Assembly (NCBI GenBank): GCA_964416315.1 | Contig: CAYQDR010000011.1 | Location: 244 to 64,243, forward strand | Source of the DNA: an uncultured bacterium | GTDB taxonomy: Bacteria > Methylomirabilota > Methylomirabilia > Rokubacteriales > DASRDR01 | Direction: 5' to 3' | Length of the DNA: 64,000 nucleotides | Part shown: piece by piece, positions 1 through 64,000 of the stretch | How positions within the stretch are numbered: the first letter of the stretch is position 1 | Layout of the letters: the number at the start of each line of letters is the position of its first letter | Made by a program: the position numbers and the translations under genes | Notes under the pieces: model-generated | What the model was told of the DNA's origin: nothing | What the model saw: the letters and a program-made list of their open reading frames with translations, nothing else | Database searches by the model: none

Positions 1-2
1 AG

Positions 3-155
3 CAGGTCCTCCGGCTCTTCAGCCTCGTCGAGCGTCACGTGCTGCTCGACGACGGCCAGCCCGTGCAGGTCTTCGACGTCGAGCTGACAGACCTCCAACG
101 CCAGATCCTCGCCCTGCTCGGCGTCCCGGAGCACGCCTTCCGGCCAGCCCTGTAG
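3..155 (+). CDS. partial CDS: C-terminal end of an unidentified protein (5' end lies left of the window)
   Basis: Frame 3 is open from the window edge to TAG at 153-155 (QVLRLFSLVERHVLLDDGQPVQVFDVELTDLQRQILALLGVPEHAFRPAL). No recognisable family. Confidence 0.3.
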   Translation, partial: QVLRLFSLVERHVLLDDGQPVQVFDVELTDLQRQILALLGVPEHAFRPAL

Positions 156-221
156 GCGCCTCCGCTTCCGCGCTGGTCCCGCCCGAAATGGTCCATCAGA
201 TGTGCGGAAAGTAGGCCAAGC

Positions 222-236
222 CGGTAGTAACTACCG
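222..236. promoter_or_regulatory. perfect palindrome CGGTAGTAACTACCG about 20 nt upstream of the ORF 257 start; candidate operator (controller/C-box-like site of an R-M gene)
   Basis: Inverted repeat GGTAGT-A-ACTACC read directly from the sequence, positioned between a likely promoter region and ATG 257. Confidence 0.25.
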
Positions 237-256
237 CGGCTCCGGGCTAACTCCCG

Positions 257-1156
257 ATGCCTCCAACCACTCTTGCCGCCTTGCGGCATGACCGCGGGAA
301 ACTCACGCTAGGCGCCGACCGTGCAATAATGCTGGCCGAGCTCCGGAGGGCGCACATGCGTGACCTCTCAGGGGACCAATTGACCTCAGACGAGATCGAG
401 ATAGTCGAGAAGATATCTCTGCGTCTCGTTGTCCAGGCGATTGTCACCTTCGGGACCCAGGCCTGGTTGGAGTTCCGTGATTCTCCCGACAAGGAACAGG
501 ACATCACCCAGGACATTCTGCGGGATGCCTTGGATGAGCTGGCCGGCTTCTCTCGTCGCCAGAGACTACTCGGGACCGTTGACTACCGCCGAGCGCGCTG
601 GCTACCGACACCGTTCGGATTGGTTCCGCAAGCGCTTTACGTTGACGCAAAGGCCTCCCAAGAGGCCTACCGGATCAATCTACAGCTGTCGCAGATCTCC
701 ATGCGGCCGATCTACTGGGACAAGGTTTCCAAGCAGCCGGTCGAGCGGATACCCGGGGTGCCGGCAACGTCTAAGTTCGTCTTCCCGAATGAACAGACAC
801 GCGACGCCATCACGACGACGATATTCGTCCACATGGTGTACAAGGAAGAGAAGGCAGGCGACGGACCGCCGGTTCGCATGCTGGTTCACGCCGTTGTCGT
901 CGCGATCCCGAACGGCAAGTTGGAGGCCCGATACGCACCAAGCGCCGCCGACACGATCTGGCGAGCGGGGAAGCACAGCCCAAGCCGCGGAGAAGAGCCG
1001 CGGACCCGCATCTCTATCGCGGCATTACAGACCAAGGCGCGATGGAGAGTTCAACGTGTCGAATGGGACGAGAACGGAAGAGTGTCCTGCTCGTGGGTGG
1101 ACGTTGATGACAGCGGAAATCCCATCTCCCATGATGTGGTCGCGGATGCTCGATAG
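257..1156 (+). CDS. hypothetical protein; candidate restriction endonuclease cognate to the adjacent methyltransferase
   Basis: 299-aa ORF with coding-like composition in a lower-GC island. Convergent with the MTase gene, 1-nt gap between stops, a typical type II R-M layout. No family motif recognised, so the function is inference only. Confidence 0.5.
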   Translation: MPPTTLAALRHDRGKLTLGADRAIMLAELRRAHMRDLSGDQLTSDEIEIVEKISLRLVVQAIVTFGTQAWLEFRDSPDKEQDITQDILRDALDELAGFSRRQRLLGTVDYRRARWLPTPFGLVPQALYVDAKASQEAYRINLQLSQISMRPIYWDKVSKQPVERIPGVPATSKFVFPNEQTRDAITTTIFVHMVYKEEKAGDGPPVRMLVHAVVVAIPNGKLEARYAPSAADTIWRAGKHSPSRGEEPRTRISIAALQTKARWRVQRVEWDENGRVSCSWVDVDDSGNPISHDVVADAR

Positions 1157-1157
1157 C

Positions 1158-2441
1158 TTAGGGAGTCAGCTCGAAGAGTTCGCCTTGAACCCTCGTCACT
1201 TCTCGTCGGCGCAGCGGCCGGCAATCCTCAAATCGAGCAATAGCCATTGCGCAGTATTCCCGGACGACATCGATCCCGATGAAGCGTCCTCCAAGAGATA
1301 GGGTCGCCACCCCGGTTGTCCCCGCGCCGCAGAAGGGATCCAGGCAAAGCCCGCCAGGTGGCAGCGTCGCCATGAGAAGGGTTTGGGCCAGCGCCTTGGG
1401 CATCGTGGCGAAATGCTCGCGGTCGAATGGTTCAACCGACACACTCAGCACATCTCCGGGATTCTTGCCTTTCGGGTGGTTTCGAATCCGATTGTCACCG
1501 ATCTCGACTCGCATGGCTTCATCGTATGTGTTGTCCAGCTTCAGCAATACCTTGAGTTGGCCCCAGATTTTTGGCGGGGGCAGACGGGACCCAATCTTAT
1601 CCGGCCGGAAGTAATGTCGAACTCGTTCGTAGGGAAGCCTCAAGGCTCGCGCCACATCGCGGACATGGAGCTCGCGTCTACCCGCAGACTCCTTTAGGTA
1701 AGCCGCTAACTCCCACGGGTCAGGAGCGTTGGGACGTCGCTCCACATCCTTGTGACCGTCGATGTGGATCCGATGTCGTGGTGAGTTCAGCCACCTCCGA
1801 AGCTCCAGTTTTCCCATTGCCTTGCCGTTTGCCGCGTCCAGCCGCGCAAGACGGGCAAGCTCAACAGCGTCAGAGGTCTTTGGCCTAACGCGAATCCGGT
1901 CTAGGTCAAAGAAGTACTCTTCGTCCTTAGCGAGAAGAAAGACCGGCTCCCATCGATTGGCCAAGCGATCGGTAACACTGGCTGGGATGGCATTTGGCTT
2001 TGACCACACCAAACAGTTCCGGACGATCCAGCCAGAGTCCTGGAGTGCAATGGCGACGCGGAAGGGCAAGAGGCTCAGCTGCTTGTTCCGATTCCATGCC
2101 TGCCTATAGCGCTGCTCCGAGTTCTCAGAATACTTTGGTCCGCGGAAGTACACGTCGCCGATATTGAGCCATACGGTCCCGCGCATCTTAAGAAGACGCC
2201 GAATTTCCTCAAACAACTTAACCAGGCGCTCGACATAGAGCGCCGGTTCCTCCTCGGCGCCGAACTGATGCTCAATGCCGTAGTCCCGTGTCCCCCAATA
2301 GGGGGGCGAAGTCAGTACCGTATCGACCGTATCTTCCGTCAGCTGTCTCAAGACCTCGAGGCAGTCTCCGACGTGAACGACTGCCTTACCGTTCGATGTC
2401 TTGAGGACGCGTGGGGTCGAGGTCCCGCCAGAACGTGACAT
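1158..2441 (-). CDS. DNA methyltransferase, N6-adenine/N4-cytosine amino-MTase (beta-class motif order IV then I)
   Basis: Motif IV TSPPYW near the N-terminus and motif I LDPFCGAGTTGVA near the C-terminus (N6_N4_Mtase fold). SD GGGAGGG lies 8 nt upstream of ATG at 2441. Confidence 0.85.
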   Translation of the reverse strand: MSRSGGTSTPRVLKTSNGKAVVHVGDCLEVLRQLTEDTVDTVLTSPPYWGTRDYGIEHQFGAEEEPALYVERLVKLFEEIRRLLKMRGTVWLNIGDVYFRGPKYSENSEQRYRQAWNRNKQLSLLPFRVAIALQDSGWIVRNCLVWSKPNAIPASVTDRLANRWEPVFLLAKDEEYFFDLDRIRVRPKTSDAVELARLARLDAANGKAMGKLELRRWLNSPRHRIHIDGHKDVERRPNAPDPWELAAYLKESAGRRELHVRDVARALRLPYERVRHYFRPDKIGSRLPPPKIWGQLKVLLKLDNTYDEAMRVEIGDNRIRNHPKGKNPGDVLSVSVEPFDREHFATMPKALAQTLLMATLPPGGLCLDPFCGAGTTGVATLSLGGRFIGIDVVREYCAMAIARFEDCRPLRRREVTRVQGELFELTP

Positions 2442-2546
2442 GATCCCGTCCCTCCCGCGATGAGCGCCACCGGTAGGGTAGCAACTTCACCATGCCCTGT
2501 CAACTAGATGTTGTGGGTACGCGGATGCGCAAGCCCTAGGGCTTGT

Positions 2547-2574
2547 GACGCCGGTTCGATCCCGGGTCTATCCA
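2547..2574 (+). other. tRNA-like 3' fragment (T-arm GCCGG-TTCGATC-CCGGG plus acceptor 3' strand TCTATCC-A); no matching 5' half, so probably an att-site remnant
   Basis: Canonical T-loop TTCGATC with a 4-5 bp stem followed by 7 nt and a discriminator. A complementary acceptor 5' strand is not found upstream. A 16-bp perfect palindrome CAAGCCCTAGGGCTTG lies just 5' at 2530-2545. Confidence 0.3.
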
Positions 2575-2634
2575 GGCGCGGCGCCCAGCTTGGCCTCGCG
2601 TCCTGCATCAGGTCCACCCCTCGCTGACGATGTT

Positions 2635-2760
2635 CTACCGCTCGAAGACGGAGGGGGTCTCGTGCCGGCTGATCTGCCTGGCCAGCCGCTCAGGGATGCC
2701 GGCTCGGACCATGTTCCGGATGGCTGTACGCCGGAGGTCGTGGAAAATCATCCCCGGCAT
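2635..2760 (-). pseudogene. tyrosine recombinase (phage integrase family) C-terminal fragment; N-terminal ~300 aa missing
   Basis: Minus-strand translation [41 protein letters not shown]-stop matches the integrase box II region (HDLRRT ... GH.T). The in-frame continuation NIVSEG after the TAG suggests Tyr(TAY) to stop. Upstream ORF sequence is not integrase-like. Confidence 0.55.
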
Positions 2761-3155
2761 GTCACGCACGCACGCCGGCCCTCTTGCACTCCTTGCGCCA
2801 GGTCCCGTGGAACCGCAGGATGCGCTGGCCCTGGCGGTGGAAGACCCAAGAATGATCAACCCGCGCCAGCGCTCTAGGGTCTCAGTGGCTGGCCGCCTTC
2901 TGAGTCTTGAGGACCGCCAAGAGGCCGGGAGAAACGTAAGCGGCCCGCCCCCCGGATCCAAGCGGATACACCCCGTCTCCAGGTAGACCTGCCGCCACTA
3001 AAGCCTGAGGATTTCCCGCAGGCGCCAAGCCCCAGCTCGTGGCACGGCCCCTCCTGGCTCCGACGGACACCAGCCCTAGGGCCTGCTCTTGTAGGCGCCC
3101 ACAACATCTGCTATGCTTAACCAGTTCGAGGCCCGGGGTAGGGCGGAGTGAAGCC

Positions 3156-4508
3156 ATGTGTTCGGCGCGGGGCGTTCTTCCGCCGGGGGCGGTTGTGAGT
3201 CGGAGCATTCCGCAGAGCGAGACGAAGATCCTCTTTGCCCGGTCGGGCGGCATCTGCGCTTTCCCCTACTGCGGGCGTTCGCTTGTGGAGCCTGGCTCGC
3301 TCACCGACGGCGCCGTTATGGTTGGTGAAGTCGCCCACATCGTCGCTGAGAGCCGACAGGGACCACGCGGACGCGCGCCACTCGTCGAGGCCGCCCGCAA
3401 CATGCACACTAACCTGATCCTGTTCTGCCCCGAGCACCACACGATCGTCGACGCTCGGCCTGAGACATACAGTGTGGCAGTCTTGAGGCAGATGAAGGTC
3501 GATCACGAATCGCACGTCCAGCGGGCGGTCGGCGTCCCAGCGCACCGGCCTCTCTCGTCTCCCCGAACTGAGGCGATCTACAGCACCGGGCTGCCTGTCA
3601 CGCATCTCCCCGATGCGGTCTTCTTCGCGGGGTGCACGCTTGAGGACGGCACGGAAGACCAGGTAAAGAAGCTCATCAAGTATCCCAGCTCGTACGATGA
3701 ATTGGTTCCCTTCCTTCTTCGTGAGAGGAAGATCTTTGCCTTCCACGATCTGCGTCAGGCCCAGAACCCGTTTTCTCCGGTCACCGACAGCGCAAGCGCT
3801 GGGATGCTTCGCTCGACAGATCTGTGGCGCGATGCGGAAGGTAAGCGACGCTACGTCACGCTTCTCAATCGCTCCCTCTACAAGTACAGCGCCCGAGTGG
3901 CCGTCAGATACGACCCCGCGCACTATCGCTTCTACTTCCCACCCAAGACGCTGGGCAGTTCGCGCACGGTGAGGTACCGGTCGCTCGCGGGACGGTGGAG
4001 CAGGCGGAAGGTCGTCTGGCCGGCCACGAAGAAGTCGACGGGCGAAGCGCGCAACTACTGGTGGCATTTGGCAGCGGCATTGAAGTTCCACCAAATGGCG
4101 GACATGCAGTGGTGTTTAAGCATCCGACCTGAGCGGCATCTCACGACCGACGGCGAGATGCCGCTTCCGTCGGAGATGATCGGCCGCCGAGTGACCCGCC
4201 TCAAGGCGCGGATGTATAACGATCTCTACCTCGCCGAGGTCAACTTCTGGCGGGAGTACCTGTCAAAGGGCGCGCCGCGCGTCACCTTGAACTTCGGCGA
4301 TCAGTCGGGGGTCATCGAGGCCGCTTTCATGCGCATTGTTATGAAGTGGCCTGGGATTCCTGGCGATCAGAAAACAGTGAGTGGACCGACTTCCGACGAT
4401 CTCTTCAGCCTTGTTGATCTCGCGGAGACCGTCGAGGGCGAAGAGATCGAGTGGACCGATGGAGACGGGGACGAACTCGAAGAGGATCCTGACATCGATG
4501 GCAACTAG
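3156..4508 (+). CDS. HNH endonuclease domain protein with ~330-aa C-terminal extension; candidate nuclease-APAZ partner of the downstream short Argonaute
   Basis: N-terminal HNH motif ICAFPYCGRS...VGEVAHIVAE...NLILFCPEHHTIVD. GGAG sits 6 nt before ATG 3156. The stop TAG 4506-4508 overlaps the pAgo start 4498 (ATGGCAACTAG), implying translational coupling. APAZ identity of the C-terminal domain is inferred from context, not recognised by motif. Confidence 0.7.
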   Translation: MCSARGVLPPGAVVSRSIPQSETKILFARSGGICAFPYCGRSLVEPGSLTDGAVMVGEVAHIVAESRQGPRGRAPLVEAARNMHTNLILFCPEHHTIVDARPETYSVAVLRQMKVDHESHVQRAVGVPAHRPLSSPRTEAIYSTGLPVTHLPDAVFFAGCTLEDGTEDQVKKLIKYPSSYDELVPFLLRERKIFAFHDLRQAQNPFSPVTDSASAGMLRSTDLWRDAEGKRRYVTLLNRSLYKYSARVAVRYDPAHYRFYFPPKTLGSSRTVRYRSLAGRWSRRKVVWPATKKSTGEARNYWWHLAAALKFHQMADMQWCLSIRPERHLTTDGEMPLPSEMIGRRVTRLKARMYNDLYLAEVNFWREYLSKGAPRVTLNFGDQSGVIEAAFMRIVMKWPGIPGDQKTVSGPTSDDLFSLVDLAETVEGEEIEWTDGDGDELEEDPDIDGN

Positions 4509-5927
4509 ACTCGCCGCGCTCAAGCTTGCCTGTCCCTACATCGCAACCGAGTGGTTTGATGAACCGGAACTGCTATTCGCCGGTGGCTCGAGACACGTCG
4601 ACCCCAAAGTCGGGGTACCGCTCTACGGGCCGCGTTCGTTCGGGGAGCCGCGGCATAAGCGGGAACTCCATGTCGGCTTTATCGGAACCAGCGAAGCCGT
4701 TGAACATGCACGAATGTTCTATGAAAGGTGCGCAGCCGGCGTAGCCGGGACTGGCGAGGACGCGCCCTTCCCGGGCTGCAAGGAGGACCGAGGATACCGC
4801 TGCGAACTGCGGACCGATGACCGGATCGTTGAACTCATCACGAGGCAGGAGAGCAACGAACTCCTCGGAATCAAGAACAGCCGGAAGCGCTTCGAGACGA
4901 TTCTCATGCTTCTGCACGCAAAGATGCGTCTCCTTACCCAACGGGACCATCCGCTCGACTACGTGTCTGTCGTGCTCGCCGAGGACGTCTATCGAAAGTG
5001 CCGTGTCGCAAACTACACGGAAAAAGGCATGGGCCTGGTCCACCGCGATCTCAGACTGGCGTTTAAGGCGCTCGCGATGCAGTTCCATCCGCCGACCCAA
5101 ATGCTCCTCGAAACAACGACCGGACTTACGCCGCCGACTCGCCGGAAGCTTGATCACCAGTCGCGCATCGCGTGGAATCTTTTACGGCGCTCTACTTCAA
5201 GGTTGACGGCCTGCCGTGGAGCCCCGTTGGCCTTGCGCCCGGCAGTTGCTTCATCGGCATCAGCTTTTTCCGCCCGCTCGGAGAAAGGTCGACGCTACGG
5301 ACGAGCGTGGTCCAGGCATTCGATGAAGACGGGGAGGGCTTGGTGTTGAGGGGCCACAAGTTTCAGTGGGACGAGTCGCAAGGTAGGTCGCCCCATCTCT
5401 CAGAAGAGATGGCCGGGATGCTTATCGAGATGGTTTTGGAGCGTTACAGGCAGGAGCGCAGGCACCTTCCGCAGCGAGTCATCGTTCAGAAGACCTCACG
5501 CTTTGAGGTGGCAGAGCGAGCGGGCTTTGAAGAGGCCCTTAAGAAGGTGAGCCGGTACGACCTTCTCTCGCTGTGTCCCGAGAGTTCGATCCGCCTTGTG
5601 CGAGCCGGACGTTATCCGCCGCTTCGGGGAGCGGCCTTCCGGATCGGGGACGCCTGGTACCTTTACACGAGCGGATATCTGACGAGCCTCGGCGGGTATC
5701 CGCATGGTCACGTCCCGTCCCCGCTTCAGATTACCGACCATGTTGGTGATACGCCCGGGACGCAGCTGCTACGCGAGATTCTTGTGCTCACCAAGATGAA
5801 TCTGAATTCCGCGAATATGTCGGGACTGATGCCGATCACGCTGCGCTTCTCGCGACTCGTCGGCGATATTCTCCGGGAGGTACCGGAGAGCCAGACACCG
5901 CAACCCCAGTATAAGTACTACATGTAG
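4498..5927 (+). CDS. short prokaryotic Argonaute (MID-PIWI only, about 476 aa), catalytically inactive PIWI; reading frame interrupted by a 1-nt indel at T-run 5180-5183
   Basis: MID-like K...HPPTQ...K segment followed by a bridging IAWNL motif. Canonical PIWI entry motif TALYFKVDGLPW. First catalytic GxDV is replaced by CFIGISF and the RDG motif by QKTSRF (DEDX lost). C-terminal PIWI segment RIGDAWYLYTSGY...PITLRFSRLVGDIL. ORFs 4381-5349 (frame 1) and 5172-5927 (frame 3) join to a continuous Ago sequence if one T is added at 5180-5183. Confidence 0.75.
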
Positions 5928-6019
5928 TTGGGCTGCTCACCTGCCATCGACTAGGCAGCGGAAGCAAGCCGGGCTTGAGCATGTGTTTTCGGGCCTTGGC
6001 CGTGATAGACCGCTCGTAA

Positions 6020-6460
6020 CCGGCGCGGCACGAACACTCGACCCAGAGCCAGTTGGTCATCGGGCCGGCGATCGTCCTGGGGCTGAGCCAGGGGGCGTAC
6101 ATCGCCCGCATGTCCCGCTCGTGTCTCCTCGAGGTGATCCGCGAGGACTTCGTCCGGACCGCGCGGGCGAAAGGGCTGATCGAAGGCCTGGTCGTCCTGC
6201 GGCACGCGCTGCCCAACGCCCTCCTCCCGGTCATCACGGTCTCGGGGATCCTGATGGGCTTCGTGCTCGGCGGCTCGGTGGCGGTCGAGCAGGCCTTCGG
6301 CGTGCCGGGGCTCGGCCGGGCCCTCGTCACGGCCGTGATCGAGCGGGACATCGTGGTCGTGCAGAACCTGGTGCTGCTCTACGGCGTCATCTTCGTCCTG
6401 ATCAACGTCCTCGTCGACCTGAGCTACGCGTGGCTGGATCCGCGGATTCGCTATCAGTAG
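6020..6460 (+). pseudogene. DppB/OppB-family ABC permease, C-terminal ~135-aa fragment only (5' part of the gene absent)
   Basis: The frame opens after TAA 6017-6019. Sequence PAIVLGLSQGAYIARMSRSCLLEVIREDFVRTARAKGL...DPRIRYQ matches the conserved C-terminal third of DppB. There is no upstream homology. It abuts the lower-GC island. Confidence 0.6.
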
Positions 6461-6495
6461 CGCGGCCGGGCGGATCGGGGCTCGCCCTGGGCCGC

Positions 6496-7410
6496 GTGCG
6501 GCGCTCGGTCCTCGGCGAGCTGTGGCGCGTGGCCTGGCGCAACCCCACGGCCCTGGTCGGGGGGATCCTGGTCGCCGTCGTCGTCCTGATGGCCGTCGGC
6601 GCGCCGCTCGTCGCGCCCGCCGACCCCCTGAAGACGGACTTCCGGCGCCTGAGCCGGCCCCCGGACGCGCAGAGCCTCTTCGGGACCGACCAGGTGGGCC
6701 GGGACTCCTTGAGCCGGGTGATCTACGGGGCGCGCGCGTCCATGGTGGTGGCGTTCTCGGCGGTGCTCCTGGGGACGACCGTGGGCGCCCTCTGGGGCCT
6801 GGCGTGCGGCTACCTCGGGGGCCGGTTCGACCTCGTCAGCCAGCGGGTCATGGAGGTGCTCCAGTCCTTTCCGGACCTGATCCTGGCGATGGCCATCTCC
6901 ATGGCCATCGGCACCGGGATGCCGGCGGTGATCGTGGCGATCGCCGTCACCCGGATCCCCTTCGGCGGCCGGGTGATCCGCTCGGTGGCGCTGAGCGTGA
7001 AGGAGCTGGCCTACGTGGAGGCGGGGCGGTCGTCCGGGGCGTCGGCCGTGCGGATCATGACGTACCACGTCCTGCCGCAGTGCCTCGCGCCCTATCTGGT
7101 CCTCGCCACCACGCACCTCGGGGTCGCCATCGTCATCGAGGCGGCGCTGGGGTTTCTCGGGGTGGGGATTCCGCCGCCCACGCCGACCTGGGGCAACATG
7201 CTGGCGGATTCGCTGACGTCCCTGGTGCCGCACTGGTGGCTCGTGTTCTTTCCGGGGCTGGCCATCACGGTCACGGTACTGGCGTTCAACCTACTCGGGG
7301 ACGGCATTCGGGACACGCTCGACCCGCGCCTGTCGCCGGCCTTCCTGCGCCTCGTTACCACCGGCCGGTCCGGCGGCGCTGGGACCCTCGGGCTTTCGAG
7401 CAAGCAGTAG
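6496..7410 (+). CDS. ABC transporter permease, DppC/OppC family
   Basis: GELWRVAWRNPTALVGG...FGTDQVGRD...LGDGIRDTLDPRL are typical OppC N-terminal and EAA-loop region features. GTG start at 6496 is in frame. Confidence 0.75.
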   Translation: MRRSVLGELWRVAWRNPTALVGGILVAVVVLMAVGAPLVAPADPLKTDFRRLSRPPDAQSLFGTDQVGRDSLSRVIYGARASMVVAFSAVLLGTTVGALWGLACGYLGGRFDLVSQRVMEVLQSFPDLILAMAISMAIGTGMPAVIVAIAVTRIPFGGRVIRSVALSVKELAYVEAGRSSGASAVRIMTYHVLPQCLAPYLVLATTHLGVAIVIEAALGFLGVGIPPPTPTWGNMLADSLTSLVPHWWLVFFPGLAITVTVLAFNLLGDGIRDTLDPRLSPAFLRLVTTGRSGGAGTLGLSSKQ

Positions 7411-7650
7411 TCGCGAACCACGCCACCCATCACCGGAGCGAGATCGCGACCATGGTCACGATGAGGAGCGGCTCACCGCCAGACACTGGGCTCGTCACCT
7501 ACGAGCTCCTCAAGTTCGGCCGGATGACGCCGCGATGAGCACGAAGGATCTCGCCGCCGACCTCGCGGCCTGAAGGCATTCGGGCAAGGTTTGCGCGACG
7601 GCGGGTTGAGGGACAGAGCAGAACGGGACGGCCGTCCTGGTGGCGCACCG

Positions 7651-7686
7651 GAAAAAGCGAACGGCGCAGGAGAGTGCTCCTGCGCC
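7651..7686 (-). terminator. Rho-independent terminator downstream of the RNA-binding-protein gene
   Basis: Minus strand reads GGCGCAGGAG-CACT-CTCCTGCGCC followed by GTTCGCTTTTTCC. 10-bp GC stem plus U-run immediately 3' of stop 7707. Confidence 0.6.
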
Positions 7687-7706
7687 GTTCCCGATCCGGG
7701 CCGTGC

Positions 7707-7997
7707 TTACCAGCGCGCGGTGCGCCGTCCGCCACCCGAGCCGCCGGCGCCCGGCGACTTGGCCACGTTGACCATCAGCTTCCGGCCCTCGAAGGGCTGG
7801 TCGTTCAGCTTGGAGATGGCCGTCTGGGCCTCGGCCTCCGTGGACATCTCCACGAAGCCGAAGCCGCGCGACTGGCCCGAGAACCGATCCGCGATCACCG
7901 TGGCGGACTCGACGGTGCCGCACTGGGCGAAGTACTCACGGAGGCTCTCGGAAGTGGTGGAATAGGACAGACCGCCGACGTACAGCTTGGACGCCAT
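7707..7997 (-). CDS. RRM-type RNA-binding protein with Gly-rich C-tail
   Basis: MASKLYVGGLSYSTTSESLREYFAQCGTV...RGFGFVEM carries the RNP2/RNP1 motifs. Strong SD AAAGGAGG lies 8 nt upstream of ATG 7997. Confidence 0.85.
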   Translation of the reverse strand: MASKLYVGGLSYSTTSESLREYFAQCGTVESATVIADRFSGQSRGFGFVEMSTEAEAQTAISKLNDQPFEGRKLMVNVAKSPGAGGSGGGRRTARW

Positions 7998-8338
7998 GTA
8001 GCGCCTCCTTTGGAAACCCCGGTCGCCCGGGGCTCGACTCTTCCGCAATGGGTTCACGCCCCGGACACGCGGAAGAGCCTATCGGAGGCGAGGCCAGATT
8101 CGCTGCGCCGTCGTCGGCGCGACACCCGGCAAGAACACACGCAGTGTAGCACGCGGCGCCCGACGCCAGGGGGGAATTCCTTCGGCTACGCCAACGCCCA
8201 TCGGCGGCGCGCGCCGGACCGAGTCGATCCCGGGGTTGATGCCGACGAGGACCAGGTCGAGGCCGGGGCGGAGATAGTCCGGCAGCGTCGTGAACGAGGA
8301 CCGCACGCTCGGAACGTGTAGCGCGTTCGCGCGCCGGC

Positions 8339-9646
8339 TCAGCCGGCACGACCGTCGTCTGGGGGGATCCGGAGGGGGCCGGGCCCGGGCGGGGTGCCCT
8401 CCGCCTCGAAGGGCGTCTCGGCGTCCAGGCGCTGGATGAGGCCGCGAGCGTGCTCGTCGAAGACCGCACGCTCGCGGGCGGGGATGGGATCGCCGGGAGT
8501 GAACTTCTCGTCGAGCGGGTTGACGCGGCGGCCGCTCTTGATCACCTCGTAGTGGAGGTGCGGGCCGGTGCTCCGCCCGGTCGAGCCCACGTAGCCGATC
8601 ACCTGTCGCTGGTTCACACGCGCCCCGGCACGGGCGCTCGGACCGAGCCGGGAGAGGTGCGCGTAGATGGTCTCGTACCCGGAGCGGTGGCGGATCCGGA
8701 CCATGAGGCCGTAGCTGCCATCCCATCCGGCGTGGGACACGACCCCGTCGCCGACCGCCCGGACCGGCGTGCCCGTCGGCGCCGCGTAGTCCACGGCGAG
8801 GTGAGGCATCGTGCCCCCCAGGATGGGGTGCGGGCGCGCGTAGGTGAAGCGGGAGGTGATGCGGGTGAACTCGAGCGGCGACTTGAGGAAGCTCTTGCGG
8901 AGCGACCGGCCGTCCAGGTCGAAGTGGTCGAAGCGGTCGTTGGCGGGCGGGTAGGCGATGCCCGTCAAGGTGCGCTGGGCGCTGGTGTACTGGGCGGCCA
9001 GCACGCGCCCGTAGCTCACGAAGCTCTCGCCGGCGTAGCGCTTCTCCACCAGGAGCCGGAAGCGGTCGCCGCTCCGCGTGTCGGCGGTGAAGTCGAAGTC
9101 CCACTCGAACATGTTGACGAGGGCGAGCACGAGCTGAGGCTGCTCGCTCACCTGGTCGATGGCCTCGAACAGCGAGCGCTCCACCCGCCCCTGCACCCTC
9201 ACCACGCGCACGTCCGGCGTGGTCTCCAGCACCTTGACCGTCCAGCCGTCCTCGCCGGCCACCGCGGCGTAGCCGCGCCACGGGCTCTGCTGCCAATTGA
9301 TGGCCGTGGGCTCGTCGGCCGGGCTCCAGGTGATGTCGATGTTGTCGCCCGGCTTGAGGCGTCGGAGATCGGCCCCGCCCCGGCTGAGCGCGGCGGAAAC
9401 CTCGTGGCCGACCCGTCCCCGCACGCCGGCGCGGGCGAGCACGGCTACCAGATTGTCGCCGCGCTTGACCTGGACCGTCTGCAGCCGGGCGGGCGGAGCC
9501 TCGACCTTGGGCTCGGGCGCGGTGGCCTCCGACGCTGGCGCTGGCGCGCTCACTGACCAGCGATAGCCCAGGGCCGCCAGCCCCAGCGTGAGAGCCGCCA
9601 GCGCGACCACGGTGACCCGGACGCGAGAGGTCATCTCTGCAATCAT
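8339..9646 (-). CDS. M23 family metallopeptidase (LytM/MepM-like murein endopeptidase) with N-terminal membrane anchor
   Basis: C-terminal HxxxD/HxH peptidase M23 motifs (HLAVDYAAPTGTPVRAVGDG...GSTGRSTGPHLHYEV). GGAGGGG sits upstream of ATG 9646. It is embedded in a spurious 1218-aa GC-frame ORF. Confidence 0.8.
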   Translation of the reverse strand: MIAEMTSRVRVTVVALAALTLGLAALGYRWSVSAPAPASEATAPEPKVEAPPARLQTVQVKRGDNLVAVLARAGVRGRVGHEVSAALSRGGADLRRLKPGDNIDITWSPADEPTAINWQQSPWRGYAAVAGEDGWTVKVLETTPDVRVVRVQGRVERSLFEAIDQVSEQPQLVLALVNMFEWDFDFTADTRSGDRFRLLVEKRYAGESFVSYGRVLAAQYTSAQRTLTGIAYPPANDRFDHFDLDGRSLRKSFLKSPLEFTRITSRFTYARPHPILGGTMPHLAVDYAAPTGTPVRAVGDGVVSHAGWDGSYGLMVRIRHRSGYETIYAHLSRLGPSARAGARVNQRQVIGYVGSTGRSTGPHLHYEVIKSGRRVNPLDEKFTPGDPIPARERAVFDEHARGLIQRLDAETPFEAEGTPPGPGPLRIPPDDGRAG

Positions 9647-9847
9647 AACCGGGCCACCCCTCCGGCAAACCCGGTAATTGCGAGGTGTCCGCTGGGCGCG
9701 CGGGATCATTTCCCGCCCCCTCCGCGGCCGCAGACTCGCAGGCGTAGGGCGCATAGGCCGTTGACAAGACCGCCGCGCCCCGCATAGACTGCGCCCACGA
9801 TCGCTCGTGACCGTGCTCTTGCCCACTGTCCACGAGGAGGTGTCCCG

Positions 9848-11932
9848 ATGTCTAACCCCCGAAAGTCCGTGACCCGGCGCGAGTTTCTCCTGGACGCGGC
9901 GCTGGCGACGGGAACCGTCGCCCTCGGCGCTGTCGCGGGCGTGCCCACGGCGTTCGGCCAGGCGGCCAAGCCCGCCGAGCCGAAGCTCGGCGCCCAGCTC
10001 ATCGGCAAGCTGGAGGGGCCCGAGCTGGTCCTGGATCCCGCCAAGTGGCCGAAGAAGTTCAACGAGGCGCCGATGCTGGCGGAGCTCGTCAAGGCGGGCA
10101 AGCTCCCACCCGTCGAGAAGCGCGTGCCCGCCGAGCCGCTGGTCATCAAGCCGGTCCACTCGATCGGCCGCTACGGCGGCACCTGGCGGCGCGGGTTCAC
10201 CGGCCCCGGGGACCAGGAGAACGGCAACCGCATCGTCTCCGCCGACAAGCTCCTCTTCTGGGAGTACACCGGGACGAAGGTCATGCCGTGCGTCGCGCGG
10301 CAGTGGATCCTTGCCGACGACGGGAAGTCGGTGACCCTCTACCTCCGCAAGGGGCACAGGTGGTCGGACGGCCAACCGTTCACCGCGGACGATTTCGTGT
10401 TCTGGTACGAGGACGTCTACCTCGACAAGAGCCTCGTCCCCACGCCGCACCCGGACTTCATGATCAGCGGCAAGTCCGGGGTCATCAAGAAGATCGACGA
10501 GACGACCGTCCTCTTCGAGTTCCCCGAGCCGAACTACCTGTTCCTCGACATCCTGGCGGGCAGCACGGCGATGGGCGGCGGCCAGGCGCTCTGGCAGATG
10601 GCCGGCCGCGCGATGGGCGCCTACACGCCGGCGCACTACATCAAGCAGTTCCACCCGAAGTACATCGGGATGGACGAGGCCATCCGGAAGGCGAAGGCGG
10701 CCGGCTTCGACGGCTGGGTCGCCTACATCAAGAGCCGGTGGGACTGGACGCTCAACCCCGAGCTGCCGGTCCTGACGCCCTGGAAGGTGGTGACGCCCAT
10801 CAACAACCCGACCTGGGTGATGGAGCGGAACCCCTATTTCTACGAGGTGGACACGGCGGGGAACCAGCTCCCGTACATCGACCGCCTCCAGATGACCCTC
10901 GCCGAGAACCTCGAGGTCCTGAACCTCCGGGCCATCGGGGGCCAGTACGACGTCCAGGAGCGGCACACCGCGATGACGAAGCTTCCGGTGTTCCTGGAGA
11001 ACCGGGACAAGGTGGGGTATGACGTCCGGCTCGACCCCGCGCTGAACGGCTCCGACGCCACGCTCCAGGTCAACCAGGCGTACGAAGCCGACCCCGAGAT
11101 CGCGAAGTGGCTGCACACCGCCGACTTCCGGCGGGCGCTGTCGATGGGGATCGACCGCGACCAGCTCAACGAGACGTTCTGGCTCGGGATCGGGGTGCCC
11201 GGCTCCACCGCCCCCAGCGAGACCACGCCCTACAGCCCGGGGCCGGAGTGGCGGAAGAAGTGGTCCACCCTCGACGTCAAGCAGGCCAACGCGCTGCTCG
11301 ACAAGGTCGGGCTCGGGAAGAAGGACGGCGAGGGCTACCGCCTCCGGACCGACGGCAAGGGCCGCCTCCGGATCGAGCTCCTGACCTCGGCCGGCGCCTT
11401 CATCCCCCACGTCCAGATCGCCGAGATGATCAAGGAGCAGTGGAAGAAGATCGGGATCCAGGCCGACGTGAAGGAGGTCGAGCGGAGCCTCTACTTCACC
11501 CGCATCCGCGGGAACGAGCACCAGATCGCCATCTGGGCGAACGACGGCACGGAGCTCCTCTACCTGTTCCCCCGCCACGGCCTGCCGGTGGATCCGGCCG
11601 AGGCCCACCTCGGGCACCCGATCGCCGACTGGTATGCCTCGGGGGGCGCGAAGGGGAAGGCGCCGAAGGATCCCCAGCTCCTGAAAGCCCTCGAGCTGTT
11701 CCGGTCGGCGAACGGCAAGAAGCTGCCGGAGCGGATCAAGATCGCCCAGGAGATCTTCAAGATCATGGTGGACGGGCAGTACTCCATCGGGACCGTCGGC
11801 CAGTCGCCGGCGACGATGGGCGTCCGGATCGTGAGCCGGAAGATGGGGAACATTCCCTCCCGGCAGATCAACGCCCAGCACGCGCGGACGCCGGGCACCT
11901 CCCAGCCGTCCACCTTCTACTTCAAGGCGTAG
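9848..11932 (+). CDS. ABC transporter substrate-binding protein, family 5 (DppA/OppA/NikA-like), Tat signal peptide
   Basis: Twin-arginine motif TRREFLLDAALATG. Length 694 aa. GAGGAGG SD. Confidence 0.9.
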   Translation: MSNPRKSVTRREFLLDAALATGTVALGAVAGVPTAFGQAAKPAEPKLGAQLIGKLEGPELVLDPAKWPKKFNEAPMLAELVKAGKLPPVEKRVPAEPLVIKPVHSIGRYGGTWRRGFTGPGDQENGNRIVSADKLLFWEYTGTKVMPCVARQWILADDGKSVTLYLRKGHRWSDGQPFTADDFVFWYEDVYLDKSLVPTPHPDFMISGKSGVIKKIDETTVLFEFPEPNYLFLDILAGSTAMGGGQALWQMAGRAMGAYTPAHYIKQFHPKYIGMDEAIRKAKAAGFDGWVAYIKSRWDWTLNPELPVLTPWKVVTPINNPTWVMERNPYFYEVDTAGNQLPYIDRLQMTLAENLEVLNLRAIGGQYDVQERHTAMTKLPVFLENRDKVGYDVRLDPALNGSDATLQVNQAYEADPEIAKWLHTADFRRALSMGIDRDQLNETFWLGIGVPGSTAPSETTPYSPGPEWRKKWSTLDVKQANALLDKVGLGKKDGEGYRLRTDGKGRLRIELLTSAGAFIPHVQIAEMIKEQWKKIGIQADVKEVERSLYFTRIRGNEHQIAIWANDGTELLYLFPRHGLPVDPAEAHLGHPIADWYASGGAKGKAPKDPQLLKALELFRSANGKKLPERIKIAQEIFKIMVDGQYSIGTVGQSPATMGVRIVSRKMGNIPSRQINAQHARTPGTSQPSTFYFKA

Positions 11933-11950
11933 CAGCCACCTCGGCAGGAA

Positions 11951-11980
11951 CTCCCTCTCCCCTGCCCGGGGGAGAGGGAG
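11951..11980. repeat. GC-rich palindromic element CTCCCTCTCCCC-tgcccg-GGGGAGAGGGAG (12-bp stem) in the dppA-dppB intergenic region
   Basis: Read directly from the sequence. Member of a family with copies at 14163, 25825, 27047, 31991, 51476. Confidence 0.6.
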
Positions 11981-11996
11981 TACCATCGTCCCCACG

Positions 11997-12989
11997 ATGC
12001 TGGCCTACCTTTTCCAACGGCTGATCCTCGCGATCCTGACCTGCTGGGCCATCTCGGTCCTCGCCTTCGTCATCATCCAGCTCCCGCCGGGCGACTACAT
12101 CACGTCGTACATCGCCCAGATGTCCGCCTCGGGCGGCTTCGTCTCCGAGCAGGAGGTCGAGGCGCTCCGCCGGGAGTACGGGCTCGATCAGCCGCTGTGG
12201 TTCCAGTACCTCCGCTGGATGAAGATGGTGATGCAGGGCCGGTTCGGCATGGCCCTCGAATGGAAGCGCCCCGTCTCGGAGGTCATCGGGGACCGACTGT
12301 GGCTGACCATGGTCGTCTCCGTGGCGGCCATCGTCCTGACCTGGGCGCTGGCGCTCCCCATCGGCATCTATTCCGCCGTCCGCCAGTACTCGGTCGGCGA
12401 CTACGTGGCGACGTTCGTCGGGTTCATCGGCCTGGCCGTCCCGAGCTTCATGCTGGCCCTGGTCCTCATGTATTTCAGCTTCACCCTGTTTGGCGCCAAC
12501 ATCGGCGGGCTCTTCTCGGACGAGTTCGTCGAGGCGCCGTGGAGCTTCGCGAAGGCCTGGGACCTCCTCAAGCACCTGCCGCTCCCGGCGCTCATCCTCG
12601 GGCTCGCAGGCACCGCCCAGCTCATCCGGATCATGCGGGCGAACCTGCTGGACGAGCTCCGGAGGCCCTACGTCGTGACCGCTCGCGCGCGCGGGCTCGC
12701 CGAGACGCGGGTGATCGTCAAGTACCCCGTCCGCGTGGCCCTGAACCCCTTCGCCAGCACGATCGGCTATCTGCTGCCCTATGTGGTGTCCGGGAGCATC
12801 ATCGTGTCGCTGGTGCTCAGCCTGCCGACCGTCGGGCCGCTCCTCCTGCGGGCCCTCGTGGCCCAGGACATGTTCCTGGCGGGGACGATCGTGCTCCTCC
12901 TTGGCGTCATGACGGTCATTGGCACCTTCCTGTCGGACCTCCTCCTCATGTGGATCGACCCCCGCATCCGCCTGGAGGGGAAGAAATAG
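11997..12989 (+). CDS. ABC transporter permease, DppB/OppB family
   Basis: MLAYLFQRLILAIL... typical N-terminus. Conserved LRRPYVVTARARGL near the C-terminus. Confidence 0.9.
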   Translation: MLAYLFQRLILAILTCWAISVLAFVIIQLPPGDYITSYIAQMSASGGFVSEQEVEALRREYGLDQPLWFQYLRWMKMVMQGRFGMALEWKRPVSEVIGDRLWLTMVVSVAAIVLTWALALPIGIYSAVRQYSVGDYVATFVGFIGLAVPSFMLALVLMYFSFTLFGANIGGLFSDEFVEAPWSFAKAWDLLKHLPLPALILGLAGTAQLIRIMRANLLDELRRPYVVTARARGLAETRVIVKYPVRVALNPFASTIGYLLPYVVSGSIIVSLVLSLPTVGPLLLRALVAQDMFLAGTIVLLLGVMTVIGTFLSDLLLMWIDPRIRLEGKK

Positions 12990-13033
12990 CCGACCCGGGG
13001 GCCGTCCTCGAGCCCCCCGTCCGGAAGGGCGGG

Positions 13034-14146
13034 GTGGAGCTGCCGGCGACGGTGGTCGAGGAGCGGATCTCCGTCGCCACCCAGTGGCAGCTCATGTGGT
13101 GGCGGTTCCGGCGCCACCGCCTCGCGCTCGCGGGGACCGCCGTGGTCGCGCTCTTCTACCTCGTCGTCCTGTTCGCCGACTTCCTTGCCTACGCGGTCCC
13201 CACGGCCTCGGAGGCCCAGCGCTCCCTGCTGCCGCCCCAGGGCATCCGCTTCTTCGACGATGGGCGCTGGCGCCCGCACGTCTTAGGCCTGGCCGGGAGG
13301 CGCGACCCGGTGACCCTCAAGCGGGTCTACACGCCGGACCCGGAGCGGAAGATCCCCGTGCGGTTCTTCGCGCACGGCTTCGAGTACCGGTTCCTCGGCC
13401 TGATCCCGACGGACCGCCACCTCCTCGGGGTCGAGGACGCCGCGCCGGAGGAATCGCTCTTCCTTCTCGGCACCGACGAGCAGGGGCGCGACCTCTGGTC
13501 GCGCCTCGTGTACGCCACGCGCACGTCGCTCTTGATCGGCCTCGCCGGGGTCGCGCTCTCCCTCGTCCTCGGCATCGTGCTGGGCGGGATCTCCGGGCTC
13601 TACGGCGGTGCGATCGACACGCTGATCCAGCGCGTCATCGAGATCCTCCGCTCGATCCCGACCATCCCGCTCTGGATGGGGCTGGCGGCCGCCCTGCCCA
13701 ACGACTGGACGGTCGTCCAGGTCTACTTCGCCATCACGATCATCATCTCGCTCGTCGGCTGGACGGAGCTGGCGCGGGTCGTGCGCGGCCGCTTCCTCTC
13801 GCTTCGGGAGGAGGACTTCGTGATGGCCGCCGAGCTGGCGGGGTGCAGCCAGGCGCGCATCATCCTCACGCATCTCGTGCCGTCGTTCCTCTCGCACATC
13901 ATCGCGGCGACGACGCTGGCCATCCCGGCCATGATCATCAGCGAGACGTCGCTCTCCTTCCTGGGCCTCGGGCTCCGGCCGCCGGCCATCAGCTGGGGCG
14001 TGCTGCTCCAGCAGGCGCAGAACATCCAGGCCCTGGCCATCTCGCCGTGGCTCCTGATCCCGGCGATCCCGGTGACCATCGTCATCCTCGCCTTCAACTT
14101 CATGGGCGACGGACTGCGGGATGCCGCCGACCCCTATGGGCAGTAA
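13034..14146 (+). CDS. ABC transporter permease, DppC/OppC family with N-terminal extension
   Basis: LGTDEQGRDLWSRLVYA...[17 protein letters not shown] 13034 is preceded by GAAGGG. It lies inside a 649-aa read-through ORF. Confidence 0.8.
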   Translation: MELPATVVEERISVATQWQLMWWRFRRHRLALAGTAVVALFYLVVLFADFLAYAVPTASEAQRSLLPPQGIRFFDDGRWRPHVLGLAGRRDPVTLKRVYTPDPERKIPVRFFAHGFEYRFLGLIPTDRHLLGVEDAAPEESLFLLGTDEQGRDLWSRLVYATRTSLLIGLAGVALSLVLGIVLGGISGLYGGAIDTLIQRVIEILRSIPTIPLWMGLAAALPNDWTVVQVYFAITIIISLVGWTELARVVRGRFLSLREEDFVMAAELAGCSQARIILTHLVPSFLSHIIAATTLAIPAMIISETSLSFLGLGLRPPAISWGVLLQQAQNIQALAISPWLLIPAIPVTIVILAFNFMGDGLRDAADPYGQ

Positions 14147-15188
14147 CCCCCTCACCATCCCCTCTCCCCCGGCGGGAGAGAAGGAGAGCCGGCCGATCCT
14201 GGAGGTCCGCGACCTCTGCACCTACTTCTTCACCGACGAGGGGACGGTCAAGGCCGTGGACGGCGCGAGCTTCGACGTCCATCCGCGGCGGACGCTCGGG
14301 ATCGTGGGGGAGTCGGGCTGCGGGAAGAGCGTGACGGCGCGCTCCATCCTCCGGATCGTCGAGCGTCCGGGGCGGATCGTCTCCGGCACGGTCCTCCTCC
14401 GGCGGAACGGCCCCGGGGCGGAGGGGGTGGACCTCACCCGGCTCGACCCGGCCGGGTCCGAGATGCGGCAGATCCGCGGCGGCGACATTTCGCTCGTCTT
14501 TCAGGAGCCGATGACGTCCTTCAGCCCCGTCCACACGATCGGCAACCAGATGGTCGAGACGATCCGGCTCCACCAGGGGCTCTCGAAGAACGACGCGCGC
14601 GACAAGGCGGTCGAGACGCTGCGCCTGGTCGGGATCCCCCGGCCCGAGCGCCGCGTGGGCGAGTACGCCTTCCAGCTCAGCGGCGGCCTGCGCCAGCGCG
14701 CCATGATCGCCCTCGCGCTGTCGTGCGGTCCCCGCGTCCTCATCGCCGACGAGCCGACGACGGCCCTCGACGTCACGACGCAGGCCCAGATTCTCGACCT
14801 CCTGCGCCGCCTCCAGGACGAGGAGGGGATGGGGATCATCCTCATCACCCACAACCTCGGCGTGATCGCCGAGATGTGCGACACGGTCGTCGTCATGTAC
14901 CTCGGGCGCGTGGTGGAGGAGGGACCGGTGGACGCGATCTTTCACGCCCCGAAGCACCCCTACACCCGGGCGCTGCTGCGCTCGATCCCCTCGATCCACG
15001 CCCCCGTCCGTACCCGGCTGCCCGTGATCACGGGCTCGATCCCGCACCCCTACAACCGGCCCGCGGGGTGCCCGTTCCACCCGCGCTGCCCCGACTTCAT
15101 GCCCGGCACCTGCGACCGCGCGGAGCCCGCCCTCGAGCCCGCGGGCGACGGGCAGGCCGTGAGCTGCTTCCTCTACCGCGCCCCATGA
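14121..15188 (+). CDS. ABC transporter ATP-binding protein, DppD/OppD family
   Basis: Walker A GESGCGKS, signature LSGGLRQR, C-terminal oligopeptide-ABC domain (CPFHPRCP). Start may be ATG 14136 instead. Confidence 0.85.
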
Positions 15189-16207
15189 GCCAGGCGAACG
15201 GCGCGCCCCTCCTGGACGTCCGGGGCCTCCGGAAGTTCTTCCCGATCCAGAAGGGGTTCCTCCGGCGGGTCGTCGGGCACGTGCGTGCCGTGGACGACGT
15301 GAGCTTCGCCGTCCGGAAGGGGGAGACGCTGTCGCTCGTCGGGGAGTCGGGCTGCGGCAAGACGACGACCGCCCGCTGCATCCTCCGGGCGCTCGCGCCC
15401 ACGGCGGGGGAGATCCGCTTCCGGGCCGGCGATGGCGCGGTGGTGGACGTCGCGCGCCTGTCGAAGCGCCAGCTCCGCCCGCTCCGGCGCCAGATGCAGA
15501 TGATCTTCCAGGACCCGTTCTCGTCCCTGAACCCGCGGCGGACCCTCCTCGACATCGTCGCCGAGCCGCTGGTGGCCAACGGGCTCGGGACCCGCCGGGA
15601 GCGGATCGACCGCGTCGCGGAGCTCCTGCCCCTGGTCGGCCTGCGTCCCGAGTACATGCGGCGCTACCCTCACGCCTTCAGCGGCGGCCAGCGCCAGCGG
15701 GTCGGCATCGCCCGGGCCCTCGCCCTGAACCCGAGTCTCGTGGTCGCCGACGAGCCCGTCTCGGCCCTCGACGTCTCGGTGCAGGCGCAGATCCTGAACC
15801 TGATGCTCGACCTCCAGGCGCAGCTCGGGCTCACGTACCTGTTCGTCGCGCACGACCTCTCGGTGGTCAAGCACGTGAGCGACCGGGTCGCCGTGATGTA
15901 CGTCGGCCGGATCGTCGAGGTCGCCGAGACGCAGGCGCTCTTCACGGCGCCGCTCCACCCGTACACGGAGGCGCTGCTCTCCGCGGTGCCGAAGCCCGAC
16001 CCCCGGCTGCGCGCCCGGCGGATCGTGCTCGAGGGCGAGGTCGCGGACGCGGCCCACCCACCGGCCGGCTGCTATTTCCACCCCCGCTGCCCCTACGCGG
16101 TCGAGCGCTGCCGCGTCGAGACGCCGGCGCTCGCGGAGGCCCGGCCGGGCCACCTCGTGAGCTGCCATCGGGCGGGGGAGCTCACGCTCCGGGGCGTCAG
16201 CGCGTAG
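15185..16207 (+). CDS. ABC transporter ATP-binding protein, DppF/OppF family
   Basis: Walker [10 protein letters not shown], signature [13 protein letters not shown] overlap with the upstream stop. Confidence 0.85.
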
Positions 16208-16330
16208 TGCGGGCCCAATTAACTTCGCCTGGCGTCGTCCTCGGTCGTCGGCGGACCTCAACGTATGCGGCATACGCCTCGGCCCGCCTCCTCCCTGCGT
16301 CCTAGCCATACTCGTTACTTGGCCCCGCAC
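16206..16330 (+). mobile_element. 125-bp element with ~10-bp terminal inverted repeats (GTGCGGGCCC...GGCCCCGCAC) and an internal perfect palindrome CGTATGC-G-GCATACG; copy A
   Basis: Starts at the TAG stop of dppF. About 97% identical to the reverse complement of 33688-33813. Confidence 0.6.
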
Positions 16331-16386
16331 CGTCCGCGACCACGCCTGACCGGGCCCGCGGTCGGGCTGCGCGCATCGGCCGGACC

Positions 16387-17619
16387 GTGAGCCCCATCGC
16401 CTCGCCGTTCGTCGCCCTCCAGCACCGGAACTTCCGCCTCCTCTGGGCGGGCCAGCTCTTCTCCATGTCCGGCTCGATGATGCAGACCGCGGCGATCCTC
16501 TGGCACGTCTCGCTCCTGGTCCCGCCGGAGCGCCGAGGCCTCGCCCTCGGCCTCGTCGGGCTCGTCCGCCTCGTCCCGATCGTCTCGCTCTCGCTCGTGA
16601 GCGGGGTCGTGGCGGACGCCGTCGACCGCCGCCGCTTGATGGTCGCCACGCAGTGCGGCATGGCGCTGGTCGCCGCGGTCCTCGCCGTCCTGACGTTCCG
16701 CGGGCTCGACGCCGTGTGGCCGATCTACGTCCTGGCGGCGTTGAGCTCGGCCGCCGCCTCGTTCGACGTGCCGGCGCGGCAGGCCTTCGTCCCGAACCTG
16801 GTCCCGCGCGAGCACCTCCCGAACGCCATCAGCCTGAACACGATCATGTTCCAGGCGGCCTCGGTCGTCGGTCCCTCGCTCGGCGGCGTGGTGATCGCGG
16901 TGCTCGGGGTCGGGTGGGTGTACGCGGTCAACGCGCTCTCGTTCCTCGTGGTGATCGGCTCGCTCCTCGCCATGCGCGGCGTTGTCTCGCGCGAGCGGCG
17001 GGAGGCGGGAGAGATCAGCCTCCGCGCGGCGGCGGACGGCCTGCGCTTCGCCTTCGCGTCGCCGCTGATCCGCTCGACGATGCTGCTCGACTTCCTGGCG
17101 ACGTTCTTCGCGTCGGCGACGGCGCTCCTGCCCATCTTCGCGCAGGACATCCTGGCCGTCGGGGCGCGCGGCTACGGCTGGCTCTATGCCGCGCCCTCGG
17201 TCGGCGCCGTCGTGGCGAGCCTGGCGATGGTGCGGGTCATGGGCGACATCGAGCACCGCGGGCGCGTGCTGCTGTGGGCCGTCGCGGGCTACGGGCTCGC
17301 CACGGTCCTCTTCGGCCTCTCGCGCGAGTTCTGGCTCACGTTCGTGTGCCTCGCCCTGACGGGCGCGACGGACACCGTCAGCATGGTGATCCGCAACGTG
17401 ATCCGCCAGCTCGAGACGCCGGATCACCTGCGCGGCCGCGTGGGGAGCGTCGGGATGCTCTTTTTCATGGGCGGGCCCCAGCTCGGGGAGCTCGAGGCCG
17501 GCCTGGTCGCCGACTGGCTCGGGGCGCCGGGGTCGGTGGTGACGGGGGGGCTCGGGAGCCTCGTGACGACGGCCTGGATCGCCGCGGCGACGCCGGCGCT
17601 GCGGCGGTACCGCCGGTGA
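16387..17619 (+). CDS. MFS transporter (enterobactin-exporter EntS-like family)
   Basis: HRNFRLLWAGQLFSMSGSMMQ N-terminus typical of this MFS subfamily. 12-TM hydrophobic profile. Confidence 0.8.
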   Translation: MSPIASPFVALQHRNFRLLWAGQLFSMSGSMMQTAAILWHVSLLVPPERRGLALGLVGLVRLVPIVSLSLVSGVVADAVDRRRLMVATQCGMALVAAVLAVLTFRGLDAVWPIYVLAALSSAAASFDVPARQAFVPNLVPREHLPNAISLNTIMFQAASVVGPSLGGVVIAVLGVGWVYAVNALSFLVVIGSLLAMRGVVSRERREAGEISLRAAADGLRFAFASPLIRSTMLLDFLATFFASATALLPIFAQDILAVGARGYGWLYAAPSVGAVVASLAMVRVMGDIEHRGRVLLWAVAGYGLATVLFGLSREFWLTFVCLALTGATDTVSMVIRNVIRQLETPDHLRGRVGSVGMLFFMGGPQLGELEAGLVADWLGAPGSVVTGGLGSLVTTAWIAAATPALRRYRR

Positions 17620-17623
17620 CCGC

Positions 17624-18127
17624 GTGAAGATGCCGGTCAAGACGAACGCCGCGCGAATGCTGGAGGCGCGCGGCATCGCGTACCGCGCCACGGTCTACGA
17701 TCCCTCGGGCGCCTTCCACTCGGCCGACGAGGCCGCGGAGCTCCTGGGCGCGCCGGCGGAGGCGGTCTACAAGACGCTCGTGGTGCTCCGCGAGACGATC
17801 CGCCGGGAGCGACCGCTGCTCGTTCTCGTCCCATCCCGCGCCCAGCTCGATCTGAAGCTCCTCGCCCGCGGGCTCGGCGAGAAGAAGGTGCGCATGGCGA
17901 CCCAGCGCGAGGCCGAGGCGTTGACGGGCTTGCAGGTCGGCGGGATCTCCGCCCTGGCGGTCCGCCAGGGCGCCTTCGACGTCTACCTCGACGAGAGCGC
18001 CCGCGCGCGGGAGACGATCCACGTCAGCGCGGGCGTCCGCGGCGTGGACTTCGAGCTCCGGGTGGCCGATCTGGTCGCCGTCACGGGGGCGCGCTGGCTC
18101 CGCGCAGTTTCTGATTACGCTTGGTGA
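17624..18127 (+). CDS. ybaK: Cys-tRNA(Pro)/Cys-tRNA(Cys) deacylase, YbaK family
   Basis: MKMPVKTNAARMLEARGIAYRATVYD...VYKTLVV matches the YbaK/ProX deacylase family. Confidence 0.75.
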   Translation: MKMPVKTNAARMLEARGIAYRATVYDPSGAFHSADEAAELLGAPAEAVYKTLVVLRETIRRERPLLVLVPSRAQLDLKLLARGLGEKKVRMATQREAEALTGLQVGGISALAVRQGAFDVYLDESARARETIHVSAGVRGVDFELRVADLVAVTGARWLRAVSDYAW

Positions 18128-18206
18128 AGCCGCGCTCGAACTTGTCGGTCAACCTGGGAGGGGAGTTCTGGAGGGTCCGGTTTGGGGCGGCCGAGCGGTG
18201 GTTCGA

Positions 18207-18917
18207 CTAGCCGAATCGGCGCTGGTACAGTTCGCTGATCCTTGTGAGCGCGGCTCCGTAGTCAAGTTCGACTCGTCGCGGATCGAGCCAATTGAACGGA
18301 TACGGCCGTTGGTTGGTCGCCCGAAACTGGAGGATGAGCAACTCGTCGTAGCGCCTCAGAAGCTGATCTTTGATTCGTTGAATTACTGTCTTCGGCTCCT
18401 GCTCTCGGAGCTCATGCCTAAAGGCACGTGACCCCTCGTACCCGACATAGTTCGCCTCGTGGTTCACGCCAATTATCGCGACATTGATGCATCGGCGGTT
18501 CAGGGACTTCATGCGCTGCGCGAATCCGTCAAGGTCGTTGATGACCCGATCGATTTGTTTGAGCTGAGACTTCGCTAGGATCTTCACCTCACAGCCAATC
18601 CTCGGTTCTGCTACAGGGCCTTCCGGAACCGAGAAACCCCGAGGAGTCTTGCGGGAACCTATTCCTGCTGGGGGCTTCCCAAGGACGCTGTCATTCCGTC
18701 TGATAGCCCTCGGAGTATGTATTCTGCCACCCCGATTTGCGAGGCCGCGGAGCGTCCGCACGTGCTGCGCATAGCCCGGGGAATCTGAGTGGTCGAACAG
18801 ATCTTCGAACAGTTCCCGCCCGATCTTGTTTCCCAGGCTCGAGTCGCGGTGCTTGTAGATCTTCCCCTTGAACGTCTGCCGGAAGCGTTCAAGGAGCCTG
18901 AATGTGGTGTTCGCCAT
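18207..18917 (-). CDS. hypothetical protein; candidate type II restriction endonuclease (possible PE-x12-EVK nuclease motif)
   Basis: Low-GC ORF immediately downstream of and co-oriented with an N4/N6 MTase gene. Function inferred from context only. Confidence 0.45.
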   Translation of the reverse strand: MANTTFRLLERFRQTFKGKIYKHRDSSLGNKIGRELFEDLFDHSDSPGYAQHVRTLRGLANRGGRIHTPRAIRRNDSVLGKPPAGIGSRKTPRGFSVPEGPVAEPRIGCEVKILAKSQLKQIDRVINDLDGFAQRMKSLNRRCINVAIIGVNHEANYVGYEGSRAFRHELREQEPKTVIQRIKDQLLRRYDELLILQFRATNQRPYPFNWLDPRRVELDYGAALTRISELYQRRFG

Positions 18918-18931
18918 CTGGTCGAGGCGAT

Positions 18932-19888
18932 CTATTCAGCGTGGATCCTTGCGGGTAGCTTCTCCTTGTGAACGAACTGCCGGAGACGCTGAACCGACGC
19001 AGCGTGGTAGGAGGGCTCGACCTCGATTCCGATGCTATTCCGACCAGCGCGCGCCGCTGCAAGGCTCGTCGTACCCGTGCCCGAGAAGGGGTCGAGAACC
19101 GTGTCGCCGGCGAAACTGAACATGCGGATCATACGCTCGCCGAGTTCCATCGAAAATGGTGCAGGATGTGCGCGTGTTGACGTGCCGGGTAGTCGCGAAA
19201 TCTGGTTGAACCAAGTTCGGTGTTGTTTCTCACCAATGAGGCTCAGAATCCGCATGGCGTCCGTCGGGCGTCTGTAGGCTCCGGGCTTCCGCTGCATGAG
19301 AATGAACTCAATATCATTCTTGATGATCGCATTGGGTTCGTAGGGCTTGCCAAGGAACGCCGTCCCATTCTCCACTTCGAAGGCGGCATTCGCGATCTTG
19401 TACCAGATGATTGGCGCGAGGTTATGAAACCCTAGCTCGGCGCAGTGAACCTGGATCGCGGCATGGAGTGGCACGACCATGTGGGCACCGTGCTTCCTCC
19501 GCGACAGGCAAACGTCGCCCACCACGACTACAAGTCGGCCGCCCTTGACGAGTACCCGGAAACACTCTGTCCAAACGCGGTCCAACTCCTTCAGGAAGAC
19601 GTGGAGATCGGTCAGGCATCCGAGCTGGGCTTCATTTTCGGGGTAGCGCTTCAACGTCCAGTAGGGCGGGGAAGTCACGATTAGATGCACCGATTCGTCC
19701 GACACGCGGCTTATGTTGCGAGCATCGCTGAGGTAGAGCCGGTGCTCTGTTGGAATCTCCTTGATTGCCTTAGCGATGGCGCGCAAAGCCGAACGATCCT
19801 TCGCGAGTCTGGGAATCGCGTTCTGGGGAAGTCGGCGGGACGCCAAGTGCGGTAGGTGCCGAGCAATGAGGTCTTCGAGCGCCCTCAA
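18932..19888 (-). CDS. DNA methyltransferase, N4-cytosine/N6-adenine (beta-class amino-MTase)
   Basis: Motif IV IVTSPPYW and motif I LDPFSGTGTT. The ORF runs to 20122 but has no ATG. TTG at 19888 is preceded by GAGG. Start uncertain. Confidence 0.8.
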   Translation of the reverse strand: MRALEDLIARHLPHLASRRLPQNAIPRLAKDRSALRAIAKAIKEIPTEHRLYLSDARNISRVSDESVHLIVTSPPYWTLKRYPENEAQLGCLTDLHVFLKELDRVWTECFRVLVKGGRLVVVVGDVCLSRRKHGAHMVVPLHAAIQVHCAELGFHNLAPIIWYKIANAAFEVENGTAFLGKPYEPNAIIKNDIEFILMQRKPGAYRRPTDAMRILSLIGEKQHRTWFNQISRLPGTSTRAHPAPFSMELGERMIRMFSFAGDTVLDPFSGTGTTSLAAARAGRNSIGIEVEPSYHAASVQRLRQFVHKEKLPARIHAE

Positions 19889-20286
19889 GCCAGCCTCACT
19901 CTGGTCACCCTTATACTCAATATCTGGGGTGCTGTCAAGCCTCAGGCTACGACATCTCGTTGATCTCCAGCCATCTGGGCACCGACAGGGGGCCCCGCTT
20001 TCGCTCAGGGCCGGGCGGCTCTGCTCGGTCGGTTCGAACCGAAACGCCTGCTGGCGGCCTGGGTCAGGCTGAGGGTGGGGAACCCGCCTTTTGTGTAGTC
20101 GGCACCGTGGTCCGGGGCACATGGTCTGGGGTCCTGGTCACTCCCACGAGCAACATCTGTGCCGATCTGCAGGGTAAGGTCGAAGCGGCGGAAATTGACG
20201 GCGCCCGCAGTTAGGATGTCATCATCCCGACCCCGGCGACGGGAGTGGACAGGGAGGCCAAAGGGGATACAGCGGCTGGTCGGCCG

Positions 20287-21060
20287 TTACGGGCCCTCGA
20301 GGACCATCCGCCGGTAGGCTTCGGCGGCGGCGAGGCCCCGCTTCTTGCCCTGCTGGCCCGCCCAGGCCGTGAGCATGTCGGTCGGGTCCCAGCCGCCCAT
20401 CTGGCTCCGGTGCTCCTTGAGCGCAGTGAGCTTGATCGGCAGCGTCCCCGCGATGTCGATGAAGGTGTCCGGACGCTCGGCGCCGTGGATGTACACCGTG
20501 CCCACGTGGTGGGGGTCGAGCCCCTCGGCGAGCAGCTCGGGGAAGATCAGCCGGGTCTCGGCCGACGGGAACACGGCGTCGAGCGCGGCGTCGGCCGCGG
20601 CCCGGTGGTCGGGGTGGTTCATGTAGCTCTGGCCGTAGAAGCGCACCGTCGGGTCGCCGCAGACGACGGCGTCGGGGCGGTAGCGGCGGATCAGGCGCGT
20701 GAGGTCGCGCCGGAGCGCGATGGAGGGCTCGAGCATCCCGTCCGCGTACCCGAGGAACACGACCTCCGCGATCCCGAGCGCCCAGCACGCGTTCCGCTGC
20801 TCCTGCTCGCGGGTCGGGACGAGCGCCTCGCGGGTCATCCCGGAGGGCGTGAACTCGTTGGATCCCGCGCCGCCGCTCGTGATGCACACGGTGACGATCT
20901 CGCTCCCCGCGCGCGCCCACTTCGCGAGCGTCCCGGCGACGGTGAACTCCTGGTCGTCGGGGTGGGCGTGGATGCTCAGGACGCGCCGGGGCGGCGGCGG
21001 CTCCTGGTGAGTCCGGGCTCGCTTCACCCCCCGCTCGGGGATGGCGGAGGTCTCGCTCAC
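20287..21060 (-). CDS. PIG-L/LmbE family N-acetylglucosaminyl deacetylase (MshB/BshB-like)
   Basis: HAHPDDQEF zinc-binding motif. Length 257 aa. Confidence 0.8.
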   Translation of the reverse strand: MSETSAIPERGVKRARTHQEPPPPRRVLSIHAHPDDQEFTVAGTLAKWARAGSEIVTVCITSGGAGSNEFTPSGMTREALVPTREQEQRNACWALGIAEVVFLGYADGMLEPSIALRRDLTRLIRRYRPDAVVCGDPTVRFYGQSYMNHPDHRAAADAALDAVFPSAETRLIFPELLAEGLDPHHVGTVYIHGAERPDTFIDIAGTLPIKLTALKEHRSQMGGWDPTDMLTAWAGQQGKKRGLAAAEAYRRMVLEGP

Positions 21061-21133
21061 GAGATCGTCCGTCCGGTGGGATCGTAACGCCGCATGACCT
21101 CACAAGTGATACGCCCATGGGTATGATAGTGGC

Positions 21134-21361
21134 ATGGCGAAGACGGTGCGGATTCGGGACGTCCCCGAGGACCTTCACCGCAAGCTCGAGGCACGAGCGG
21201 CGCTGGCCGGCGTGTCGCTGTCGGAATACCTCCTTTCGGTGGTCCGTCGCGCCCTGGATCGCCCGGCGCGTGTCGAACTCCTGGAGCGCCTTGGTCGCCG
21301 TGCCCCGGTGAGGTTGCGCCAGCGGCCGGCCGACGCCGTGCGAGCAGAGCGAGGACGATGA
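21134..21361 (+). CDS. ribbon-helix-helix antitoxin (FitA/VapB-like); no cognate toxin gene follows
   Basis: MAKTVRIRDVPEDLHRKLEARAALAGVSLSEYLLSVVRRAL matches the Arc/MetJ-type antitoxin pattern. TATGAT -10 lies 6 nt upstream. Confidence 0.6.
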   Translation: MAKTVRIRDVPEDLHRKLEARAALAGVSLSEYLLSVVRRALDRPARVELLERLGRRAPVRLRQRPADAVRAERGR

Positions 21362-21367
21362 CGGGCT

Positions 21368-22087
21368 TCACCGCGTCACTTCGATGGCAGCGCCGCTCGG
21401 GGCGCGGCGGCCGCCGGTGGCGAGGCCCAGGATGGTCCGGGCGACGGTCGCCGGGCGGATCAGCCCGGCGCGCTCGCGCGGCGTGGCGAGGGTGAGGCGG
21501 GCCATCGGGGTGTCGGTCAGGCCGGGGCAGACGGCCCACACCCGGACGCCCGTCCCGTGGAGCTCGTCCGCGAGGGCTTCCGTCAGACCGACGACGCCGA
21601 ACTTCGTCGCGCAATAGGTCACGTACTGCCGCAGGCCGGACTTCCCGAGCATCGAGGCCACGTTGACGATCGCGCCCGACCCCCGGCGGAGCATGGCCGG
21701 GAGCACGGCGCGGGCCATCAGCAGAGGGCCGCGCAGGTTGACCGTGAGCATGCGGTCGAGCTCGCGGACCGGGAGCCGGGCGAGGGGAGCCACGCGAAGG
21801 ACGCCGGCATTGTTCACGACCACGTCGAGGCGGCCGAAGTGCCGGAGCGTCGCGCGCACCGTGCCGTCCACCGAGCGCGCGTCGGCCACGTCCGTCTGCC
21901 TGAACCACGCGCGGCCGCCGGCCCGCGCGAGGGCCCGGGCGGCGCGCCGCCCCGGGTCCGGGCGCAGCTCGGCCAGGACGACCCCGTAGCCGGCGGCTGC
22001 GAACGCCTCGGCCGTCGCGCGGCCGATGCCGCGGCCCGCGCCGGTGATCAGCGCGACGGGGGGCGAAGCGCGCGCGCGTCGCCTCAC
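21368..22087 (-). CDS. SDR family oxidoreductase
   Basis: TGAGRGIG Rossmann motif, NNAG, and YxxxK-like catalytic segment (YCATK). Confidence 0.8.
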   Translation of the reverse strand: MRRRARASPPVALITGAGRGIGRATAEAFAAAGYGVVLAELRPDPGRRAARALARAGGRAWFRQTDVADARSVDGTVRATLRHFGRLDVVVNNAGVLRVAPLARLPVRELDRMLTVNLRGPLLMARAVLPAMLRRGSGAIVNVASMLGKSGLRQYVTYCATKFGVVGLTEALADELHGTGVRVWAVCPGLTDTPMARLTLATPRERAGLIRPATVARTILGLATGGRRAPSGAAIEVTR

Positions 22088-22367
22088 GTCGGGACCCTCC
22101 GCAGAGGCTCGCGTAGCGAGGGCAGTGCCAGGCCGGGGTCGAGACCCGAGCAGATCAAGGACGCCCAGAGGTCGCCGCGGATCGAGCGCCGCAGGCGCGA
22201 GACGCGCCGACCGTGATGGACGAGGAGGCGCCCCGACGCGTACTCACGGTACGTTGAGGGGCGCCGACGACCCCACCGGAGGGACGGGACGCCCGCGAGA
22301 CCGCAGGCCGAGCGCGTCCCGGCGAGATGGAGGACGCCGAGATGCGACGGGGATCGGGCCGGGCGGC

Positions 22368-23213
22368 TCACGTCGGGTCCAGCGCGACGCCTCCGGGCGG
22401 GTCGGTGGCGGGGTGGTAGTACATCCACATCCCGGCGGCGTCGGCGACGGTGCGGTTCAAGGCGCTCGCGTGGCGGTCGCCCAGGTCCCGGATCACCTCG
22501 CCGAGCTGGGCCGAGCGCGCGAGGATCAGCGCGTGTCGTGGGTCGAGGGGGACGCGGACCTCGGCGAACGCGCCCAGGCGGGTCGGGTTGGACGGGGCCG
22601 CGCCCGAGGGGCTCCAGGGCACGGCCGGAGTGTCGCCGGTCAGGAGCCGCGGCTCGGGGAAGCGGACGAGCTGCCAGGTCCGGGGGAGCAGGACCCGGGC
22701 CAGCTCGGGCGCGGCCGAGAGGGGGAGCCGGTGCCCCTCCTCGTCCCGGACCGCGGCGTCCGCCCCGTCGGGTTCGGCCCGAGTGGGGGGCGCGACCACG
22801 ACCAGTCCTTCATCCTCGTCCTCCTCCGGCAGCTTGGCGACGACGACTTCCGCGAGCGCGGCGACGACCTGCTGGCCGACGGCGCGGGGCGCGTGCCCGA
22901 GCAGGAGCCGGACCGCGACGAAGAGCGCGAGCAGCGCCCGATCCTCACCGCGCGGCGGAAAGGCCCCGGCGAGCATCTCCTCGATCACCTTCGCCGCGCG
23001 GTCCTCGACTTCGACGAGGAGGCGTGCCAGCTCCGGTCCCCCGGGCCGATGCGCGTCCACGCTGTAGCACCCCGCCGCGGCGGCGGCCTCCGCCACGCTC
23101 GCGGTGAGCCGCCGGGTCCGGTCGCGGCGCTCCATCAGGACCTGCCCCGAGCCGTCGGCGAACCGGCGGAGGAGCCACTCGGGGACGAAGGGGCGGCGCG
23201 GCGCTTCGGTCAT
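22368..23213 (-). CDS. hypothetical protein
   Basis: 281-aa ORF with coding-like composition. No family recognised. Confidence 0.45.
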   Translation of the reverse strand: MTEAPRRPFVPEWLLRRFADGSGQVLMERRDRTRRLTASVAEAAAAAGCYSVDAHRPGGPELARLLVEVEDRAAKVIEEMLAGAFPPRGEDRALLALFVAVRLLLGHAPRAVGQQVVAALAEVVVAKLPEEDEDEGLVVVAPPTRAEPDGADAAVRDEEGHRLPLSAAPELARVLLPRTWQLVRFPEPRLLTGDTPAVPWSPSGAAPSNPTRLGAFAEVRVPLDPRHALILARSAQLGEVIRDLGDRHASALNRTVADAAGMWMYYHPATDPPGGVALDPT

Positions 23214-23875
23214 GCGCGGATCGCGACGCGCGCGAAGTCGAGGAAGACGGCCACGGCCGTTTCGGCCACCCCGACGCTCAGGGAGTGGGCGCCGTCTTCG
23301 ACCGGGAGCAGGCGCGTCGGGGCAGGGATCAGCGAGAGCGCCGCCCGCAGCTCCTCGAGCGAGCCGAACGGATCGCGTGTGCCGTGGACGAAGAGGGCCG
23401 GGGTCCGGAGCTGCGGCAGGTGGGCGGTGCGGAGCTCGGTCGGGCGCCGTGGGGGGTGCAGCGGGTACGAGAGGAGCAGCAGGGCGTCGGCGACGGCCGG
23501 ATCCTCGGCGGCGAGCATGCTCGACTGCCGCCCGCCGTAGGAGTGACCGCCGAGGAAGACACGGCCGGCTCCGAGCGCCCGGGCCGCGGCGACCGCCGCC
23601 CGGATGCCCGCTCGGTCCCGCGGGGCGCTGTCGCGGGGCGGTGGGCCGGTGGGCACAGCCTGGCGGTAGGGGAGGTCGCAGCGGAGCACGGTGACGCCGT
23701 GCGCAGCGAAGCCCTGCGCCACGGCGACCAGGAGCGGTGTCCGGCAGTTCGCGCTGGCGCCGTGGCTCAGGATCAGGGCGTCGCCCGTCGCCGACGGCGG
23801 GCGGTGGAGGAACCCCCGGACGGGCGGGCTGTCGGACGAGTCGATCGCGAAGGGTGTCATCGCCGCGTCGCTCAT
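23210..23875 (-). CDS. alpha/beta hydrolase (dienelactone hydrolase-like)
   Basis: GHSYGG nucleophile elbow. Start taken at MSDAAMTPFA. Upstream part of the ORF looks non-coding. Confidence 0.6.
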   Translation of the reverse strand: MSDAAMTPFAIDSSDSPPVRGFLHRPPSATGDALILSHGASANCRTPLLVAVAQGFAAHGVTVLRCDLPYRQAVPTGPPPRDSAPRDRAGIRAAVAAARALGAGRVFLGGHSYGGRQSSMLAAEDPAVADALLLLSYPLHPPRRPTELRTAHLPQLRTPALFVHGTRDPFGSLEELRAALSLIPAPTRLLPVEDGAHSLSVGVAETAVAVFLDFARVAIRA

Positions 23876-23933
23876 CGGAGAGCTCAACACGCGGGAGATG
23901 ACGCTCGTGCGAGTTCTCTGAGCGTGACCAGCG

Positions 23934-24212
23934 CTATCCCGTCCGGAGCGCCCGAGCCGCATGGTAGAGGTCCCACGTCGCCTGGAGGTTCATCCAGAAC
24001 TGCGGGGACGTTTCGAGGAGACGCGCCAGGCGCAGCGCGGTGTCGGCGGTCACGCCACGGCGACGGCGGACGATCTCGTTGAGACGGTTCGTCGGGATCC
24101 CCATCCGTCGGGCGGCCGTGACCTGCGTCATGCCCAAGGGCCTGAGGAACTCCTCGAGGAGGATCTCTCCGGGATGTGTCGGCGGGCGACGGGTTGGCAT
24201 CATCGGATGCAC
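23934..24212 (-). CDS. higA: HigA-family antitoxin (XRE HTH)
   Basis: HPGEILLEEFLRPLGMTQVTAARRMGIPTNRLNEIVRRRRGVTADTALRLARLL is the classic HigA/VapI antidote sequence. Confidence 0.75.
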   Translation of the reverse strand: MHPMMPTRRPPTHPGEILLEEFLRPLGMTQVTAARRMGIPTNRLNEIVRRRRGVTADTALRLARLLETSPQFWMNLQATWDLYHAARALRTG

Positions 24213-24213
24213 C

Positions 24214-24405
24214 TCAATGGTAATCCTCGCACTTCACGTCGAGGGCATCACCACCCTCGAACTTGAACGTGATCCGGTATTGGTCGTTCACCCGGATGCT
24301 GTAGCGGCTCGGCCGGATGCCTTTGAGGCGACCGAGGACGTGTTCCACGGGAGAGAAACGCGGCAGCCACGGCGCGAGCTTACATGGTTCCCGTGTAACC
24401 AGCAA
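24214..24405 (-). CDS. higB: HigB/RelE-family toxin, short form (possibly N-terminally truncated)
   Basis: C-terminus YSIRVNDQYRITFKFEGGDALDVKCEDYH matches HigB. Only a TTG start is available. The in-frame upstream stretch lacks ATG/GTG. Confidence 0.55.
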   Translation of the reverse strand: MLVTREPCKLAPWLPRFSPVEHVLGRLKGIRPSRYSIRVNDQYRITFKFEGGDALDVKCEDYH

Positions 24406-24434
24406 GGGGATGACGTGAGGGTCCGTCCCCCGGT

Positions 24435-25211
24435 TCAGAAGAGCGAAATCGTCGTGCCGTCGGCGAGAGCGCGGCTCGGCTGGGCGCGCCGGCGCGTGAT
24501 GCCGAGGATCGTCCGCAGCTCAGGCGCCAGCCCGGGCAGGGAGACGCGAGGCGCCCCGCCACCCGGGGCCGCGCAGTCCGGCGCCGCATTCCACGGCGAC
24601 AGGACCGTCGTCCAGGCGGCGGCGCGCCGGCTCCGCCGGATGTGGATGGTGTCCGGGCCGTACCAGGCCGCCTCCGGCTCGACGAGCCGGACCCGCGGCC
24701 CGAGCGCGGCCAGCCGCTCGTTGACGTCAGCGACGCGCTCCCGCAGCACCCGGAGGGGAAGCCGGCGACCGGGGAAGAGCACGGCCTTGAAGAGGTGGTA
24801 GCGCCAGGGCGCGAGACGCGCGAGGGTTCCCGACGGGAGGAGCGTCAGGACGATCTGCGCGCCCATCGCCTCGAGGCGCTCGACGCACGCGCCGACCCAC
24901 CCCGCGAGCTCGGCCGCCGAGGCGCCGTACGCCAGGTCGTTCCCGATGTCGGTGACGAGAGCGTGCGTCACGGCGCCCGTGGCGCCCCCGGCGGCGGCCC
25001 AGAGGCCGCAGTCGCGGATCGCCGGGAGCCCGCGGAAGCCCACCCGGCTCCACCGGCCGTACGACCGCCCGTGGCCCGCGGCGACGAGGACCTCGAGGGG
25101 TCCGGGGCCGAGGCGCGACCGCGCGCTCGCCAGGACCGTGGGGAGCCCGAGGGTGAGGTTGCTCGCGCCGAGGAGCACGACCCGGCGCACGCCGGGTCCG
25201 GTCGTGGCCAC
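24435..25211 (-). CDS. SGNH/GDSL-like hydrolase family protein (hypothetical)
   Basis: VVLLGASNLTLG (block I) and TDIGNDLAYG (block III) motifs. Weak assignment. Confidence 0.45.
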   Translation of the reverse strand: MATTGPGVRRVVLLGASNLTLGLPTVLASARSRLGPGPLEVLVAAGHGRSYGRWSRVGFRGLPAIRDCGLWAAAGGATGAVTHALVTDIGNDLAYGASAAELAGWVGACVERLEAMGAQIVLTLLPSGTLARLAPWRYHLFKAVLFPGRRLPLRVLRERVADVNERLAALGPRVRLVEPEAAWYGPDTIHIRRSRRAAAWTTVLSPWNAAPDCAAPGGGAPRVSLPGLAPELRTILGITRRRAQPSRALADGTTISLF

Positions 25212-25266
25212 GGGAGGCTCAGCCGAAGAGACGCTCCTTCTGGTGACCGCTGGCCTCGTGGTAGCC

Positions 25267-25863
25267 CTACCGCAGCGCGCGCCGCATGATCGGGCGCGTC
25301 CGGGATCGCCGCGCGACCTCGTGGAACCCGGCCCGCCGGAACGTCGAGGCGAGCCCGGTGTAGACGAAGGCGTCCGCCGTCCGCGCGGACCGCTCGATGG
25401 GGTAACCCTCGAGGACGCGCCCGCCTCGCCGGCGGACGTCCGCCGCCGCGGCGTCGAGCAGGGCGCGCGTGAGGCCGCGCCCCCGCCACGGCCGGGCCAC
25501 GAAGAAACACGTGAGCGACCAGACGGGCGCGTCGTCCACCGGCGCGAGCGCGCGCGAGCGCGCGAGCCGCGGGTATGCGGCGCGCGGGGCCACCGCGCAC
25601 CAGCCGACCGGCTGCCCGTCGGCGTAGGCGAGGATCCCGGGCGGCGGTCCGGTCGCCACCACGCGGCGGAGCGCGCGGCGGTTGCCCGCGCCCTTGCCCT
25701 GCTGCCAGGCGGCGTGGGGCAGGCGCCACCACATGCACCAGCAGCCGGCGCACGCCCCCCGCGGGCCGAAGAGCGCGACGAGATCGTCCCAGCGTTCCGG
25801 CGTCAGCGGGCGGAACTGGATCTTCCCTCTTCCCCTGGGGGAGAGGGTCGGGTGAGGGGCCAC
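25267..25863 (-). CDS. GNAT family N-acetyltransferase
   Basis: Acetyl-CoA binding motif RPWRGRGLTRALLDAA. The N-terminal 14 codons overlap a palindromic repeat, so the true start may differ. Confidence 0.65.
   Translation of the reverse strand: MAPHPTLSPRGRGKIQFRPLTPERWDDLVALFGPRGACAGCWCMWWRLPHAAWQQGKGAGNRRALRRVVATGPPPGILAYADGQPVGWCAVAPRAAYPRLARSRALAPVDDAPVWSLTCFFVARPWRGRGLTRALLDAAAADVRRRGGRVLEGYPIERSARTADAFVYTGLASTFRRAGFHEVARRSRTRPIMRRALR
25825..25847. repeat. GC-rich palindromic element CCCTCTTCCCC-TG-GGGGAGAGGG followed by GGGTCGGGTGAGGGG (near-identical to the 51476 copy)
   Basis: Direct reading. Family member. Confidence 0.6.
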
Positions 25864-25864
25864 C

Positions 25865-26608
25865 TCAGAGCCCGACGCGGCCGACGCCCGGGAGCTTCAG
25901 CGCCGGCCGGTTCAGGTCGACCCCGAAGGTGAGGCCCAGGAGGTTGACCTCGAGCCCCTCCTCCCAGCCGACCAGAACGCCGAAGAGGCCGAGGAGCGAG
26001 AGCTGGACGCCGGTGCCGCTCGGCGCCCACGCGACGGGCCCGTCGGGCAGGTAGTCCTTGCCGACCGCCGTCGGCGGGAGCTCGAGCCCGAGATCCGGCA
26101 CCGCCCGGGCGACGTACGCGGTGAACGTGTTGCTGTTCGGCCCGGGCCACGTCCGGTAGCTGTCGCGGTACGGATAGGCGGCCGTCGCCGCCTCGACCTT
26201 CGCGATGAGCGCGTCCACGTCCTCGCCGCGGCGGTCGAGGAGCAGCTCGGGGCGGGCGCCGAACCAGTAGTTGTCCGGGCCGGTCCGGTTGACGCGCACG
26301 GCGGGGAACCCGCGGCCCACGCCCCAGCCCATGACCTCGTACCGGGTGTAGGCCGGCGCCCCGGTCGGCTTCACGGCGATCCAGGTGTGGACGCCCAGGA
26401 CGCCCTTCCAGCCGACCGCGCGCGCCGCGTAGACCTGGAGCACCGCCTCCGGGGTCGTCGCGGGGTCCGGCGCCTGGCCCGACGGGTCGCGCCGCGCCTG
26501 CCACCAGTTCGGGTCGCGCTGGAGGCTCGCGCAGCCCGCGAGGAGCGGGAGCGCGAGCAAACCCAGCGCCGCCCCCGTCACCCATCGCCGTCGCCCGCCC
26601 ATCACCAA
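25865..26608 (-). CDS. lipoprotein, hypothetical (signal peptide + LAGC lipobox)
   Basis: MVMGGRRRWVTGAALGLLALPLLAGC. 247 aa. Confidence 0.6.
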   Translation of the reverse strand: MVMGGRRRWVTGAALGLLALPLLAGCASLQRDPNWWQARRDPSGQAPDPATTPEAVLQVYAARAVGWKGVLGVHTWIAVKPTGAPAYTRYEVMGWGVGRGFPAVRVNRTGPDNYWFGARPELLLDRRGEDVDALIAKVEAATAAYPYRDSYRTWPGPNSNTFTAYVARAVPDLGLELPPTAVGKDYLPDGPVAWAPSGTGVQLSLLGLFGVLVGWEEGLEVNLLGLTFGVDLNRPALKLPGVGRVGL

Positions 26609-26651
26609 TCAGGATACCGCAAGCCTGCCGCCGCGATAAGATGCTCGGGGC

Positions 26652-27059
26652 ATGACCATGAGCTCGAGCGGCGCGCAACCCCGCATCGTCTCGATCAGCG
26701 CCGTCACGCTCGCCACGCACGACATGGCGCGCGCCGTCCGCTTCTACCGGGCTCTGGGGTTCCCCCTCGCCTACGGCGGTGAGGACGCCGCCTTCACGTC
26801 CTTCACGGCGGGGCGGGGTCACCTCAACCTGATCGCCGCGCCGCCGGAGCGGCGGTGGGCGTGGTGGGGGCGCGTGATCCTCTACGTGGACGACGTGGAC
26901 GCGCTCTATGCCCGGGCGGGGGCCGAGGGCCTCACGCCCGAGGCCCCGCCGCGGGACGCGGAGTGGGGCGAGCGCTACTTCCACCTCCGCGACCCCGACG
27001 GCCACGAGCTGAGCTTCGCCCGGCCGCTCTTGATCCCTCCCTCCGACCCTCGCCCCTGA
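26652..27059 (+). CDS. VOC/glyoxalase-bleomycin-resistance family protein
   Basis: 135 aa, ISAVTLATHDMARAVRFYRALGF...DPDGHEL. Confidence 0.75.
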   Translation: MTMSSSGAQPRIVSISAVTLATHDMARAVRFYRALGFPLAYGGEDAAFTSFTAGRGHLNLIAAPPERRWAWWGRVILYVDDVDALYARAGAEGLTPEAPPRDAEWGERYFHLRDPDGHELSFARPLLIPPSDPRP

Positions 27060-27069
27060 GGGGCGAGGG
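27047..27069. repeat. GC-rich palindrome CCCTCGCCCC-TGA-GGGGCGAGGG (10-bp stem; loop is the VOC stop codon)
   Basis: Direct reading. Lies between convergent genes. Confidence 0.6.
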
Positions 27070-27077
27070 AGCGGCCG

Positions 27078-29222
27078 TCAGGCGCGCGCGAGGTCCTCCG
27101 CCCGGATCGGCAGCCGCCGGATCCGCTTCCCCGTCGCGGCGAAGACCGCGTTCGCCACCGCCGGCGCGATCGGCGGCACGCCGGGCTCGCCGACGCCCCC
27201 CGGGGGCTGGGTGCTCGGCAGGATGTGCACCTCGACCGTCGGGACCTCGTGGATCCGGAGCATCGGATAGTCGTGGAAGTTCGACTGCTGGACGCGGCCG
27301 TTCTGGATCGTGATCTCGCCGCGGAGCGCGGCGGTCAGGCCCCAGACGATCCCGCCCATCATCTGTGCCTGGATCTGGTCCGGGTTCACGGCGAGGCCGC
27401 AGTCGATGGCGCAGACGACGCGGTGCGCGTGGACGGTCCCGTCCGACGCGACCGACACCTCGGCGACCTGCGCGGCCCAGCTCCCGTAGGAGAACGCGAC
27501 GGCGATCCCGCGGTGCCGGCCGGGCGGGAGCGGCGTGCCCCAGCCCGCTTGCTGCGCCGCCAGCTCGAGGACCCCCTTGTGGCGCAGGGACTTCCCGAGG
27601 AGCGCGCGGCGGTACTCGAACGGGTCCTTCCTCGCCGCGTGCGCCAGCTCGTCCACGAAGCTCTCGACGATGAACGCGTTCTGCGACGCCCCGACCGATC
27701 GCCAGAAGCCGACGGGCACGCCCGTGTCGTGATGCGTGTACTCCACCTGGAGGTTCGGGATGTCGTAGGGCATGTTCGCCGCGCCCTCGACCATCGTCCG
27801 GTCGACCTGGCCGGGCGGCACCCACCCCCGCTGGACCATGATCCCGCGGCCCACGATCCGGTGGAGCCAGGCGACCGGCATCGCGTCGGGGCCGAGCGCC
27901 GCGCGGAAGAGGTTGTAGGTCGCGGGCCGGTAGAAGTCGTGCCGGATGTCGTCCTCGCGCGTCCAGATCACCTTGACCGGCGCGCCGACGGCCTTCGAGA
28001 CCTCGACCGCCTCGGTCACGTAGTCGACCTCCCCGCGGCGCCCGAAGCCCCCGCCGACGAAGGTCGTGTGGATGCGGACCTTCTCCCGGGGGAGCCCCGT
28101 GACGCGCATCGCCGTCTGCTGGGCGCCGGTCTGGTTCTGCGTCGGCGCCCACACGTCACAGCCGTCCGGTCGGACGTGGGCGGTGCAGTTCTGGGGCTCC
28201 ATGGTCGCGTGCGCGAGGAACGGCACCTCGTAGACCGCCTCGACGACGCGGGTGCCCTCGCCGAGGGCCTTCATCGCGTCGCCGTCGCGGCGCGCCACGG
28301 GCCCGGGCTGCTGCGCGAGCGTCGCGTAGGCCTGGCGGATCGACGCGCTCGAGACCTGGGCGGTCGGCCCGTCGTCCCAGCGGACGACGAGGGCGTCGCG
28401 CCCGAGCTTGGCCACCCAGTAGCTGTCGGCGACGACGGCCAGCCCCGAGCTGATCCGGACGACATCCCGGACGCCCCTGATAGCCTTCGCCCGCGTGGCG
28501 TCGAAGCTCGCGACCTTCCCGCCGAAGACCGGCGGGCGCAGGACGGTCGCGACCAACATCCCCGGCACCGTCACGTCGATCCCGTAGAGCGCGCGGCCGG
28601 TCACCTTGTCCGGGGTGTCGAGCCGCGGGACCTTCTTGCCGATGAGCTTGAACTGGTCGGGCGTCTTGAGCCTCGGGCTCTGGGGCACCGGGAGCTGCCC
28701 GGCCTTGTCCGCGAGCTCGCCGTAGGTGAGCCGGCGGCCGCTCGGGTCGTGGTGGACGACGCCCTTGTCCGTGCGCAGGTCGCCCGCCGGGACGCCCCAC
28801 TCCCTGGCCGCGGCGGTGACGAGCATCTCGCGGGCTGCGGCACCCGCGCGCCGCCAGGTCGGCAGGAGGCCGCGGATCGACTGGCTGCCGGCGGTGAGCT
28901 GCTGGCCCCCGAAGTTCGGGTTCCCGTACGCGGGGTCGGCGCCGCTCTGCTCGACGCGGACCTTCGACCAGTCCGCGTCCAGCTCGTCCGCGATGACCAT
29001 TGCCATCGAGGTGAGCGTGCCCTGGCCCAGCTCCGACTGGGAGTTGACGATCGTGACGATGCCGTCCGCGTCGAGGCGGAGCCACACGTTCGGCGCGAAG
29101 ACCTTCGCGCCCTGCGCCGCAGCGCGGCCAGGAGCGGGAAACCGGAACCCGATGCTGAGGCCCGCGCCGGCCGCGAGCCCGCCCTTGAGGAGCGTGCGCC
29201 GGGAGATCACGACGGGCTTCAT
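27078..29222 (-). CDS. xanthine-dehydrogenase-family molybdopterin-binding subunit (isoquinoline 1-oxidoreductase beta / aldehyde oxidoreductase large subunit), Tat signal
   Basis: [22 protein letters not shown] Tat motif, MoCo-binding domain motifs. ATGA overlap with the upstream 2Fe-2S subunit gene. Confidence 0.85.
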
Positions 29223-29686
29223 CGCGCACCTCCTCGCACGAGCGCCGCGGCCCGGTGGATCGCGGCCCGGATCCGCTGGTACGTGCCGCAGCGGCAGATG
29301 TGCCCGACCATGGCCTGGTCGATGTCGGCGTCCGTGGGCGACGGGGTCTTCGCGAGGAGCGCGACCGCCGCCATGATCTGGCCTGACTGGCAGTAGCCGC
29401 ACTGCGGGACCTCCTCGGCGATCCAGGCCTGCTGGACCGGGTGGAGGCCCTTCTCGCCGAGGCCTTCGATGGTCGTGATGGCCTTGCCGGCGGCCGCCGA
29501 GACCGGCGTCACGCAGGAGCGCATCGGCTGACCGTCCAGGTGCACCGTGCAGGCGCCGCAGAGGGCCATCCCGCACCCGTACTTCGTGCCGGTCAGCGCG
29601 AGACTCTCCCGGATCACCCACAGGAGCGGCGTGTCCGGCGGCGCGTCCACGTCGCGAGGCCTGCCGTTGACGACCAGTCGGATCAT
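29219..29686 (-). CDS. (2Fe-2S)-binding small subunit of molybdenum hydroxylase (IorA/CoxS-like)
   Basis: [11 protein letters not shown] and CGYCQSG...CRCGTY cysteine clusters. Confidence 0.85.
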
Positions 29687-30275
29687 GTCTGCCTCTCCTC
29701 CATCGACCTGCCGTGCCGGAGCATCCGAGGGGACGAGTCTACGGTGGGGGCGCAGGGTCTGACAATGGGGTCCCCGCCCGAGCCGCCGTGGGAGGAGACG
29801 AGCGACGCGCAGGATGTCGGCCGACGGTCACATGGACCTGTCCATCTCCCGCGCGACGCCTGCACCTCGCGCCTTCCCGCGAAGTGGCGCGACAGGGCGC
29901 CGCGCGTCGTCCAGCGCGATGGTCGTACTGGCTAGCCCGGCCCGGAGCCCCGACGCCGGAGCGACCAGGGTGCGTCGGGTCCCGCGTCCGGCCGCGTCGT
30001 TTGATTTGACACAGGCGCGCCAGGCGGTTTCCTGGAGGTCTCGGCCGCGCCCGGCTCCCGACGCGGAGGTGAACGGCGTGCGCGTGTCACCGAAGCACGG
30101 CGTCCAACAGCCTGTCTCCCGGGGTCGACGTACCCTCATCCCGGTTGATCTGTCAGGATGGCTCGTCCTGGCGGGGGTCGTGTCACGGAGCCGACTCGGA
30201 TCGCCCCCCACTCCCCCCCGGGGTCCTCGGCGCCCCCGATACATAGCCTCGCGAATGAGCGCGTCATCGGGCTCG

Positions 30276-30899
30276 TCAGCCGAGCAGCGCGTCGACGGAG
30301 AGGGAGAGCTCCGGGAAGGTGGCCGGGACGAGGGTGTCGCCCCGCGCCCGCGTCTCGACCCGACGGTAGCCGTCCGGACCAGGGTCCGCGCAGACTTCGA
30401 CCCGGTTGCGGACCAGGTCGACCAGCCAGACCTCGCGCACCCCGGCGCGCGCGTAGAGTGGAAGCTTCACGCGCTGGTCGTAGGCAAGCGACGTGTCGGC
30501 GACCTCGATGAGGAGGAGAACGTCATCCGGGGCGGGGCCCTTCTGCCGGTAGAAGTCGTCCTGCGGCTTCAGAACTGCCAGGTCAGGCTGCGCCTCCGAC
30601 TCGAGGCCCAGTTGGATCGGTCCCTGCACCCGGACGACAGCCCGGCTCCCAGACCCCTGGACGAGCCAGCGCGTGAGCAGGTCGACCGCCGCCGCGTGCC
30701 GGAGGCCGATGGGCGTCATCTCGATGATCTCCCCCTCGATGAGCTCGACCCGGTCCTCCTCCCGGAGGACGCCTGCCTCGGCGAGGCGGTGGTACTCGCC
30801 GACCGTAAACCGGTGGCGGATCAGCTGGACCGACACGTAGGGCCTCCCGCCGCGATTATACGACCATGCGACGGTGTTTGGGCGGCTTCCGGCCCACAC
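30276..30899 (-). CDS. Uma2 family endonuclease (DUF820)
   Basis: VSVQLIRHRFTVGEYHRLAEAGVLREEDRVELIEGEIIEMTPIG. True start probably GTG near 30836. Confidence 0.7.
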   Translation of the reverse strand: MWAGSRPNTVAWSYNRGGRPYVSVQLIRHRFTVGEYHRLAEAGVLREEDRVELIEGEIIEMTPIGLRHAAAVDLLTRWLVQGSGSRAVVRVQGPIQLGLESEAQPDLAVLKPQDDFYRQKGPAPDDVLLLIEVADTSLAYDQRVKLPLYARAGVREVWLVDLVRNRVEVCADPGPDGYRRVETRARGDTLVPATFPELSLSVDALLG

Positions 30900-31177
30900 G
30901 GGCTCACGGGGTGGCCAAGAAGTCGAAGTCTGACCTCGCCAGGACCATGGCAGCGATGCGCGCCATCAGCCCTTGGGTACGGCAAGGGCTCGGGCGGGCG
31001 ACTCACCCCCGCCAGCGCCTCGGGGCACCGGGCGTAGAGATCCGCGCCCGGGTCATTGGATCGTGCGATAGCCCACCGTGTGCTCGGGCTGGCGTCGGCG
31101 GTGACTTGCGGCCGCGGGCGCGGCGGCGGCTCACGCTGGAGGAAGGCCACCGCGAAGCTCGAGCTGGCGTGGAAAGC

Positions 31178-31972
31178 TCACGTGAGCCGCGTCCGGAGCC
31201 AGGCGGAGCTGGCCTCCGAGACGACGACCACGGCCAGGATGACGACCAGGATCGTCCCCACGCGGTCCCACTCGAGACCGAGGATCGCCTCGTTCAGGAC
31301 GAACCCGATCCCGCCGGCGCCCACGATCCCGAGCACCGTGGACTCGCGGATGTTGATGTCCCAGCGGTAGAGCGCGACCCCGGCGAAGACGGGGCGGATC
31401 TGGGGGGCGATGGCGTAGAGGAGGACCTGGAGCCGGCTCGCCCCGGTGGCGGCAACCGCCTCGACCTGCCCGCGGTCGATCTCCTCGATCCCCTCCGCCA
31501 CGAGCTTCGAGACGAAGCCGATGGACCGCACGGCGATGGCGAGCACCCCGGCGAGCGAGCCCGGGCCCACCACGATGATGAAGATCAGCGCCCAGATGAG
31601 GGAGTCCACCGATCGGCTCACCACCATGATAAACCGGCCGAGCCAGAAGGTGGCGGCGTTGAAGGTCGTGTTCCGGGCGGCGAGGAAGGCGATGGGGAGC
31701 GAGAGCAGGATCGCGAGGGCCGTCCCGAGCGTCGCGATGTTCACGGTCTGGATCAGCGGCTCCACCAGCCCGCCGAGCGCGGCCCAGTCCGGCGGGAACA
31801 TCCGGCGGCCCAGGTCGCCGATCTGGGCGGGCGCGTCGGCCACGTAGTCCCAGCGGATACCGAGCCGGGCGAGCATCCAGACGCTCAGCCCGGCGAGCGC
31901 GAGCTGCGCGCTCAGCCGCGCCGCCGTCTGCGCGGGCGTGAACCGCCGCCAGGCGCGCGCCGGCGCCGTCAT
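31178..31972 (-). CDS. phnE: phosphonate ABC transporter permease PhnE
   Basis: EAVAATGASRLQVLLYAIAPQIRP signature. 264 aa. Confidence 0.8.
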   Translation of the reverse strand: MTAPARAWRRFTPAQTAARLSAQLALAGLSVWMLARLGIRWDYVADAPAQIGDLGRRMFPPDWAALGGLVEPLIQTVNIATLGTALAILLSLPIAFLAARNTTFNAATFWLGRFIMVVSRSVDSLIWALIFIIVVGPGSLAGVLAIAVRSIGFVSKLVAEGIEEIDRGQVEAVAATGASRLQVLLYAIAPQIRPVFAGVALYRWDINIRESTVLGIVGAGGIGFVLNEAILGLEWDRVGTILVVILAVVVVSEASSAWLRTRLT

Positions 31973-31990
31973 TGGGGACCCCCCACACCC

Positions 31991-32025
31991 CCGTCCCCTC
32001 CCACCCTTCGGGGGGGAGGGGCGGC
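31991..32025. repeat. GC-rich palindromic element CCGTCCCCTCCC...GGGAGGGGCGG between the two phnE genes
   Basis: Direct reading. Family member. Confidence 0.5.
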
Positions 32026-32073
32026 TCGCACGCCCCGCGCTGTCCGCGCCCCCGCGGGTTGGCGCAGGATGTC

Positions 32074-32862
32074 TCACTGGACCCGTGCCCGCGCCGCGGC
32101 GCTCGCCGCCTCGCCGACGATCACGATCGCCACGATGACGAGGATGATGGCCAGGGCGAAGTCGAAGTCGTAGCGCGCGAAGGCGTTGTAGAGGGTCGCC
32201 CCGACGCCCCCCGCCCCGACGATGCCGATGATCGTGGACTGGCGGAGGTGGATGTCCCACTGGTAGACCGTCAGCCCGATGATCCGCGGCAGGACCTGCG
32301 GGAGGACGCCGTAGATGAGGACCTGCACCCGGGACGCGCCCGTCGCCCGGATCGCCTCGATCTGGCCGCGGTCGATGGTCTCGATCTGCTCGGCGAGGAG
32401 CTTCGAGAAGAAGCCGACCGAGTTCACCGTGAGCGTCAGCACTCCGGCGAGCGGCCCGAAGCCGACGGCCTTGACGAAGAGGATCGCGACGATCAGCTCG
32501 TGGAAGGTGCGGCCGAGCGTGATCGCGCTCCGGCCGCTGGCGTAGACGGGCAGGGGGACCACGTTCCGCGCCGCGAGCACGGCGACGGGGATGCCGAGGA
32601 GGACGCCGAAGAGCGTCGAGAGGGTGGCCATCTCCACGCTCTCGAGGATGCCGGAGAGGAGGAGCCCGCCCCGCGAGAAGTCCGGCGGGACCGCCTTGGC
32701 CGCGACGGTGCCGAGCCGGGCGAGGCCCCGCGCGATCCGCTCCGGATTGACCTCGAGGCTCACCGCGTTCCACGCGAGGAACGCGACGGCCGCGACCCAG
32801 ATCGCGGGCTGCATCCAGGGGTGCGGCCACACGGAGGGCGGGCGCCACGCCCGCGGGGTCAT
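32074..32862 (-). CDS. phnE: phosphonate ABC transporter permease PhnE (second copy)
   Basis: EAIRATGASRVQVLIYGVLPQVLP signature. 262 aa. Confidence 0.8.
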   Translation of the reverse strand: MTPRAWRPPSVWPHPWMQPAIWVAAVAFLAWNAVSLEVNPERIARGLARLGTVAAKAVPPDFSRGGLLLSGILESVEMATLSTLFGVLLGIPVAVLAARNVVPLPVYASGRSAITLGRTFHELIVAILFVKAVGFGPLAGVLTLTVNSVGFFSKLLAEQIETIDRGQIEAIRATGASRVQVLIYGVLPQVLPRIIGLTVYQWDIHLRQSTIIGIVGAGGVGATLYNAFARYDFDFALAIILVIVAIVIVGEAASAAARARVQ

Positions 32863-32866
32863 GCCC

Positions 32867-33625
32867 TCAGGCCTCCGCGGCGTCGGCCCAGGTGCCGCCG
32901 TAGATGCGCTCGAAGGCCTCCTCGGTGAGCTCGCTGGCCGGCCCGTCGTAGACGATCGCGCCGCCCTTCAGCCCGATGATGCGCTTGGCGAAGGCCCGCG
33001 CCAGCGGGACGTCGTGCATGTTGATGAGCGCCGGGATCGCGTCCTCCGCCGCGAGCTCCACGATCAGCTTCATGATGGCCTCGGAGGTCCGGGGGTCGAG
33101 GCTCGAGGTCGGCTCGTCCACCAGCAGGATCTTCGGCCGCTGGACGAGCGCCCGGGCGATCCCCACGCGCTGCCGCTGGCCGCCCGACAGCGCGTCGGCC
33201 CGCTTGTTCTCGAACCCCTCGAGCCCCACGCGCCGGAGCGTGACGAACGCTCCCTCGAGGTCCTCCGGCGGGAACCGCCGCCGCCACGCCCGCCACGCCG
33301 TGACGTAGCCGAGACGTCCGGAGAGCACGTTCTCCATCACGGTCAGCCGCTCGACGAGGTTGAACTCCTGGAAGATCATCCCCATGGCGCGGCGGGCCAG
33401 GCGCAGCTCCGGGCCGGAGAGCGTCGTCAGCTCCTGACCGTCCAGGCGGACCGAGCCGCCGTCCGGCTCCACGAGCCGGTTGATGCAGCGGAGGAGCGTG
33501 GACTTGCCCGCGCCCGAGGGACCGATGATGAAGACGGCGTCGTGCCCTTCGACGGTGAAGGAGACGCCCTGGAGCGCCCGGTCCCCCGTGGGGTACGTCT
33601 TGCGGAGCCCGGTGACCGCGAGCAC
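32867..33625 (-). CDS. phnC: phosphonate ABC transporter ATP-binding protein PhnC
   Basis: Walker [10 protein letters not shown], signature LSGGQRQRV. Confidence 0.85.
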
Positions 33626-33687
33626 GCGCCGGGGCCGGGCTAGTGCGGTTCCGAGTTACTTGGGCGAAACCGCCGAGGGGTGCCGAA

Positions 33688-33813
33688 GGTGCGGGGCCAA
33701 GTAACGAGCATAGTTAGGACGCAGGGAGGAGGCGGGCCGAGGCGTATGCCGCATACGTTGAGGTCCGCCGACGACCGAGGACGACGCTAGGCGAAGTTAA
33801 TTGGACCCGCACT
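33688..33813 (-). mobile_element. 126-bp TIR element, copy B (reverse complement ~97% identical to 16206-16330)
   Basis: Direct alignment with 3 mismatches and 1 indel. Begins at the TAG stop of phnD. Same orientation relative to transcription as copy A. Confidence 0.6.
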
Positions 33814-34839
33814 CTAGTCGGCGCCCGGCTTCTGGAGCCTCTTGTACTCCGGCGAGTCCTTGGTGAAGACGGCGCCGTTGGCCTCGAGGATGCCGACGAC
33901 CGGGTCCCAGTCCTTCTGGTAGTTCACCGGCATGAACCCCGTCCGGCCCTGGGCCGCGAACTCCTTGAGGCTGGTCCCCTCCATCCGGAAGGTCATGAAC
34001 GCTTCCTTGATCTTCTCGACGAGCCTGGGATCGAGGGTGTGGGCGTAGGCGAAGCCGGCGGTCGGGAACACCGGCGACGTGTAGAGGACCTTGAAGTCGC
34101 TCGCCTTGATGAGGCCGCGCTTGACCATCCGGTCCACCACCGTGTCCGCGACGACCCCGGCGTCGTAGTCGCCGTTGACGACACCGAGCGCGCTGTTGTC
34201 GTGCTTGCCGGAGAAGACGATCTGGTAGTCCTTTCCGGGGACGACGCCCATCCGGGAGAAGAAATAGACGGGCGCCTGGTGCCCGGAGTTGGACGTCTGC
34301 GACACGTGGGCGACGCGCTTGCCCTTCAGGTCGCCGACGGCGTTGATCTTGTCGTTCTTCGCGTGAGCGATGAGGATCATGTGGTAGCCGGACGGGCCGC
34401 CCTTCGCGTCGCGCATGATCGCGAAGGGGACCGCGCCCGCCAGGTTCACCGCGTAGACGAGGCTCCCGGTGGAGTACCCCGAGAGATGGAGCCGACCCGA
34501 GCGCATGGCCTCGATCTGCGCCGCGTAGTTCTGGAGGCCGAAGTACTTGGTCTTCTTGCCGGTCACTTTCTCGACGTGCCTGAGGAAATCGCTCCACGCG
34601 CCCTCGTACACGACCGGGTCCTCGACCGGCGCGTACGTGAAGATCAAGGGGTCCGGGCTCACGAGCTTCGACGGGTCCTTGGGCGGATCCGCGATCAGAT
34701 CGCGGTCCTCGTCGCAGAAGAGGGCGTCGAGCTTGCCCCGGTGCGCGCAGGGCTCGGCGGCGAAGGCCGCGGCGGCCGTGGCGGCCACGAGCGCGATCAG
34801 GGCGAGGGGCCAGAGGCGGGGGGAGATCGGGGTCCTCAT
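33814..34839 (-). CDS. phnD: phosphonate ABC transporter substrate-binding protein PhnD
   Basis: Signal peptide. Phosphonate-binding family length and motifs (SGYSTGSLVYAVN...SQTSNSGH). Confidence 0.85.
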   Translation of the reverse strand: MRTPISPRLWPLALIALVAATAAAAFAAEPCAHRGKLDALFCDEDRDLIADPPKDPSKLVSPDPLIFTYAPVEDPVVYEGAWSDFLRHVEKVTGKKTKYFGLQNYAAQIEAMRSGRLHLSGYSTGSLVYAVNLAGAVPFAIMRDAKGGPSGYHMILIAHAKNDKINAVGDLKGKRVAHVSQTSNSGHQAPVYFFSRMGVVPGKDYQIVFSGKHDNSALGVVNGDYDAGVVADTVVDRMVKRGLIKASDFKVLYTSPVFPTAGFAYAHTLDPRLVEKIKEAFMTFRMEGTSLKEFAAQGRTGFMPVNYQKDWDPVVGILEANGAVFTKDSPEYKRLQKPGAD

Positions 34840-34876
34840 GGCGGCGGTCCTCCTCTCGGGCTACTATAGCAAAACG

Positions 34877-36919
34877 ATGACTGCCGGGGAGCGCCGGACC
34901 ATCCGGACCATGTGCCCGATGAACTGCCACCCCACCTTGTGCGGGATGCTGGTGGAGGTGGAGGGCGGGCGGCTCCTCGCCGTCAAGGGCGACCCCGACA
35001 ACCCGGACAGCCGGGGGTTCCTCTGTGTCCGGGGGCAGGCCTCGCAGGAGATCATCGGCAACCCGAAGCGGCTCCTTTACCCGCTCGTGCGCGAGCGCCG
35101 CGCGGACGACGCGTGGCGGCGGGCGAGCTGGGACGGGGCGCTCGAGCGGGTCGTCGCGGCGATGCGGCAGGTCGGGCCGGAGGCCGTCGGGCTCTGGTCG
35201 GGGCACGGGCTCTTCGCGAACAACTACGGGACGCGGATCGGCTCGCACCTCCTCCGGCGGTTCGCGAACTTCTGGGGCTGCCAGTGGTGGCACCCGGCGA
35301 TGATCTGCTGGGGCCTGGGCGGGTTCGGGATCGGGCTCACGGGACCGCTCGAGGCGAGCACGAAGGAGGACATGGGGGCGCACGCGGAGCTCATCCTCCT
35401 CTGGGGGGCGAACCTCGCGAGCCAGCCCAACACCGCTCGGCACCTCGCCGCGGCGAGGCGGCGCGGCGCGTACATCGTCACGATCGACGTCCGGGAGACG
35501 GAGGCCGCGGCCCAGTCGGACGAAGTGCTCCTGATCCGTCCCGGCAGCGACCCGGCGCTCGCCCTGGCGCTGATGCACGTCATCATCGGCGAGGGGCTAT
35601 GTGACCGGAAGTTCGTCGAAAACCACACGGTCGGATTCGACCAGCTCGCCGAGCACGTCAGGGCGTATCCGCCCGACTGGGCGGCCCGGGAGACCGGGAT
35701 CCCCGCCGAGCGGATCGTGGCCCTCGCCCGCCGCTACGCGGGGACCCGGCCCGCGATGATCCTCCTCGGCGGGAGCTCCATGCACAAGGGGTCCAACGGC
35801 TGGCAGGGGGGGCGCGCCGTCGCGTGCCTGCCCGCCCTCACCGGCAACCTCGGCATCCCGGGCGGGGGCCTCGGCCCGCGCCACGGCGCCGCGGCCCATG
35901 GCCAGGCGCTCAACGACATCCAGGCGCTCGACCGCCGGCCGCCCGGACGCTACGTGCCGAACCAGATGCCGCGGATCACGGAGGCCCTGCTCGACGGCCG
36001 GGTTCGCGTCCTCTTCCTCTTCGGCACCGACATGCTCTCGTCGTTCGCGGACGCCGAGCGCGTCGCGGACGGGCTTGCCCGGGCGGACCTCGTCGTCTGC
36101 CACGACCTGTTCCTGAACGACACGGCGCGGCGCTTCGCGGACGTGGTCCTCCCGGCGACGGCGTGGCTCGAGGAGCTGGGGTGCAAGAGCACGAACACGC
36201 ACCTCTACCTCATGGAGCACGCCCTCGATCCGCCGGGCGAAGCGCGCTCGGCCGTCGCGATCGTCCGGGAGCTGGGGGGTCGGCTCGGCCTGCCGCGGGA
36301 CTTCTTCCCGTGGGAGAGCACGGAAGGGTTGATCGACGCCCTGATCGATCACCCGGCCACCGGGCACGCGAGCGTCGCGGCGCTGCGCGCGGCGGGCGGG
36401 ATCCGGGCGCTGAACATCTCCCACGTCGCCCACCCGGACCTCCGGTTCCCCACGCCGTCGGGCAAGGTCGAGCTCTACTCCGAGCGCGCCGCGACCCTCG
36501 GGCTCCCGCCGCTGCCCGGGTACGCGAAGCTGCCGGCGGCCGACCGCTACCCGCTCGCCTTCCGCCAGGGGCGGACGCTGACCCAGTTCCACGGGTTCTA
36601 CGACCACGGCCAGGCGCTCCCGACGCTCGCGCGGCTCGACCCGGAGCCGGAGCTCTGGATCTCGCCCGTGGACGCGGCGATGCGTGGCGTGCAGGACGGC
36701 GGGCCGATCCGGATCTGGAACGACCGGGGCGAGTTCCGGGCCCGCGCCCGCGTCACGGGGAAGGTCCCGCCGGGCACGGTCTGGATGCGGGACGGCTGGA
36801 CGGGGCTGAACCGCCTGACCTCCGGGGCGCCCTCGATCCCCGACGAGGCGGTGGACACCTTCGGCTTCTCCGGCGGCCAGGCCGCGTTCGACGCGATGGT
36901 CGAGCTCGCGCCGGCGTGA
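34877..36919 (+). CDS. molybdopterin (bis-MGD) oxidoreductase family protein, formate-dehydrogenase/YdeP-like
   Basis: N-terminal 4Fe-4S motif CPMNCHPTLCG...C, molybdopterin oxidoreductase domains. 680 aa. Confidence 0.8.
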   Translation: MTAGERRTIRTMCPMNCHPTLCGMLVEVEGGRLLAVKGDPDNPDSRGFLCVRGQASQEIIGNPKRLLYPLVRERRADDAWRRASWDGALERVVAAMRQVGPEAVGLWSGHGLFANNYGTRIGSHLLRRFANFWGCQWWHPAMICWGLGGFGIGLTGPLEASTKEDMGAHAELILLWGANLASQPNTARHLAAARRRGAYIVTIDVRETEAAAQSDEVLLIRPGSDPALALALMHVIIGEGLCDRKFVENHTVGFDQLAEHVRAYPPDWAARETGIPAERIVALARRYAGTRPAMILLGGSSMHKGSNGWQGGRAVACLPALTGNLGIPGGGLGPRHGAAAHGQALNDIQALDRRPPGRYVPNQMPRITEALLDGRVRVLFLFGTDMLSSFADAERVADGLARADLVVCHDLFLNDTARRFADVVLPATAWLEELGCKSTNTHLYLMEHALDPPGEARSAVAIVRELGGRLGLPRDFFPWESTEGLIDALIDHPATGHASVAALRAAGGIRALNISHVAHPDLRFPTPSGKVELYSERAATLGLPPLPGYAKLPAADRYPLAFRQGRTLTQFHGFYDHGQALPTLARLDPEPELWISPVDAAMRGVQDGGPIRIWNDRGEFRARARVTGKVPPGTVWMRDGWTGLNRLTSGAPSIPDEAVDTFGFSGGQAAFDAMVELAPA

Positions 36920-36929
36920 GGGGGTCGAG

Positions 36930-37070
36930 ATGACTCGTTGGCTCGGCGTGGCGATCCTGCTGGCGCTGGTCGTCGGCGGATGCGCCGCGCAAGCGCAACG
37001 GGACTCTCGCCCGGACGCCCCGCAGTCGCTCCGCGAGAAGGGGACAGAGACGAACGGCGGCGGCTACTGA
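36930..37070 (+). CDS. small lipoprotein (47 aa), paralog 1
   Basis: MTRWLGVAILLALVVGGCAAQ... lipobox VVGGC. GAGGGGG SD. Not in the ORF track (short). Confidence 0.45.
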   Translation: MTRWLGVAILLALVVGGCAAQAQRDSRPDAPQSLREKGTETNGGGY

Positions 37071-37114
37071 GTTTGACCACGCCGGCCGACGTCGGCGGTG
37101 ACGCGAGGAAAGCC

Positions 37115-37252
37115 ATGAAGCGTTGGATTGCAGTCCTGCTGCTCCAGGTGCTGCTCGTTGGCGGCTGCGCGTTCGCCACGCAGGTCGCGCCCATCGCGGA
37201 CTCCCCGCGCTCGCTCCAGGACAAGGGCGGGCCCGTTCGCGGCGGCATGTGA
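37115..37252 (+). CDS. small lipoprotein (45 aa), paralog 2
   Basis: MKRWIAVLLLQVLLVGGCAFA...SPRSLQDKGG. GAGGAAAG SD. Shares M-x-RW-x-V...VGGCA and S-L-(Q/R)-(D/E)-KG with paralog 1. Confidence 0.5.
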   Translation: MKRWIAVLLLQVLLVGGCAFATQVAPIADSPRSLQDKGGPVRGGM

Positions 37253-37256
37253 CGCG

Positions 37257-37784
37257 ATGCTCAGCCTGAACGCCGAAGCGCAGGCGTTTGCCCTCGAGGG
37301 CGTGGGGAGCGGGAAGGTCCGGGAGTTCCGCCTGGCGGAGTTCCGCGGGCGGTGGGTGATCCTCTTCTTCTACCCGGCGGACTTCACCTTCGTCTGCCCG
37401 ACGGAGATCCGCGGCTTCCAGAAGCGACTCCGCGAGTTCGAGGCGCGCGATGCCGTGGTCCTCGCGATCAGCGTGGACGACGTGGCGAGCCACCGCGCCT
37501 GGGCGGAGGAGCTGGGCGGCGTCGCGTTCCCGCTCCTCGCCGACCCGACGCGGGCGACCTGCCGGGCGTACGGCGTCCTGAACGAGGCCGACGGCCGGGC
37601 CTTCCGCGCGACCGTGATCGTCTCCCCCGAGGGGCGGATCGCCTACTTCCTCGTGAGCCCAATGAACGTCGGTCGCAGCGTCGACGAGACGCTGCGGGTG
37701 CTCGAAGCGCTCCAGACCGGGCGCCTCTGCCCGGCCGACTGGCGGTCCGGCGAGCCGACCCTCGACCCCGGCCTCCGCTACTGA
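37257..37784 (+). CDS. peroxiredoxin (AhpC/TSA family, 2-Cys)
   Basis: FYPADFTFVCPTEI peroxidatic Cys motif. Resolving Cys near the C-terminus (RLCPADW). Confidence 0.85.
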   Translation: MLSLNAEAQAFALEGVGSGKVREFRLAEFRGRWVILFFYPADFTFVCPTEIRGFQKRLREFEARDAVVLAISVDDVASHRAWAEELGGVAFPLLADPTRATCRAYGVLNEADGRAFRATVIVSPEGRIAYFLVSPMNVGRSVDETLRVLEALQTGRLCPADWRSGEPTLDPGLRY

Positions 37785-37790
37785 GCGCCC

Positions 37791-38507
37791 GTGCCGGCGG
37801 AAGGGCTGGCCGAGAAGAAGCGGGCGCTCGAACGGAAGATCCGCGCGCGCGAGTTCGTCTTCGGGATCCAGGACGGGCTCCTCAGCACGGTCGGGCTCCT
37901 GAGCGGCGTCTCCGTCGCAACCCAGAACCGGCTCGCGGTCGTCATCACGGGGGTCGCCGCGGCGGTCACCGGCGGCATCTCGATGGCGACCGGATCGTAC
38001 CTCGCCTCGCGGACGGAGAAGGAGATCTTCGAGAAGGAGCTGCTCGACCAGGAGCGCCTGGCGGCCGACGAGCCCTATCTCGCCCAGGAGGCGCTGCTCG
38101 AGTCGCTGGTCACGGAGGGGCTCGACCGCCCCTCGGCCTACCGCGTCGTCCAGCTCATCTCGCGGCGCCAGGACCTCCTGCTCCGGACCGTGCAGGAGAA
38201 GGTCCTGGGCCTGGGCTCGGCGGACATCTCGCAGCCCGTCCGCGCGGGTACGGTGATGTTCCTCTCCTTCATGGTCGGGGCGGCGGTCCCGCTGCTCCCG
38301 TTCCTGTTGATCGCGGGCGCGATCGCGCTTCCGCTCTCCTGGGTCCTGTCGGTCGCCGTCCTGCTCGTCGTCGGCGTCTTCAAGGGGGTGCTCACGCGGA
38401 AGCCGCTCTTCCGCTCGGGGCTCGAGTTCGCGGCGGTCGCGCTGGGCTCGGCCGCGGTCGGGTGGCTGCTCGGGAAGGCCTTCGAGCGCTTCGGGGTCTC
38501 GGGCTAG
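37791..38507 (+). CDS. VIT1/CCC1 family iron/manganese transporter
   Basis: FGIQDGLLSTVGLLSGVS...MATGSYLASRTE are VIT family motifs. Confidence 0.8.
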   Translation: MPAEGLAEKKRALERKIRAREFVFGIQDGLLSTVGLLSGVSVATQNRLAVVITGVAAAVTGGISMATGSYLASRTEKEIFEKELLDQERLAADEPYLAQEALLESLVTEGLDRPSAYRVVQLISRRQDLLLRTVQEKVLGLGSADISQPVRAGTVMFLSFMVGAAVPLLPFLLIAGAIALPLSWVLSVAVLLVVGVFKGVLTRKPLFRSGLEFAAVALGSAAVGWLLGKAFERFGVSG

Positions 38508-39490
38508 GGCAGGAACCCCCGGATCGTCGCGGCCCAGGAGGCGTGGAGGTCGGGCGGAACGGCGACGGGGGCGATGATCGGGAGCGTGACGCCGAGGGCG
38601 CGGTACTCCTCGATCCGGCGGCGTCGCGCTTCCGGGCTGCCGAATGCCGCGACGGCCTCCAGCATCCGGTCGGAGACGGACGCCGCGGCCGCCTCGACGC
38701 CCCGCGGCAGGGCCGCCATCACCGCGGCGGTCTCGGTCGCGAACCCGCTCCGGTCGAACATCTGGCGGTAGAAGTCTAACGAGACGTACCGGACCGTCTC
38801 GCGGGCCAGCGCCCCCCGGGCTGCCCGCTCGTCCTCCCCGACCGCCGCGCGGACGTAGCAGGCTACGTCCACGTCGGCGGGGTTCCGGCCGGCCGTCTCG
38901 GCGCCGAGCCGCACGTTCGCGATCGCCTCCTTCGCGTAGGCGGGGGTCGCCCAGTTGAGGAGGATGCCGTCGGCGACCTCCCCGGCGAGCCGGCACATCT
39001 GAGGCCCCACCGCGGCGGCGTAGATCGGCAGCGCCGATCGCTCGGGCGCGAAGTCGAGGCGAAAGCCCGTGACGGGGACGAGACCCGTCGGCGGCAGCGG
39101 CTCCCCGCGGAGGATCGCGCGGATCAGGGCGACGTACTCCCGCATCCGGCGGACGGGGCGGTCGAAGACGACTCCGTGGCCGGCCTCGAGCGGCTGGCGG
39201 TGGCCGATGCCGAGGCCGAGAACCGCGCGCCCGCCGGAGAGGTGGTCGAGCGTGGCCGCCGACATCGCGAGGATCGCCGGCGAGCGCGGGAAGATCGTGA
39301 CGATGCCGGTCCCGAGGCGGACGCGCGCGGTCGAGAGCGCGAAGGCCGCGAGCTGGGTGAAGGCGTCCTTGCCCGAGCCCTCGGGGACCCAGACGCTCTC
39401 GTAGCCCATCGCCTCGGCGAGACGCGCCAGCTCGATGACCTGGCGGGTCGGGAGCGCCTCCTCCCGGATCCGGACGCCGAGCGGGATCAT
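38504..39490 (-). CDS. LLM-class flavin/F420-dependent oxidoreductase (luciferase-like monooxygenase)
   Basis: ELARLAEAMGYESVWVPEGSGKDAF N-terminus typical of the LLM family. It is embedded in a longer GC-frame ORF. Confidence 0.75.
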   Translation of the reverse strand: MIPLGVRIREEALPTRQVIELARLAEAMGYESVWVPEGSGKDAFTQLAAFALSTARVRLGTGIVTIFPRSPAILAMSAATLDHLSGGRAVLGLGIGHRQPLEAGHGVVFDRPVRRMREYVALIRAILRGEPLPPTGLVPVTGFRLDFAPERSALPIYAAAVGPQMCRLAGEVADGILLNWATPAYAKEAIANVRLGAETAGRNPADVDVACYVRAAVGEDERAARGALARETVRYVSLDFYRQMFDRSGFATETAAVMAALPRGVEAAAASVSDRMLEAVAAFGSPEARRRRIEEYRALGVTLPIIAPVAVPPDLHASWAATIRGFLP

Positions 39491-39491
39491 G

Positions 39492-40559
39492 TCAGCCGTG
39501 GCGGGCCCGGAGGCGCCGCGCCGCCTCGCACATCGCCTTGAGCTTCCCGTACGCCTCGTCGAGGTCCATCGGGTTCTGGACCGAAGGGGCGAAGCCGCAG
39601 TCGGGGTGGAGCGTGATCCGCTCGGGGCCGACGTACCGCATCGCCGCCTCGACGCGCGCCACGACCTCCTCGGGCGTCTCCATCCGCCGGTCGCAGTGGT
39701 CGATGCAGCCCAACCCGAGGCGCGCCGACGCCGGGAAGGTCCCGAGCGAGGCGAGCCCGCCCGCCACCGGCGTCGCGTACTCCAGCGAGAGCGTGCCGAC
39801 CCGGATCCGGGCGAGCGCCGGCATGATGAGGTCGTAGGGGCCTTCCGTGACGTGCCGGCGATCGAAGTGGGCGTGGCAGAGGTGCATGGCGGTGGCGATG
39901 CCGCCGAGCCCGTCGAGGGTCTCATTCAGGAGGTCCACGCAGAGGTCCATCTCGTGGCGGGCGTCGCGGATCCCCTCCGTCTCGCGGAACCGCGGGTCCA
40001 CGAGCGTCGCGAGCCAGGGCTCGTCGAGCTGGACCGTGTCCGCCCCCGCGTCGCGCACGGCCTCGATCTCGCGGCGGAGGATGCCGACGCAGTCGCCCAT
40101 CAGCTTCTCCCGGGTCGGATAGGCCGCGCGCGAGTGCTCGGGTTGCCACATCCGCCGCCCGATGATGTACGGCGACGGGAGCGTGGCCTTGACGCGCCGC
40201 CGCGTGCGCGCGCGGACGTACCGGACTTCCTGCGCCGCGATCGGGCGGTGATACTCGATCGGGGCGATGACCGCGGGGTAGTGCAGCCCCGCGGCGCTCG
40301 TGATGAGGTCCGGCTGAAAGCCACGGACGCGCTCCGCGAAGACCTTCACGTAGCTCTCCCGGCGCCACTCGCCGTCGGTGACCTCCTCCAGCCCCGCGCG
40401 CTCCTGGAGCGCGAGGGCCCCGTCGACCGCGCGGTCGAGCAGCCGGTCCGCCTCCTCCTCGCTGATCCGGCCGGCCTTCCGGTCGAGGACGACGTCGCGG
40501 ACCCAGGAGGGCCTGGGAAGACTCCCGATTACGGTCGTCGGGAAAAGGGGTTCCGACAC
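39492..40559 (-). CDS. cobalamin-independent methionine synthase MetE C-terminal-domain family protein (short form)
   Basis: TTVIGSLPRPSW...C/H zinc ligands (HLCHAHF, HPDCGF). 355 aa. Confidence 0.75.
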   Translation of the reverse strand: MSEPLFPTTVIGSLPRPSWVRDVVLDRKAGRISEEEADRLLDRAVDGALALQERAGLEEVTDGEWRRESYVKVFAERVRGFQPDLITSAAGLHYPAVIAPIEYHRPIAAQEVRYVRARTRRRVKATLPSPYIIGRRMWQPEHSRAAYPTREKLMGDCVGILRREIEAVRDAGADTVQLDEPWLATLVDPRFRETEGIRDARHEMDLCVDLLNETLDGLGGIATAMHLCHAHFDRRHVTEGPYDLIMPALARIRVGTLSLEYATPVAGGLASLGTFPASARLGLGCIDHCDRRMETPEEVVARVEAAMRYVGPERITLHPDCGFAPSVQNPMDLDEAYGKLKAMCEAARRLRARHG

Positions 40560-40622
40560 TCCGCCGCTCCCACGGTCAGCCCGGTGGAAACCGATCGGGG
40601 TTCCCGGGCGTTATCCGGATGA

Positions 40623-40800
40623 CCCAACCGTCCATTCCTCTCGAACGCCACGATCACCGACTCGAGCATCGTGAACACGACATGCGGCGCCACAGTCTCG
40701 GAGCTGGCCGAGTCGATGCGGGACGGGAACGTCTACGTCAACGTCCACTCGGTCGAGCATCCCGGCGGCGTGGTCCGAGGGTCAGGTCGAGGTCGACTAG
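40623..40800 (+). pseudogene. CHRD-domain C-terminal fragment (...DGNVYVNVHSVEHPGGVVRG[QVEVD]) with a terminal frameshift
   Basis: Matches the conserved CHRD end motif G-x-YVNVHT-x-x-PGGEIRGQ. The frame opens only after TGA 40620-40622. No N-terminal domain is present. Confidence 0.35.
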
Positions 40801-40853
40801 GGCAGGGCCCCACCGGTTCGTGCCCGGGTCGCTGAGGCCGGCCGTCCGTCGCC

Positions 40854-41960
40854 TCAGCCCCGGGCCGCGCCGGGGCCCCGATCCGGCGCCGGGGTCGGGG
40901 CGGCCGAGGCGCGGCGGGCGCGAGCGGCCTTGGCGAGCGACTCGAGGACGGGGATGGTGTCCTCCCAGCCCAGGCAGGCGTCGGTGATGCTCTGGCCGTG
41001 GGTCAGGGGCTGGCCGGGCCGGACGTCCTGGCGCCCGCCGACCAGGTGGCTCTCGATCATCACCCCGAAGACGTGCGGGCTCCCGCCCGCCACCTGCTCG
41101 GCGATGTCCCGGGCGACCTCGGGCTGGCGCTCCGGGTCTTTCCCGCTGTTGCCGTGCGAGCAGTCGATCATGAGGCGCGGCGGCAGGCCGGCCCGCTGGA
41201 GCGCCCGGGCGGCGGCCTGCACGTCCTCGGCCCGGTAGTTCGAGCGCCGGTGACCGCCCCGCAGGATGATGTGGCAGGCGTCGTTCCCCCGGGTCGCGAC
41301 GATGGCCGCCAGCCCCTGCTTGGTCACGGAGAGGAAGTGGTGCGGGTGCGACGCCGCCCGCACGGCGTCCACGGCGATCTGGACGGTACCGTCCGTGCCG
41401 TTCTTGAACCCCACCGGCATCGAGAGACCTGACGCCAGCTCCCGGTGCACCTGGCTCTCCGTGGTCCGCGCGCCGATCGCGGCCCAGGCCACGAGGTCGG
41501 CGATGAACTGCGGGGTGATCGTGTCCAGGAACTCCGTGCCGACGCGGACCCCCGCGTTCGTCAGGTCGAGGAGCAGGCCCCGCGCCAGGCCCAGGCCCTC
41601 GTTGATCGTGAAGCTCCCGTCCAGGTGCGGGTCGTTGATGAGCCCTTTCCAGCCGACCGTCGTGCGCGGCTTCTCGAAGTAGACGCGCATCACGATCAGC
41701 AGGTCCTCGCGCAGGCGGTCGGCGACCCCCCGGAGCCGCGCGCCGTACTCGCGCGCGGCGGTGACGTCGTGGATCGAGCAGGGCCCGGCGACGACGAGCA
41801 GGCGGTCGTCCTCTCCGCGGAGGATGCGCGTCACGGCATCGCGCCCCTCGGCGACCGTCACCGAGGCCGCCTCGGTGATCGGGTATTGCTCCATGAGGAT
41901 CGCCGGAGGGATGAGCGGCTTGAGCCGCTCGATCCGGAGGTCGTCGGTCAGGCGGAACAT
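40854..41960 (-). CDS. 3-deoxy-7-phosphoheptulonate (DAHP) synthase, class I
   Basis: LLVVAGPCSIHD...KPRTTVGWKGL are class I DAHP synthase signatures. Confidence 0.9.
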   Translation of the reverse strand: MFRLTDDLRIERLKPLIPPAILMEQYPITEAASVTVAEGRDAVTRILRGEDDRLLVVAGPCSIHDVTAAREYGARLRGVADRLREDLLIVMRVYFEKPRTTVGWKGLINDPHLDGSFTINEGLGLARGLLLDLTNAGVRVGTEFLDTITPQFIADLVAWAAIGARTTESQVHRELASGLSMPVGFKNGTDGTVQIAVDAVRAASHPHHFLSVTKQGLAAIVATRGNDACHIILRGGHRRSNYRAEDVQAAARALQRAGLPPRLMIDCSHGNSGKDPERQPEVARDIAEQVAGGSPHVFGVMIESHLVGGRQDVRPGQPLTHGQSITDACLGWEDTIPVLESLAKAARARRASAAPTPAPDRGPGAARG

Positions 41961-42018
41961 CGCGGCCTCATCTTAGCGCAGTCGGGCGGGCCGCGTCACC
42001 CTGTCGGGCTCAGCGCGC

Positions 42019-42233
42019 TCAGCGGCGGGGTACATCGCCGGCTCGGAGTGGCCCGGGAGGCGCCCAGGCTCCCAGACGTGCTTCCGCGCGACGGCCTCGT
42101 TCAGCTCGGCGCCCCAGCTGGGGCGCGTCGGGATCAGGAGGTGGCCTCCCGGACGACGGGAGGCGCGTCCACGAGCTCGTCCTTCCAGGGGACGTCGTCC
42201 ACGTCGATCTCCATGATCCGGACAGTGCCCGAA
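42019..42233 (-). pseudogene. duplicated 3' fragment (~215 bp, ~90% identical) of the enolase-superfamily gene at 47845-49059
   Basis: DNA alignment 42019-42233 versus 47855-48056. Encodes ...RIMEIDVDDVPWKDELVDAPPVV...LLIPTRPSWGAELNEAVARKHVWEPGRLPGHSEPAMY with an internal frameshift and loss of the stop. Confidence 0.55.
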
Positions 42234-42327
42234 GGTGCGGCTCGAGGCTGCTTGGCCCGCTGAAAGGCTTGATCTATCATGGATCGGTGGCAAGCACGCC
42301 GCTGGCCCAGGACGGGAAGTTGGGAGC

Positions 42328-43071
42328 ATGGCACGGGTGATGATCGTGACCGGCGGTAGCCGGGGCATCGGCGCGGCGGTCGCGCGGCTTGCCGGACGAC
42401 TGGGCTACGCCGTGTGCGTCAACTACCGAGAGCGGGCCGACCGGGCCAGGGACGTCGTTTCATCCATCGTGGCTGGCGGCGGCAGTGCCGTTGCGGTGCA
42501 GGCGGATGTTTCGATTGAAACCGATGTTGGACGCCTCTTCGCGGCGTGCGACGCGGCGCTCGGACCGGTCACGGTGTTGGTCAACAACGCGGGCGTCGCG
42601 GGAGATTCGTCCCCGATTGCCGACATCACATCCGACAATCTGAGGCGCATCCTTGGGGTCAACATCTGGAGTACTATTCTCTGTGCACGGGAGGCGATTC
42701 GTCGAATGTCACCGCGGAACGGTGGCCAGGGCGGCGCGATCGTAAATATCTCCTCGATCGGTGCGAGGGTGGGCTATTTGCCCGGGCTGGTTGCGTATGC
42801 CGCGTCCAAAGGGGCCATCGACACGCTCACCATCGGCCTCGCCAAGGAGGTGGGATGCCTCGGCATTCGGGTGAATGCCGTACGCCCCGGCCTAATCGAC
42901 ACCGAGATGCACGAGGGCAGGCGGGAGAGCTTCCAGGCCATTGCCAGGACGGTGCCGCTTCTCGCCCGTGCCGCGTCGGCGGACGAAGTGGCGTCGGCGG
43001 TGTTGTGGTTAGCCTCGGACGAAGCGTCGTACGTCTCCGGGGCGCTGGTCGACGTCACGGGTGGACGGTGA
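42328..43071 (+). CDS. SDR family oxidoreductase
   Basis: TGGSRGIGAA, NNAG, YAASKGA catalytic motif. Confidence 0.8.
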   Translation: MARVMIVTGGSRGIGAAVARLAGRLGYAVCVNYRERADRARDVVSSIVAGGGSAVAVQADVSIETDVGRLFAACDAALGPVTVLVNNAGVAGDSSPIADITSDNLRRILGVNIWSTILCAREAIRRMSPRNGGQGGAIVNISSIGARVGYLPGLVAYAASKGAIDTLTIGLAKEVGCLGIRVNAVRPGLIDTEMHEGRRESFQAIARTVPLLARAASADEVASAVLWLASDEASYVSGALVDVTGGR

Positions 43072-43224
43072 CGCACCCCAGCGTCTTCGCGCCCGGAGAG
43101 GGTACAGGTCCGACGGCCGTGACGCGCTTCGAGGGGGCGTTGAGGCTGTGCGTACGGGAGTCTGGATCTCATGCCGTGGCGCGTCGCCGCGAACGATAAG
43201 CGGTGCTACTGAGAGCGGCGGAAC

Positions 43225-44649
43225 ATGTCAGGCGATCTTGCCCTGATGTCTGCGACCGAGCTGCTCGGGCAATACCGTAGGAAGAAGCTTTCTCCCGTCG
43301 AGGTCACGCGGGCCGTTCTCGAGCGTAGTGCGAACTGCAACGATATCCTGAACGCATTCTGCCTGATCGATGAGAAGTCCGCGCTGGCCTCCGCCCAGCA
43401 GGCGGAGACGCGCTGGCGGCAGGGCCGGCCGAGAGGTCTCGTCGATGGTGTCCCAACCGCGATTAAGGACACCATGTTGACGAGGGGATGGCCGACCCGA
43501 CGCGGCTCGTGCACGGTGTCGGCCGATGGACCGTGGGAGGAGGACTCTCCCGCGGTGGCGCGCCTTCGCGAGCACGGCGCGGTCTTGATCGGGAAAACCA
43601 CCACGCCGGAATTCGGCTGGAAGGCAGTCACCGACAGCCCACTGTCGGGCATCACTCGTAACCCGTGGAATCCGGGACGCACGCCCGGTGGCAGTAGCGG
43701 AGGCGCAGCCGTGGCGGCGGCCATGGGTGCCGGCGCGCTCCACCTTGGTGGTGATGGCGGAGGGTCGATTCGGATACCGGCAGCGTTTTGTGGAGTCTAC
43801 GGCTTCAAAGCGACCTTTGGCCGGGTGCCGCTGTATCCACAACCCGTGCCAGGGACGATCACTCATCCTGGCCCGATCACCCGGACGGTTGCGGACGCCG
43901 CCCTGATGCTGACCGTGATCGGCGAGCCGGACCCGCGGGACTGGTTGGCCCTGCCCTACGACCACCGGGATTACCGGCTTGGCGTGGAGGAGGGCGTACG
44001 TGACCTCCGCATCGCCTTCAGCCGGAATCTTGGCTACGTCGACGTTGATCCCGAAATCGCGGATCTCCTCGACAAGGCCGCACAGGTGTTCGAGGAATTG
44101 GGCGCCTCCGTCGGAGAGGTCGATCCCGGGTTCGAAAACCCGCGTCGGGCCTTCGACGTGTACTACTCCATTCGTTTCACGTTCGTTGTGGATCGTCTGA
44201 CGGAGCGACAGCGAGAGCTTTTGGACCCGGGCCTGATGGAAATGGCCGAGGAGGGCCGGAGATTTGGGGTGCGAGAGGTGATGGAGGCGGAGGCAACGCG
44301 CGCAGCTCTCGGCCGCCACATGAACCTTTTCCACCAGACGTACGATCTCCTGCTGACGCCCCAGCTGCCTCTGACTGCCTTCGAAGTCGGCCTGGAATTC
44401 CCCCAGAACCGAGGTATGCGACGCTGGCTGGACTGGAGCCCGTTTACCTATCCGTTCAACTTCACGCAACAGCCGGCCGCGAGCGTTCCCTGCGGATTGA
44501 CCCGCGATGGGCTTCCGGTCGCCATCCAGATCGTCGGGCCGCGGTATCGCGAGGATCTGGTGCTCAAGGCAAGTCGAGCGTACGAGTGCGCGCGGCCGTT
44601 CAAGGTGCCGCCTCTGCCAGGGTCCGCCGCGCCCCATGCTCGGGGGTAG
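43225..44649 (+). CDS. amidase (amidase-signature family)
   Basis: GGSSGGAAVAAAMG plus GGDGGGSIRIPA signature. Confidence 0.85.
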   Translation: MSGDLALMSATELLGQYRRKKLSPVEVTRAVLERSANCNDILNAFCLIDEKSALASAQQAETRWRQGRPRGLVDGVPTAIKDTMLTRGWPTRRGSCTVSADGPWEEDSPAVARLREHGAVLIGKTTTPEFGWKAVTDSPLSGITRNPWNPGRTPGGSSGGAAVAAAMGAGALHLGGDGGGSIRIPAAFCGVYGFKATFGRVPLYPQPVPGTITHPGPITRTVADAALMLTVIGEPDPRDWLALPYDHRDYRLGVEEGVRDLRIAFSRNLGYVDVDPEIADLLDKAAQVFEELGASVGEVDPGFENPRRAFDVYYSIRFTFVVDRLTERQRELLDPGLMEMAEEGRRFGVREVMEAEATRAALGRHMNLFHQTYDLLLTPQLPLTAFEVGLEFPQNRGMRRWLDWSPFTYPFNFTQQPAASVPCGLTRDGLPVAIQIVGPRYREDLVLKASRAYECARPFKVPPLPGSAAPHARG

Positions 44650-44848
44650 TCGTCGGTGGGCATCACCTTGTGTCCTGCAGGCGAAAGCCGTCTTGGGCGA
44701 GAACCCACTCCGGCACACGGGCGAGAAGGCCCTTTACCGGCTCGACGCCTCAAACCAAGCGATTCACCGGTTCGACCCGGTAACGGGCGAGAACCGGACG
44801 TGGAGATTCCCGGGCGCCCGCCGGACGCGGGGGCCGAAGGAGGCAGCC

Positions 44849-45850
44849 ATGTCGAGACGACGGGTATGCGGGGTCGGGACCGTCCTGCTGATGGCGTTCG
44901 CGCTTCTCAGTCTGGCCGGCGAAGCGACCGCCAGAGTCACCATGAAGCTGGGACACATCTTCGCCGAAACAACGCCGATCCACAAGGCGGCCGTGCGTAT
45001 CAGCGAACTCGCAGCCCAGAAAAGCGGTGGCGAGCTGGAGATCAAGGTCTTTCCCGGCGGCCAGCTCGGCGGCATCCTGGACTTGTTCACCGGAATGAAG
45101 GCGGGCACTCTGGAGCTGCACTACGGGGGGATCAACACCTACGCCTGGATCAAGGGCGGAGAGGTCTTTCAGATCACAGCGGTGCCCTTCCTGTACCGAG
45201 ACTATGACCACATGCACCGCGTCCTCCGGTCGCCCGTCTTCAAGCCGCACCTGGAAGCAGCCGAGGCGGCCACGGGCATCAAGGTCATCGCCATCAACGG
45301 CGATACCGCCCCGCGGCAGCTCACCACGCGCGACCGGCCGGTCCGCACCGCGGCCGACTTCAAGGGTCTCAAGATCCGAATTGCCGAGAGTGCCATGGTC
45401 CGGGCGGCGATGGGGCGACTCGGCGCGAATCCCCAAGTCATCCCGTTTGCCGATCTCTATCTGGCGCTCAAGCAGGGCGTGGTGGACGCGCAGGAGAACG
45501 GCGTCATCGTGATCAAGAGCGCGTCGCTCTACGAAGTGCAGAAGTACCTGACGCTCACCCACTACATCCGGGACGAGATGGTGCTCTTCATGAGCACGGA
45601 GCGCTGGAAAGCCCTGAACCCGGCGCATCAAAAGGCGCTCATCGACGCCGCTGAGGAGGCCGGTCAGTACGAGACAGAGCTCACCCGGCGGGACATCGAT
45701 GAGGCCATGAAGCTCCTCGCCACCAAGGTGACGATCATCGAGCCGGACCTGGCATCGATCCGCAAGGCCCTGGAAGGGCTCTATGAGGAGCAGTTCGAGG
45801 GGAAGCTCTGGCCCAAGGGGCTGCTCCAGCAGGTTCGAGACTTCCGATAA
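44849..45850 (+). CDS. dctP: TRAP transporter substrate-binding protein DctP
   Basis: Signal peptide, DctP family. GAAGGAGG SD. Confidence 0.85.
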   Translation: MSRRRVCGVGTVLLMAFALLSLAGEATARVTMKLGHIFAETTPIHKAAVRISELAAQKSGGELEIKVFPGGQLGGILDLFTGMKAGTLELHYGGINTYAWIKGGEVFQITAVPFLYRDYDHMHRVLRSPVFKPHLEAAEAATGIKVIAINGDTAPRQLTTRDRPVRTAADFKGLKIRIAESAMVRAAMGRLGANPQVIPFADLYLALKQGVVDAQENGVIVIKSASLYEVQKYLTLTHYIRDEMVLFMSTERWKALNPAHQKALIDAAEEAGQYETELTRRDIDEAMKLLATKVTIIEPDLASIRKALEGLYEEQFEGKLWPKGLLQQVRDFR

Positions 45851-45912
45851 GTCAAACCGCTGCGGGGCCCCGTCGCGAGGCGGGGCCTACCGAACGCTCG
45901 GTCGATCGTCCC

Positions 45913-47193
45913 GTGATCAGCCTCCTGTTCCTCTTCTTGTTCCTGTTTTGCGCCGCCGGCTTCGAGATCTGGGCCGCCATGGGGCTGAGCGCCATCCTCT
46001 ACCTCCTGATCCGGGGGGATGTTCCGTTGAACGTCATGGCCATCACGATGGTGTCCGGGGTGGACATCGTGACGCTGGTGGCGATCCCGTTCTTCATGCT
46101 GACCGGCGAGTTGATGAACCTGTCGGGGATCACGGATCGCGTGGTGCGCTTTGCCCAATATTTCGTCGGGCGGCTCCCCGGGGGGTTGGCGTACGTGGCG
46201 GTGATCGTGAACATGATCATGGCCGGTGTGTCCGGCTCCGCGGTGGCCGACGCCAGCGCCGTCGGCTCGGTTCTCCTTCCGGCCATGGCGCGGGACGGAT
46301 ACGACAGACGATTCGCCGCCGCCATCAATGCGGCCGCGGCGACCATCGGACCGATCGTGCCGCCCAGCATTCCGATGGTCTTCATCGCCGTCATCGGCGA
46401 CCTGTCCATCGGCCGACTGTTCCTAGGCGGGGTGGTGCCGGGGCTGCTCATGGGTGTCTTCCTGGGCGTGACCGTGTACCTGCAGTCGCTGCGGCACCCG
46501 CTCCCCAGGGTCCGTACCGAGGGCGGGCTGACCGAGTTTCTGCGGCTACTGGGCGAGGTCTTCCTGGCACTCATGGCGCCGGCCATCATCTTCGCAGGGG
46601 TGGTCTTCGGCGTGGTGACCATTATCGAGGTGGCCTTTCTGGCGGTGTTCTACATCCTGGTGGTGGGCCTGTTCGGCTATCGCACGCTCGAGCTGCGAGC
46701 GCTCCCGGGAGCCTTTGCACGCGCCGCGGGGCTGTCGGCAACGATCATGGCGATCTTCGCCGGGGTTGGCGCATACTCGTGGATCATCGCCCAGGAGCAG
46801 CTTGGCGCGCAGGTGGCGCAGCACCTCCACGCCCTTGGCCTGGGCCCGTTCGGCTTCCTCCTGGTCGTCAACCTCTTCTTCCTTTTTCTCGGCTCCATCA
46901 TGGATGCGGTGCCGGCGATGCTGATCTTCTTCCCCGTCCTCTTGCCCGTCGCGACCGGGCTTGGAATCGACCCGACGCATTTTGCCGTGGTCGTGGTGCT
47001 GAATCTGGTCATCGGGCTCCTGACCCCGCCCGTGGGTGCCCTGCTGTTCTTGGTGACGAAGATCGCGGACGTCCCGTTCGAGGCGCTCGTCCCGGCAGTG
47101 ACTCCGTATCTCCTCGCCCTGTTGGCCGTGCTGGGCCTGATCACCTACATCCCGCCACTTGTCACGTTCATCCCAAACCTGGTGTTCCGTTGA
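45913..47193 (+). CDS. dctM: TRAP transporter large permease DctM
   Basis: 426 aa, polytopic. DctM family. Confidence 0.85.
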   Translation: MISLLFLFLFLFCAAGFEIWAAMGLSAILYLLIRGDVPLNVMAITMVSGVDIVTLVAIPFFMLTGELMNLSGITDRVVRFAQYFVGRLPGGLAYVAVIVNMIMAGVSGSAVADASAVGSVLLPAMARDGYDRRFAAAINAAAATIGPIVPPSIPMVFIAVIGDLSIGRLFLGGVVPGLLMGVFLGVTVYLQSLRHPLPRVRTEGGLTEFLRLLGEVFLALMAPAIIFAGVVFGVVTIIEVAFLAVFYILVVGLFGYRTLELRALPGAFARAAGLSATIMAIFAGVGAYSWIIAQEQLGAQVAQHLHALGLGPFGFLLVVNLFFLFLGSIMDAVPAMLIFFPVLLPVATGLGIDPTHFAVVVVLNLVIGLLTPPVGALLFLVTKIADVPFEALVPAVTPYLLALLAVLGLITYIPPLVTFIPNLVFR

Positions 47194-47738
47194 TGAATGT
47201 GATCCGGCTCTTCCGTGCTTGGCTTGACCGGATCCTCTCCACGGTCATAGGCGGCACATTGCTGGTCATCTTCCTTCTGAACATGTACCAAGTGGGCGGC
47301 CGGTACCTCCTCGGGGTGGGGGCCGTATGGATCCCCGACGTGACGCGCTTCCTGTTCATTTGGATGGTGTTCTTGGGAACGGCGCTGATGCACTTGCAGG
47401 GGAGGCACCTGGTCATCGAGTACGTCCAGATGCGCCTGCCTCCCGCGGTACGCCGGGCCACCAAAGCGGTGATCAGCGGCGCTATGCTGGGGGTGGCGGG
47501 CGTTCTCCTGGTCGTGGGCTGGCGGATTGCGCAACTGCGGATGGACATTCCGTACACCGGGTGGGAGGTTCCGACCGGATACGCGGCTCTGGCGGTGCCG
47601 GGGGCCGCAGTGCTCGTTGGACTGACCAACCTAGCCAACCTGTGGGATTGGCTTCGCGGAACGCCTGCGGGCATGACGGATCGCAAGGGCGGGGACAGAG
47701 ACTCGGGTTTGACCGCGCGCGAGGGTTTCGACCCCTAA
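47193..47738 (+). CDS. dctQ: TRAP transporter small permease DctQ (located after dctM)
   Basis: ~180 aa, 4 TM. ATG overlaps the dctM stop (TGATG). Confidence 0.7.
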   Translation: MNVIRLFRAWLDRILSTVIGGTLLVIFLLNMYQVGGRYLLGVGAVWIPDVTRFLFIWMVFLGTALMHLQGRHLVIEYVQMRLPPAVRRATKAVISGAMLGVAGVLLVVGWRIAQLRMDIPYTGWEVPTGYAALAVPGAAVLVGLTNLANLWDWLRGTPAGMTDRKGGDRDSGLTAREGFDP

Positions 47739-47844
47739 TCTACCTCCTTCGGGCCTCGCTCTTCTAGCCGGTGAGGGGCAGGCGCGCCGGCCGGACGAGC
47801 GGAGGCATGGGCAAAAGCGCCGGAGAGCCTACCTCGCCTCGGGC

Positions 47845-49059
47845 TTACCTCCCGTACATCGCCGGGTCGGAGTAGCCCGGGAGCCGCCCCGGCTCCCAGA
47901 CGTGCTTCCGCGCGACGGCCTCGTTCAGCTCGGCACCCCAGCCGGGGCGCGTCGGGATCAGGAGGTGGCCGTCCCGGACGACCGGGGGCGCGTCCACCAG
48001 TTCGTCCTTCCACGGCACGTCGTCCACGTCGATCTCCATGATCCGGACGTTCGGCACGGACGCGCAGAGGTGCGCCGAGTGGAGCGTCGAGAGGTGGCTG
48101 TAGTAGTTGTGGGGGGCAATGTTCAGCTCGTAGGTCTCGGCCAGCTCCGCGATCTTCCGCGACTGGGCGAAGCCGTTCCAGGGCACGTCCACCATCACGA
48201 CGTCCATCGCGCGCGCCTCGAAGAAGGGCCGGTAGCCGCGGAGGCCGTAGAGGTTCTCGCCAGAGCAGATGGGGATCGAGGTCGCGTCCTTGACCTCGCG
48301 GAGCGCCCGCTCGTCGTAGAGGTCCAGCTCGAGCCACATGAGGTCGAAGGGCTCCAGCGCCCGTGCGATGCGGCGCGCCGCCTCCGGCTTGAAGTTGAAG
48401 TTGAGGTCGAGCGCGATCCCGACGTCCGGTCCCACCGCCCGCCGGAGGGTCCCGATCTGGGTCTCGATGTGGCGGAGGAGCTCGGGCGTCAGTGCCTGGT
48501 CGGTCGTGCCGGGGCCGCCGCCGAAGCCGGGGAAGTAGACGGTGGCTGGTTCCCCCGGGACGACGATGTTGGTCTTCAGCGCCGTGTAGCCCCGCCGGAC
48601 GACCTCCTCGCCGAGCCGGAAGAGATCATCCATCGTCCGGATCGGTGGCGCGCCGATGAGCGCGGAGTCGCGGGCGCGGGAGGTGCCGCAGTGAGACCAG
48701 TAGACCCGCTGGCGCTCGCGCAAGGGGCCGCCGACCAGCTCGTACACGGGGACGGTGAGGGCCTTCGCCTTGAGGTCCCAGAGCGCCAGCTCGATCCCGG
48801 CGATCGCCTTGGCGGCGATCCCGCCCGGGCTCTGCCGCGCCATCCGGTACAGGTCCCAGTAGAGCATCTCGACGGGGCGCGGGTCGCGGCCGAGGAGGAT
48901 CGGCTCGAAGTCGCGCACCGCCCCGACGATGCCGTAGGGATTCCGCCCGTCCGAGCACTCGCCGTAGCCGGTGAGCCCCTCGTCCGTGCGCACGGCGACG
49001 AACTGCCAGGGACGCCAGCCCGCGTCCACCACGAACGTGTCGACCTTGGTGATCTTCAT
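47845..49059 (-). CDS. mandelate racemase/muconate lactonizing enzyme family protein (enolase superfamily; galactonate-dehydratase-like)
   Basis: MKITKVDTFVV...KxK and DxE metal ligand pattern. 404 aa. Confidence 0.85.
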   Translation of the reverse strand: MKITKVDTFVVDAGWRPWQFVAVRTDEGLTGYGECSDGRNPYGIVGAVRDFEPILLGRDPRPVEMLYWDLYRMARQSPGGIAAKAIAGIELALWDLKAKALTVPVYELVGGPLRERQRVYWSHCGTSRARDSALIGAPPIRTMDDLFRLGEEVVRRGYTALKTNIVVPGEPATVYFPGFGGGPGTTDQALTPELLRHIETQIGTLRRAVGPDVGIALDLNFNFKPEAARRIARALEPFDLMWLELDLYDERALREVKDATSIPICSGENLYGLRGYRPFFEARAMDVVMVDVPWNGFAQSRKIAELAETYELNIAPHNYYSHLSTLHSAHLCASVPNVRIMEIDVDDVPWKDELVDAPPVVRDGHLLIPTRPGWGAELNEAVARKHVWEPGRLPGYSDPAMYGR

Positions 49060-49256
49060 CGCGCCGTCTCTCCAGTGCCCCCGCTGCCCCGGGGGAGGCC
49101 CAGGGAGCGGGCGATCAACGCGTCGCGCATCCCGTCCGGGACCAGCCGGGCGAGCGCCGCCCGCAGCCTCGCGTCCCGGCCGCCGAGGTACCGGGTCTTC
49201 GGTCGCTTCGCGGTGAGCGCGTGCTCGACGGCGTCGGCGACGGCGTCCGCGGAGAT
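49056..49256 (-). pseudogene. SDR C-terminal tail fragment (...DAVADAVEHALTAKRPKTRYLGGRDARLRAALARLVPDGMRDALIARSLGLP...)
   Basis: Classic SDR C-terminal extension motif with no Rossmann domain upstream (that space is occupied by the Qor gene). Confidence 0.35.
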
Positions 49257-49432
49257 CGCGGCCTGGCTCGACCTGGCCGCCGCGGCCCGGACCCGGGCGG
49301 CCGCGGCGCCGTAGAGGGCGAGCGCGTGTGGCGGGAGGCGCCGGGCGATCTCGTCGGCGGCAGCCCGCTGAGACAGCTCGTTGACAGGATGCCGCCCCTT
49401 CTGTCGATCTTCTTCCTCCGAACGGAGGCCCG

Positions 49433-50407
49433 TCAGGGAATCAGGACCACCTTGCCGTAGCTCTCGCGCCCGGCGATCGCCGCCAGCGCCCCCGCGGCCT
49501 CGCGAAGCGGGAAGGTCCGCCACACGACGGGGCGGACCTGCCCCTTCTCGTAGAGCGCGAAGAGCGCCTCCATCCACCGGTCCACGAGCGGCGAGCCGCG
49601 CTGCTGGTAGAGCCCCCAGTGGACCCCGACGACGCTGAAGTTCTTGATGAGGACCCGGTTGACGGCGATCGAGGGGATCTGCCCGCCGGCGAACCCGATC
49701 GAGAGGAGCCGGCCCTCGAACGCGATGCACTTGCTCGACAGATCGAAGACCTCCCCGCCCACCGGGTCGTAGATGACGTCGGCACCCGCCCCTCCGGTCG
49801 CCTGCTTGACCCGGTCGACCCACTCCCCGGTCCGGTAATCGATCAGCACCTCGGCGCCCGCCTGCCGCGCGATCTCGAGCTTCTCCGCCGTGCTCGCCGT
49901 CGCGATGACGCGCGCCCCGAGGGCCCGGCCGACCTGCACGGCGGCAAGCCCGACGCCGCCGGCCGCGCCGTGGACGAGGAGCCACTCGCCGGGCTGGAGG
50001 GCGGCGCGGTGGACGAGCGCGCAGTACGCCGTCTGGTAGACGAGACCGAAGGCCGCCGCCTCCTCGAAGCTCATCCTCTCGGGGATCGGGTAGGCGTGCG
50101 CGACCGGCGCGATCACGGCCTCCGCGTAGCCGCCCCAGCGGAGCATCGCGAGGACGCGCTGGCCCGGGCGGACGCGCGTGACGCCGGGCCCCACCTCGCG
50201 GACGACGCCCCCCACCTCGTGGCCCGGGCTGAAGGGCAGCGGCGGCTTGACCTGGTACTTCCCCTGGACCATCAGGAGGTCGGGGAAGTTGCAGCCGATC
50301 GCCCGAACCTCGACCAGCGCCTCGCCGGGGCCCGGCCGGGGATCGGGCACGTCCCGGTACTCGAGCTCCGCCGGCTCGCACCACCGGGTCGCGACCATGG
50401 CTTTCAT
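49433..50407 (-). CDS. NADPH:quinone oxidoreductase (zinc-binding MDR, Qor family)
   Basis: 324 aa, GAAGGVG nucleotide motif. No zinc ligand cluster, so a quinone reductase type. Confidence 0.85.
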   Translation of the reverse strand: MKAMVATRWCEPAELEYRDVPDPRPGPGEALVEVRAIGCNFPDLLMVQGKYQVKPPLPFSPGHEVGGVVREVGPGVTRVRPGQRVLAMLRWGGYAEAVIAPVAHAYPIPERMSFEEAAAFGLVYQTAYCALVHRAALQPGEWLLVHGAAGGVGLAAVQVGRALGARVIATASTAEKLEIARQAGAEVLIDYRTGEWVDRVKQATGGAGADVIYDPVGGEVFDLSSKCIAFEGRLLSIGFAGGQIPSIAVNRVLIKNFSVVGVHWGLYQQRGSPLVDRWMEALFALYEKGQVRPVVWRTFPLREAAGALAAIAGRESYGKVVLIP

Positions 50408-50418
50408 GGTCTTCGATC

Positions 50419-51438
50419 CTACCCCATCTCGCCGGGCGTGATCGCGGTCTTGATCCCGTGCCCCGCCGTGGCGTGGGCGAAGGCCTCGGTGATCCGCTCG
50501 AGCGGGAAGCGCGCCGTGAGCAGATCCTCGACCCCGAGCTTCGGGAGCAGCGCGAGGGCCCGGCGGAACGCGGTGCCGCGGCCATACGCCCCCCGGATCG
50601 TGAGCTCCCGGAAGTGGACGTCGTAGAGGTCGGCCGGGAGGCGGCTCCCCACGGGGCACACGCCGACGAGCTGGACGAAGCCGCGCGGCCGCGTCAGCGC
50701 GACGGCCTGGGCCACGAGATCCGGCACCCCGACGGCCTCGCAGGCCAGGTCCACGCCGCGGCCGTCGGTGAGTTGCGCCACGACGGCCTTGAGCTCCTCG
50801 CGCGTCGGGTCCACGACGACGTCCGCGCCGAGGCGCCGCGCCCGCTCGCGGCGGCTCGCGATCGGGTCGGAGAGGATCGCCCGCGCGGCGCCCCGCGCGC
50901 GCGCCAGGGCGAGCGTGAGGAGTCCCATCACGCCGCCGCCGATCACGAGGACCGTCGCGTTTCGCGGCATCTGGAACATCTCGAGGCCGGCCAGACAGCA
51001 GGCGGCGGGCTCGGCGAGGGCGGCGGTGGCGGGATCGAGGCCCTCGGGCAGCGGGTGGACACACCGGGCCGGCAGCACCGCGCGCTCGGCGAAGCCGCCG
51101 ACGCGGACGCAGCTTGCGCACTGGCTCTGGCGGCCGTCCCGGCACTCCGCGCAGCGGCCGCAGCCGTAGTTCGGCTCGCAGGCCACCGGGCGGCCGACGA
51201 GCCGTCGCGGCGCGCCCTTGCCGACGTCCACGACGACGCCGCTGTACTCGTGGCCCATCACCCGGGGCGGCGTCACGGGGAAGAGCCCCTGGGTCGCGTG
51301 GATGTCGCTCCCGCAGATTCCCGCCGTGTGGACGGAGATCAGCACCTGGCCCGGACCCGGCGCCGGGTCCGGGACGTCGTCGAGGGTGAAGCGCGTCTCG
51401 CCGTGCCACGTCGCCACTCTCATTGCGGGGACGATCAT
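50419..51438 (-). CDS. zinc-dependent alcohol/threonine-type dehydrogenase (MDR family)
   Basis: GHEYSG...C-x2-C-x2-C-x7-C structural zinc site, GGGVMG Rossmann motif. Alternative start at 51423. Confidence 0.8.
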   Translation of the reverse strand: MIVPAMRVATWHGETRFTLDDVPDPAPGPGQVLISVHTAGICGSDIHATQGLFPVTPPRVMGHEYSGVVVDVGKGAPRRLVGRPVACEPNYGCGRCAECRDGRQSQCASCVRVGGFAERAVLPARCVHPLPEGLDPATAALAEPAACCLAGLEMFQMPRNATVLVIGGGVMGLLTLALARARGAARAILSDPIASRRERARRLGADVVVDPTREELKAVVAQLTDGRGVDLACEAVGVPDLVAQAVALTRPRGFVQLVGVCPVGSRLPADLYDVHFRELTIRGAYGRGTAFRRALALLPKLGVEDLLTARFPLERITEAFAHATAGHGIKTAITPGEMG

Positions 51439-51475
51439 CGCCGGTTCGGGCGCGCGGCGCAACCGCGGTCGCTTT

Positions 51476-51497
51476 CCCTCCCCCTTGGGGGAGAGGG
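51476..51497. repeat. GC-rich palindromic element CCCTCCCCC-TT-GGGGGAGAGGG + GGGCAGGGTGAGGGGG (paralog of 25825)
   Basis: Direct reading. Confidence 0.6.
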
Positions 51498-51537
51498 CAG
51501 GGTGAGGGGGCCGGTCGGTGGTACCCTTGAAGGCCGT

Positions 51538-52728
51538 ATGCCGCGCTCTCAGTGGGCCCGGCTCTGGCCGCTCGACCCCGCCACGACGTTCCTCAACCAC
51601 GGCGCGTTCGGGGCCTGTCCCATCGCCGTCCTCGAGGCGCAGCGGCGCCTCGTCGAGCGGATGGAAGCCGAGCCCGTGCGCTTCCTCTCCCGGGAGCTGG
51701 ACGGGCTTCTCGAGTCGGCGCGGGCGGCCCTCGGCGCGTTCGTCGGCGCCGACCCGGACGACCTCGCGTTCGTCCCGAACGCGACGTCCGGCGTCAACAC
51801 GGTCGTGCGGTCGCTCGCGTTTCAGCCGGGGGACGACATCCTGGCGACCGACCACGCCTACAACGCCTGTCGGAACGCGTCGAAGGCCGCCGCCGGGCGG
51901 GCGGGCGCCCGCGTCGCCGTCGCCCGCGTGCCGTTCCCGATCGCCTCGCCGGACGAGGTGGTGGGGGCGGTGCTCGGTGCGGTGACGCCGCGGACCCAGC
52001 TCGCGCTCCTCGACCATGTGACCAGCCCGACCGGGATCGTCTTTCCGATCGCGCGCCTCGTCGCGGAGCTGGAGGCGCGCGGCGTGGACACGCTCGTGGA
52101 CGGCGCCCACGCCCCCGGCATGGTTCCGCTGGACATCCGGGCGCTCGGCGCGGCGTACTACACCGGGAATGCCCACAAGTGGCTCTGCGCGCCGAAGGGC
52201 GCGGCGTTCCTCCACGTCCGGCGGGACCGGCAGGCCGGGATCCGGCCCCTCACGATCAGTCACGGCGCGAACTCGCCGCGGCGCGACCGGTCGCGCTTCC
52301 GGCTCGAGTTCGACTGGACCGGCACCGACGACCCCACGGCCTGCCTCGTGATCCCGGAGGCGATCCGCTACCTGGGCGGCCTCCTGCCGGGCGGCTGGCC
52401 GGAGCTCCAGACCCGGAACCGCGCGACGGCGCTCGTGGCGCGGCGGACGCTTGCCGACGCGCTCGGCATCGCGCTGCCGTGCCCCGATGCGATGATCGGC
52501 TCGCTCGCGGCGCTGTCGCTGCCGGACGCGCCCACCGCGGCGCCGATTGCCCGCGGACTCCGCGACCCGCTCCAGGACGCCCTCTTCGACCGCTTCGACA
52601 TCGAGGTACCGGTGGCGGCCTGGCCCGTGCCGCCGCGGCGGCTCATCCGCGTCTCCGCCCAGCTCTACAACGCGCCCGACGACTACGACCGCCTGGCCGC
52701 CGCCCTGGAGACCCTCCTTGCCTCCTGA
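51538..52728 (+). CDS. aminotransferase class V-fold PLP enzyme (isopenicillin-N epimerase/cysteine desulfurase-like)
   Basis: LNHGAFGACP N-terminus, PLP-lysine region GNAHKWLCAPKG. Confidence 0.8.
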   Translation: MPRSQWARLWPLDPATTFLNHGAFGACPIAVLEAQRRLVERMEAEPVRFLSRELDGLLESARAALGAFVGADPDDLAFVPNATSGVNTVVRSLAFQPGDDILATDHAYNACRNASKAAAGRAGARVAVARVPFPIASPDEVVGAVLGAVTPRTQLALLDHVTSPTGIVFPIARLVAELEARGVDTLVDGAHAPGMVPLDIRALGAAYYTGNAHKWLCAPKGAAFLHVRRDRQAGIRPLTISHGANSPRRDRSRFRLEFDWTGTDDPTACLVIPEAIRYLGGLLPGGWPELQTRNRATALVARRTLADALGIALPCPDAMIGSLAALSLPDAPTAAPIARGLRDPLQDALFDRFDIEVPVAAWPVPPRRLIRVSAQLYNAPDDYDRLAAALETLLAS

Positions 52729-52765
52729 GGGGCGCGGGGCCTAGACTGTGAGCCCGGGGGACGCC

Positions 52766-53965
52766 ATGGCGCTCGACTTCGAGCTGACGGAAGAGCAGAA
52801 GCTGATCCAGAAGGTGATCCGGGACATCGTCGCGCGCTTCGAGCCGCGCCGCCACGAGTTCCGCGCGCTGATGCAGCGGGAGAAGCGCTACCCGCCGGAG
52901 CTGTGGGACGCCCTCGCCGAGGCGGGGCTCATGGGAAGCCTGGTCCCCGAGGAGTACGGGGGCTCGGGGCTCGGGCTCCTGGGCCTCTGCCTCGCCCTCG
53001 AGGAGCTCGGGTCGAGCGGCATCGGATCGAACACCATGATGGTGCTCACGGGCATGGACGCCCTCTGCATCCTCCGGAACGGCTCGCCGGAGCTGAAGAA
53101 GCGCTTCCTCCCCGACATCGCCTCGGGGAAGCTGAAGTTCTGCTTCGCGATCACCGAGCCCGACGCGGGGAGCAACTCCTTCCGGATCCGGACGCTGGCG
53201 CGGCGGCTCGGGGACCACTACGAGATCACCGGCAGCAAGGTCTTCATCACGGGCGTGGACGCCGCCGATTACATGCTCCTCGTCACCCGCAGCATCCCCT
53301 ACGAGGAAGTCGCGGCGAAGAAGCTCCCGAAGGCCCACGGTTTCTCGCTCTTCGTCCTGCCGACGGACTCGCCTGGTCTCGAGAAGCGCGTCCTCCCGAT
53401 GCACGGCATCGAGGGGTTCAACCAGTTCCTGCTCTTCTTCGACAAGGTGCGGGTGCCCGCGGAGAACCTGGTCGGCGTGGAGCACCAGGGGATGGCGGCG
53501 CTGTTCAACTCGCTGAACCCCGAGCGGATCCTCGCGGCGGCCTCCTCCTGCGGGAGCACGGCGTACCTGATCCGGCGGGCCTGCGAGTACGCGCGGGAGC
53601 GGAAGGTCTTCGGCGACCGTCCGATCGGCACCCACCAGGGCCTCGCCCACCCCCTCGCGGAGGTGCGGATCGAGCTGGACGCGGTGCGCCTCCTGACCTA
53701 CCGGGCGGCGTGGTCCTTCGACCGCGGGGACCCGCCCCAGGTCACCGGGACCTACGCGAACATGGCGAAGTACATGGCCGCCGAGGTCGGCGTGAAGGCC
53801 GCCGACCGCGCGATCGAGACACTGGGGGGTTACGGCTTCTCGGAGGAGTACGACATCATCCACGCGTGGGAAGGCGCGCGGCTCCTCCGCACCGCGCCGA
53901 TCTCGCGCGAGATGATCCTCAACTTCGTCGCCGAGCACGTCCTGGAGCTGCCGCGCTCGTACTGA
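52766..53965 (+). CDS. acyl-CoA dehydrogenase
   Basis: MALDFELTEEQ start, ACAD N/M/C domains. 400 aa. Confidence 0.85.
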   Translation: MALDFELTEEQKLIQKVIRDIVARFEPRRHEFRALMQREKRYPPELWDALAEAGLMGSLVPEEYGGSGLGLLGLCLALEELGSSGIGSNTMMVLTGMDALCILRNGSPELKKRFLPDIASGKLKFCFAITEPDAGSNSFRIRTLARRLGDHYEITGSKVFITGVDAADYMLLVTRSIPYEEVAAKKLPKAHGFSLFVLPTDSPGLEKRVLPMHGIEGFNQFLLFFDKVRVPAENLVGVEHQGMAALFNSLNPERILAAASSCGSTAYLIRRACEYARERKVFGDRPIGTHQGLAHPLAEVRIELDAVRLLTYRAAWSFDRGDPPQVTGTYANMAKYMAAEVGVKAADRAIETLGGYGFSEEYDIIHAWEGARLLRTAPISREMILNFVAEHVLELPRSY

Positions 53966-54123
53966 GGGCAGCCCCGGGAGAGCCCGGACTACTCGTAATC
54001 CCCGCTGCGGGGGTCTTGCCGCCCGACCCGACTCGCTGGCTTCGCCAGGAGTCGGATGCCCGCCCCGCTCGCCGCGCTCCGCGCCACGGTTTATCCGCGG
54101 CGTTAGACCGCAGCGGTCGGATT

Positions 54124-54151
54124 TGACCACGGTGTCGAATCTGGCTATATT
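54124..54151 (+). promoter_or_regulatory. sigma70-like promoter (-35 TTGACC, 16-nt spacer, -10 TATATT) with overlapping inverted repeat TCTGGC-N9-GCCAGA; drives a near-leaderless relE transcript
   Basis: Hexamers read directly. The -10 ends 9 nt before ATG 54161. The palindrome spans 54140-54160. Confidence 0.4.
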
Positions 54152-54160
54152 ATGGCCAGA

Positions 54161-54472
54161 ATGCGGTACGAGGTCGTCCTGGCCCCCGAGGCGGCCAAGG
54201 CCTACAGGTCTCTGCCGGCCTACCGCCGGGCCGAAGTGCGGGACGCCCTCGAACGGCACTTGCGGCACGAGCCCACGCGGGTGAGCAAGGGCCGGATCAA
54301 ACGTCTGCGGGGCTTGAGCCAGCCGCAGTATCGCCTGCGGGTTGGGGAAGTGAGGGTGTTCTATGACGTCACGCGTGAAGCCGTCGAAGTTCTCGCGATC
54401 GTCACGAAAGCCGAAGCGGCAAGCTGGCTTGCCGAGCACGGGACGCCCGGTGCGCGAGGCGGCCCTGGCTGA
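54161..54472 (+). CDS. RelE/ParE family toxin
   Basis: MRYEVVLAPEAAKAYRSLP...IKRLRG...YRLRVGEVRVFYDV...VEVLAIV. The ORF-track start 54152 would overlap the -10 box, so 54161 is preferred. Confidence 0.65.
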   Translation: MRYEVVLAPEAAKAYRSLPAYRRAEVRDALERHLRHEPTRVSKGRIKRLRGLSQPQYRLRVGEVRVFYDVTREAVEVLAIVTKAEAASWLAEHGTPGARGGPG

Positions 54473-54695
54473 GGTCAAGGACGACCTGTCGCGATTTCTG
54501 CGCTTGGCCGAGTCCGAGGAGATCCTCATCACGCGGCACGGGAAGCCGGCCGGCGTGCTGATCGGCTTCGAGACCGAGGACGACTGGTTCGACTATCGGT
54601 TGGAGCACCACCCCGAGTTCCTGCGACGAATAGCGGAGGCGCGAGACGCCCTCAGGAGCGGTCGCGGTGTCCGGCTCGAGGATCTGCCGTCGTAA
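54450..54695 (+). CDS. Phd/YefM-family antitoxin (encoded downstream of the toxin)
   Basis: AEVKDDLSRFLRLAESEEILITRHGKPAGVLI...ARDALRSGRGV matches YefM/Phd. GTG start inferred. Overlaps the relE 3' end. Confidence 0.5.
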   Translation: MREAALAEVKDDLSRFLRLAESEEILITRHGKPAGVLIGFETEDDWFDYRLEHHPEFLRRIAEARDALRSGRGVRLEDLPS

Positions 54696-54953
54696 CGGGC
54701 GGTCTAGCTCTTCGCCAGGATAGAGGGCAACTACGGGATCTACCGGACCTGGGTCCGTCTGGGTCGCCGGGGGCCTCGACTCCGGCTGCACCTGCCCGTC
54801 GGACTGGCTTGGGACCGAGGGCGGCCACCCCGGGCATCTTGACGAGCGTCGCCTCCGTGTGGGATAGATACGCAGCGCGGCTCCTGCATCCTGGCCTTCC
54901 GGCCTTCTGACGATCGTGCGGCGGACGACGCGCCGCACGGGGAGGAACCCGAT

Positions 54954-55958
54954 ATGACCGGCAAGTGCGCGCGAGCGGTTCTGGTCCTGGGTCTCGCCCT
55001 GCTGCTGGCGGCCGTCCTCGGCGCGCCGGCGGGGGCGCAGACCATCACGCTCAAGGGGGCGAGCCAGTTCGACGACAACCACTCCTTCAACCAGACGATG
55101 CTGAAGTTCGCCGAGCGGGTCCAGTACTACTACGGGAGGCCGGTGAACTTCGTCCTCCACCGCAACCGGGAGCTGGGCCTCGAGAAGGACTACTTCGCCT
55201 ACATGAGCCAGGGCCTCTCGGTGGACTACGCGATCGTCGCGCCCTCGCACATGGCCACCTTCTCCAAGCAGGCGACGCTGATGGACATGCCCTTCCTGTT
55301 CCGCGACATCCCCCACTGGAACAAGGTCTTGTCGACCGGCGAGGCGCTGAAGCCGATCGCGGACGACGTCCTGGCCAAGGCCGACGTCATGCTGATCGGC
55401 TACGCGGGCGGGGGCGTCCGCAACATCGTCGGGAGGAAGCCCGTGCGGAACATGGAGGAGCTGAAGGCCCTCCCGATCCGGGTGATGGGCGCGCCGATCC
55501 AGACGCGCATGTTCCAGGCGATCACGGCCGCCCCGACGGTCATCGCCTACGACGAGGTATACAACGCCGTCCAGACGGGCGTGATCCAGGCCGGCGAGAA
55601 CGAGAGCCCCGGCTGGTCCCAGATGAAGTGGCACGAGGTCGCGCCCGAGATCTCGCAGACCCAGCATGCCATCACGATCCGGCCGCTCTGCTTCTCCGGG
55701 AAGACCTTCCGCAAGCTCCCGAAGGAGCTCCAGGATGCCATCATCAAGGCCGGGAGGGACGGGGCGGCCTGGGGTCGCGACTGGGAGCGCCGGGAGGACG
55801 ACAAGATCCTCGAGCGCTTCAAGGCCGAGGGCAAGATCCGCATGCACCCCTTCACCGACCGCGGAAAGCTCCTGGAGCTGGCCGCGCCCGTGAAGGAGGC
55901 GTTCGCGAAGGAGATCGGGGCGGACAAAGTGCTGGCGAACATCAACGCGGTGAAGTAG
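54954..55958 (+). CDS. dctP: TRAP transporter substrate-binding protein DctP (second system)
   Basis: Signal peptide + DctP family. Confidence 0.85.
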   Translation: MTGKCARAVLVLGLALLLAAVLGAPAGAQTITLKGASQFDDNHSFNQTMLKFAERVQYYYGRPVNFVLHRNRELGLEKDYFAYMSQGLSVDYAIVAPSHMATFSKQATLMDMPFLFRDIPHWNKVLSTGEALKPIADDVLAKADVMLIGYAGGGVRNIVGRKPVRNMEELKALPIRVMGAPIQTRMFQAITAAPTVIAYDEVYNAVQTGVIQAGENESPGWSQMKWHEVAPEISQTQHAITIRPLCFSGKTFRKLPKELQDAIIKAGRDGAAWGRDWERREDDKILERFKAEGKIRMHPFTDRGKLLELAAPVKEAFAKEIGADKVLANINAVK

Positions 55959-56047
55959 CCCTCGAGGGGCGAAGCTGACCAACCGATCAGGTCCCCGGCT
56001 CGATCGGCCGGGGACCTGATTTTTCCCCGCACCGACAGGGATCGCCC

Positions 56048-56587
56048 ATGCCCCGACGTCGGTACCTGCACACGGTCCTGAACGGCTACTTCCGCGTCCT
56101 CCAGTTCCTCGTGACGGCGCTGATGGGCCTGATGATCGTGCCCGTCACGCTCCAGATCGTCTCCCGCTACACCGGGCTGATCCCGCGCTACATCTGGACG
56201 GAAGAGGCCGCGCGCTTCTGCTTCATCTGGATCATCCTGGTCGGGGCGATGATCGCCGTGCGCGAGGGCACCCACTTCGAGGTGGACGTCCTGCCGGCGC
56301 CGCAGAGCCCGCGCGGCGAGGCGATCATGAAGCTGATCGTCTACCTCTTCATGCTCGTCTTCGCCCTCGTGTTCGTCTGGTACGGCTGGCGCTACGCCGC
56401 GTTCGGCTACACGCAGACCTCCGAGCTGACCGGCATCAACATGGTGTTCATCCACGGGGCGTACCTCCTGGCGGGCCTCACGTGGGTCGCGTTCCTCGGG
56501 GAGCGCATCCTCGCCGCGATCGCGGTGCTGCGCGGGGACCACGAGGCCCTGGCGGTGCTGCGGGGAGATCACCTTGTCGGCCGGTGA
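56048..56587 (+). CDS. dctQ: TRAP transporter small permease DctQ
   Basis: 179 aa, 4 TM. Confidence 0.8.
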   Translation: MPRRRYLHTVLNGYFRVLQFLVTALMGLMIVPVTLQIVSRYTGLIPRYIWTEEAARFCFIWIILVGAMIAVREGTHFEVDVLPAPQSPRGEAIMKLIVYLFMLVFALVFVWYGWRYAAFGYTQTSELTGINMVFIHGAYLLAGLTWVAFLGERILAAIAVLRGDHEALAVLRGDHLVGR

Positions 56588-57875
56588 GGTCGCGGCCATC
56601 ATGTTCGGCACCTTCGGGACGCTCGTCCTCCTGCGGGTGCCGGTCGCGTTCGCCCTCGGGCTCGCCTGCCTGCCGATCTTCGCCCTCGACGAGCGCCTGA
56701 CGCCGATCCTGATGCTCGGGGAGATGACGAAGGCCTACAACGCCTTCATCCTCCTCGCGGTCCCCTTCTTCGTGCTGGCTGCGAACCTAATGAACTCGGC
56801 GGGGATCACCGAGCGGCTCGTGGACCTCACCCGCTGCCTCGTCGGCCAGTTCCGCGGGGGCCTCGCCTACATCAACGTGGTCGTCAGCATGATCTTCGCG
56901 GGGATCTCCGGCTCCTCGACGGCCGACGCGGCGGGCGAGGGCTCGCTCATCATCCCGGCGATGCGCAAGCAGGGGTACGACCCGAGCTTCACCGTCGCCA
57001 TCACGGCCTGCTCGTCCGTCATCGGGGTCATCATTCCGCCGAGCATCCTCATGGTGATCTGGGGCGGGGTGATGTCGGTCTCCATCGGGGCGCTGTTCCT
57101 GGCCGGCATCGTCCCCGGGATCATGGTCGGTTCCTCCCAGATGGCCGCCACGTTCGTCTACGCCCGGATCCGCAACTACCCGATCTACGCCCGGGCGACG
57201 CTCCGCGAGTTCTGGCGGGCCCTCGGGGGCGCCACGTTCGCAATCCTGACGCCGGTCATCGTCATCGGGGGCGTGGTCGGCGGCTTCGTGACGCCGACCG
57301 AGGCGTCGGTCATCGCGGTGCTGTACTGCCTGGCCGTCGGCCTGATCGTCTACCGCACCCTGGGCGTGCGGGAGATCCGCTCGGTGCTCTACCAGACGGC
57401 GCGGCTCGCCTCCATCTCGCTCTTCAACATCGGCACCGCGTCGGCCTTCGGCTGGCTCCTCGCCTACTACCAGATCCCGAAGACGATCGTCGCCTACCTG
57501 GCCCGGTGGGGCGCGGGGGTGACCAGCGTCGGGCTCATCGAGGCCGCGGCGTTCCTGTTCATCGGCTGCTTCATCGACGCGGTGCCGTCCATCATCATCA
57601 TCGGGCCGTTGCTGGCGCCGGTGGCCCAGAGCGTCGGGATGCACCCGATCCACTTCGCGATCATCGGCGTCGTCTCGCTCGCGTTCGGCCTCGTCACGCC
57701 GCCCTACGGCCTCTGCCTCCTGATCGACTGCCACATCGCGGGGATCAAGGTCTCCGAGGCCTTCAGGGACGTCGTGATCATCCTCATGCCGATGCTCTTC
57801 GTCCTGTTCCTCGTGATCCTGTTCCCCGACGTGATCCTGTTCATCCCGCGCCTGCTGATGCCGAAGTTCGTGTAG
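56574..57875 (+). CDS. dctM: TRAP transporter large permease DctM
   Basis: 433 aa polytopic. Confidence 0.85.
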   Translation: MSAGEVAAIMFGTFGTLVLLRVPVAFALGLACLPIFALDERLTPILMLGEMTKAYNAFILLAVPFFVLAANLMNSAGITERLVDLTRCLVGQFRGGLAYINVVVSMIFAGISGSSTADAAGEGSLIIPAMRKQGYDPSFTVAITACSSVIGVIIPPSILMVIWGGVMSVSIGALFLAGIVPGIMVGSSQMAATFVYARIRNYPIYARATLREFWRALGGATFAILTPVIVIGGVVGGFVTPTEASVIAVLYCLAVGLIVYRTLGVREIRSVLYQTARLASISLFNIGTASAFGWLLAYYQIPKTIVAYLARWGAGVTSVGLIEAAAFLFIGCFIDAVPSIIIIGPLLAPVAQSVGMHPIHFAIIGVVSLAFGLVTPPYGLCLLIDCHIAGIKVSEAFRDVVIILMPMLFVLFLVILFPDVILFIPRLLMPKFV

Positions 57876-57897
57876 GCCTCTCGGAACCCGGGGCCGG

Positions 57898-58035
57898 TCA
57901 CTCGATGATCCTGTTGGTCCGGATTCGGATGGACTCGGGAAGGCTCAGACCGAGCGCCCGGGCAGTCTTGCCGTTGACGACGACCTCGAACTTGGTGGCC
58001 TGCTCCACAGGGATGTCGCCAGCCTTGGCCCCTCG
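57898..58035 (-). pseudogene. C-terminal 45-aa remnant of an ABC-type substrate-binding protein (COG2984-like: ...GAKAGDIPVEQATKFEVVVNGKTARALGLSLP...)
   Basis: Strong match to the conserved C-terminus of that family. No upstream body of the gene. Confidence 0.45.
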
Positions 58036-58046
58036 CTCTCCCGCAC

Positions 58047-58589
58047 TCAGCCAAGCGACTCGCGAACCTGCCGGAGGAGTTTCAGGACGCCGCGTGCCGA
58101 GGCGCGCTCGTCGAGGTCGGGATGAGGCCCGGAGCGGGTCAGGAGATCGGCCACGTCGGCGAGGTCGCCGGGGCCGCCCGCCAGGAGCTTGAGGACGATG
58201 AGGTCTTCGACGGCCACCACCGGCACTTCGGACCCACCCGGGATCCGGATGCGAGTCGCGCGCCCGAGCGCCTCGCGCTCCCAAGCCGTGGTGGCACAGA
58301 CCACGTCCACCTCGGGGCCTCCGGCCGGCTGGGTCAGACGGAGCAGCAGGGGGACGGGATCGTCGGGCCCGCCGCGCCGCCACTCGGGCTCGAAGCCGGC
58401 CTGGCGGAGCGTCGTGTCGAGCTGCGGCGAGCGCGTGGCATCCGCGAGGAGGTCGATGTCCTCGGTGGCCCTGGGCGCGCCCCACGCGGCCACGGCGAGC
58501 CCGCCGATCAGCGCGTGGGCGATCCCGGTTCGGCGGAGCACCGCGAGCACCCCCTCGAGCGTCTCCTCGAACCGGGCGTCGCCGGTCAT
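58047..58589 (-). CDS. nucleotidyltransferase-fold protein (hypothetical)
   Basis: GGLAVAAWGAPRATEDIDLL matches the Pol-beta-type NTase motif GG-x12-DxD. Confidence 0.5.
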   Translation of the reverse strand: MTGDARFEETLEGVLAVLRRTGIAHALIGGLAVAAWGAPRATEDIDLLADATRSPQLDTTLRQAGFEPEWRRGGPDDPVPLLLRLTQPAGGPEVDVVCATTAWEREALGRATRIRIPGGSEVPVVAVEDLIVLKLLAGGPGDLADVADLLTRSGPHPDLDERASARGVLKLLRQVRESLG

Positions 58590-58862
58590 GGACGCCGTGG
58601 GGCGCGAAGCCGGAGGACGAAGGAGGAGAGGCGAAGGGCGCGCCGGAGGCGCTCCCCGGGCTCCATCGCCGCGTACCGGGCGCGGCGCTCGGCCTCCACG
58701 TCGGCCGTCGCCGCCGACGGCCGGCGACGCCGAAGGACCCAGAGGGCAGGGGCGGTGGGCCGCGTTCGCACGGCCTCAAGGTCGCACGCGCCCGCAGCCC
58801 CGTCAACGGCCGCCCCGTTGACCGCGCGCAGGGGCTCGTGTGAGGATCGGCGCGTGGGCCCG

Positions 58863-59999
58863 ATGCCGATCCGCGATGTCCACGCCTACGCAACGTCGTT
58901 CCCTGTCCCGCCCGGCGCGAGCGTGACGCTCGGGATCGGGCGCGCGGTCAAGCGCGACGCCGTCGTGGTCCAGGTGACGACCGACGACGGCCTCGTCGGC
59001 TGGGGGGAGGCCCACCACGGGCGCGCCCCGGGCGCCGTCGCCCAGCTCGTCAACACGACGCTCCGGCAGCTCGTCGTCGGCCTGGACGCCGCCGACGTGG
59101 TCGGGGTCTGGGCGAAGGTCTACCGGATGCAGCTCGGGAGCCACGGGATGGGCGCCGCCGCGGCGATCGCGCTGAGCGGGATCGACATGGCCCTCTGGGA
59201 CCTCCGCGGGAAGGCCACGGGCTGGCCGCTCTACCGCCTCCTCGGCGGCGCCTCGCGCCCGATTCCGGCGTACGCCGGCGGCGTCTCGCTCGGCTGGCAG
59301 GAGCCGGCTGCGCTCGTCGAGGAGGTGCGGGCCCTCGTCGCCGCGGGGTTCCGGGCGGTGAAGCTCCGTGTCGGGGACACGCCGGCGCGCGACCTCACGC
59401 GCGTCGCCGCCGTGCGCCAGGCCTTCCCGGACCTCGTGATCCTCACGGACGCGAACACCGGCTACTCGGTCGCCGACGCGCGCCGCGCGATGCCGGGCCT
59501 CGAGGCCCACGGCGTCGGCTGGCTCGAGGAGCCGTTCCCGGCGCACGACCACCGGAGCTACGCGATGGCCGCGACCTTCGGGCGGGTCCCCCTCGCGGCC
59601 GGCGAGAATCACTACACGCGCTTCGAGTTCACGCGGCTGATCGAGGACCGCGTCGTCTCGATCCTCCAGCCGGACCTCTCGAAGACCGGGGGCGTCACCG
59701 AGGCCCTCCGGATCGCGGCCCTCGCCTCGGCGTGGAAGCTCCCGATCCACCCGCACACCTCCATGACCGGGCTCAACATGGCGGCGAGCATCCACTTCCT
59801 CGCGGCGATCGAGAACGCCGGCTACTTCGAGGCGGACGTCTCGAAGGGGAACCTCTTCCGCGACGAGCTGACCTCGAGGCCCTGCGACCTCGACGCCGAG
59901 GGCTGCGTCCGCCCGCTCGAGAAGGCGGGTCTCGGCGTCGAGGTGGACGAGCGCTTCCTCGCCGCCCATCCCGTCATCGACGGGCCGGGGTATGTCTGA
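58863..59999 (+). CDS. mandelate racemase/muconate lactonizing enzyme family protein (enolase superfamily)
   Basis: 378 aa. KxK ... D/E/D metal ligands (ILTDAN, WLEEP, ILQPD). Confidence 0.8.
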   Translation: MPIRDVHAYATSFPVPPGASVTLGIGRAVKRDAVVVQVTTDDGLVGWGEAHHGRAPGAVAQLVNTTLRQLVVGLDAADVVGVWAKVYRMQLGSHGMGAAAAIALSGIDMALWDLRGKATGWPLYRLLGGASRPIPAYAGGVSLGWQEPAALVEEVRALVAAGFRAVKLRVGDTPARDLTRVAAVRQAFPDLVILTDANTGYSVADARRAMPGLEAHGVGWLEEPFPAHDHRSYAMAATFGRVPLAAGENHYTRFEFTRLIEDRVVSILQPDLSKTGGVTEALRIAALASAWKLPIHPHTSMTGLNMAASIHFLAAIENAGYFEADVSKGNLFRDELTSRPCDLDAEGCVRPLEKAGLGVEVDERFLAAHPVIDGPGYV

Positions 60000-60018
60000 C
60001 CCCCGGAGGAGGCCGAAC

Positions 60019-61452
60019 GTGGCTGACCGCGACCTCTGCTTCGCTCCCGCGACCGCGCTCGCGCGGCTCTACCGCGCGCGGCAAGCCTCGCCGCTCGAGG
60101 TGATGGAGGCCGTCTTCGCCCGGATCGACCGGCTGAACCCGCGGCTCAACGCGTACGTGACGCTGGCGCGGGACGAGGCGCTGCGGGCGGCGCGCGCGGC
60201 GACCACGGCCCTCAAGCGCCGCGCGACGCTCCCGCCGCTCCACGGGGTCCCGGTCTCGATCAAGGACCTCGTGGCGACCCGGGGGATCCGGACGACCTGG
60301 GGCTCGAAGATCTTCGCCGACCACGTCCCCGACGAGGACGCCCTGATCGTCGAGCGCCTGAAGGCGGCGGGCGCCATCGTCGTCGGGAAGACCAACACGC
60401 CCGAGTTCGGGGCGGGCGGGAACACCTTCAACGCCGTCTTCGGACCGACGCGGAACCCCTGGAACCTCGCGCTGACCTGCGGGGGCTCCTCAGGGGGCGC
60501 GGCGGTCGCCCTGGCGACGGGGATGGGCCCGCTCGCGCAGGGCTCCGACCTCGGGGGCTCGCTCCGCCTCCCCGCCGCCTTCTGCGGGGTCGTCGGCTTC
60601 CGGACCACGGCGGGGCTCGTCCCCGTTTATCCGAAGGAGCTCGGCTGGGACACGCTCTCCGTCCAGGGGCCCATGGCGCGGAGTGTGGCGGACACGGCGC
60701 TCATGCTCTCGGTCATCGCGGGTCCCGACGACCGCGCGCCGATCTCCTACGCCGCGGACCCCCGGGAGTTCCTGCGCGCGGTCCGGGCGCCGTCCATCCG
60801 GGGCTCGCGGATCGCGTGGACGCCGGACCTCAATGGTCTCCTCCCCATCGAACCCGAGGTCGTGCGGGTCTGCGAGGGCGCGACGCGCGTCTTCCGCTCC
60901 CTCGGGGCCCGCGTCGAGGCGGCCTGTCCCGACTTCGGGGAGGTCCCGGAGATCGTGGCCGGGACGCGCGGGCTCAGCATGGTCGCGCTCCACGCGGACA
61001 AGCTCCCCCGCTGGCGCGAGGAGCTGCAGAAAGGCCTCGTCTGGAACATCGAGCAGGGGCTCGGCCTCACCCCTCAGGCGATCGCCCGCGGCGAGAAACT
61101 CCGAACGGTCCTCTGGCACCGGGTGCGGGCGTTCATGGAGCGCTTCGACCTCCTGATCCTGCCGACGGCGCCGGTCGAGCCGTTCCCCGTGGAGCAGCCG
61201 TACCCGACCGAGATCAACGGGAAGCCGCTCGACCACTACATCCAGTGGGCGTACCTCACCTACGCGATCACGGTCACCGGGCTCCCGGCGATCTCGGTGC
61301 CGTGCGGGTTCAGCCGGAACGGGCTGCCCGTGGGTCTCCAGATCGTCGGCCGGCGGCGCCACGAGGCGGCCGTGCTGCGGGCAGCCGCAGCCTTCGAGGC
61401 CGCGGCGCCGTGGGCCGAGCGGGTCCCGCCGGTGGTCCGGGGAGGGGAGTGA
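60019..61452 (+). CDS. amidase (amidase-signature family)
   Basis: GGSSGGAAVALATG signature. GGAGGAGG SD lies 7 nt before GTG 60019. Confidence 0.85.
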   Translation: MADRDLCFAPATALARLYRARQASPLEVMEAVFARIDRLNPRLNAYVTLARDEALRAARAATTALKRRATLPPLHGVPVSIKDLVATRGIRTTWGSKIFADHVPDEDALIVERLKAAGAIVVGKTNTPEFGAGGNTFNAVFGPTRNPWNLALTCGGSSGGAAVALATGMGPLAQGSDLGGSLRLPAAFCGVVGFRTTAGLVPVYPKELGWDTLSVQGPMARSVADTALMLSVIAGPDDRAPISYAADPREFLRAVRAPSIRGSRIAWTPDLNGLLPIEPEVVRVCEGATRVFRSLGARVEAACPDFGEVPEIVAGTRGLSMVALHADKLPRWREELQKGLVWNIEQGLGLTPQAIARGEKLRTVLWHRVRAFMERFDLLILPTAPVEPFPVEQPYPTEINGKPLDHYIQWAYLTYAITVTGLPAISVPCGFSRNGLPVGLQIVGRRRHEAAVLRAAAAFEAAAPWAERVPPVVRGGE

Positions 61453-62396
61453 TGGCGGGAACACATCACCTCGACGCGAGCCTGGTCCACTACGAGTGGA
61501 ACAACGGGATTCCGCCGCGGCTCACCATCGCGCCGGGGGACACGGTCGTCTTCGACACGCGCGACGCGGCCGACGGCTACTACACGGCGGCCTCGACGGC
61601 CGCCGACGTCGCGGCCCGCGGGCCGTTCCGCGGGCACCCCCTGACGGGGCCGGTCCGCGTCGCGGGCGCGCGCCCGGGCGACGTCCTGGTCGTCGAGATC
61701 CTGGACGTGCGACCGGCGGCGGCGTTCGGCTGGACGCACGTCCGCCCGGGACGCGGGCTCCTGCCGGAGGAGGAGTTTCCGAAGCCCTACCTCCAGATCT
61801 GGGATCTCTCGGACGGGACCCACGCCCGCACAGGGCGCGGGATCGCCGTGCCGCTGGCCCCCTTCCCGGGCGTCATGGGGGTCGCGCTGGACGAGCCCGG
61901 GACCTTCAGCACGATGCCCCCCCGGAAGAACGGCGGCAACATGGACATCCGGCAGCTCACGGCCGGGACGACGCTCTACCTCCCCGTCTGGGTGGAGGGG
62001 GCGCTCTTCAGCGTCGGCGACGGCCACGGGGCGCAGGGTGACGGCGAGGTCTGCATCAGCGCCGTCGAGATGGCGGCGCGGGTGACGCTCCGCTTCGACC
62101 TCCGCCGCGGCCGGGCGCTCTACGAGCCCCAGTTCCGGCTCCCCGCGCGGCCCGCGTCGGCCCTCGAGCTGGGGCCGCACTACGTCACGACCGCCCACGG
62201 TCCCGACCTCTTCGCGGCGGCCCAGCAGGCGGTCCGCCACATGCTCGACCATATCACCACCGAGCGGGGGCTCACGCGGGAGGAAGCCTACGTGCTCGCC
62301 AGCGTCGCGGTGGACCTCAAGATCAGCGAGATCGTGGACGCCCCGAACTGGATCGTCTCCGCGTTCCTGCCGGAGCTGATCTTCACCACCGGCTGA
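61452..62396 (+). CDS. acetamidase/formamidase family protein (FmdA/AmdA)
   Basis: 314 aa, family motifs (GNMD, DGHGAQGDGE). ATGA overlap with the amidase stop. Confidence 0.8.
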   Translation: MAGTHHLDASLVHYEWNNGIPPRLTIAPGDTVVFDTRDAADGYYTAASTAADVAARGPFRGHPLTGPVRVAGARPGDVLVVEILDVRPAAAFGWTHVRPGRGLLPEEEFPKPYLQIWDLSDGTHARTGRGIAVPLAPFPGVMGVALDEPGTFSTMPPRKNGGNMDIRQLTAGTTLYLPVWVEGALFSVGDGHGAQGDGEVCISAVEMAARVTLRFDLRRGRALYEPQFRLPARPASALELGPHYVTTAHGPDLFAAAQQAVRHMLDHITTERGLTREEAYVLASVAVDLKISEIVDAPNWIVSAFLPELIFTTG

Positions 62397-62400
62397 GGCC

Positions 62401-63609
62401 GTGGAAACGGCGGCCGTCGTCGTCATCGGCGCGGGGGCGTTCGGCGCCGCCACCGCCTACCACCTCGCGCGGCGCGGGACAGACGTCCTCCTCCTCGACC
62501 AGCACGCCCTCGGCTCCCAGACCTCGCCGCGCGCGGCGGGGCTCACGAGCAAGGCGGCCGCGACCCCGCTCATGGCGCGGCTCCGCCACGAGGCGGTGGA
62601 CGCCCTCGAGCGCTTCGAGAGCGAGATCGGCCGCCCGATCGGGTTCCACCGCTCCGGGAGCCTCAAGGCGGCCTACACCGCGACCGGGGAGGCGCGGCTC
62701 CACGCCGACCTCGCGGTGGCCCGCGGACTCGGGATCGAGGCCGAGCTGATCCCGCCGGCCGAGGCCGCCCGGCTCGCGCCCCACTTCGTGCCGGGCCCGG
62801 CGCGCGCGATCGGCTACGTCCCGAGCGACGGCTGGCTCGATCCCTCGGGCGTCGCCCTGGGCTTCGCCGAGCGCGCGGCGGAGCTGGGAGCGCGCGCGTG
62901 GCCGCACACGCGTGTCACGGAGATCCTGCGCGAGGGCGGCCGGGTCGCTGGCGTCGTGACGACGCGTGGGGAGATCCGTGCGCCCGCCGTCGTGGACGCG
63001 GCCGGCGCCTGGGCACCGCGGATCGCGGCGGAATCGGGAATCCACCTCCCGCTCGTTCCGGTCCGCCACCAGCTCTTCGTGACCGAGCCGATCGCGGGCG
63101 TCGAGCCCCTCCAGCCGGTCGTGCGGCTCCTCGAGGCGAGCGTGTACGTCCGCCACGACCGGGGCGGGCTCCTCTTCGGCGGCTACGAGGACGCGCCGCG
63201 CGTCGTCGAGCCGGGGAGCCTCAAGCCCGGCTTTGCGATCGACGACCTCGAGCTGGACCTCGGGGTCCTCCGGTCGCTCGTGGACGAGGTCGCGGTGCGC
63301 TTCCCGGTCCTCCGCACGGCGCGGGTGCGGGAGCTTCGCGGAGGCCTGCCGACGATGACGCCGGACGGCTACCCGCTCCTCGGCGTCGTTCCTGGCCTCG
63401 AAGGGTTCTACGTCGCCTCAGGGTGCTGCGTCGGTGGGCTCACGCTCTCGCCCGCGGCGGGACGCGCGCTCGCCGACCTCATCCTCGACGGCCGGAGCGA
63501 CCCCGACCTCGGTCCGCTCTCGCCGGCGCGCTTCGCCGGGCGCTGGGCCGATCCCGCCGAGCTGGAGGCGGCCTGTGTCGCCCGGTACGCCCGGAAGTAC
63601 CTGAAGTAG
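62401..63609 (+). CDS. FAD-dependent oxidoreductase (DAO family; sarcosine/D-amino-acid oxidase-like)
   Basis: VVVIGAGAFGAATAYHLARRG dinucleotide-binding motif. Confidence 0.8.
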   Translation: METAAVVVIGAGAFGAATAYHLARRGTDVLLLDQHALGSQTSPRAAGLTSKAAATPLMARLRHEAVDALERFESEIGRPIGFHRSGSLKAAYTATGEARLHADLAVARGLGIEAELIPPAEAARLAPHFVPGPARAIGYVPSDGWLDPSGVALGFAERAAELGARAWPHTRVTEILREGGRVAGVVTTRGEIRAPAVVDAAGAWAPRIAAESGIHLPLVPVRHQLFVTEPIAGVEPLQPVVRLLEASVYVRHDRGGLLFGGYEDAPRVVEPGSLKPGFAIDDLELDLGVLRSLVDEVAVRFPVLRTARVRELRGGLPTMTPDGYPLLGVVPGLEGFYVASGCCVGGLTLSPAAGRALADLILDGRSDPDLGPLSPARFAGRWADPAELEAACVARYARKYLK

Positions 63610-63646
63610 CCACGAGGCGCGCGACGAACTCGTGGGGCGCGTAGGA

Positions 63647-63675
63647 TTGACCCGTACGGACCCGCATGCCATAGT
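63647..63675 (+). promoter_or_regulatory. candidate sigma70 promoter (-35 TTGACC, 17-nt spacer, -10 CATAGT) for the mazE-like/doc operon
   Basis: Direct reading. 21 nt before ATG 63697. Confidence 0.35.
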
Positions 63676-63696
63676 GTCCGCACGGGGGCTTCACCC

Positions 63697-63927
63697 ATGG
63701 TGAAGAAGCTGACCAAGACGGGCAACAGCCTGGCGCTCGTGCTGGACAAGCCCATCCTCGATCGCCTCGAGATCGATGCCGGGACGCCGCTCGAGGTGTC
63801 GACGGACGGGGACGTCATCGTGATCTCTCCGGTCCGTGACAGGCGGCGGACCGCCAGGCTCAAGCGGATTGTCGAAGAGGCCCACCGGCAGTACGGAGGC
63901 GTCTTCCGACGACTGGCTGAGGAGTGA
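63697..63927 (+). CDS. AbrB/MazE-type antitoxin (SpoVT/AbrB domain)
   Basis: MVKKLTKTGNSLALVLDKPIL is the swapped-hairpin antitoxin N-terminus. Confidence 0.7.
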   Translation: MVKKLTKTGNSLALVLDKPILDRLEIDAGTPLEVSTDGDVIVISPVRDRRRTARLKRIVEEAHRQYGGVFRRLAEE

Positions 63928-64000
63928 AGGTCGGCTTCCTCACGCTCGACGAGGTCCTGGCGCTCCACGCGGACCAGATCGAGCGGTATGGCGGCCGGCC
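63924..64000 (+). CDS. Doc/Fic-family toxin, 5' partial (continues beyond window)
   Basis: VKVGFLTLDEVLALHADQIERYGG is typical of the Doc N-terminus. GTGA overlap with the antitoxin stop. Confidence 0.55.
   Translation, partial: MKVGFLTLDEVLALHADQIERYGGR

What the first reader, a model, noticed from the sequence alone, without database searches (positions are those of the whole stretch)
3156..5927. Translationally coupled HNH-nuclease/long-C-terminal-domain protein + catalytically dead MID-PIWI short Argonaute: candidate nuclease-APAZ/short-pAgo defence module
The downstream gene has unmistakable Argonaute hallmarks seen directly in the sequence: the MID-like segment with HPPTQ, the IAWNL bridge, the PIWI entry motif ALYFKVDGLPW, and a degenerate RNase-H core (GxDV replaced by CFIGISF, RDG by QKTSRF). 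At about 476 aa with no N/PAZ domains, it is a short pAgo. Short pAgos always work with a partner carrying an APAZ domain fused to an effector (SIR2, TIR, Mrr/DREN-type nucleases). Here the upstream gene has an N-terminal HNH nuclease (CxxC...H...N...HH) and a ~330-aa unannotated C-terminal domain ending in an acidic tail. Its stop overlaps the pAgo start (ATGGCAACTAG). An HNH effector is a rare or little-characterised variant of these systems, and the whole module sits in a lower-GC island next to an MTase and an integrase remnant. The function (guide-dependent activation of the HNH nuclease) is inference.
Basis: partly seen in the sequence, partly recalled or inferred. Interest (0 to 1): 0.85.

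Follow-up and report, generated by a model that had tools for sequence, protein, structure and literature searches.

The report
Frameshifted SPARHA Argonaute-HNH defence operon
This is an ordinary new copy of SPARHA, an already characterised bacterial immune system in which a short Argonaute switches on an HNH DNA-cutting enzyme; here a one-base deletion has broken the Argonaute gene.

Summary
Window 3156-5927 (+) carries two overlapping genes.

- **Effector gene:** an HNH nuclease fused to an APAZ domain (3156/3195-4508).
- **Sensor gene:** a 476-aa MID-PIWI short Argonaute (4498-5927).

Both match the two chains of a solved structure, PDB 9OM4, over their full length (E 5e-101 and 2e-138; 42% and 48% identity). 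9OM4 is the AcaSPARHA filament. SPARHA (short prokaryotic Argonaute, HNH-associated) was characterised in 2025 (PMC12738770). There, RNA-guided recognition of invader DNA makes the complex form filaments. The HNH domains then tetramerise and degrade DNA indiscriminately, which is abortive infection.

All HNH catalytic and zinc residues, the guide 5'-end pocket residues and the 11-nt stop/start overlap are conserved here.

More than 1,200 pAgo homologues and more than 400 HNH-APAZ homologues exist in public data, and the mechanism is published.

The local peculiarity is a 1-nt deletion after the T-run 5180-5183, at the MID/PIWI junction. Three intact relatives lack it. Three metagenome assemblies of this same locus carry it. 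Nothing else in the gene has decayed, so the lesion looks recent. The operon sits in a low-GC defence island that is itself decaying. Interest is low.

The parts
3156..4508 (+). HNH-APAZ effector gene. It is 450 aa from ATG 3156; the likely true start is GTG 3195, giving 437 aa.
   Evidence: PDB 9om4_A 'HNH endonuclease', E 4.7e-101, query residues 23-449 against chain residues 8-433. Among 60 homologues there is only one deviation at columns conserved at 90% or more. Homologues start MSRxIP, which aligns to V14.
3195..3545 (+). HNH (His-Me finger) nuclease domain, Cap5-like. Numbering from ATG 3156: zinc ligands C34, C39, C91, H94; catalytic H61, N86, H95; bridge E58.
   Evidence: PADLOC HNH effector and SAVED_HNH models, E 7e-35 to 6e-27. 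PDB Cap5 chains 8ysq_A, 7rwk_A and 8fm1_A. C34, C39, H61, N86, C91 and H95 are invariant in 60 homologues. They align with Aca N71/H80 and with Mlla H53/E50, which the paper mutated.
3555..4421 (+). APAZ domain (the N/L1/L2-like partner of the short pAgo), followed by an acidic C-terminal tail at 4422-4505.
   Evidence: PADLOC Aga_*-PNTD1-PNTD2 models, E 2e-33 to 1e-7, over residues 134-425. DREN-APAZ chains 9qbl_A, 9qbq_A and 9jsb_D, E 9e-11 to 1.5e-4. Y354 aligns with Aca APAZ Y340, the target-T1' pocket residue.
4498..4508 (+). 11-nt overlap (ATGGCAACTAG) between the HNH-APAZ stop and the pAgo start.
   Evidence: Read directly from the sequence. The same 11-nt overlap occurs in L001 (HNH-APAZ ORF ends at 1696, pAgo match starts at 1686) and in L008 (8001-8011).
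4498..5183 (+). 5' part of the short pAgo gene (codons 1-228 and two bases of codon 229), which encodes the MID domain. Read on in this frame, translation runs out of frame to the stop whose last base is 5349.
   Evidence: ORF table. Alignment to 9om4_B residues 8-221. The 5'-phosphate and A1/U2 pocket residues D184, R186, K190 and D219 correspond to Aca D178, R180, K184 and D212.
5180..5184 (+). Frameshift site. The window reads CTTTT-ACG where intact relatives read CTTTTCAC or CTCTTCAC, so one base of the Phe229 codon is deleted.
   Evidence: DNA alignments with L001, L008 and L009. The same sequence, without gaps, appears in three metagenome assemblies, L005, L006 and L007.
5184..5927 (+). 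3' part of the short pAgo gene (codons 230-476), which encodes the PIWI domain. It lies in the other frame.
   Evidence: ORF 5172-5927. Alignment to 9om4_B up to its last residue 471. dN/dS against L001 is 0.037. G254, S256, F257, K332 and S334 are invariant in 63 sequences.
257..2441 (.). Neighbouring type II restriction-modification pair: an SfiI-like endonuclease at 257-1156 (+) and an N4/N6 methyltransferase at 1158-2441 (-).
   Evidence: Pfam RestrictionSfiI E 1e-33 and N6_N4_Mtase E 3e-44. PADLOC REase_II E 1.6e-42 and MTase_II E 1.9e-145.
2506..3109 (.). Stretch bounded by inverted repeats that holds a dead tyrosine-recombinase C-terminal remnant (about 2617-2760, minus strand).
   Evidence: 42-nt inverted repeat, 76% complementary, with the outer 12 nt perfect and found nowhere else in the window. 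Peptide [41 protein letters not shown]. Pfam Phage_integrase E 0.006, below the family cut-off.
6053..6460 (+). Right border of the island: a 5'-truncated OppB/DppB-type ABC permease gene.
   Evidence: Pfam BPD_transp_1 E 4.5e-26, but only profile positions 54-183 are present. GC steps from 0.60 to 0.71 at about 6000.

Best explanation
The locus is a SPARHA operon: a short prokaryotic Argonaute with an HNH-APAZ partner, in short-pAgo clade S2B. It was acquired horizontally as part of a low-GC defence island.

**How an intact copy works** (inferred from characterised orthologues):
1. The two proteins form a heterodimer in which the MID domain sequesters the N-terminal helix of the HNH domain.
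2. The pAgo loads small guide RNAs (17-21 nt in the characterised orthologues, 5'-AU preferred), drawn mostly from plasmid or phage transcripts.
3. A guide-target duplex longer than about 10 bp on invader DNA pushes out the PIWI sensor loops and extends a connector loop.
4. The heterodimers then polymerise into helical filaments.
5. HNH dimers pair into tetramers with double active sites.
6. These degrade dsDNA indiscriminately in a Mn2+-dependent reaction, killing or arresting the infected cell (abortive infection).

**State of this copy.** A single-base deletion at codon 229, exactly at the MID/PIWI junction, interrupts the pAgo gene. Only a MID fragment with a 55-aa out-of-frame tail is predicted, so the sensor half is most likely inactive. 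The lesion is recent. The HNH-APAZ effector gene is still intact.

**Basis of each step.**
- *Shown here:* homology, domain content, conserved residues, operon layout, the frameshift and its presence in three assemblies.
- *Inferred from orthologues:* the mechanism.
- *Inferred:* that the deletion is a real mutation and that it abolishes function.
For: **Identity as SPARHA**
- Both proteins match the two chains of the AcaSPARHA cryo-EM structure 9OM4 over their full length: E 4.7e-101 and 2.4e-138, at 42% and 48% identity.
- The next-best PDB hits are SPARDA pAgos (186-208 bits), then SPARTA pAgos (132-153 bits). This ranking fits clade S2B.
- PADLOC gives pAgo_I at 1.2e-138, the APAZ (PNTD1-PNTD2) models at 2e-33, and HNH/SAVED-HNH effectors at 7e-35.

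**Conserved functional residues**
- HNH residues C34, C39, H61, N86, C91 and H95 are invariant in 60 homologues. E58 occurs in 49 of 60. These are the positions mutated in the paper.
- Guide-pocket residues D184, R186, K190 and D219, PIWI R372/Y373 and APAZ Y354 match those described for Aca.

**Operon layout.** The order and overlap are conserved in L001, L008 and L009.

**The frameshift**
- It is a 1-nt deletion relative to three intact relatives.
- It is identical in the ENA, JGI and Logan assemblies of this locus.
- The closest homologues, at 84-89% identity, are all uninterrupted proteins of 476-478 aa.

**Recent lesion**
- The repaired protein deviates at 5 columns conserved at 90% or more. 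The family median is about 5.
- dN/dS against L001 is 0.08 before the frameshift and 0.037 after it.

**Mechanism:** PMC12738770.
Against: - No expression or activity data exist for this locus.
- The three assemblies may derive from the same or related read sets. The SPARHA region is 100% identical in all of them, and the only SNPs lie at 6597, 6599 and 6765. They are therefore not proven independent, and no reads could be inspected. A consensus error next to the T4 run cannot be excluded.
- The paper reports that free LheHNH-APAZ is constitutively active in vitro. An intact effector beside a broken sensor might therefore be harmful. That sits awkwardly with a stable pseudogene state, unless the operon is silent or the MID fragment still restrains the HNH domain.
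- The mapping of the lost DEDX catalytic residues (S256, T333, R453) rests on motif position and on identity with AcaAgo. It was not checked by superposition on an active Argonaute.
- No sigma-70-like promoter was found upstream.
Confidence: 0.72

Rival explanations
1. The operon is intact and functional in the organism, and the missing base at 5183/5184 is a sequencing or consensus error next to a T4 homopolymer.
For: The deletion abuts a short homopolymer. The rest of the gene shows no decay at all. HNH-APAZ is fully intact. The three assemblies carrying the deletion may share reads.
Against: Three different assembly pipelines (ENA k141 contig, JGI, Logan) give the same gap-free sequence over 6.1-7.2 kb. 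The other genes examined in the first 7.4 kb (REase, MTase, HNH-APAZ, OppC) read as single uninterrupted ORFs. A run of four T is too short to be a typical error hotspot for short-read consensus; this last point rests on general knowledge.
Confidence: 0.2
2. The interruption is used by the cell. Either a -1 ribosomal slip on CUU-UUA restores full-length pAgo at low level, or MID and PIWI are made as separate polypeptides (PIWI from GTG 5172) that reassemble.
For: A -1 slip at C-UUU-UA would restore N-L-F-T. A GTG at 5172 opens the PIWI frame exactly at the domain border.
Against: The site is not an X-XXY-YYZ heptamer. The downstream 87 nt fold no better than shuffled sequence (z -0.21). No Shine-Dalgarno-like purine run precedes 5172. 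All 120 listed homologues are single proteins of 460-510 aa. Three relatives have the uninterrupted codon.
Confidence: 0.03
3. After loss of the pAgo, the intact HNH-APAZ persists as a stand-alone nuclease or toxin. It may be restrained by the residual MID fragment, which in apo-SPARHA models contacts the HNH N-terminal helix.
For: Free LheHNH-APAZ is active without guide or target. The paper's apo model has MID sequestering the HNH helix. The frameshift leaves the whole MID domain in frame. HNH-APAZ shows no degeneration.
Against: There is no evidence that this state has persisted for long. The lack of decay in the PIWI part argues that the lesion is simply young. No homologue with a MID-only partner was seen. 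Complex formation in SPARHA involves APAZ packing against MID and PIWI together.
Confidence: 0.05

Closest known systems
AcaSPARHA (Acidithiobacillus caldus short pAgo + HNH-APAZ; PDB 9OM4; Kanevskaya et al., Nat Commun 2025, PMC12738770)
   Same: The two-gene architecture and order are the same, and both proteins are homologous over their full length (E 1e-101 and 1e-138). The HNH catalytic and zinc residues, the MID 5'-phosphate/A1/U2 pocket residues, PIWI R/Y, APAZ Y and the acidic C-terminal tail are all conserved.
   Different: Identity is only 48% (pAgo) and 42% (HNH-APAZ). The window's pAgo carries a 1-nt deletion. One residue of the A1 pocket (Aca G163/R164 against window C168/R169) aligns ambiguously.
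MllaSPARHA and LheSPARHA (same paper)
   Same: Same system type. The mutated residues Mlla H53 and E50 correspond to H61 and E58 here.
   Different: Their sequences could not be retrieved here, so identity was not measured. Those copies are intact and experimentally active.
SPARDA (short pAgo + DREN-APAZ; PDB 9jsb, 9qbl, 9qbp)
   Same: It is the sister S2B system. The pAgo hits score 186-208 bits, and the APAZ domain is homologous over residues 147-371. It is also a guide-RNA/target-DNA-activated collateral nuclease that forms filaments.
   Different: The effector domain is DREN (PD-(D/E)xK-like, DUF4365) rather than HNH.
SPARTA (short pAgo + TIR-APAZ; PDB 8ifk, 8fex, 8qlo)
   Same: It has a short MID-PIWI pAgo with an APAZ partner and is activated by target-induced oligomerisation. 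The PIWI half is homologous (132-153 bits).
   Different: The effector is a TIR NADase, not a nuclease. It belongs to clade S2A, and only the C-terminal half aligns well.
Cap5 (CBASS SAVED-HNH effector; PDB 7rwk, 8fm1, 8ysq)
   Same: The HNH domain is closely related (E 8e-10 to 7e-6 in PDB; PADLOC SAVED_HNH 6e-27). Both are activated by HNH tetramerisation.
   Different: [quoted passage not shown] No Argonaute is involved.

Membership tests
SPARHA (short pAgo, HNH-associated; clade S2B) | The Argonaute has only MID and PIWI domains (no N or PAZ) and is about 470-480 aa long. | tested here: met
   The repaired product is 476 aa. Residues 15-476 align with 9om4_B residues 8-471 of 471. PADLOC pAgo_I covers profile positions 3-455 of 455.
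SPARHA (short pAgo, HNH-associated; clade S2B) | The PIWI domain lacks the DEDX slicer residues. | tested here: inconclusive
   At the GxDV and RDG positions, inferred by motif, the window has G-I-S256-F and K-T333-S. These are invariant in 63 family members and match AcaAgo, which has GISF and KTT at the same positions. In SPARHA all nuclease activity is lost on HNH mutation. No direct alignment or superposition on an active long Argonaute was made here.
SPARHA (short pAgo, HNH-associated; clade S2B) | The partner protein, with an N-terminal HNH nuclease fused to APAZ, is encoded immediately upstream on the same strand. | tested here: met
   Gene at 3156/3195-4508 (+), overlapping the pAgo start by 11 nt. 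9om4_A matches over the full length. PADLOC HNH and PNTD1-PNTD2 models both hit. The arrangement is the same in L001, L008 and L009.
SPARHA (short pAgo, HNH-associated; clade S2B) | The HNH active site and zinc site are intact. | tested here: met
   H61, N86, H95, C34, C39 and C91 are invariant. H94 occurs in 56 of 60 homologues and E58 in 49 of 60. They correspond to Aca N71/H80 and Mlla H53/E50.
SPARHA (short pAgo, HNH-associated; clade S2B) | The MID pocket for the guide 5'-phosphate and 5'-AU, and the T1' pocket, are present. | tested here: met
   D184, R186, K190, D219, R372, Y373 and APAZ Y354 align with Aca D178, R180, K184, D212, R367, Y368 and Y340. The equivalents of G163/R164 are ambiguous by one residue.
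SPARHA (short pAgo, HNH-associated; clade S2B) | Phylogenetic placement falls inside the SPARHA clade of S2B. | tested here: inconclusive
   Only a ranking of similarity was made: SPARHA 465 bits, well above SPARDA at 186-208 and SPARTA at 132-153. No tree with the reference set was built.
SPARHA (short pAgo, HNH-associated; clade S2B) | Both genes have uninterrupted reading frames (a functional system). | tested here: not met
   The pAgo has a 1-nt deletion after 5183, which is present in three assemblies. HNH-APAZ is intact.
SPARHA (short pAgo, HNH-associated; clade S2B) | Filaments form in response to guide RNA and target DNA, with Mn2+-dependent collateral DNase activity and protection against plasmids and phages. 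| not testable with these tools
   These properties are known only for the Mlla, Aca and Lhe orthologues.

The most novel reading that the evidence does not exclude
The interrupted state is not simply a dead gene. In this reading, the in-frame MID fragment still binds and silences the intact, otherwise constitutively active HNH-APAZ nuclease, giving a toxin/antitoxin-like remnant. Alternatively, separately made MID and PIWI pieces reassemble into a working split Argonaute.
Probability: 0.04. Interest if true: 0.5.

Novelty: new member of a known kind. Interest (0 to 1): 0.15.

Why it matters
It matters little beyond annotation. Three practical points follow.

1. **Annotation gap.** Current Pfam and NCBIfam models miss this whole, very large SPARHA subfamily. 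All homologues are labelled "hypothetical protein" and carry no precomputed Pfam domain. Defence-system profiles (PADLOC) or matches to solved structures are needed to name them.

2. **Natural experiment.** The sensor gene is broken while the effector gene is intact, and the effector is reported to be active on its own. This copy could therefore show how cells tolerate or lose abortive-infection nucleases.

3. **Pattern of defence islands.** The locus adds an example of SPARHA next to a type II restriction-modification pair, inside an eroding mobile island that has truncated a host ABC-permease gene.

Tried and rejected
- **Pfam on both pAgo fragments and on the repaired protein:** no hit, even at E 10. 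Pfam on HNH-APAZ gave only HNH_2 at E 0.1.
- **NCBIfam:** nothing for either protein. These negatives reflect gaps in the libraries, not absence of homology.
- **Programmed frameshifting:** the site is not a canonical slippery heptamer, and the downstream RNA structure has z -0.21. The small hairpin plus T-tail at 5161-5184 is one of 2 terminator-like matches where 2.4 are expected by chance, and its stem sequence differs in L001. Rejected.
- **Promoter scan of 2400-6200:** no sigma-70-like site. This is uninformative for an unknown host.
- **tRNA and Rfam scans of the window:** nothing found, so no tRNA-linked integration site is visible.
- **Source genome:** the genome-contig scan returned only a Vicinamibacteria MAG relative at 89% identity, not the source itself. 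The cluster look-up gave no name. A literature search for the sample accessions found nothing. The host taxon stays unknown.
- **Plasmid collection:** only distant relatives at 35% identity or less.
- **Viral contigs:** one relative at 46% identity.
- **Not run:** structure prediction, because a solved structure matches both proteins over their full length.
Full report
**1. What is in the sequence**

Two genes lie on the + strand between 3039 and 5927.

The first is an ORF ending at TAG 4506-4508.

The second begins at ATG 4498, inside the end of the first, so the two overlap by 11 nt (ATGGCAACTAG). It is not a single ORF:
- The frame opened at 4498 carries the MID-type motifs (AMQFHPPTQ, SRIAWNL) and then runs out of frame to a stop ending at 5349.
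- The PIWI-type motifs (TALYFKVDGLPW, SCFIGISFF, IVQKTSRF) lie in the frame of ORF 5172-5927.

Adding one base after the T-run 5180-5183 joins the halves into a 476-aa protein reading ...IAWNLFTALYFKVDGLPW...

The zinc motif is C-x4-C (C34AFPYC39), not CxxC.

**2. Is it more than chance?**

Pfam does not recognise either half of the pAgo, nor the repaired protein, even at E 10. For the upstream protein it gives only HNH_2 at E 0.1. NCBIfam has nothing.

Other libraries settle the question.

| Query | Library or target | Result |
|---|---|---|
| Repaired pAgo | PADLOC pAgo_I | E 1.2e-138, full profile |
| Upstream protein, residues 15-130 | PADLOC HNH effector models | E 7e-35 to 6e-27 |
| Upstream protein, residues 134-425 | PADLOC APAZ (PNTD1-PNTD2) part of SIR2-, REase- and TIR-APAZ models | E 2e-33 to 1e-7 |
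| Upstream protein | PDB 9om4_A | E 4.7e-101, residues 23-449 vs 8-433 |
| Repaired pAgo | PDB 9om4_B | E 2.4e-138, residues 15-476 vs 8-471 |

Both proteins therefore match the two chains of one solved entry over their full length. Identities computed from those alignments are 42% (HNH-APAZ) and 48% (pAgo).

**3. What 9OM4 is**

Full-text search finds one study, in two versions: Kanevskaya et al., Nat Commun 2025 (PMC12738770). It names these systems SPARHA (short prokaryotic Argonautes, HNH-associated) and describes them as a distinct clade of S2B short pAgos. The paper reports the following:
- **Complex:** pAgo and HNH-APAZ co-purify as a stable complex.
- **Trigger and activity:** only guide RNA plus target DNA switches on collateral degradation of dsDNA. 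The reaction depends on Mn2+ and is multiple-turnover.
- **Catalytic residues:** HNH mutations (Mlla H53A, Aca N71A/H80A) abolish activity.
- **Free effector:** free LheHNH-APAZ is active without guide or target, so the pAgo keeps the nuclease off until it finds a target.
- **In vivo:** SPARHA is triggered by plasmids (guides mostly from ori RNA I, with a 5'-AU end) and by some siphophages. It degrades cellular DNA, which is abortive infection.
- **Structure:** cryo-EM of AcaSPARHA shows helical filaments built from tetramers of heterodimers.
- **Polymerisation:** guide-target duplexes longer than about 10 bp displace sensor loops SL1, SL2 and SL3 and extend a PIWI connector loop, which drives polymerisation.
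- **HNH activation:** HNH domains dimerise through their N-terminal helices, and the dimers pair into tetramers with double active sites, as in the CBASS effector Cap5.

**4. Does the window copy keep the functional residues?**

Numbering is from ATG 3156. The printed alignment places:
- Aca C19, C24, C76 and H79 on C34, C39, C91 and H94;
- Aca H46 (= Mlla H53) on H61;
- Aca E43 (= Mlla E50, the "bridge") on E58;
- Aca N71 on N86 and Aca H80 on H95.

In an alignment of 60 homologues, C34, C39, H61, N86, C91 and H95 are invariant. H94 occurs in 56 of 60 and E58 in 49 of 60. The window protein deviates from a column conserved at 90% or more at only one position (A290). The family range is 0-12.

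Homologues start at MSRxIP, which aligns with V14. GTG 3195 is therefore the probable start, giving 437 aa.

In the pAgo, the residues that hold the guide 5'-phosphate and the A1/U2 bases in AcaAgo are D178, R180, K184 and D212. They correspond to D184, R186, K190 and D219 here. The T1' pocket residues R367/Y368 and APAZ Y340 correspond to R372/Y373 and Y354. The equivalents of G163/R164 are ambiguous by one residue.

At the positions where active Argonautes carry the catalytic Asp residues (the GxDV and RDG motifs; mapped by motif and from general knowledge, not tested by superposition), the window has G-I-S256-F and K-T333-S. These residues are invariant in 63 family members and shared with AcaAgo.

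**5. Family size and operon conservation**

The pAgo query returned 1,225 proteins at E <= 1e-20. The 120 best are 62-89% identical and 460-510 aa long. All lack a Pfam domain and a name. The HNH-APAZ query returned 412 proteins. The few taxon labels span Vicinamibacteria, Planctomycetota, Ignavibacteriae, Bryobacteraceae, Blastocatellia, Gemmatales and one Methanomassiliicoccales MAG.

Direct inspection shows HNH-APAZ immediately upstream of the pAgo:
- with the same 11-nt overlap in L001 and L008;
- with a 44-nt called overlap in L009, where the neighbours are McrBC, a methyltransferase and a RecD-like helicase;
- in L008, beside TraF- and SLT-like genes and a RES-domain gene.

The system is therefore common and mobile, not rare.

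**6. The frameshift**

DNA alignments with three intact relatives show that the window lacks one base of the Phe229 codon. The window reads AAT CTT TT- ACG, against AAC CTT TTC ACC in L001, CTC TTC ACC in L008 and CTT TTC GCG in L009.

Exact-protein look-ups found the same locus in three public metagenome assemblies: ENA ERZ27245685, JGI 3300022563 and Logan SRR5747861. In each, the pAgo is called as two pieces of 296 and 194 aa. These contigs align to the window without a single gap over 6.1-7.2 kb. They differ only at 6597, 6599 and 6765, outside the operon. The deletion is thus reproducible across pipelines, although the read sets may not be independent.

The lesion looks young:
- The repaired protein is not an outlier at conserved columns (5 deviations; family median about 5).
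- dN/dS against L001 is 0.08 upstream and 0.037 downstream of the frameshift. dS exceeds 1, so resolution is limited.

A programmed shift is unlikely. The site is not a canonical slippery heptamer, the downstream RNA folds no better than shuffled sequence (z -0.21), and no relative shares the interruption.

As sequenced, the product is the MID domain plus 55 out-of-frame residues. The PIWI half has no convincing start of its own.

**7. Surroundings**

Positions 1-6000 have GC 0.58-0.63, against 0.67-0.73 for the next 12 kb. From left to right the island contains:
- a partial DDE-transposase-like ORF just left of the window (seen in L005; Pfam E 2.5e-4, below cut-off);
- an SfiI-like restriction endonuclease (257-1156 +) and its methyltransferase (1158-2441 -);
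- a 604-nt stretch bounded by inverted repeats (2506-3109). It holds the last ~45 codons of a tyrosine recombinase, with a stop codon where the catalytic Tyr should be;
- the SPARHA operon;
- directly after it, only the C-terminal 135 aa of an OppB/DppB-type permease (6053-6460), followed by an OppC gene.

The island border therefore cuts a host transporter gene. Several of the island's own mobility genes are dead as well. This fits an old insertion that is eroding. No tRNA or Rfam element lies in the window.

**8. Verdict**

- **Observation:** confirmed.
- **Interpretation:** essentially right. This is an HNH-APAZ/short-pAgo defence module with guide-dependent activation.
- **Novelty:** the kind is already characterised structurally and functionally as SPARHA. 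This copy is a new, uncharacterised member at 42-48% identity to the solved orthologue.
- **Function:** this copy is probably inactivated by a recent 1-nt deletion in the sensor gene.
- **Open point:** an intact effector gene, reported active on its own in one orthologue, sits next to a broken sensor gene. I give about 4% to a reading in which this state is functional.
- **Interest:** low (0.15).

Noticed in passing
window 2506-3109: A 604-nt stretch is bounded by 42-nt imperfect inverted repeats. Their outer 12 nt (AGATGTTGTGGG) are perfect and occur nowhere else in the window. The stretch encloses a tyrosine-recombinase C-terminal remnant (about 2617-2760, minus strand) whose catalytic Tyr codon is a stop. 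It could be the relic of a small integrative element or be MITE-like.
   Followed up: partly
window 6053-6460 (+), border at about 5930-6050: Only the C-terminal 135 aa of an OppB/DppB-type ABC permease are present (Pfam profile positions 54-183). GC jumps from 0.60 to 0.71 here. The island insertion, or a later deletion, removed the 5' half of the gene. The downstream OppC gene (about 6500-7410) looks complete.
   Followed up: partly
window 18000-20200: A second low-GC islet (0.59, against about 0.73 in the flanks) holds an N4/N6 DNA methyltransferase (18932-20122, minus) and an adjacent 236-aa ORF (18207-18917, minus) that was not scanned against any library. It is probably a second restriction-modification pair.
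   Followed up: partly
window 257-2441: An SfiI-like type II restriction endonuclease and an N4/N6 methyltransferase are encoded on opposite strands, their 3' ends meeting at 1156-1158. Both look intact, and they lie next to the SPARHA operon.
   Followed up: yes
L005 1-1576 (1,421 nt to the left of the window start): A metagenome contig extends the locus leftwards. It shows a partial ORF of more than 524 aa with a weak DDE-transposase match (Pfam E 2.5e-4, below the family cut-off). The left border of the island lies outside the window.
   Followed up: partly
P0123; L010: An HNH-APAZ homologue at 80% identity is labelled as coming from a Methanomassiliicoccales archaeon MAG, which suggests horizontal transfer or mis-binning. 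One IMG/VR viral contig encodes a pAgo relative at 46% identity at its very end.
   Followed up: no
window 3156-5927 and its homologues: Pfam and NCBIfam have no model that detects this SPARHA subfamily. All 240 listed homologues are unnamed or labelled 'hypothetical protein', and only a handful carry a precomputed HNH_2 hit.
   Followed up: yes

Follow-up and report, generated by a model that had tools for sequence, protein, structure and literature searches.

The window, i.e. the whole stretch of 64,000 nucleotides that was analysed, contains two copies of a long imperfect palindrome (copy A and copy B), each adjoining the TAG stop codon of an ABC-transporter gene, dppF-like for copy A and phnD for copy B. 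Gene coordinates and Pfam assignments agree with an earlier note on this DNA, which had both copies begin at these two stops. Copy B sits within the phnDCE operon. The features of both loci are as follows:

15173..16207 (+), dppF-like oligopeptide ABC ATPase gene (Pfam ABC_tran and oligo_HPY), TAG at 16205-16207
16207..16330 (+), copy A, a 124-nt hairpin with termini GTGC...GCAC, without tail and without recognisable 3' direct repeat
16207..16223 (+), left terminal inverted repeat of copy A, GTGCGGGCCCAATTAAC
16234..16244 (+), conserved unpaired motif GTCGTCCTCGG of the 5' arm (66 copies), holding the first CGTCCT direct repeat
16259..16278 (+), apical core of the hairpin, CAACGTATGCGGCATACGCC, which served as the 20-mer of the genome scan
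16287-16295 (+), CCTCCTCCC, directly before the CTGCGTCCTAG motif
16295..16305 (+), conserved unpaired motif CTGCGTCCTAG of the 3' arm, holding the second CGTCCT
16314..16330 (+), right terminal inverted repeat of copy A, GTTACTTGGCCCCGCAC
16387..17619 (+), MFS_3 transporter gene (Pfam), GTG start 56 nt past copy A
33814..34839 (-), phnD, phosphonate-binding protein (Pfam), whose TAG at 33816-33814 flanks copy B on the left
33689..33812 (-), copy B hairpin, GTGCGGGTCC...GGCCCCGCAC
33643..33688 (-), copy B tail, part of the inserted unit and missing from empty phnD-phnC junctions
33643-33659 (-), last 17 nt of the copy B tail, GTAACTCGGAACCGCAC, which repeats the left terminus once more in inverted form (13/17)
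33640..33642 (-), right flanking TAG of copy B, direct repeat of the phnD stop TAG
32867..33625 (-), phnC, ABC ATPase (Pfam), GTG start 14 nt past the right flanking TAG

The G of the dppF-like TAG (16207) is also the first base of copy A, and the phnD TAG is followed by one base and then by copy B. The two copies have opposite orientations (A on the plus strand, B on the minus strand), lie 17 kb apart, and each follows its own gene. In the alignment over 126 nt between 16206-16331 (+) and the reverse complement of 33688-33813, 121 of 126 positions are identical (96%), with 5 substitutions and no indel, and the likeness ends at both alignment edges. The repeat itself was correctly recognised before, but the counts given then (~97%, 3 substitutions, 1 indel) need revision: the supposed indel consists of two further bases (AG) that separate TAG from GTGC at the 5' junction of copy B and do not belong to the repeat itself. 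The ends are inverted as had been proposed, but longer than ~10 bp, with 17-nt arms in both copies (left arm GTGCGGG(C/T)CCAATTAAC, right arm GTTACTTGGCCCCGCAC) that are complementary at 15 of 17 positions, and the central palindrome CGTATGC-G-GCATACG of the earlier description is found in the repeat. The termini of the element can be written as GTGCGGGNCCAATYAAC. Searching the window for each terminal pattern with up to 3 mismatches allowed gives exactly two matches, and 100 shuffled sequences give none. Copy B and its flanks were recovered in independent JGI, ENA and Logan assemblies, so that the repeat is not the assembly artefact considered in the earlier note.

None of 37 related phnD loci (44–88% amino-acid identity) carries the element, and the phnD-phnC junction is readable in 28 of them. 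The gap from the phnD stop to the phnC start is 8–25 nt in relatives and ~130 nt in locus L105, compared with 188 nt in the window. The dppF orthologues in L124 and L125 (88% and 86% identity) are also element-free and stop at the same codon position. Comparison of filled and empty sites establishes, at the level of sequence, a lineage-specific insertion exactly at the native TAG stop of dppF and phnD. For copy B the hairpin part of the ~126 nt assigned originally holds, but its 3' boundary lies 46 nt further, at 33643 (~170 nt in total), and TAG...TAG surrounds this 170-nt insert, an apparent target-site duplication of TA, TAG or CTAG. As delimited by these alignments, the full unit of the window subfamily consists of the 124-nt hairpin and a tail of ~46 nt, whose end is a further inverted terminus; it runs GTGC...GCAC with TA(G) on both sides, usually inside CTAG, and copy A is a tail-less form.

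Comparing the element-bearing genome loci with one another gave no clean empty site: synteny is mostly not kept, L019/L033 and L015/L081 carried no information, and L004/L042 was ambiguous. One clean orthologous pair of copies, L014/L060, has 13 differences in 129 positions, about the rate of the flanks; of the 5 changes in the stem, 4 disrupt a pair, and no change is compensatory. One orthologous stop codon carries two insertions with differing stems, L026 (CTGA..CTGA) and L036 (CTAG..CTAG), whose sequences mark them as independent insertions.

Uncultured and abundant in soil and groundwater, the Rokubacteria/Methylomirabilota have large genomes. A genome scan demanding an exact match to the central 20-mer gave at least 83 matching stretches, spread over about 8 species-level MAGs of Methylomirabilota/Rokubacteria, far from the only two copies that the earlier note had allowed for. 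Among the matches listed, the sole exception to this taxonomy is one mis-binned duplicate contig, and at least 37 loci come from MAG SMAG_U4595, at least 24 from binchicken_co95_48 and at least 9 from MAG159. The 20-mer CAACGTATGCGGCATACGCC is invariant in this sample because the copies were ascertained by it; the GTCGTCCTCGG motif, which is kept across 66 copies, lies outside the 20-mer used to fetch them. A profile search gave 106 matches, 75 of them full length. The copies occur singly, scattered over housekeeping operons, and form no arrays. They often carry nested mini-hairpin insertions, and tandem partial copies or remnants are common. Partial 5'-arm matches are internally deleted, nested or tandem-remnant copies, and the idea that they are ends of a larger element was rejected for this reason. 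No match was found by blastn in plasmids and phages, and three pattern scans of IMG/VR gave zero or chance matches only, with no profile match. Our literature search found no description of the repeat content of Rokubacteria/Methylomirabilota, and this large family in uncultured Rokubacteria is apparently undescribed.

Stop-codon adjacency is a family-wide property and not a coincidence of the two window copies: in 48 of 71 copies a sense-strand stop codon lies within 6 nt of the start, and a convergent stop at the 3' edge occurs in 4 of 70. Between co-directional genes, 35 copies are sense and 5 antisense, so that the common orientation relative to transcription, noted earlier for A and B at their stops, extends to the family. 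Copies of the CTAG-type subfamilies are found pointing both with and against the gene that provides the TAG. The 124–170-nt element, well within the ~500 bp limit of a MITE, has no consistent ORF, and two of the three sense frames are open by composition. No frame is conserved relative to the flanking genes, with the stop-to-core spacing falling in all three phases (24:15:8), and a MIRU-like translated mini-ORF was rejected as a general feature since the phase relative to the upstream stop varies. A stop/start-overlapping ORF exists in some copies of one class; for example, L068 contains 58 codons from GTGA to GTGA. In the 39-nt tail class, a Shine-Dalgarno-like GAGGG/GGAGGG is present and the last G of the element together with the flanking TG makes the GTG start of the downstream gene. 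Some copies duplicate the overlapping RTGA stop/start junction.

Copies A and B each form a very stable G+C-rich hairpin, and both folding and covariation confirm the suggestion that the inverted ends could close a long stem. Compensatory changes were detected in 24 of 41 stem pairs, around conserved unpaired motifs, which is opposite to the lack of structural covariation named in the earlier note as a ground for refutation. Paired cells reach 96.8%, compared with 80.8% in shuffles and 30–38% when the alignment was slid. Nearly all compensatory changes go from one Watson-Crick pair to another (353 double-change versus 37 single-change cells), with few wobble intermediates. The strand antisense to the gene folds better in 66 of 66 copies with RNA parameters and in 65 of 66 with DNA parameters, and tandem G.A pairs of this bottom strand become Watson-Crick pairs in other subfamilies. 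The tails bear a small covarying hairpin 8–12 nt ahead of the terminal motif. The outermost 6–10 nt differ between subfamilies, and conservation is internal.

The proposed check for a target-site duplication (TA/TAG) gave a divided answer, with TAG...TAG around copy B but no 3' TA or TAG repeat at copy A. Six tailed copies of the window type (B, L030, L044, L066, L085 and L037) are flanked by TAG...TAG, mostly by CTAG...CTAG (the 3' flank of L085 reads CCAG), and the tails of the latter five are homologous to that of copy B, ending in GGAACGGCAC directly before TAG. Seven copies of another subfamily are flanked by CTAG...CTAG. A different element of ~183 nt (L083, 4298-4480) has the same termini and TA flanks, and its left flank TTAG and right flank CTAG favour TA/TAG over CTAG as the duplication. 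Most other subfamilies have CTGA or TGAG(C/G) flanks, or much longer repeats, and no conserved terminal bases. Over the whole family the flanking repeats are heterogeneous, from 2–5 nt up to 61 nt, and the 18–61-nt duplications around some copies are unexplained by any fixed-length target-site duplication. Flanks also vary by site within one subfamily (L048 TGAGG/TGAGG, L068 TGAGC/TGAGC, L059 CTGAGC/CTGAGC). A universal short target duplication was rejected, as the stop-codon 5-mer recurs downstream in 13 of 47 cases against 8.0 expected, which is not significant; only subfamily-level flank boundaries are convincing.

Searches of the window and of ~0.8 Mb of related loci found no autonomous partner and no transposase with matching ends. 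Searching the related loci by tblastn with IS200 TnpA and E. coli RAYT queries gave no match, which is a weak test, and megablast among these loci revealed no multi-copy segments. No transposase was found by Pfam on the ORFs of the low-G+C islands of the window; these islands encode restriction-modification genes, an amidase and parts of a TRAP transporter. The Rfam search suggested earlier yielded no family in the whole window at gathering threshold, and a permissive scan around copy A gave noise only (E of 2.8 or higher). Promoters and terminators were searched in copies A and B and neither was found, with no terminator-like site in or after either copy and no T-run after either hairpin.

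From the above, both repeats are probably copies of a non-autonomous, non-coding MITE/REPIN-like mobile element that belongs to a large hairpin family of Candidatus Rokubacteria/Methylomirabilota. Of the three candidates in the earlier note, the MITE-like non-autonomous element is well supported by the multiple copies, empty sites, short direct repeats and nested insertions. As the primary nature of the element, neither a structured 3'UTR RNA nor a shared regulatory module is supported (the gene-sense strand is the poorer folder in 66 of 66 copies, no Rfam family, promoter or terminator was found, and L014/L060 decay without compensation). The element is of a familiar kind, a miniature transposon, with some unusual habits. 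Its mobility would depend on a transposase that acts in trans from a gene at another place in the genome, and for the window subfamily a TA-targeting cut-and-paste enzyme of IS630/Tc1-mariner type would fit best, because of the termini, the TA/CTAG flanks and the second, unrelated MITE with the same termini. IS630 makes a 2-bp target-site duplication in CTAG (PMC2577343, Table 1). Since CTAG/T-R-R motifs are rare outside stops at 72% G+C and intragenic insertions would be purged, the surviving copies would gather at stop codons. Target choice and selection may act in combination here: an A/T-containing target motif at such G+C content would make stop codons landing pads, and selection would then favour the sense orientation, the only one to survive, in which the mRNA bears the weaker hairpin form and the tail of several subfamilies may equip the next gene with a ribosome-binding site and start codon. 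Stem complementarity would be kept among propagating lineages because mobility, not use of the RNA by the host, needs the hairpin or inverted repeat.

In the main subfamilies the outermost nucleotides vary and the 5' end and tail end form no inverted repeat, both atypical of DDE transposons, and the strand asymmetry in 66 of 66 copies together with the conserved unpaired motifs could reflect a single-strand, structure-specific mechanism instead. It is possible, though we regard it as doubtful, that the element is a REPIN-like or IS200/IS605-like single-stranded DNA substrate of an HUH tyrosine transposase (RAYT or TnpA), which would read the folded bottom strand with its conserved mismatches and insert 3' of CTAG, CTGA or TGAG in fixed orientation, so that the right-hand "repeat" would be the cleavage site of the element itself and not a target duplication. 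Such an enzyme would agree with the better folding of the bottom strand under both parameter sets, the tandem G.A pairs that turn into Watson-Crick pairs, the variable outermost nucleotides and the small tail hairpin before the terminal motif, and the internal loops are conserved and the stems covary as in REPIN spacers (PMC3116915). An asymmetric motif with fixed insertion polarity would also account for the 35:5 bias without selection. However, the flank motifs co-vary by site (L048, L068, L059) as true duplications would, CTAG-type copies occur in both orientations, the oppositely oriented window copies each follow their own gene and not a common replication direction, and no Y1 transposase was seen in the sampled loci, by a weak test. 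Rather unlikely is a structure-specific hairpin element handled as a single strand and homing to stop or stop/start junctions (CTAG, CTGA, RTGAG), which would rebuild the junction that it splits: the upstream stop codon would be kept, a small hairpin and Shine-Dalgarno sequence would be brought in, and the last base would complete the downstream GTG start, sometimes with junction duplications of 18–61 nt.

That the element is mainly a host-useful intercistronic or 3'UTR RNA module which spread by its usefulness seems improbable, even though strict sense polarity, stop-codon placement, strong covariation with conserved loops and the 39-nt tail class with its Shine-Dalgarno-like sequence and GTG start for the next gene would suit it. 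Its roles might be mRNA stabilisation, setting of the phnD/phnC expression ratio or translation uncoupling, and copy B lies between a binding-protein gene and its ATPase gene, which is the classic place for a REP element, as in malE-malF. Against this, the sense strand, which is the one transcribed, folds less well in every copy, compensatory changes are almost all Watson-Crick swaps (353 against 37 cells), the element is missing from all 37 related phn operons and from both dppF relatives, the orthologous L014/L060 copies decay without compensation, nested insertions riddle the copies, and no Rfam match, promoter or terminator was found. An integron-type attC recombination site marking gene cassettes has hardly any likelihood: its length range includes 126 nt, the bottom strand folds better, the copies lie at ORF 3' ends in the same orientation and AATTAAC...GTTACTT vaguely resembles R''/R' boxes, but these internal boxes match only 6/7 and 5/7 (RYYYAAC / GTTRRRY test), sit 10 nt into the stem and are lost through covariation in other subfamilies, and the dispersed single copies form no ORF-attC arrays. 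Because the empty sites show that the element alone, with no cassette, was inserted at phnD-phnC, the attC reading is refuted for practical purposes. Equally negligible are an assembly artefact and the chance duplication of an intrinsic terminator, perhaps one with no U-tract; two genes are indeed followed directly by a G+C-rich hairpin of very high stability, but we rejected both since there is no T-run after the hairpin, copy B is inside an operon, the 96% identity extends over 126 nt with dozens of copies elsewhere, and three independent assemblies agree.

Among known systems, the MITEs derived from IS630/Tc1-mariner (e.g. Correia elements of Neisseria) are alike in being 100–200 nt long, non-coding and dispersed in many copies, with terminal inverted repeats that fold the whole unit into a hairpin, co-transcribed positions beside genes and, for the window subfamily, TA flanks inside CTAG. 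The Rokubacteria family differs from them in that it has no known matching transposase, copy A lacks a 3' TA, other subfamilies have CTGA/TGAG(C/G) or long flanks and unconserved terminal bases, and sense polarity is strong, with conserved internal loops and covarying stems. REPINs, which are mobilised with RAYT, share a ~110–130-nt hairpin built from two inverted halves, frequent compensatory changes and strand-specific structure; they exist in hundreds of extragenic copies, form tandem clusters and persist vertically (PMC3116915). Unlike REPINs, which conserve terminal REP 16-mers, the Rokubacteria family has variable ends and conserved inner loops, and a conserved terminal REP with a GTAG-type motif is absent from it. 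Nor do reports on REPINs describe an orientation that follows the upstream gene or such contact with its stop codon, and the family has short flanking direct repeats and no RAYT in the weak test. The mycobacterial interspersed repetitive units (MIRUs), reportedly described by Supply et al. in 1997, are likewise intercistronic in operons, follow gene orientation and have junctions at the upstream stop and downstream start, but they are 46–101-bp tandem direct repeats, not long hairpins, and their continuous gene-bridging mini-ORF is not consistently kept here. ERIC, also about 126 nt, and BIME-REP of enterobacteria are imperfect palindromes in transcribed intergenic regions, and REPs are often near stop codons and between genes of one operon; they differ in host phylum and in occurring in both orientations, and are likened by description, with no sequence relationship seen.

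If the element is a single-strand transposase substrate, the REPIN/RAYT idea would extend to a new phylum with a new targeting rule. If the junction-homing reading is true, it would be an "operon-junction specialist", a mobile-element lifestyle so far undescribed, and possibly a partly domesticated intercistronic expression spacer in Rokubacteria. The element may bear on gene expression, as the tightly coupled phnD and phnC are parted by 170 nt of very stable hairpin. The family also breaks Rokubacteria assemblies, with many contigs ending within copies, is located in operons, and could serve as a strain-typing marker.

The repeat behind the dppF-like gene (copy A) and phnD (copy B) very probably represents a new family of hairpin elements in Rokubacteria, MITE/REPIN-like and thus of a known kind, with an uncommon combination of stop-codon landing, strictly sense orientation, a hairpin that is strand-asymmetric and keeps its loops conserved, and junction-repairing tails. 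An alignment of 16206-16331 (+) with the reverse complement of 33688-33813 gives 5 substitutions and no indels over 126 nt, so the close similarity described in the earlier note stands, while its count (3 substitutions, 1 indel; ~97%) does not. The similarity stops sharply at both edges. The inverted ends, put at ~10 bp before, are 17-nt arms, GTGCGGG(C/T)CCAATTAAC and GTTACTTGGCCCCGCAC, complementary at 15/17 positions, and the palindrome CGTATGC-G-GCATACG lies at the centre as had been noticed. With up to 3 mismatches allowed, the 64-kb window has exactly two occurrences of each terminal pattern, against none in 100 shuffles, and a profile search of the window returned copies A and B only. 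Their gene context, from Pfam, is as follows.

16205-16207, + strand: TAG of the dppF-like ABC ATPase gene, upstream of copy A
from 16387, + strand: MFS_3 gene, downstream of copy A
33816-33814, - strand: TAG of phnD, upstream of copy B
33625, - strand: start of phnC, downstream of copy B

The first base of copy A is the G of the dppF-like gene's TAG, and copy B also lies upstream of a phnE-like permease gene. The two copies are on opposite strands, 17 kb apart, each sense to its own gene and followed by the next gene, in agreement with the orientation claimed before. Since independent assemblies (JGI, ENA and Logan) also contain the sequence bearing copy B, the repeat is not an assembly artefact.

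Using the central 20-mer CAACGTATGCGGCATACGCC as probe, at least 83 genome stretches were matched in GTDB species-representative genomes, which disposes of the possibility that only two copies exist. Among the matches listed, 37 loci are in one Methylomirabilota MAG, 24 in a second and 9 in a third, and the remaining ones are in five further Rokubacteria/Methylomirabilota MAGs. A profile made from the copies has 106 matches (75 full length) in these loci (L numbers below denote fetched loci), and numerous short contigs terminate within a copy. The 'Gemmatimonadales' contig DASYRI010000262.1 (L069) is 99.8% identical over 2.65 kb to L027 from Methylomirabilota MAG SMAG_U4595 of the same study; it is therefore probably a binning error or duplicate, and the apparent occurrence of the family outside Methylomirabilota is probably not real. 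A protein identical to the window DppF is encoded on contigs from NCBI, JGI and ENA, and close relatives are labelled Candidatus Rokubacteria or NC10. Nothing resembling the element was found in plasmid, phage and IMG/VR collections, no matching family in Rfam, and no description of the family in a literature search.

With the window PhnD as query, 37 related phnD loci (44-88% identity) were collected from metagenomes, and none of them contains the element. In the 28 loci with a readable junction, the phnD stop is 8-25 nt from the phnC start (~130 nt in one, L105). For example, an empty junction reads GCCGAG TAA CCCCGGGCCC GTGCTC, whereas the corresponding window sequence is GCCGAC TAG (A GTGCGGG...hairpin...CCCCGCAC + 46-nt tail ...GGAACCGCAC) TAG CCCGGCCCCGGCGC GTGCTC. 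Thus the inserted unit of copy B is ~170 nt (33643-33812/13) including the tail, with TAG at both sides; the 125 bp given earlier describes the repeat but not this unit. The tail ends in a second, inverted version of the left terminus (its final 17 nt, matching at 13/17). A homologous tail occurs in five more copies of the window subfamily (L030, L044, L066, L085, L037), all with the 5' junction ..C-TAG-TGCGGG, and the 3' end is ..GGAACGGCA(C)-TAG in four and CCAG in L085. Two dppF orthologues (88% and 86%) have the same terminal codon and TAG and are element-free. Judged from these sequence comparisons, the element at phnD and dppF is an insertion at native stop codons. An apparent target-site repeat of the kind looked for flanks copy B but is missing at copy A, which has neither tail nor 3' repeat and is either a short form using the internal right terminus or one whose tail was lost.

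At L083 (4298-4480), a different element of ~183 nt has the termini of the window subfamily (TAGTGCGGGTCCAATCAAC ... GTTAATTGGTCGGAACGGCGCTAG) and TA flanks, but its interior is unrelated and lacks the hairpin core. It looks like another type of MITE with shared ends, as would be expected of ends recognised by a transposase. Within the main element, copies hold up to three insertions (three in a single copy of L053) of a separate ~56-nt mini-hairpin (..GGCGCGCCCCGGACGGCGGGGCCCCAGCCCCGCGACGTCCGGNGGCGCGC..), at several different positions, each starting with T(T)TCGGGT or TTTGGGA. In several copies a second nested hairpin of ~55 nt (GCATCACGGCCGGGACGCGCTCGGCCTGCGGCCGCGCGGCCGTCCCGGCCTCTGG) interrupts the conserved 5'-arm motif GTCCTCGG.

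Copies with the ~56-nt mini-hairpin: L053 2078-2378; L072 ~7100-7300; L059 2080-2250; L037 802-1046; L030 49-106
Copies with the ~55-nt nested hairpin: L017 ~1709-1850; L018 ~4600-4750; L073 5779-5960; L084 ~7255-7400

Genes of at least 60 codons with GC3 of at least 0.8 were counted where their stop ends -6 to +5 nt from the hairpin 5' edge. A sense-strand stop lies there in 48 of 71 full copies (32 TGA and 15 TAG), and a convergent gene ends at the 3' edge in only 4 of 70. Where the neighbouring genes are co-directional, 35 copies are sense and 5 antisense; six copies have convergent neighbours, and no copy is flanked by clearly divergent genes. Relative to the gene that provides the TAG, the CTAG-flanked subfamilies are found both ways round (~10 to 4-6), as expected for a palindromic target, and the opposite strands of copies A and B, each behind its own gene, argue against an orientation that follows the direction of replication. 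Across copies, the stop-codon 5-mer does not recur significantly more often than expected (13/47 vs 8).

Flanking repeats differ among subfamilies. Two are bounded by CTAG...CTAG and one by (A)TGAG(C/A)...(G)TGAGC; in another the pentamer varies with the site (TGAGG/TGAGG in L048, TGAGC/TGAGC in L068), and single cases have CTGA/CTGA (L026, L042) or CTAG/CTAG (L036, L025). L026 and L036, from two species, lie at one orthologous stop codon and differ in stems, tail and flanking repeat, indicating independent insertions. In one class, a 39-nt tail carries a small covarying hairpin, (G)AGGGTAG, 4-5 nt and then a G, which together with the flanking TG forms the GTG opening a long ORF, also where the 5' junction is ATGAG (L012, L019, L029, L043, L068, L071, L074). 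As read from these junctions, such copies interrupt an RTGA where stop and start overlap, and both signals are restored. In about a dozen copies a longer stretch of the upstream flank is duplicated. At L086, L084, L043, L040 and L048/L072 a partial second element follows, and repeated insertion into the duplicated target accounts for the duplication, and five duplications of 18-61 nt of a gene end or start (L004, L005, L045, L049, L050) fit no explanation offered here. The copy at L045 131-259 precedes the gene for ribosomal protein S10 and follows 29 nt that repeat that gene's first codons, and L004 is arranged likewise at ahcY, with 61 nt repeated; what is duplicated in both is a gene start, not a stop codon.

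RNAalifold and pair counts on 66 distinct 129-nt copies gave a single long hairpin of 41 pairs, 24 of which have compensatory double changes, so the stems do covary across copies. Paired cells amount to 96.8%, versus 80.8% in column shuffles and 30-38% with partners slid. Double-change cells number 353 versus 37 single-side changes, which points mostly to CG-to-GC or GC-to-AU swaps and not wobble intermediates. Near-invariant unpaired motifs lie between the stems; the 5' arm carries GTCGTCCTCGG and the 3' arm CTGCGTCCTAGG, jointly a CGTCCT direct repeat facing itself across an internal loop. That the apical hairpin does not vary in this sample reflects ascertainment by the fetching 20-mer. Of the two strands, the one antisense to the upstream gene is the better folder in all 66 copies with RNA parameters (mean -84.6 vs -70.5 kcal/mol) and in 65 of 66 with DNA parameters (-43.7 vs -37.8), because the bottom strand of the commonest type has two tandem G.A oppositions and G.U pairs where the top strand has pyrimidine-pyrimidine and C.A. 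Other subfamilies have Watson-Crick pairs at these positions.

With native-stop insertion, inverted termini, TA(G) flanks in the window subfamily and several interiors between the same ends, the element would be mobilised in trans by a transposase encoded elsewhere. For the window subfamily, the best fit may be a TA-targeting DDE enzyme of IS630/Tc1-mariner type; IS630 produces a 2-bp duplication in CTAG (PMC2577343). The genome has 72% G+C, at which TA/CTAG-type motifs would concentrate at stop codons, intragenic insertions would be purged, and orientation may afterwards be filtered by selection. Searches of the window and ~0.8 Mb of related loci found neither a Y1 nor a DDE gene. The main rival, a REPIN/IS200-like single-strand mechanism, is possible though rather unlikely; it would better explain why the bottom strand is universally favoured, why mismatches are conserved and why the outermost bases vary, and the element's features resemble those published for REPINs (PMC3116915).

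It is improbable that the element is primarily a host RNA, as its sense polarity, stem covariation, conserved loops and Shine-Dalgarno-bearing tails might imply, for the sense RNA is the weaker fold in every copy, the related phn operons are all element-free, no promoter, terminator or Rfam family was found for the window copies, and mini-hairpins are nested up to threefold within copies. These points count against the structured RNA and regulatory module once listed as candidates, while the empty sites, multiple copies, inverted termini and TAG flanks of copy B favour the MITE-like candidate listed beside them. In the only clean orthologous pair, L014/L060 (flanks 92% identical), 13 of 129 positions differ, and 4 of 5 stem changes break a pair with none compensatory; this single pair weakly suggests that structure is maintained among propagating lineages and not in place.

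Other features were observed in the window and related loci. Two islands of low G+C (~60%), 257-2441 and 18207-20122, carry restriction-modification genes.

257-1156: SfiI-like restriction enzyme, first island
1158-2441: N6/N4 DNA methylase, adjoining the SfiI-like gene
18207-18917: ORF without Pfam match, beside the second methylase
18932-20122: second methylase, second island

Beside the methylase gene, the low-G+C region also holds inverted 42-nt arms (2506-2547 and 3068-3109) that are 520 nt apart and 76% complementary. A direct repeat of ~195 nt (42030-42223 and 47854-48048; 92-95% identity, 5.8 kb apart) borders a lower-G+C segment encoding an amidase and a TRAP transporter (DctP/DctQ); its two copies could be the ends of paralogous genes or mark the limits of acquired DNA. 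L125 3527-4060, behind a dppF orthologue in another metagenome, is a G+C-rich tandem array of ~60-nt units (..CCGGGAGCCGGGGGGGCGCCGACTCGGTCCCCCGCTGCTC..) unrelated to the element.
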